NCBI GenBank assembly: GCA_021432655.1
Contig: MU271235.1
Span: 109,073-129,072, forward strand
DNA length: 20,000 bases
Origin: Atractiella rhizophila
Taxonomy: Eukaryota
Reading direction: 5' to 3'
Shown here one piece after another: positions 1 through 20,000 of the stretch. The notes below the pieces were generated by a model. It saw nothing but the letters and a program-made list of their open reading frames with translations, did no database searches and was not told where the DNA came from. The translations under genes were made by a program, and so were the position numbers. Every line of letters starts with the position of its first letter. The stretch's first letter is position 1.

Positions 1-1670
1 TACGTCGGAAAGAATGTGGCCGTCTTCACAACCGCTTTTCTCGCCATCATCCCTCTCGCCAAGTTGTTGGGATTCGGGACGGAGGAGCTCAGTTTGAGGG
101 TTGGTCAGACACTTGGTGCGTTCTAATTTGTGGTTAACAAACTGCAGAGAGATGTACTTGAAAGAATGGAGAGGACGTTTTGGTCGCTTTGATGGAGTAC
201 CAGAGATGATGGCCGAGATGCCAAGAGAATCCCTCTCTGCTTTCGCTACTATATACTGCTTTGACATGTAGAAAGGTAACATTTGCTAACTGCGCACACG
301 TGGAATAGGGGGTTTAATGAACGCGACACTGGGCAACGCCGTCGAATTGATCATTGCCATTCTCGCGCTCGTAAAATGCGAACTCCAAGTCGTCCAGTCC
401 TCCCTCCTCGGCTCCATCCTATCCAATCTCCTCCTCGTGCTCGGAATGACATTCTTCCTCGGTGGACTCCGTTTTTCGAACAGGGGTTCAAAGAGACCGC
501 AAGTCAGCTCAACACGAGCTTGCTCATCATGGCCGTCGTCGCTGTACGCCTTCTTCCTCCATTTTCTTTGCATCTGTTGAGCAAGGGAGACGAATTGTAT
601 TGAATGCCGAAACAGGTTCTCATCCCCGCCGGTTTCCACGCAGCCTTCTCGGATATTCCAGACNNNNNNNNNNNNNNNNNNNNNNNNNNNNNNNNNNNNN
701 NNNNNNNNNNNNNNNNNNNNNNNNNNNNNNNNNNNNNNNNNNNNNNNNNNNNNNNNNNNNNNNNNNNNNNNNNNNNNNNNNNNNNNNNNNNNNNNNNNNN
801 NNNNNNNNNNNNNNNNNNNNNNNNNNNNNNNNNNNNNNNNNNNNNNNNNNNNNNNNNNNCCGAAGGCCCCGGCGGACTTGGAGGATGGAGAGGAGCCGGA
901 GGAGGAGGAGGAGGAAGAGGTCCCTACCCTTAATTGGCCCGTGGCTTCTCACCATGTTGGTCGGTGTCACGGTCTTGGTCGGCGCGTGACGAGCGAGTGG
1001 CTCGTCGATTCGATCAATGGTGTGACCTCCACAGGCGCTATCAGTGAGCAATGGGTCGGTCTCATCCTGCTTCCCATCGTTGGTAACGCAGCCGAACATC
1101 TCACGGTGCGTTGATTCTACTCACTCCTCATGATGATTTACTGATGAAATGAGAATAGGCTGTAACGGTGGGAATGCACGACAAACTCGACCTCTCCATC
1201 TCCGTCGCCGTCGGTTCCTCCATCCAAATCTCTCTCTTCGTCATTCCCCTCCTCGTCGTCCTCGGTTGGATCATCGGGAAACCGCTCTCTCTGCTTTTTG
1301 ACCCGTTTGAGAGCATCGTGTTGTTCCTGAGCGTGTTGATTGTTGGGTACGCGACTCAAGATGGAAAAAGTAACGTACGTCCTGTTCTCCTCTTGCAACC
1401 TGCTTGTTGTGCTTTGTGCTGATGCTGTGAGTAGTGGCTCGAAGGGTTTCTTCTGTTCAATGTTTATGTCATTATTGCTGTTGCTTTCTGTGAGACTTGA
1501 CACTTCCCTCAGCTGTGTCTTCTGAACTAATGAGCGAAAACAGGGTTTTATCCCGGTGGAGAGACTGTCGAGGCTATGTTCAACTCGGTGCGTTCCAGAT
1601 TCCATCTCTCAAATTCCATAACCACAATGCTCACGACCACAAACAGTGCGAAGCCCTGCCATCGTCCTAA
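1..1670 (+). CDS. VCX1: Vacuolar Ca2+/H+ exchanger (CAX family), 5'-partial, multi-exon
   Basis: Spliced translation gives [37 protein letters not shown] (alpha-1 repeat), [15 protein letters not shown], an acidic EEEEEEE loop, [14 protein letters not shown] (alpha-2 repeat), [12 protein letters not shown] and DGKSN|WLEG. The first intron is 116-308. The last exons read [22 protein letters not shown], with TAA at 1668-1670. Interrupted by the N gap and by apparent frameshifts near 475 and 925-990. Confidence 0.95.
664..859. other. Assembly gap (N run)
   Basis: Run of n characters inside the CAX gene. Confidence 1.
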
Positions 1671-2311
1671 CAGAAAGTCCCGACAAAATTCAGTGTACTG
1701 TTCCTACCTTTTAGTAATATCAGGCGCATGCTTGAACCTTCGCCTCAAATTTGAGAACTTGGAGTGTCCATGGGATTCTAGGTTTCGACATCCACGATAT
1801 GGTAGACCATGTTGTGGTGGCTTTGCTCTCCGGTGTATAGTTTTGGGAAAGGCTTTGACAATGCATACACGGATATTGATTTGGCCTGCGATCCCCTCTG
1901 ATTCCCATGAAAAGTTTATAACGTTACAAGAGCTCTCAATCAACAACGAGAAAGTTGATGCTAGAAATATGGAGTTATTTATGCCCTGCCGTAGTCTATG
2001 ATTTGGTTTGTAGTCGTAGTCGGAAAGCACCGATAATATTTCAGCGGCACAATTTTTGGCGAACGACAAGAAACGACATTTACAACAATTTAGAGTCAGG
2101 AGCGTGTGGGCGAATTTGTTGTGCTCATCTACGTTTTGCATAGCACAATACTGAGTGCACAGTACGTGACGGTGTATATCGCCTGTACAGTTTTCAGCCT
2201 TCTCAAGAGCACGAAGAGTTGACAAGCTGGCAGCAGCTTCGCCAATTGGGGTCACGGTCATCGCATTAAGTGACGATTCACATCCAGGTAATACTCGCAA
2301 CAAGCACCATC

Positions 2312-2767
2312 ATGACAGCCTCGTCCCTTCCTCAAGCGTTACGTCACTTCATGCGCTCCGTCCCCCAGCCCATCTTCACGCTCACCTCTCCCCTGCTGCC
2401 GACACACAAAGTCCTCCTCTCCTCCTTCTCCTCCATCTCCCTCTCTCCACCCCTTGTCTCCTTCGCCATCCTCACCGGAGGACGTATGGACACAGCGCTG
2501 CAGCAGAACCCAAGAGCGGAGGTAGCACTGCTGGAGAAAGAGGGTGGGAAACGGCGGTGGATGGACCTAGAGATGAGGACGCGGACGGAGTTGAAGCATG
2601 TCGTGGATGGCAGCATACCCGTTACCCATGGGGCGGAAGAGGAGAAGGAAAGCACGCTCTGGATCGCGAGAGTTGTGCGGTTACACGAACCTTCAGATGG
2701 AGGGATGTGTGAACCGCTCGTCACGTTCAAACGGGGGTATTGGGAGTTGGGAACAAAAGTACGGTAG
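2312..2767 (+). CDS. Flavin reductase-like FMN-binding split-barrel protein (Flavin_Reduct family)
   Basis: 151-aa ORF from ATG 2312. LRHFMRSVPQPIFTLT, SSFSSISLSPPLVSF, TLWIARV and EPLVTFKRGY follow the family pattern; the middle section is shortened or divergent. Confidence 0.8.
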   Translation: MTASSLPQALRHFMRSVPQPIFTLTSPLLPTHKVLLSSFSSISLSPPLVSFAILTGGRMDTALQQNPRAEVALLEKEGGKRRWMDLEMRTRTELKHVVDGSIPVTHGAEEEKESTLWIARVVRLHEPSDGGMCEPLVTFKRGYWELGTKVR

Positions 2768-3169
2768 CTGGAGGAAGTATGAGGAAGTAGATAAGTGAGT
2801 TCTCGGGACTTCGCGTTGTCGGAGCTGAAATGCAGGATTCAGGACATAAAAGTAGCTACTAGAGCTTTATTGCTATTTATTCAGTAATACCATGGATTCT
2901 GTTATCAGTGTTCAGCAAACATTGTGGGAACCCGACTCGCTAACTATTTGTTCAACTTGACAGAAACACAAACGATGCCGCAACTGAAGATGAGATGGCC
3001 GGCCAAGAATCCCATTCGGAAGCCTGGCTGTCATCCACGAAGTCCACAAAAAGCCAGACTCTGCCATCCGGTGTAGAAGGAAGGAAGAAAACCGCATTGT
3101 TACATGGTTTTGTTTGATCAAGTTGGATCACCTCCGCCATCAAATATCAGATGCTGTCGTGCCGTCACC

Positions 3170-4728
3170 TCAAGCAGCATCATCCTCCTTGAATTCCACA
3201 AAAAGCTCCAACTGCACATCTCGCTTCTCTACCTCACGTCGCAGAGCTTGAATTGCATTCCTGCCTTCTTGCGTCTTAACCTCCAACATTTCCGCATTCG
3301 ATCCGATAGAGTATCTCTTGATCCGTGGAAACGAATGACGGCCAATAATATCGGCAAAAGCCAACCAGACTCGTCCATCTTCCTTTCCGTTAAAGGAAAG
3401 AGAGCAACCGTCCGACACCCCGAGGATGGAAAGACAGCTAGTGCATTTTTGGTGTTGAAACAGGGAAAGAACCGACGACGGGAGATCGAGGAGTGCGTTG
3501 TTGGTTGACGCTAGATCGGATAACGACAAATAACCCTCAAAATCACTGGCAAAGCGCAAGAGGTCCATGGGCTCAACTGTTGAGACTGGATTGACATGAA
3601 GAACGATCAGGCTTCGTTTCGTCTTGAACAGGGTCGATAGCCCGCCGTAACTGAAGTCGCAACCTTGCAAGTAGACGGCTTTCGATTTAGACACACGAGG
3701 TTCGCTTGAAGGAATGTTGAGTTTCAGTGCACAAGCTATGATGGTGACAGTGTCTATAGACGGGAAGTCTGGAAGTGAAGGCAAGACTTCCAAAATGTCG
3801 TAGCGATCTTCCATTTCCACCGAAGACCCGGAAACGGTCAACTGACGCAAGCGATGGAATATGAAAGGGAACTGGAGCAGATTTCTGTGTTCAGGTCGAG
3901 TCGGAGGGAGCAAAAGATCAAGGTCATGCAGTGTAGGAGAAGCCAGCTGAAGGAGATTCGTGATGTTTCCCAACTCTGATGGGGTCCATGCTGCAGGGTG
4001 CAGACAAAGACTCTTGAGATTTGAAAGAGAAGGAAGCTTTGCTGGAACAACCGTATTGATCAAGGAAAGACTTCGCAGCTCGAAATTATGTTCGGTCACA
4101 TCAAAATCTATCGTCCCAAAGGAGCATTCCAAGGATTTGAGGTGAGTCGACGTTCCGAGCAGCGGAAATACCTCAGATATGGGTTGACCAGGAACATAAT
4201 GGATAGTGAGGCCTGTCAAGCTGGTAAAGAAGGAAAGGTCCAATTCGCCAAGGTTCGGAAGGAGAAAAATCCAAAGAAGTCGAGTTCAAATGTCAGAGAA
4301 GTGATGTAAGGAGCTGCCTTCGAGATGAACAAGCCGACATAGTGGCTAGCCAAAATCGATCCTTCACAGAACCATTCCTGGCACCATTCTGCGAGGTTGT
4401 TCTTCCCGTCCTTATCACACGGCTCCGATGGTTCTTTACACAAAGGCTTGTGGAATGTGAACGAGGCTCCGTTTACAGAAATGCTTCGTACGTATCGAAA
4501 ATTAGATTGGTTTTCGAAAAATCGTTGCAATCGAAATAGGTAACGTTCAAAACGGATAGCCTTGAGCGGATCATGCGGAAAGTGGAGGACGATAGGTGTG
4601 TTTGAGATAAGCAAAGGACGAGCGATCGATTTCCATTCTGCGCACACCAAGTGGCATTGAAGCAAGTCATGTGTAGGAAGGAAGGCGAGAATGGCGCCAA
4701 TGATCTCAACGGGTGCAGTGGACCTCAT
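3170..4728 (-). CDS. F-box protein, paralogue 1 (one frameshift at ~4218)
   Basis: N-terminal F-box PVEIIGAILAFLPTHDLLQCHLVCAEWKSIAR followed by leucine-rich repeat-like segments. ORFs 4216-4728 and 3170-4243 join if one T is restored in GCTTGACA (paralogue 2 has GCTTTGACA). Colinear with 6425-7981. Confidence 0.85.
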
Positions 4729-6424
4729 GGAGCACCCGATGCAGCGATTGAAAGCTCTTAAGGTAGATATGCCTAACAGAACACTATTAGCACTTGTCCG
4801 ACGCAGGCACAGCTCACTGATATGTTGTCGGAGCGGTCAACCTTGAAGCTAAGCTTGAAGGCAGGTGGGGAAAGACTCTTGCGACGACCTGCGACATCCA
4901 CCATCCTATAACCTCTCTTACATCCACTTGTGCCTCCTTGCGTCTATCCAGTTGAGGACGACCTCGTCAGTGCCCCCCTCTCATGTTACCTTCTACCCGA
5001 CTCCACACATCATCATCCTAGGTTATATAACTAGCAACCTTCCATCTGCTTAGTATCCGTCCAAATCTTGTTTAACTTCATGAATCTGTCTCAGTCTCCG
5101 CTACCATGAGTCTCGAATCTGTCTTGGTTGCAGAGGTGTATTGATGCTTTTTGTGGAGCGGGTGAGGATGAATCCGTCTGGTCTATGAGACGACTGCGGG
5201 CTTTGGTGACCACTGGCAAGTGCACAAGTAGATTCAACATGAATTCGCTCTGCTCCTACCTCCTCCTGCCGTGTCCGTCACTCCCTCCCACTGACGTTCA
5301 TATCAAACTCGTTGTTGCCGAAAACACTAGAAGTGGACGACCTCCAAAGCCGCCAGGGCTCGAATCGGCCCTCCCTACTGTTTCTCGGATCACATCTCTC
5401 CCTCCATCCCAATTGGTGCCTCGACCGACTACTGGAACGCTGGCTCCAAGTCTTGGGTCTAAATGGCAGACGATCCGGATTGTCACTGCTCACAAGCGCA
5501 ACCAACAGCAACCTAACGTCCAATAGTTGACGTTTGTGGCTGCTGCAACCTGCGGGAAGGGTTATCATTGGAACTTGATGGGCAGGGGCATAGACGGAGG
5601 CGTTTGCTCGCTCCGTCCCTTCTCTCATCCGCGGCCGCTCTAGCGCACCGTCCCGCTCACTCGAACGTCATTTCGGTGTCTCTGACTCTGACTCCTCGGG
5701 TAGCTGCTCTATTCTAGACGTTCCTCTGGGATTTGAACAATGCCGCCATTCATTCCACGACTAGACCAGGGGAAGTGACTCTCTGTCTTCAGCGATGCGA
5801 TTGTTCGATAAGGACGATGAGAAGGAGGACGAAGGAGATTAGAAGGACGATAAGTGGAAGCAGAAGATTGAGGAGTAGGTTTCTTTACTCGCCGCGTTTT
5901 TCGGACAATTGCTGATGCGATTGGGAACTAGATTGCAAATATTTCCCGTAATAGTCGGCGCTGGCGCAGCTTTGTCGAAGAGATGGTACGTCTCTCATTC
6001 TCTTTTTGATGCTGTTAGACAAATGTAATTCTTATAGGTCAGCACCAACATTTTGGTTGTCAATCTCGATGAACGAAGCACGATTTGAACTCGCTGGGCG
6101 TTTACGGTGGCATTATTAAGAGAAGGGGACGGTAGAACCATCAGGGTGGTATAAACTGCGATCTGACAACAGTACGATGCGTACGAACTAAGTGAGCCTT
6201 TGACATGAAGCTGGATTTTCAGGCTAAGGGATAAAGTATTTTCATTGCTATTTGCTCAATAATATCGCTACACTCGATTTTGTTAACAATATTCTACAAC
6301 GATAACCGCATTCTTGGTAAAAGAAAAGGAATAACAGATGAATACAACACATATTCGAAGCTACAGGACGGCGCATGCTAGCCAAGAGGGATCTCTAACA
6401 GCCAGATGCCATCGAGTCGTCATT

Positions 6425-7981
6425 TTAAGGTGCGTCATCCTCGATGTATTCCACAAAAGTGCTCAACGGCACAACATTCTGCTGCTCCACGGCTAAATCT
6501 AAGGCCCGAATCGCGTCTCTCCCTGCTTGAGTCCTAACCTCCACAGGCTCTCTTTCCGACCCAATAGAGTATCCCTGGATCCCCGGAAACGAGTGACGGT
6601 TGATAGTATCGGCAAAAGCCAACCAGACTCCCGCATCTTCCTTCCCATTGAAAGAAAATAAGGCACCAGCCGAAAAACCAACGATGGAAAGACAGCATGT
6701 GCAATGTATGTGTGGAACGACGGAAAGGAGCTCCATATCACGTATGGGATCGCTGGCAGTTGTCGACTCGAAGAGCTGCAGAAATCCCTGGCAATCATTA
6801 GCAAAGCGCAAGATATCCATGGCGGACTGGGACCGGATCCCTTCGAGCGGAGCGACATGAAAGGAGATCATGTTTCGCTTTGTGGTAAATAGAGATGATA
6901 ATCCGGTGTAGCTGAAGTCGCAATTTTGCAACAAGACGTTTATGGGTCTAAACACCCAAGGTTCGAATGAAGGAGCTTTAAGACATATTGCACTATGTTT
7001 GATGGCGACGATGTCCATAGTTGGGAAATGTGGTAATAAAGGTAGGACTTCCAAAACGTCGAGGCGCCTTGGTTGGTCGGAAGGTCCGGAAACGCTCAAC
7101 TGCCTCAAGCGAGGGAAAACAACGGGGAATCGGACAAGATGCCTGTGCTCATTTTGAGTGTGGAGCAGTGCAAGATTGAGGGTTTGCACTGTAGGAGAAG
7201 CAAGTTGAAGCAGATTTGCGACATGACCGAGTTCTGCTGGAGTTCTTCCTATAGCGTGGACATGAAGATCCTTTAGATTTGAAAGGGAAGGAAGCTTTGC
7301 TGGAACAATTGCAGAATTCAAGGAAAGACTTTGCAACTTGAAACTGTGTTCAGCTACATCGACGTCTGCAGTTCCAAAGGTGCATTCCAAGGATTTTAGT
7401 TGTCGTGACGCCCCAAGCAGGGGAAATATGGCAGATATAGATCGGGTAGGAACATATTGGATCTTGATGTCTGTCAAAGCTGGCAGAGAAGGAAACGGCC
7501 ATTTTTGCATGGACTCCCAACCGAAAAAGGCGAAAAAGTCAACTTCAAACGTCAAGGAGGTGATGTAAGGAGACGCGTTCTCGATGAACGAGCGAACATA
7601 ATCGCGAGCCAAAATATTCGAACCATCGTCGCCGCACAATTTTCTATCCATCAGATCCTTCTCCTCGCCCTCGGGTTCTTTCCACAATGGCTGGTTGAAT
7701 GTGAATGCAAACGCGTTCATCGAAATCCTTCGTACATATTGAAAGTTGAGCTCGTTGTCGAAAAATCGTTGCAATCGGAATAAATAACGCTGAAAACCGC
7801 CGTCTTTAAGAGGGTCGTGCGAAGTGTCAAAGACGATAGTCGTTTTCGAAATGAGCAAAGGACGAGCGAGCGACTTCCATTCTGCGCTCACCAAGTGGCA
7901 TTGAAGCAAGTCGCAGGTAGGAAGGAACGCAAGGATGACGCCAATAATCTCGAGAGGTATAGTAACGGAGCTGGACGTCAT
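6425..7981 (-). CDS. F-box protein, paralogue 2 (518 aa from ATG 7981)
   Basis: F-box IPLEIIGVILAFLPTCDLLQCHLVSAEWKSLAR in an intact ORF, similar end to end to paralogue 1. The ORF-track start at 8047 lies inside a predicted intron (acceptor CAG at 8033-8035). Confidence 0.9.
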   Translation of the reverse strand: MTSSSVTIPLEIIGVILAFLPTCDLLQCHLVSAEWKSLARPLLISKTTIVFDTSHDPLKDGGFQRYLFRLQRFFDNELNFQYVRRISMNAFAFTFNQPLWKEPEGEEKDLMDRKLCGDDGSNILARDYVRSFIENASPYITSLTFEVDFFAFFGWESMQKWPFPSLPALTDIKIQYVPTRSISAIFPLLGASRQLKSLECTFGTADVDVAEHSFKLQSLSLNSAIVPAKLPSLSNLKDLHVHAIGRTPAELGHVANLLQLASPTVQTLNLALLHTQNEHRHLVRFPVVFPRLRQLSVSGPSDQPRRLDVLEVLPLLPHFPTMDIVAIKHSAICLKAPSFEPWVFRPINVLLQNCDFSYTGLSSLFTTKRNMISFHVAPLEGIRSQSAMDILRFANDCQGFLQLFESTTASDPIRDMELLSVVPHIHCTCCLSIVGFSAGALFSFNGKEDAGVWLAFADTINRHSFPGIQGYSIGSEREPVEVRTQAGRDAIRALDLAVEQQNVVPLSTFVEYIEDDAP

Positions 7982-8051
7982 CTTCACTCGATGTCTCAAT
8001 TCAGAGATTGAAAGGTTGTAGCGCAGATGTACCTGACAGAGGAACATCAGC

Positions 8052-8058
8052 AGTTATT
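8052..8058 (+). repeat. Left target-site duplication AGTTATT
   Basis: The identical 7-mer abuts the right TIR at 18163-18169. Confidence 0.9.
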
Positions 8059-8102
8059 CCCTGGGAACTTGCAGCTGCTGGTTTGACACCTTGTAGACAC
8101 TG
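8059..8102 (+). repeat. Left terminal inverted repeat (44 bp)
   Basis: CCCTGGGAACTTGCAGCTGCTGGTTTGACACCTTGTAGACACTG matches the reverse complement of 18119-18162 at 43/44 positions (mismatch at 8088). Confidence 0.97.
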
Positions 8103-8662
8103 TTTAGACTGGACGCTGTCTCAGCAGCGTCTTCTGCCAAATCTAGCCGCTGGTTTGACACTGAAAAGACGCATTTATTGGCTTTTTAGACGCTTGCGCA
8201 CTTTTGCGCAGGCGATCTTTAGACTCTTGATAAAAGTTGAGGTAACTGCGAAACAGACACTGTCGGGAACAGGTCTAGACTCTGTTTAGACGGTACTTCG
8301 ACGTTTTTTTCGACGTTATTCCGTCGCCTGTTTGACACTCAATAAAAATTTTTTGTCACCGCTTAGACGCTCGCGAGACGCAGCTTCTCTAATTTGAATT
8401 CCTCCCTTCGACCCTCGCCAGACACTGAGCAAGGACATCTGGGACTCTGCTGGGATGCTCATCAGACAGTGTTTGAGCTGTTTCGACAATTATTTGACAC
8501 TACAGAAACCCTTCGAGACGCTTGCAAAGGTTGTCTCAGACTCTTCCAGGTCGCTCATCAGATGCTCGTTAGACCCTCTGCCGACTCTGCTCGGACTTTG
8601 AAATATTCTTTTCAGACTTTGCTTAGACACTCGCAGGACTCCACTTAGACTTCCTTAGACCC
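8081..8662 (+). repeat. Left subterminal repeat region (TTAGAC / TTTGACAC / AGACRC motifs)
   Basis: About 20 mostly co-oriented copies, e.g. near 8081, 8103, 8153, 8186, 8218, 8285, 8331, 8363, 8493, 8569, 8623, 8645 and 8655. GCTGGTTTGACAC occurs twice. A few inverted copies (GTGTCT, GCGTC) lie at 18070-18137. Confidence 0.75.
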
Positions 8663-8769
8663 TTCTGGGTCCCTCTTCCAATTCCAGTTCCACTTCCATC
8701 CATTGCATGCATGCTTCGCTCTTCTACCTCAGAATCTTCTTTGTCCCCAATATCCCGCTATTTCGCGTG

Positions 8770-9761
8770 TTACCGCATCGATCGCGACTCGAATTCCGAA
8801 ACAGGAAGTTGAAAGTTGGAAACCTGTAAGTAGTCAGCCTAAACATAAACTCGATATCTCGTGCTTACTTTCATAACCGGAAACTCCCAACAGATAGTTG
8901 AACGTGCTAATCATAGTGTTAGCAATGTACCAACAAAAAAGTACAGACATTATAGAAGACTCACCATGTACGGCAACAACGCTGTAGATGTTGTTTAGAA
9001 ATAGAATGGTCATTCTGCTGGTTCAAAAGCCAATTGTGTGTTAGTGTATCATCATGCAAACGGAAAGTAACGAACCTTCGACATTTGTCTGTGATGCGAA
9101 GAAAAGCTTCCTGACACCTCGTTAAACAGGGCATGCAAATGCAAACAAACAAATGAACAATTGCTCACCAGTACCGGACCTGTGGGTTCATCGGCGTACG
9201 ATATCAACTTGCCATCGGTTTGGTTTGGTTTGGTTGATTGATTTCTTGCAAAGATGATGTGAGTGCCGAGAAGATGCACAGGGGAAGTGAATCTGTAGGG
9301 CATACCGTGTAGATCACGAAATCCATCCAGTCATGATTGCAGAATAGGTTTTGAACTGAAGAACCTTTGCATCAGCTAATGCTTATTGAATACTGCAGCC
9401 ATGCTCTTTCAACTTGACCAGTATGACAATGAGCAAGCTATTCACTGGTGCCCAATAGGATCTAGAGCAGAAATACTCACACGACTGTGCCTAAAAATCC
9501 TTCATTCCAAACCCCCTCCGGAAAGATCTTATCGATGAATAACCATTGAGATATCGCGCGGTTAGAATTGAACAGGTGTGGATAGCACGTGGACGGCAGG
9601 ATGGAGCAGGTGGCGCAAGGTGGTGGTTGTGTTGGTGCGGTGATGTTAGCAAAAACAAAAGCCACATTAGCGGAACCGATTGATTGGACACTCTGTAGAC
9701 GCTGATTGGATGAGATCACGACGCCCGTCTGTCGCGTCGAGACAGTTTTGGTTGCTGGCAT
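8770..9761 (-). CDS. Transposon-borne multi-exon hypothetical gene (5' structure unresolved)
   Basis: Four consecutive canonical introns (9111-9168, 9018-9075, 8907-8964, 8824-8868; 45-58 nt, with branch motifs) splice in frame to GPVL|EAFLRITDKCR|SRMTILFLNNIYSVVAVH|ARSTICWEFPVMK|VSNFQLPVSEFESRSMR*. Upstream exons (9306-9355, 9481-9761) are less certain. Confidence 0.45.
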
Positions 9762-9796
9762 GTTTCCACCAACAACATATCCTCCCGGAACAGAGC

Positions 9797-10411
9797 ATGG
9801 AGCCTAAGGAGGAGTATCCATTTCGCAATCAGTTTCGAATTTTGTAAGCGCCCCTTGTTCTCATCTACTCGGTTTTTGAGTGCTTTCCCTTACTCAGGCG
9901 CACACCTCCTCCCACCAAAGAGCTCCGCAACTACGAAAAAGTTATCTTAGAGACCCCCGAGCGCATCAATGTCATTACGGACGAAAAAGAAAGAGCGAAT
10001 ACCATCAGGAAGTGGGGTAGTACGTGTTTTTGTTTTCATGGACGCTTCGCCAACTGTGATGCAGACCGTCAGGTTCGATACATCCCCAAAAAACTCCTCA
10101 AGCCTCCTCACCACATGGAACGTAACTCGTTCGATGTCAATCAGGTTATTCAAGAGCTTATCGCAGAAGACAGCTTCGTCGTTCGAAAGGATAGGCGCGT
10201 CAGGATGTGTGAAAAATGGATTGACCGTGTGAGAATGAGTATGGATAAGATGGATAAGGTCCTGGCGCAAGAAGGAGAGCTTAATAAGGATGAGTGGGAA
10301 CTATTGGAAACATGGGCAACCTATGCGAAGCATAGCATTGATGATTTGGAGGACTTTACCGGAAGACAAGTACGAAGACCGTTTCCTTTTGAAGATCCTT
10401 TCTGTGATTAA
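9797..10411 (+). CDS. Transposon-borne hypothetical protein, ~171 aa, 3 exons
   Basis: join(9797..9843,9898..10019,10065..10411); introns GTAAGC..CAG (54 nt) and GTACGT..CAG (45 nt). Translation MEPKEEYPFRNQFRILRTPPPTKELRNYEKVILETPERINV...RRPFPFEDPFCD*, followed by an AT-rich 3' region. Confidence 0.7.
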
Positions 10412-10835
10412 AGGTTGTACTTGTTTTCATTACAAAAAAAACAACTTCTGATTCTGAGATTTGGCTCCGTGTAAATGTGATAATAAAACAAAGAAAATAA
10501 GATATTGCAATCAGTTTGTCACTATCCACTTGAGGTACTGCTTTACTTTAAAAATGAACTCACGATATGCATGCTATTCGAACAATATTGATTTCATTTT
10601 ATCTCGGAAGGTACAGACATGTTTGTAACCGAACTGAGTGGCACTGAAATGACAAAACAATCATATGACAGATAGCGTTAAGAAGTGGAAAGCATTTTAC
10701 AGAAACTTTGAAGGTGATGCGAGTACTGACCTGAATTTTTCACTTTAAAGCGTTTTAAGTCTTGACAATCATACAAATGCAAAGAAAGACTTAATGGAAA
10801 GGATAAGTTTATAAAAATAACTTTTAGAATATTCT

Positions 10836-13242
10836 TTATGCGGAAGATGTAGAAGCACAACGAGAGCTAAATATGCGAACTAGCTCTTTAATTCTGCTGT
10901 CGCGGGTTTTGAATTGGGAAACAGAGACAGTTTCATATGGCTGTAACGCAATTCATTAGTTAGGATAGATGAGGAAGAGAAAAGATGCTCACGTTGTATT
11001 GTAACATGATCTTAAAATCCTCTGTGCCCCACTTTCGCTCGGGAGCTTGTGCGAATGCCTTGATTTCGTTTGCCACCATGCCTTCGATCATACTGATCCT
11101 ACTTTTGGCAGTAGCAATTTCTTCTTCGGTGTGAGTGCTAACTTTGCGACCTACTGCTTTCTTTTCTTTCGTCTTTGAGAGTTGGCTATTGGCAGGCTCT
11201 TTGCGTGGAGCAGGGCGCTTCCTCGTTTTTGCTTCGATGTGGAGCTTTGTTGTAGGAGGAATGGATTCGGGAGGAGAGATTGGATTGGCTGGATCTTGAG
11301 ATTGCGGATTGTCGGACGGATTTTGGTTCGTGTTTGGTTGGGACATCGACGTTGTGTAATCAGGGATGGATTTGGCCTGAACCTGCAAGTCATCATGTGG
11401 ATCGTGGTATGACGACCTTGCAGGAAGTTTGTTTGCCTCATTGTACTCTCCTTTGATGAGTTGATCGAGGATGGTTGAGACTGATTGTGTCTGCTAGGCT
11501 ATTCGGTTAGAGTTACACCATAGAAAGAGCAATAAACATACCGATGAAGTAGTTCCTCCTCCATCTGTCCATGCGAGACAAAGACTTTCCGCCAATCTTC
11601 CTAGATAATTGAAATCCAGAAGGAACGGCGTCGCCATGCCAGTGGAATCATTCGAATTCACTGCCGTGTTATATCGATCGCAAAAGCGCTGACTGACGTT
11701 GATTCCCTGCTTCACTGTCTCCAGAAGGCTTTGGATACTTGCCACAGATCCGACATTCTTCCACTCCCTCAGTTGCCAGAGCGTAGAAGCTCCTAACGAA
11801 TTGTGACCAATCGAGTCTCCGCGAGGACTTAATCGAAGGTCTTCAGACTGGAACAATTCTTCGTCGAAACCTTCTGGAGCGTCGAAATCATGGCAAGCTC
11901 CGGTCACAGAGGCACCCAGTTTTTCTGTAGCATTTTTCGCGACAAGACCATCAACTGAGGCGGAAGGAGGGGTCCCTCCCACGACAAAGAGGCTCAGACA
12001 CGATAGGTTCGTTCGTATAGCATTGTCGTGTGGAACTTTGGATTTGAGGACATCTAAAATATAATATCAGCTCGATGCAAGCATCCTTTAAGAGAGGGAA
12101 TACCAAGTACGTTCTTGAGCCTGTTTCCATGGACCAAGTCTTGGCCAGTCTCGCTGGGTTTTTCTGTTGTTCTATCCCTTACTGTGAGACAGTGTTCTTG
12201 GAAAGGGTAACGAACATAATGGCGTGAATTGAGTCGGATGGATTCACAGTTTTATCCTGTTCCAACAACTGTCAGATTCATCACATCAGTATTAAAACGA
12301 AGATGCCTGTCTTCACAGCGACTATGGCCTTTTGTACTCTCTTCGTCTTCGAAAAGCCCTCATCTGAGCACTATGTCAGCAACAGATATTGAGTAGAGGG
12401 TGTTACAAACCTGGACTTTGACCAGTTTTCTGTTTCTTCTGCTGGCCTCCTTCCTGCTCCTCCGCGCATCTCTTCTTCACCTTCTTCCTTTCTTCGCCCA
12501 CTTTCAGCTTCTTGTTCTTTAAAGCTCTTTCGAAGAAGATCCTCCCCATCCAATCGCTCTGGCCCAGACACAGAACGGAGCGATACTTCTCCTCCAGCTT
12601 ACGAAGACAGCGATTCAGAGTCTTCGGGTTTTGTCCTTTGATAGTTTCCGTTCTGTCGAGGTGTTGAGTGCACATTGTGGAAGCGGCTTGCTGAATAACT
12701 TCAGCCTCAGACTGTGAGAGCGGCGTGATTTCGCTGATCTGTTCGTCTTCGATTTTGGCATGAAAGAGGCAGGTGGTGGGAGACAGAGAGTTGTTCTGAT
12801 GCGCGCTCTTGGTGTTTTGGACGGCGTCTTGTCGTTTCCAGTAGATTCCTAGTTCCTTCGCTTGCTCTTCATCAATGATGGGGACGTAGACCTCATCATA
12901 CTGTGGGCTCCAGGCCATCGTCTCCGTCACGTAGCTTGGGGAGACTGTTGCGGTAGAGTTGGATAATGGGTTGCTCAGTGTGGGAGGAGGAGCTGTGAAA
13001 TAAATCGTATTAGGAATAGACGGACCGCGAATCCGAAGTTTGTCCAGTTCTATCCGGACCCTTTCCACCTCCTCATTTCGCTCCCTGTACAGCGCTTTCC
13101 ATTTTTCCACTTCCTCCACCTTGACCTCTAAATCAAAAATCCTATTCCTAAGCTCGACAACGTAGGGGTGATTCAAGAGTTGGTATTTGCTTGCCGTGTT
13201 GAGGCGTTCAATAAAAGCGGCTTCTGACGTATCGTCCTCCAT
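10836..13242 (-). CDS. Transposon second gene (putative TnpA-like accessory protein), ~700 aa, at least 7 exons
   Basis: Introns 12364-12410, ~12257-12316 (donor uncertain), 12172-12215, 12054-12103, 11494-11541 and 10941-10992 join ORFs 12403-13242, 11494-11982 and 10960-11388 in a single frame. Has an N-terminal coiled coil, a helical region ending LEEKYRSVLCLGQSDWMGRIFF, and basic NLS-like tracts. Extra exons are possible (5' to ~13492, 3' to ~10594). Confidence 0.7.
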
Positions 13243-13564
13243 CGAGAAGAGAGCCTACATGTAGATATACAGTTTGAAACGGATGGGGAGTAGGGGAGGG
13301 GATTATCAACTGGAGGGGATTGTGTATTAGGAAATGTGACTTCCAAAATCAATGTCGTGACACGCTCTGCTAAGTCGGCGTTAAACACGTCAAATACGTC
13401 AAATAATAACGTTTCTATCTTACCCAAATCACCTCAAGATGGCCTTGTTGCAGTGAGCTTATGATGCGACGTATTGTTATATCAAGCCCCATCTATTTCA
13501 TCGCTCTCAGTTTCATTCTATTTCTTATAAGCGAACTGGCCTTAACCTCCACCGGCGAAAGTGA

Positions 13565-16500
13565 ATGACGACCTCAAACCAGTCCGTTGACCACAAAACA
13601 TCCCAGAAGCCCCGAGCCCGTGACCGTAATACGGCTATTGCAAAAGCAAGGCGAGCGACGAAGGCAAATGCAATTTTTGAGAGGGATAATATCGCTCTTC
13701 AAAAGGTAGAGGGTCGCCGTGTTGGACGAGGGGAAACAACTATCCCGTTTGGAATCAAACTGAAGCTTCGTCCAACGGTCTTGAAACACACAAAGGCATC
13801 GGGGGCAGCTGGTGAGGATGTTGATATGGAGCTTGGAGCTGCAGATACAGTCCCCAGTAACGACATCTTCAACGTCGATGATATCCAAGAAGCTCCTCCT
13901 GACGATGATCTGATGGCTGCCGGTGGCTTGGATTTGAGCCGGGGATTCGAGGAGGGAGATGGCGAGAGAGACGATGCTGGGATGGAAGGGATCTTGGGCG
14001 AGGCGGACGGGGTGGAAGGTGACGAATATGTATTCGACAAAGAGGAAGACAAAGAGGTCCCTGTCTACGACAGCGTTGGAGGACTAGCCATTGCAACTGA
14101 ACTGAACAAGGACACTACTTTAGAGTAAGCTTGGATATGAGAATAGCATCGAAAAATACTCACAATGAGCAACAGGGACGTGCGAAAACTCCTTCTTCCG
14201 CAAATGGAAGTCGAAAGCGAAACACGGAGTCGACCTATAGGACCCGACGACATTCGCCCTCTGTCCGAAAAGGAGCGCAACACATTGTCTGAGTTCCGTG
14301 TGCATGTCAGCATAACGAAACTGTCCAAAGCTGGAAGGACCATCGCGAGAATTGGATCAACTCTGGCAAGGAAATGGGGACACTCACGGAGGCCAACCAC
14401 ATGCTTGAAGACCTCAGTGGGCTGAAAGGAGAATGGCTGCCCATGTGCGTCAACTCGCGTCTTTCCTAGACGCGAAATATTCCCATCTCGAAAAGTGTCC
14501 TCTTTCCCGCAAAGTCCAGAAAATTGAGAAAGCTTGCGAGCAACCTCGTAACGGTCCAACCACAAGTCGAACGGGCTTCCCCAACATCAGAGCCAAACTC
14601 CAGAGCAAGGCGCGCAAATTCTTCCTGTTCTGTAATCCAATCGCACGAATCAAGGCGATGTTTAAGGCGCCATCAACAGCGGAAGAAATGGGGAACTTTG
14701 CTCGGAGGATGGGGGAGACATTGGCCGCGACTGAAGCGCTCATGGACAAGCTAGGGAGGAAGTATCAATATGTCGATATCGAAAGCGGAACGGTCGCTCA
14801 ATCCCTCGTCGAAAAAGAAGCGGGTTTCCTGGAAGATATGCGAGAATCAGTATTCATATCCTCAACAGACGGTGCGAGTATACACGCAACCAGAAACAGC
14901 AACATCTGGTTTGTTATCCTCTCATTCCTTTCCTTTAATCCCGCAGAACGATACAAGAGAGTTCGTACCTTCTTCACCCTAGGAATTCCTGGTCCAAACA
15001 ACCCCGTCGATATCCTTTCTTTCTTCAGTACCTTCTATCGAGCAATGGCGTCGTTGAGCGGCGGTTTGTGGATGTGGGATGCTTCGAAGAGAGGGTGGTT
15101 CATTTGGAAAGGATGGCTGATTAACAAACTTGGTGCGTATGGTTGTGACAACTAGACTGAGACTGAGCAAGGCATAGCTGATATGCTGGGGTCGGCTAAA
15201 GTGAATGGACTCACGGGACATCAAGGGAAGTGTGGGTGTCGGTTCTGTAGAATCATTGGTCAACTACTTGGTGGCCACTACTACTATCCACTCACACTGA
15301 GGCATCAAGCTGATGGAACGATTCCTTCCAATCGACAAACAAGCTACGACCCTGAAAACCTTCCTCTTCGAACGACCGACGATTATCTCCAGGCCCTCAA
15401 GGACCTGGCCCTTGCTCCCAGCCAAACGTCGAGAGGCGAGGTAGCGAGGGATACAGGGGTAATGATGGCTTCGATCGCCTCTGGTTTGAAGACTTTCCGA
15501 GATCCGTGGTCGTTCTTTCCGGGAGATCTCTCTCATCTTAACTGGAAGAACAATGCGGAATTAATCTGGGATTGTTTAATGGGAGCGAACAAGCAGAAGG
15601 ACTTACCGGAACAATGGCATCCGTCTCCAAAGGTCCTGGAAGAGATCGGAACTCTGGTCGAAGCCGCCCGAAACGACATTCCTTACGCCTTCTCTCAGTC
15701 AGCTCCTCGCAACGTCGATAAGTTCCGAAACACTCAATACAAGATGCATGAGTGGTGGGACATCTTCGACTGGCTGCTGATTCCCCTGCTGTCATTGTTC
15801 GATAATTTTGGGGAGGATGTCAAGACGACAATTGATGAATTTGTGTATGCGTCTCGGATGTCCTGGCAACATTCGATAACGGAGCAGGAGAGGCTGGACA
15901 TAAAGGGGAGGTTCGCCAGGTTCGCGCAACGGTTCGAGGACGTCTTTGTTTACGATCAGCATAATCGAATATCTCGTCTTCCCATGTGTATGCATCACTT
16001 GCTTCACGTCGCCGACTGGATAGAGTGGTGGGGACCTCCAATTCTCTACTCACAGTTTCCGATGGAGAGTACGATTGGATTCCTGAAGGATCGGATTAAC
16101 CAGGATCGTTTGTATATGGAAAACTTACTGAATCAAGCGCTGGAGCAGGAACGCCTTGCCATTGTCAACATCCTCTATCCCCCCAATTCTACGGCTACAA
16201 CTTCCCGATTCCGAACCTTCAAGCCGGTAGGACGAAAGAACGGCGTGTGCTCACCTCGATACCCCTACATTCCGCTTACTAGGCTTAGGGGAGAACTCCG
16301 TGGGAGCCAATACTGGACAGAGTGGATTCAGGAGGTTCGCCTTGTTCGAGAGCTTTGTGCTTCACAAAACTGTGACTTGACGGGAGTCGACTTGGAAGGA
16401 GAGGTCGCGAAATGGGAGCATTGGGGCCGTTGTAAGTTGGAGAATGGTGACATGGTTCGTTGCCGAAGGCTCGAGAGGAATAGAGATCAAAACACGCGCC

Positions 16501-16944
16501 GTGCTCGGAGATTCGAGGTCTGTCATCTGCTATACACAAACATAAGTATCTGAAGGCAAGACAGGCAAGAGACGAAGCGGGACAGACAATTTTCGGAGAA
16601 GCCGTCCATTATCTGCGGATTCCCGCACATATTTTAGGCGAAAGCTGCATGGATAAATCTCGAGACCGTCTCTTCGTTCTTGCGCAGATGCTCCAACAGC
16701 TCGAGAGCGATTATCAGTCGGAAACCCTGTGCTATTGGACTACCCAATACCGACTGATACCTCTGGAGTGGCTTAGTAACTTGATAGGCATTTCCAAGCA
16801 AAAGATCAGAAAGAGGATACCTTTGTTTGGATCCTGCATCGTCACCACTCCGACAAACAAGAAACACACTTTTCGTGTGAGCCGGGAGCAGACGACGATC
16901 TCGTTGATGACAGTGAAGGAGTGGGTTTGGAGACACATGTATGA
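13565..16944 (+). CDS. CMC/CACTA (Tnp2-like) DDE transposase, ~1080 aa, 4 exons, three apparent 1-nt frameshifts
   Basis: Exons 13565-14124, 14176-15132, 15178-16517 and 16565-16944. Motifs: Cys cluster MCVN..KCP..CEQPR, SSTDGA (D1), GIPGPNNP, LADMLGSAK (D2, formed by splicing), GHQGKCGCRFC, GDLSHL (DxxH), HHLLHVADWIEWWGP and QFPMESTIG (E). Frameshifts near 14308, 14456 and 16792. Confidence 0.92.
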
Positions 16945-16970
16945 CTTCAGTTTCGCTGCGACTTCGATTC

Positions 16971-17640
16971 TCCAGCTGCAGGTTCAAGTTCGAAGAATAA
17001 GGACGTGTAATTGCGCGAATATATGCAACTAAGAGCATACAGTGACTACTGCCATGATTAGAAGCTGTACGTGGTTCATGGAAGTCAGAAGCGCACCTTA
17101 TCAATAACAACATTGACCGGGACCTGCCATCTTCCTCTTCCAAGCCGCTCCGTCTCCGACCCCCATCCACGACATCAAATCCGTCGCTTGGCATGAGCTT
17201 CCACAAGCCCTTGTGTGACGTTAAGACCCTCAATCGCGTAGTACTGCAATCTATCCGAAAGAGGGTAAGGAGGTGATATTGGAGGCAGAGCGTCGAGTAG
17301 GAGAAGGCTGTGAAATGAGAAGCTTGATCGGAATGTTCGAGGTCCAGCGCCGAATCCATCTCGTGGTAAAGGAGGGTCGGACGGACGTATGTGAGAGGTT
17401 TCTGCAACAAATCCAAATCATTGATCAGTACACGAAGAAAGGCATGAGATTGAATAGAAGCTAGCTTCGTCGCAGTGGTAAGTGCCTTGTCTCCATGTCC
17501 CGTACGCCGATCCTAGACCTGCTATGCTGCTGAATGTCGTTCGTTCCAATGTCACAAATGCGAACGAGAAGAAGCAGTGCGTGGCGAGGGACATCGGATT
17601 CGGGTCGTTCTGTTCGCTTGATAATGCAAATCTGGGTTAT
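16971..17640 (-). other. Possible additional spliced or degenerate gene in the right arm of the transposon
   Basis: Minus-strand splice signals (CTGAT...TTGCAG acceptor near 17403; GTGCGC..TTAG intron ~17028-17096) and long open frames. The correct reading frame cannot be fixed. Confidence 0.25.
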
Positions 17641-18118
17641 TCGAGGACAAAGGACAGGACAAAAGGAGGGAGGAAAGCAATAGGAAGGTCAAAGAGCAGG
17701 ACGCCGGGGTTGGAGTAAGCAACATAGCTGTGACATCAAAATGCATTGAGGGATGGAATAAGAAAGGAAAGTTGGTGGCTGCAGAGCAGGGCGAAATAGT
17801 AAGCGTGAGCTTCAAAAGCTTTCGCAGCTAACTGGGACTGGAAGGATACATGTGGAAGAGAAAAACACACCTGTTGCAATACCCCTCAACTGCTGAGGCA
17901 CTCATTGGATGGTGGAACAAGTTGATTGCGTTGTTCAACGTGCGCGGTTGGGCAGGGCAGACGCAAGTTGGGTTATTTGCTAGTAGTTGTCACTCGTCAA
18001 TTGGCTGATGCGGTTGATGTAATTGATGTAATTGATGAAAAACCGCCAAAGTTTCAAATCAAGCCCACAGCGTCCAGAAGTGTCTCGAAAGCCATTGAGA
18101 GCGTCATAAGGGTGTCTC

Positions 18119-18162
18119 CAGTGTCTACAAGGCGTCAAACCAGCAGCTGCAAGTTCCCAGGG
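18119..18162 (-). repeat. Right terminal inverted repeat (44 bp)
   Basis: Plus strand reads CAGTGTCTACAAGGCGTCAAACCAGCAGCTGCAAGTTCCCAGGG. Confidence 0.97.
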
Positions 18163-18169
18163 AGTTATT
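18163..18169 (+). repeat. Right target-site duplication AGTTATT
   Basis: Identical to 8052-8058. Confidence 0.9.
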
Positions 18170-19083
18170 CCTAGTAAAGTATAGCCTAATACCTTAGAGA
18201 AATCACCGGAAGACTCACCAGAGAGTGAGATGGTCGTTGACCAGTTGCGGGTTGTTCCAAATTCCCATGCAACGCTGCCAGACTGTCAGTTTGCGCAAAC
18301 CCGCGACTCCCCACGACCTCATCAAGGTCTCCCAGTCGGGAGATATTCTCGAGGTTGACGTAACACGTGTACATAAGGTGAGCTCGATCAAAGCGTCTCT
18401 TTTCGTGTTATTGGCCTGCTTATTTCTTTCTCCAGCCATAACCAGTCATTCAAGCTGGTCCAGGCATGATTGATTTTGAACAGCAGCAGGATATCCCAGG
18501 CTTCAAAGTGTGGAACGAAGCCTCCACCCAGCAAGAGAAAAAACGTGTTTTCTACCGCTAGTACATGCCAGTACATGCTAGATTTCTTTTTTACCGGTGA
18601 CCGTCACTGAGAGTGTGGTGTTTCTTCTCTTCTGAAGGATCGGAGGATTGCTCATACAGTGCCATTCTTTCAGCACGTTGTTACAAAGCGGATTCCTGAC
18701 TATAGCTATCGACACCAGTGTTGGTCTTTGTGGCCAACTTTCGTGCTCACATCTGCGCGTTTAATGTTGGAGGACCTGCTGCACCAGCACTGAAAACGTC
18801 TACGCCTCGCAAATACCTCTTTTTCGTTTGACCTGGTTCGTTTTCTCAGGCTTTAGGTCGTCCTCTCCTCAACTTGTACGTCATCAAAAGCTAGGTACAA
18901 TATGAACCTGTAATATGAACCTGTAATAGGGGCTAACTGATCTCTTGTGATTCATTTGTCTCGCAATCTTTAATAGTACATTATTCGAAATTGGGAAATC
19001 GTGCTCTGCGTCTTCTTCAGCAAGAGTTTAGATTGCACAAGAGAAAACGCACAGGGAACCCCTAGTTAAAGGGATATCTGCTT

Positions 19084-19327
19084 TCATTTCTGACCGCAGT
19101 TGCACTTGCCAGCGTCGCAAGACGAGCAGCCTAGCATTCATCCACGATAACGTCAACCTTCTCGATTCAGGACAGGAGGCTGGAGGAGCAATAACGCACT
19201 GCTGCCGCAGGAACATTGGGCACCAGCAGTGCCGGAGCAGCTGCATTTGTCGTTGCTGCATCCACATCAGATTCCATTTTCATTGCAGTTTCAGAGTGAA
19301 TTCTGGAGCAGCGAACCTGCAAGGCAT
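19084..19327 (-). CDS. Metallothionein, 37 aa, 3 exons
   Basis: complement(join(19084..19130,19200..19255,19317..19327)); introns GTTCGC..CTGAT..CAG (61 nt) and GTGCGT..TTGAC..TAG (69 nt). Protein MPCSNDKCSCSGTAGAQCSCGSSCSSCDAGKCNCGQK* has 9 Cys, three CxC, one CxxC and no aromatic residues. Confidence 0.88.
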
Positions 19328-19674
19328 GATCTCGCTTTTGGTTGCAGTTGTTGATACTATTTGGTAGTCGGCGGAGGAGTCTCAAAGATCGAAATGAGGT
19401 GTCACGGGGGGGGAATCCTTGTCTCTACTCCTTTTATGACAGGGAGAACTTGATGGCTACGTCAAACACTGTCAGATGACGTGAGAGCGGGGGAAGAGGT
19501 CAGGCCAGCTGAAGTAGGCGCTGGCAGGACGAAGAGATCACGCTCTAATATCTCATTGCCCACGTCTGCGCATCTCCGACGACGGGTCGACGTCGTCCCT
19601 GCAAGGCGAGCATTGTGACTTTCGACATTCGTCCCTCTGGCCACCAAGGATCAGAACCTCACTCATCAATCACA

Positions 19675-20000
19675 ATGATTCCTTCAAGTTCCAAGGCTCT
19701 GCTCAATCCTGGACATTCATATGCCACAACTACCCACATCTCGTTCACCTATCACCAACAGATCATCTCCCCAGCTGCCTTCTCATACACGTACTACCTC
19801 TCCCTCCCTCCCGCCTATACGGAAGACTCCACGCGTCATTGGCCACTCCTCCTCTTCCTCCACGGTGCGGGCGAATCTCAACGGACCGCCGGGGAATCCT
19901 ATCCCGCTTTGAGGCACGGCGTGCCAAAAATCGTGCTCTGCTACGATCGTTGGAAGAGCGGGAAAGAGCCGAAGGTGGACATCCCCCAAGCAAGCAAGCT
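19675..20000 (+). CDS. Alpha/beta hydrolase (esterase/phospholipase/predicted peptidase type), 3'-partial
   Basis: Frame is open from ATG 19675 to the window end and includes YTYYLSLPPAYTEDSTRHWPLLLFLHGAGESQ...HGVPK, the typical PLLLFLHGxGE oxyanion-hole strand. Confidence 0.85.
   Translation, partial: MIPSSSKALLNPGHSYATTTHISFTYHQQIISPAAFSYTYYLSLPPAYTEDSTRHWPLLLFLHGAGESQRTAGESYPALRHGVPKIVLCYDRWKSGKEPKVDIPQASK

Follow-up and report, generated by a model that had tools for sequence, protein, structure and literature searches.

A probably young, 10.1-kb Tnp2/EnSpm-like transposon of Atractiella rhizophila with three further units

The window analysed here, a stretch of 20,000 nt of an Atractiella rhizophila contig (MU271235.1), contains a pair of inverted repeats around several spliced transcription units. 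This raises the question whether the repeats delimit a complete transposon, to which family it belongs and whether it constitutes a system not described before. We consider it likely that positions 8059-18162 hold a single copy of a cut-and-paste transposon of 10.1 kb, which is young, recently mobile and low in copy number, is Tnp2/EnSpm-like and holds three further units besides its transposase gene (Table 1).

Table 1. Features of the element and its borders in window coordinates
Feature	Position	Strand	Evidence or remark
Left TSD copy, AGTTATT	8052-8058	.	identical to 18163-18169; sequence further out unrelated
Left TIR, 44 bp, begins CCCTGGG	8059-8102	+	43/44 versus right arm; X1 contig starts at 8059
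Left subterminal repeat zone	8104-8660	+	9 TTAGAC in a single orientation and 3 TTTGACAC copies
Unit A, spliced 7-exon transcript without long ORF	8615-9636	-	spliced contigs X3, X4, X5
Unit A introns (6, GT..AG)	8822-8866, 8907-8964, 9018-9075, 9110-9167, 9245-9305, 9413-9480	-
Gene B, 200-aa orphan protein (P0155)	9710-10411	+	annotated protein maps here; spliced contigs X3, X4, X5
Gene B introns (2)	9844-9897, 10020-10064	+	spliced contigs; transcription unit 9714-10364
Gene C, 704-aa orphan protein (P0154), about 7 exons	10839-13242	-	100% match to annotated protein
Divergent promoter/5'-UTR region common to gene C and transposase	13243-13564	.	between the two start codons
Transposase gene, Tnp2/Transposase_21-like DDE	13565-17032	+	homology and aligned catalytic motifs
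Transposase introns	14125-14175, 15133-15177, 16518-16564	+	inferred from splice signals and homology
Putative fourth transposase intron	14449-14519	+	possible
First frame break, conserved N-terminal region of transposase	14299-14314	+	P0023 alignment, profile
Second frame break, within zinc-finger motif	14458-14474	+	profile frames
Right arm; transcript signal of low depth, without a convincing gene	17033-18118	.	X5, X4 contigs
Right TIR	18119-18162	-	X1 contig ends at 18162
Right TSD copy, AGTTATT	18163-18169	.	identical to left copy

The inverted repeat was called at 8049-8102 / 18119-18172; on direct reading, the terminal inverted repeats (TIRs) proper are the two 44-bp arms listed in Table 1. 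Together with a perfect 7-bp direct repeat (7/7, chance about 1 in 16,000), taken as the target site duplication (TSD) of this single insertion site, they delimit an element of 10,104 bp with the termini CCCTGGG..CCCAGGG. A Logan contig from an independent public DNA run, X1 (record 7), is exactly 10,104 nt long and maps to this interval, so that both ends of the element agree with the ends of the contig. The near-perfect TIRs and the intact direct repeat that had been proposed in a preliminary description of the locus are thereby borne out.

Since the X1 contig spans exactly the element, the assembly graph must branch at the element termini, and as the contig contains no flank bases, two or more flank contexts are implied for this run. 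Compared with the window there are 15 substitutions (0.15%; 99.85% identity) and no gaps, and the reads collapsed in this contig are all of one indel state. Six of the X1 flank contigs are about 0.4-2.8% different from the window, and another, record 5, deviates by about 12%; the run may be the sample from which the window was assembled. Sequencing depth is 375 for the element; among the flank contigs, the two shallowest are at about 140 and the rest at about 240-325. If the two shallowest are taken as haplotype-specific, these values point to about 2-3 haploid equivalents of the element.

A further feature of the element is a one-sided array of short repeats. TTAGAC occurs nine times in the left subterminal zone versus four times in the remaining ~19.4 kb of the window, both strands counted; for the zone, 0.06 occurrences would be expected (Poisson P ~4e-17). 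In addition to the three TTTGACAC copies of the zone, a fourth is located inside the left TIR at 8082, and thus four of the five copies in the window fall within 8082-8493. All nine TTAGAC and four TTTGACAC copies have the same orientation and lie at most ~600 bp from the left end; apart from the TIR, such motifs are nearly absent from the right arm. Neither RIP-like nor CpG depletion was found in the element relative to its flanks. The possibility that the locus is no transposon at all, but a chance or recombinational inverted repeat around ordinary host genes, is hardly credible. It could draw on the facts that one copy has been seen directly and that the annotation lists the products of genes B and C as ordinary hypothetical proteins. 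However, the perfect direct repeat immediately outside a 44-bp inverted repeat, a transposase gene inside, the contig breaks exactly at both termini and the oriented subterminal repeats speak against it.

A transposase had been proposed among the genes of the element, and the plus-strand gene in the right half, the largest of them, encodes it. At E≤1e-3 we found 740 relatives, which map to 14151-16900 only and are about 30% identical, the best full-length ones about 32-33%. The motifs D (STDG), D (ADMLGSAK), E (PMES), C(2)C (CRFC) and H(3)H (HHLLH) are all present and line up with conserved columns of 16 relatives, with C(2)C and H(3)H positioned after the second D and ahead of the E. With 16.7 and 14.7 bits the window transposase itself stays below the PF02992 cutoff of 28.6, but this domain was above cutoff in 14 of 20 scanned relatives (25-33% identity) and was matched by 33 of the 36 sequences in alignment A1 (E≤1). 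DUF4218 gave a weak match in seven of these 36. In a PDB profile search the best match was no better than E=0.32. According to Muszewska (2017), PF02992 is a marker of fungal CMC elements, for which an expansion in the Pucciniomycotina was reported.

Can the element then be called CMC-type, as it had been? For the CMCT group the published features are a TSD of 2-5 bp (3 bp in EnSpm), the termini CA..TG (CACTA/CAC..GTG) and a motif set in which C(2)C and H(3)H accompany D, D, E (Kojima 2025, PMC12730594, section 3.1.6). The PF02992-matching relatives and the motif set of the transposase fit EnSpm/CACTA, as do the short subterminal repeats and the presence of another large gene next to that of the transposase. 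On the other hand, the 7-bp TSD and the CCCTGGG..CCCAGGG ends deviate from the 2-5 bp and the CA..TG or CACTA termini of that group, the transposase is below the Pfam cutoff and its best full-length relatives are only distantly similar. The CMC label fits the transposase by way of its relatives, but as a statement of membership it is not supported, since TSD and termini do not conform to it. In maize En/Spm, TnpA and TnpD are derived from one transcript; gene C of the present element is instead a separate and divergent gene and not an alternative splice form. Plavaka, a CMCT lineage of basidiomycetes, was compared as well: its domain (PF18759) was matched weakly by one of the 36 A1 members (E=0.048) compared with 33 for PF02992, and PlavakaA/PlavakaB have a TSD of 2-3 bp and TGT..ACA or CATCA..TGATG termini (Kojima 2025, PMC12730594), both different from those found here.

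The TSD length by itself would fit the KDZ range of 7-8 bp. Kyakuja elements have a 7-bp TSD, CA..TG ends and no TIRs (Kojima 2025, PMC12730594, section 3.2.1), and the TSD of Dileera is 8 bp (Kojima 2025, PMC12730594). Fungal KDZ elements of about 10 kb with orphan ORFs exist, and the architecture resembles that of KDZ1, so the element might be a Kyakuja-like member of the KDZ class and not a CMC relative. We regard this as very improbable. No KDZ domain (PF18758) or CxC signal was found in the window protein (E≤0.1), in 20 relatives (E≤0.001) or in the 36 A1 members (E≤1), 33 of which match PF02992, and the 44-bp TIRs and CC..GG ends are unlike Kyakuja. A young TIR transposon with a Tnp2/EnSpm-type transposase, as put forward initially, is therefore in agreement with these data, none of the A1 members being of the KDZ type.

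The transposase gene is nevertheless partly damaged in this copy. Residues 137-180 and 183-229 of protein P0023 match adjoining DNA in different frames, and likewise profile positions 21-37 and 38-93 of the N-terminal region are in different frames. The X1 contig aligns to the window without gaps at this first break. The second break follows closely, as profile positions 38-93 finish at 14457 and positions 100-115 begin at 14475 in another frame. It lies within a zinc-finger motif that reads DMCPNSC.AYTG...CP.C.EPRY in relatives and was detected in 41 of 153 of them; the second break may be skipped if the putative fourth intron is used. From the ATG at 13565 the catalytic domain is reached only via frame changes, and the coding sequence 3' of the breaks is open for about 2.5 kb, including all catalytic motifs. 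Since the conserved zinc-finger region is spread over three frames, the description of the element as complete is doubtful. Judged by its reading frames, this copy has an intact catalytic core and a frame-broken N-terminal zinc-finger region, and its movement probably needs a truncated product or another copy.

The element encloses two head-to-head pairs of units, unit A with gene B in the left arm and gene C with the transposase gene, and all four were found as transcription units, as had been suggested. Splice joints of A and B were recovered in runs X3, X4 and X5, with one joint of unit A missing in X4; that X3 and X5 are RNA runs is deduced from the spliced joints themselves. The two units are spliced identically in the three runs, and their depth is higher than that of the transposase gene: the X3 contigs reach 423-428 over A and B versus 6-58 per bin across the rest of the element.

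Unit A had been listed as a gene at 8770-9761, which is not borne out: after removal of the observed introns no long ORF remains, and the spliced RNA is rich in stops in each of its three frames. Its sole ORF, 95 aa from an ATG at 9761, ends at the first junction. Without a long ORF, unit A reads as an lncRNA and not as a protein gene; it may be either an lncRNA or a decayed gene. Gene B corresponds by mapping to an annotated A. rhizophila protein. It had no Pfam match above cutoff, and its predicted fold is all-helical at low confidence (pLDDT 46).

Gene C equals an annotated protein of the same species with 704 aa, and its frame is kept over about seven exons, one of them of 283 codons. The exon edges at 12411 (X3) and 10993 (X4) are exact ends of RNA contig pieces. 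The protein has an N-terminal helical stretch of coiled-coil appearance and two stretches rich in lysine and arginine; most of it is predicted to be disordered. No Pfam match was obtained, and the predicted fold, all-helical with a pLDDT of 39, is of low confidence; Atlas and AF2 were uninformative. In the region between gene C and the transposase gene, record 14 of X3 shows a contig break at 13369, at which the sequence would suit a putative intron of the minus strand, 13370-13423. For neither B nor C was a homologue found beyond this locus in a collection of 5.8 billion proteins by a word- and length-limited search. Missing homologues and low-confidence folds are also compatible with non-functional ORFs. 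Thus, the expectation of further spliced and transcribed units of no recognisable family holds for unit A and genes B and C.

A fifth gene had been suspected in the right arm, giving four or five in total. With unit A being non-coding and the right arm showing low-depth transcript signal only, this count appears too high. In X5 a contig covers 17394-17778, and X4 has a joint 17598->17871 that involves replaced letters. Antisense to the 3' end of the transposase gene lies a minus-strand ORF of 292 aa (16634-17512), which had no Pfam match; by eye it is rich in R, S, L and H and looks more like translated non-coding sequence than a protein.

Two alternatives concern the origin and meaning of these units. 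First, the copy could be dead or non-autonomous, its extra genes being neutral orphan ORFs and transcription noise from transposon promoters without any role. This is a possible but clearly less probable explanation. It is consistent with the two frame breaks, the lack of an ORF in unit A, the lack of homologues, Pfam families and confident folds for B and C, and the non-coding-like composition of the right-arm antisense ORF. However, the ~2.5 kb of open transposase sequence with all catalytic motifs, the maintained frame of gene C including its 283-codon exon, the identical splicing of A and B in three runs at a depth above that of the transposase, and the near identity of window and X1 contig, whose ends imply more than one flank context, speak against this reading. 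Second, transduplication is known from Pack-MULEs and plant CACTAs, and the extra units might be captured host DNA, with A as a decayed gene fragment and B and C as copies of host genes. Six well-formed introns in unit A without an ORF are what one would expect of a decaying captured gene, and a strong divergent promoter of their own serves A and B. But no B- or C-like protein was seen beyond this locus within the limits of the search given above, and the X1 depth is flat across 8672-14674 at the value of the single element contig, so that no close parental copy of this part mapped there at the 85% likeness threshold. Capture therefore appears improbable.

We return to the transposon with its own passengers. 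By analogy with its family, the divergent DDE transposase would recognise the TIRs together with the one-sided TTAGAC/TTTGACAC array, for which a binding role is suggested, and would excise the element and reinsert it with a 7-bp staggered cut. Gene C could be an accessory, TnpA-like factor, given its nuclear look with helical and basic stretches. Gene B and lncRNA A, a strongly transcribed divergent pair, might be element-borne passengers or regulators.

Fungal transposons with additional genes have been described before. TET/JBP-carrying DNA transposons belong to several superfamilies, among them EnSpm and Plavaka of Pucciniomycotina and Agaricomycotina, and have an extra gene, some also a third protein of unknown function (Kojima 2025, PMC12730594; Iyer 2014 as cited there). 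No TET/JBP Pfam family was found in B, C or the other ORFs, though PE-type proteins, if very divergent, could go undetected by Pfam. The fold of TET/JBP proteins is a double-stranded beta-helix, unlike the all-helical models predicted for B and C. The closest published architecture is that of the Cryptococcus neoformans element KDZ1 (KDZ class, Dileera clade), which has 10,944 bp, three genes and two ncRNAs; its transposase belongs to PF18758 and contains a CxC1 domain, its TIRs are 236 bp and its TSD 8 bp long, and its mobility has been demonstrated (bioRxiv 10.1101/2024.08.15.608186). Each of the two is a TIR element from a basidiomycete, about 10-11 kb in size, with a TSD, a transposase gene, two protein genes without known function and non-coding RNA. 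The present element differs by its 44-bp TIRs, its 7-bp TSD and the lack of a KDZ/CxC signal, and for B and C no similarity to any other protein was detected. With multi-gene fungal DNA transposons of ~10 kb carrying orphan ORFs and ncRNAs already published there, the claim of an undescribed system cannot be upheld in its general form.

A narrower version, in which the element represents an undescribed CMC-related lineage at superfamily level, defined by a Tnp2-like DDE core, 7-bp TSD, CCCTGGG ends and one-sided TTAGAC arrays, with a conserved module of an orphan nuclear accessory protein C and a highly expressed lncRNA/small-protein pair regulating transposition or silencing, we judge to be unlikely. 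As it stands, the practical value of our result is mainly in annotation, the passenger genes having no recognisable function: BT69DRAFT_1330740 and BT69DRAFT_1317178 are better regarded as transposon-borne than as ordinary host genes. If more copies confirm the 7-bp TSD and the non-CA ends, a Tnp2/EnSpm-like core would work with a cut geometry outside the 2-5 bp of CMC/CMCT. Such a lineage, if true, would be an addition to transposon classification comparable to hAT7, ESTA and PHISTA, which were added in 2025. The element would also be a second independent ~10-kb basidiomycete DNA transposon with orphan protein genes and ncRNAs after Cryptococcus KDZ1. This would suggest that such an architecture recurs across transposase superfamilies and that the passengers may act in the control of transposition.

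The repeat finder returned a single long inverted repeat in the window (arms 8049–8102 and 18119–18172), which contains the terminal inverted repeats (TIRs) of an element of 10,104 bp. The near-perfect 44 bp TIRs and the intact direct repeat of the preliminary description were confirmed: 43 of the 44 positions match, the 7 bp target-site duplication (TSD) AGTTATT is identical on both sides, and a contig from the public DNA run X1, like all contigs used here a Logan contig mapped to the window, ends at both termini. This contig is exactly 10,104 nt long, spans 8059–18162 and differs from the window by 15 substitutions, with no gaps. It begins with the first and stops with the last base of the element and carries no flank bases, which we infer to be the expected output of a de Bruijn graph for one sequence in more than one flanking context. 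The inner pair CACTG..CAGTG (8098–8102 and 18119–18123) was considered as the true CACTA ends and rejected for two reasons: the sequence outside it is inverted, not direct, and the termini of the X1 contig lie at 8059 and 18162.

In X1 the element contig has a depth of 375, the two lowest flank contigs, which we take to be haplotype-specific, are at about 140 and the other flank contigs at about 240–325. These depths suggest two or three haploid copies of the element. Divergence from the window is 0.15% for the element, about 0.4–2.8% for six flank contigs and about 12% for another one (record 5), which may be a paralogue; X1 possibly is the sample behind the window and therefore not a fully independent strain. 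The GC content is 47.4% in the element versus 49.1% in the flanks, and the comparison of base composition gave no sign of RIP-like or CpG depletion within the element. Tandem repeats were limited to trivial ones. Among metagenome contigs, a scan with 29 nt of the TIR gave no match, and none of 29 pattern matches to loci related to the transposase exon was confirmed.

The insertion lies some 75 bp upstream of the probable start codon of an F-box gene, the right-hand one of two, and may therefore affect the promoter of that gene. When the tandem paralogue was taken as a surrogate for the empty site, its similarity stopped near 8041, short of the insertion site. The gene to the right of the element reaches a contig depth of up to about 47,000 in X3, a run with spliced (RNA-type) contigs like X4 and X5, far above the rest of the window. 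A run of N (664–859, masked or withheld) lies within an expressed spliced gene at the window's left end, and beside it, at 663, there are loose contig ends from X1, X3 and X5.

Features of the element and of its neighbourhood (window positions)
Feature	Position	Strand	Evidence or remark
Diverged tandem F-box paralogue	3148–4719	-	72–77% identical over six collinear repeat blocks
F-box gene	6425–8053 (6403–7963 as tandem paralogue)	-	Pfam F-box, E=9e-6
TSD AGTTATT	8052–8058 and 18163–18169		Identical 7 bp direct repeat, immediately outside the TIRs; outer sequence unrelated
TIRs	8059–8102 / 18119–18162		44 bp, 43 matches; read base by base
Unit A	8615–9636	-	Six GT..AG introns of 45–68 nt; contigs in X3, X4 and X5 (joint 9245–9305 missing in X4)
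Gene B, coding span	ATG 9710, stop 10409–10411	+	Product is the annotated 200 aa protein P0155
Gene B, introns	9844–9897, 10020–10064	+	Spliced contigs in X3, X4 and X5
Gene C, exons	13242–12412; 12170–12099; 12060–10993 (small intron near 11494); 10940–10839	-	tblastn
Gene C, one or two further short exons	between about 12363 and 12215	-	Below tblastn resolution
Gene C, exon 1 as ORF	12403–13254	-	Belongs to the annotated 704 aa protein P0154, 100% identity
N-terminal profile, positions 21–37	around 14246–14314	+	Weak, E=0.19
N-terminal profile, positions 38–93	14299–14457	+	E=1.8e-7
N-terminal profile, positions 100–115	14475–14552	+	E=0.0065
Very highly expressed gene	18900–20000	-	Short GT..AG introns 19005–19053, 19129–19199, 19255–19317

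Within the transposase gene (13565–17032, plus strand), the ORFs 14409–15155 and 15156–16553 form one frame, split by a 45 nt GT..AG intron (15133–15177). With the 457 aa exon as query, an exhaustive HMMER search gave 740 proteins at E<=1e-3, 19 of them at E<=1e-30. The closest full-length relatives share just about 32–33% identity with it, the short fragments P0004, P0005, P0008, P0023 and P0044 51–64%, and one 95 aa fragment among the matches is identical. Transposase_21 (Tnp2, PF02992) was above the Pfam cutoff in 14 of 20 scanned matches; the six others are P0011 and five short fragments. In an alignment of 36 relatives (A1) this domain was found in 33, DUF4218 in 7 and Plavaka in 1, both weakly, and KDZ in none. 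The element's own transposase scores 16.7 and 14.7 bits against PF02992, below the cutoff of 28.6. When aligned with 16 relatives it shows all motifs, that is D (STDG), D (ADMLGSAK), C(2)C (CRFC), H(3)H (HHLLH) and E (PMES), and the C-terminal exon (16565–17032) aligns with relatives, too. A profile of the 36 transposases reached a best E value of only 0.32 against PDB sequences, so that sequence similarity does not connect them to RAG1 or Transib. Further X1 contigs match the transposase gene over 15723–15773 only and continue beyond it in dissimilar sequence, with loose ends at 15723, 15741 and 15773, which suggests diverged transposase relatives elsewhere in that genome.

The N-terminal part is different from this. 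Mapped back to the window, the 153 retrieved relatives cover only 14151–16900; their common N-terminal region ends with a zinc-finger-like DMCPNSC.AYTG...CP.C.EPRY, a pattern present in 41 of the 153. A profile built from 33 N-terminal regions matches the window colinearly in three different frames, and the gaps between the three matches are too small for introns. The first frame break, at about 14303–14310, is seen directly in P0023, the closest relative covering the region, as its residues 137–180 and 183–229 fall on adjacent DNA in different frames. Therefore, the ORF from ATG 13565 (exon 1, with a putative intron 14125–14175) meets a stop codon at 14423–14425. A GT..AG interval, 14449–14519, might allow the second frame break (14458–14474) to be skipped; the length of a 4,344 nt X3 contig implies the removal of about 60–70 nt beyond the nameable introns, a shortfall compatible with this interval being an intron. 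The in-frame ATGs 14374 or 14433 could yield a product of about 830 aa with the catalytic part whole and the conserved N-terminus absent. Since the X1 contig aligns to the window without gaps, the frame breaks are not assembly slips peculiar to the latter. With the N-terminal region in three frames and the stop at 14423–14425, the proposed completeness of the transposon is not established; this copy is either recently damaged or the maker of a truncated enzyme.

The left arm of the element differs from the right one. TTAGAC occurs nine times in the left 600 bp, all in one orientation, versus four times in the remaining 19.4 kb with both strands counted (Poisson P ~4e-17), and four of the five copies of TTTGACAC in the window are also located within these 600 bp. 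In the right arm, motifs of these types lie inside the TIR only. CACTA elements typically have subterminal arrays, and a one-sided placement is unusual.

Unit A and gene B are arranged divergently around an interval of some 80 bp (9636–9714). After splicing, all three frames of unit A are full of stops; we therefore take it for a spliced lncRNA, or for a decayed gene, rather than a protein gene. Its only sizeable ORF (95 aa, ATG 9761) starts upstream of the contig ends and stops where the first two exons join. A function as snoRNA host was dropped because the introns are only 45–68 nt long, and Rfam gave one sub-threshold match in the whole window, outside the element, and none in unit A. In X3 the contig depth is 423 and 428 for unit A and gene B, versus 6–58 per bin in the rest of the element; since contig depth reflects expression poorly, these values give no more than a hint that transcription is strongest in this pair. 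Stretches of the element uncovered in X4 and X5 were not taken as silence, and the runs with small shares (X4–X17) were not used to judge habitat or strain.

For gene C, the ends of RNA-type contig pieces coincide with exon edges, at 12411 in X3 and at 10993 in X4, which supports its splicing. An X3 contig with exon 1 breaks at 13369, the following 13370–13423 fits a 54 nt minus-strand intron (GTAAGA...TTAG), and the same contig runs on into the plus-strand transposase gene; the divergent transcripts of both genes may overlap at their 5' ends. The products P0154 and P0155 are identical to NCBI hypothetical proteins of Atractiella rhizophila. P0155 has no homologue, no Pfam family and no usable feature match in the ESM Atlas. 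P0154 has no Pfam family either, no other homologue among longer proteins in a word-limited and length-limited search, and nothing above 0.84 in the ESM Atlas. Their AF2 models are predicted all-helical, with a mean pLDDT (38.6 for P0154, 46.1 for P0155) too low for a fold search. By eye, P0154 shows an N-terminal helical stretch resembling a coiled coil, two lysine/arginine-rich stretches and low-complexity segments rich in Q, P and S. We propose that it could act as a nuclear accessory factor analogous to TnpA.

In the right arm the transcript signal consists of a low-depth X5 contig (17394–17778) and an X4 joint (17598 to 17871) with replaced letters. A 292 aa ORF (16634–17512, minus strand) overlaps the 3' end of the transposase gene in antisense orientation; it has no Pfam match. 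Thus, from the four or five spliced genes described initially, the transposase and genes B and C are retained, whereas unit A has no long ORF and a fifth gene would have only that contig and joint. The expectation that the extra units are transcribed is borne out for unit A and gene B by spliced contigs in X3, X4 and X5 and supported for gene C by the contig pieces ending at exon edges; B and C indeed have no recognizable function.

Judged by the relatives and the motifs of its transposase, the element belongs with EnSpm/CACTA-type (CMC/CMCT) elements: the motifs aligned in its transposase are those listed for CMCT in the consulted part of Kojima 2025 (PMC12730594). PF02992 is a marker of fungal CMC elements with an expansion in Pucciniomycotina, according to an excerpt of Muszewska et al. 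2017 (PMC5751038). However, two defining features of CMCT differ, a TSD of 2–5 bp and CA..TG termini in Kojima 2025 (PMC12730594), as this single insertion has a 7 bp TSD and CCCTGGG..CCCAGGG ends. The assignment as CMC-type is thus supported by relatives and motifs of the transposase and not by TSD and ends; for this reason we refrain from listing the element among ordinary EnSpm members and treat it as a variant lineage working like EnSpm. A 7 bp TSD is also found in Kyakuja (KDZ) elements, which, in the consulted part of Kojima 2025 (PMC12730594), lack TIRs, end in CA..TG and have another transposase domain. The element shares neither these ends nor the lack of TIRs, and Pfam gave no KDZ transposase signal in its transposase, the 20 scanned matches or the 36 members of A1.

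In architecture, the nearest published case in the excerpts consulted is KDZ1 of Cryptococcus neoformans, with 10,944 bp, 236 bp TIRs, an 8 bp TSD and observed transposition; besides a transposase, the excerpt reports two ncRNAs and two proteins whose function is not known (bioRxiv 10.1101/2024.08.15.608186). In KDZ1 an antisense ncRNA is annotated over the transposase domain; an antisense transcript may also exist in the element, at the 292-codon antisense ORF by the 3' end of its transposase gene. Passenger genes in fungal DNA transposons have another precedent in the TET/JBP-carrying elements (part of Kojima 2025, PMC12730594); Pfam gave no TET/JBP signal in the products of genes B and C. 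We did not find a described equivalent of the element in the literature searched, and a Repbase entry may already exist. Possible, though as yet without support, is a new lineage at superfamily level whose accessory and regulatory module is functional. Summarizing, the element is a real TIR transposon, young and low in copy number; its lineage is Tnp2-like and divergent, and its ends are atypical. Its transposase is intact in the catalytic core and frame-broken at the N-terminus, and the element carries two transcribed orphan protein genes together with a spliced lncRNA.
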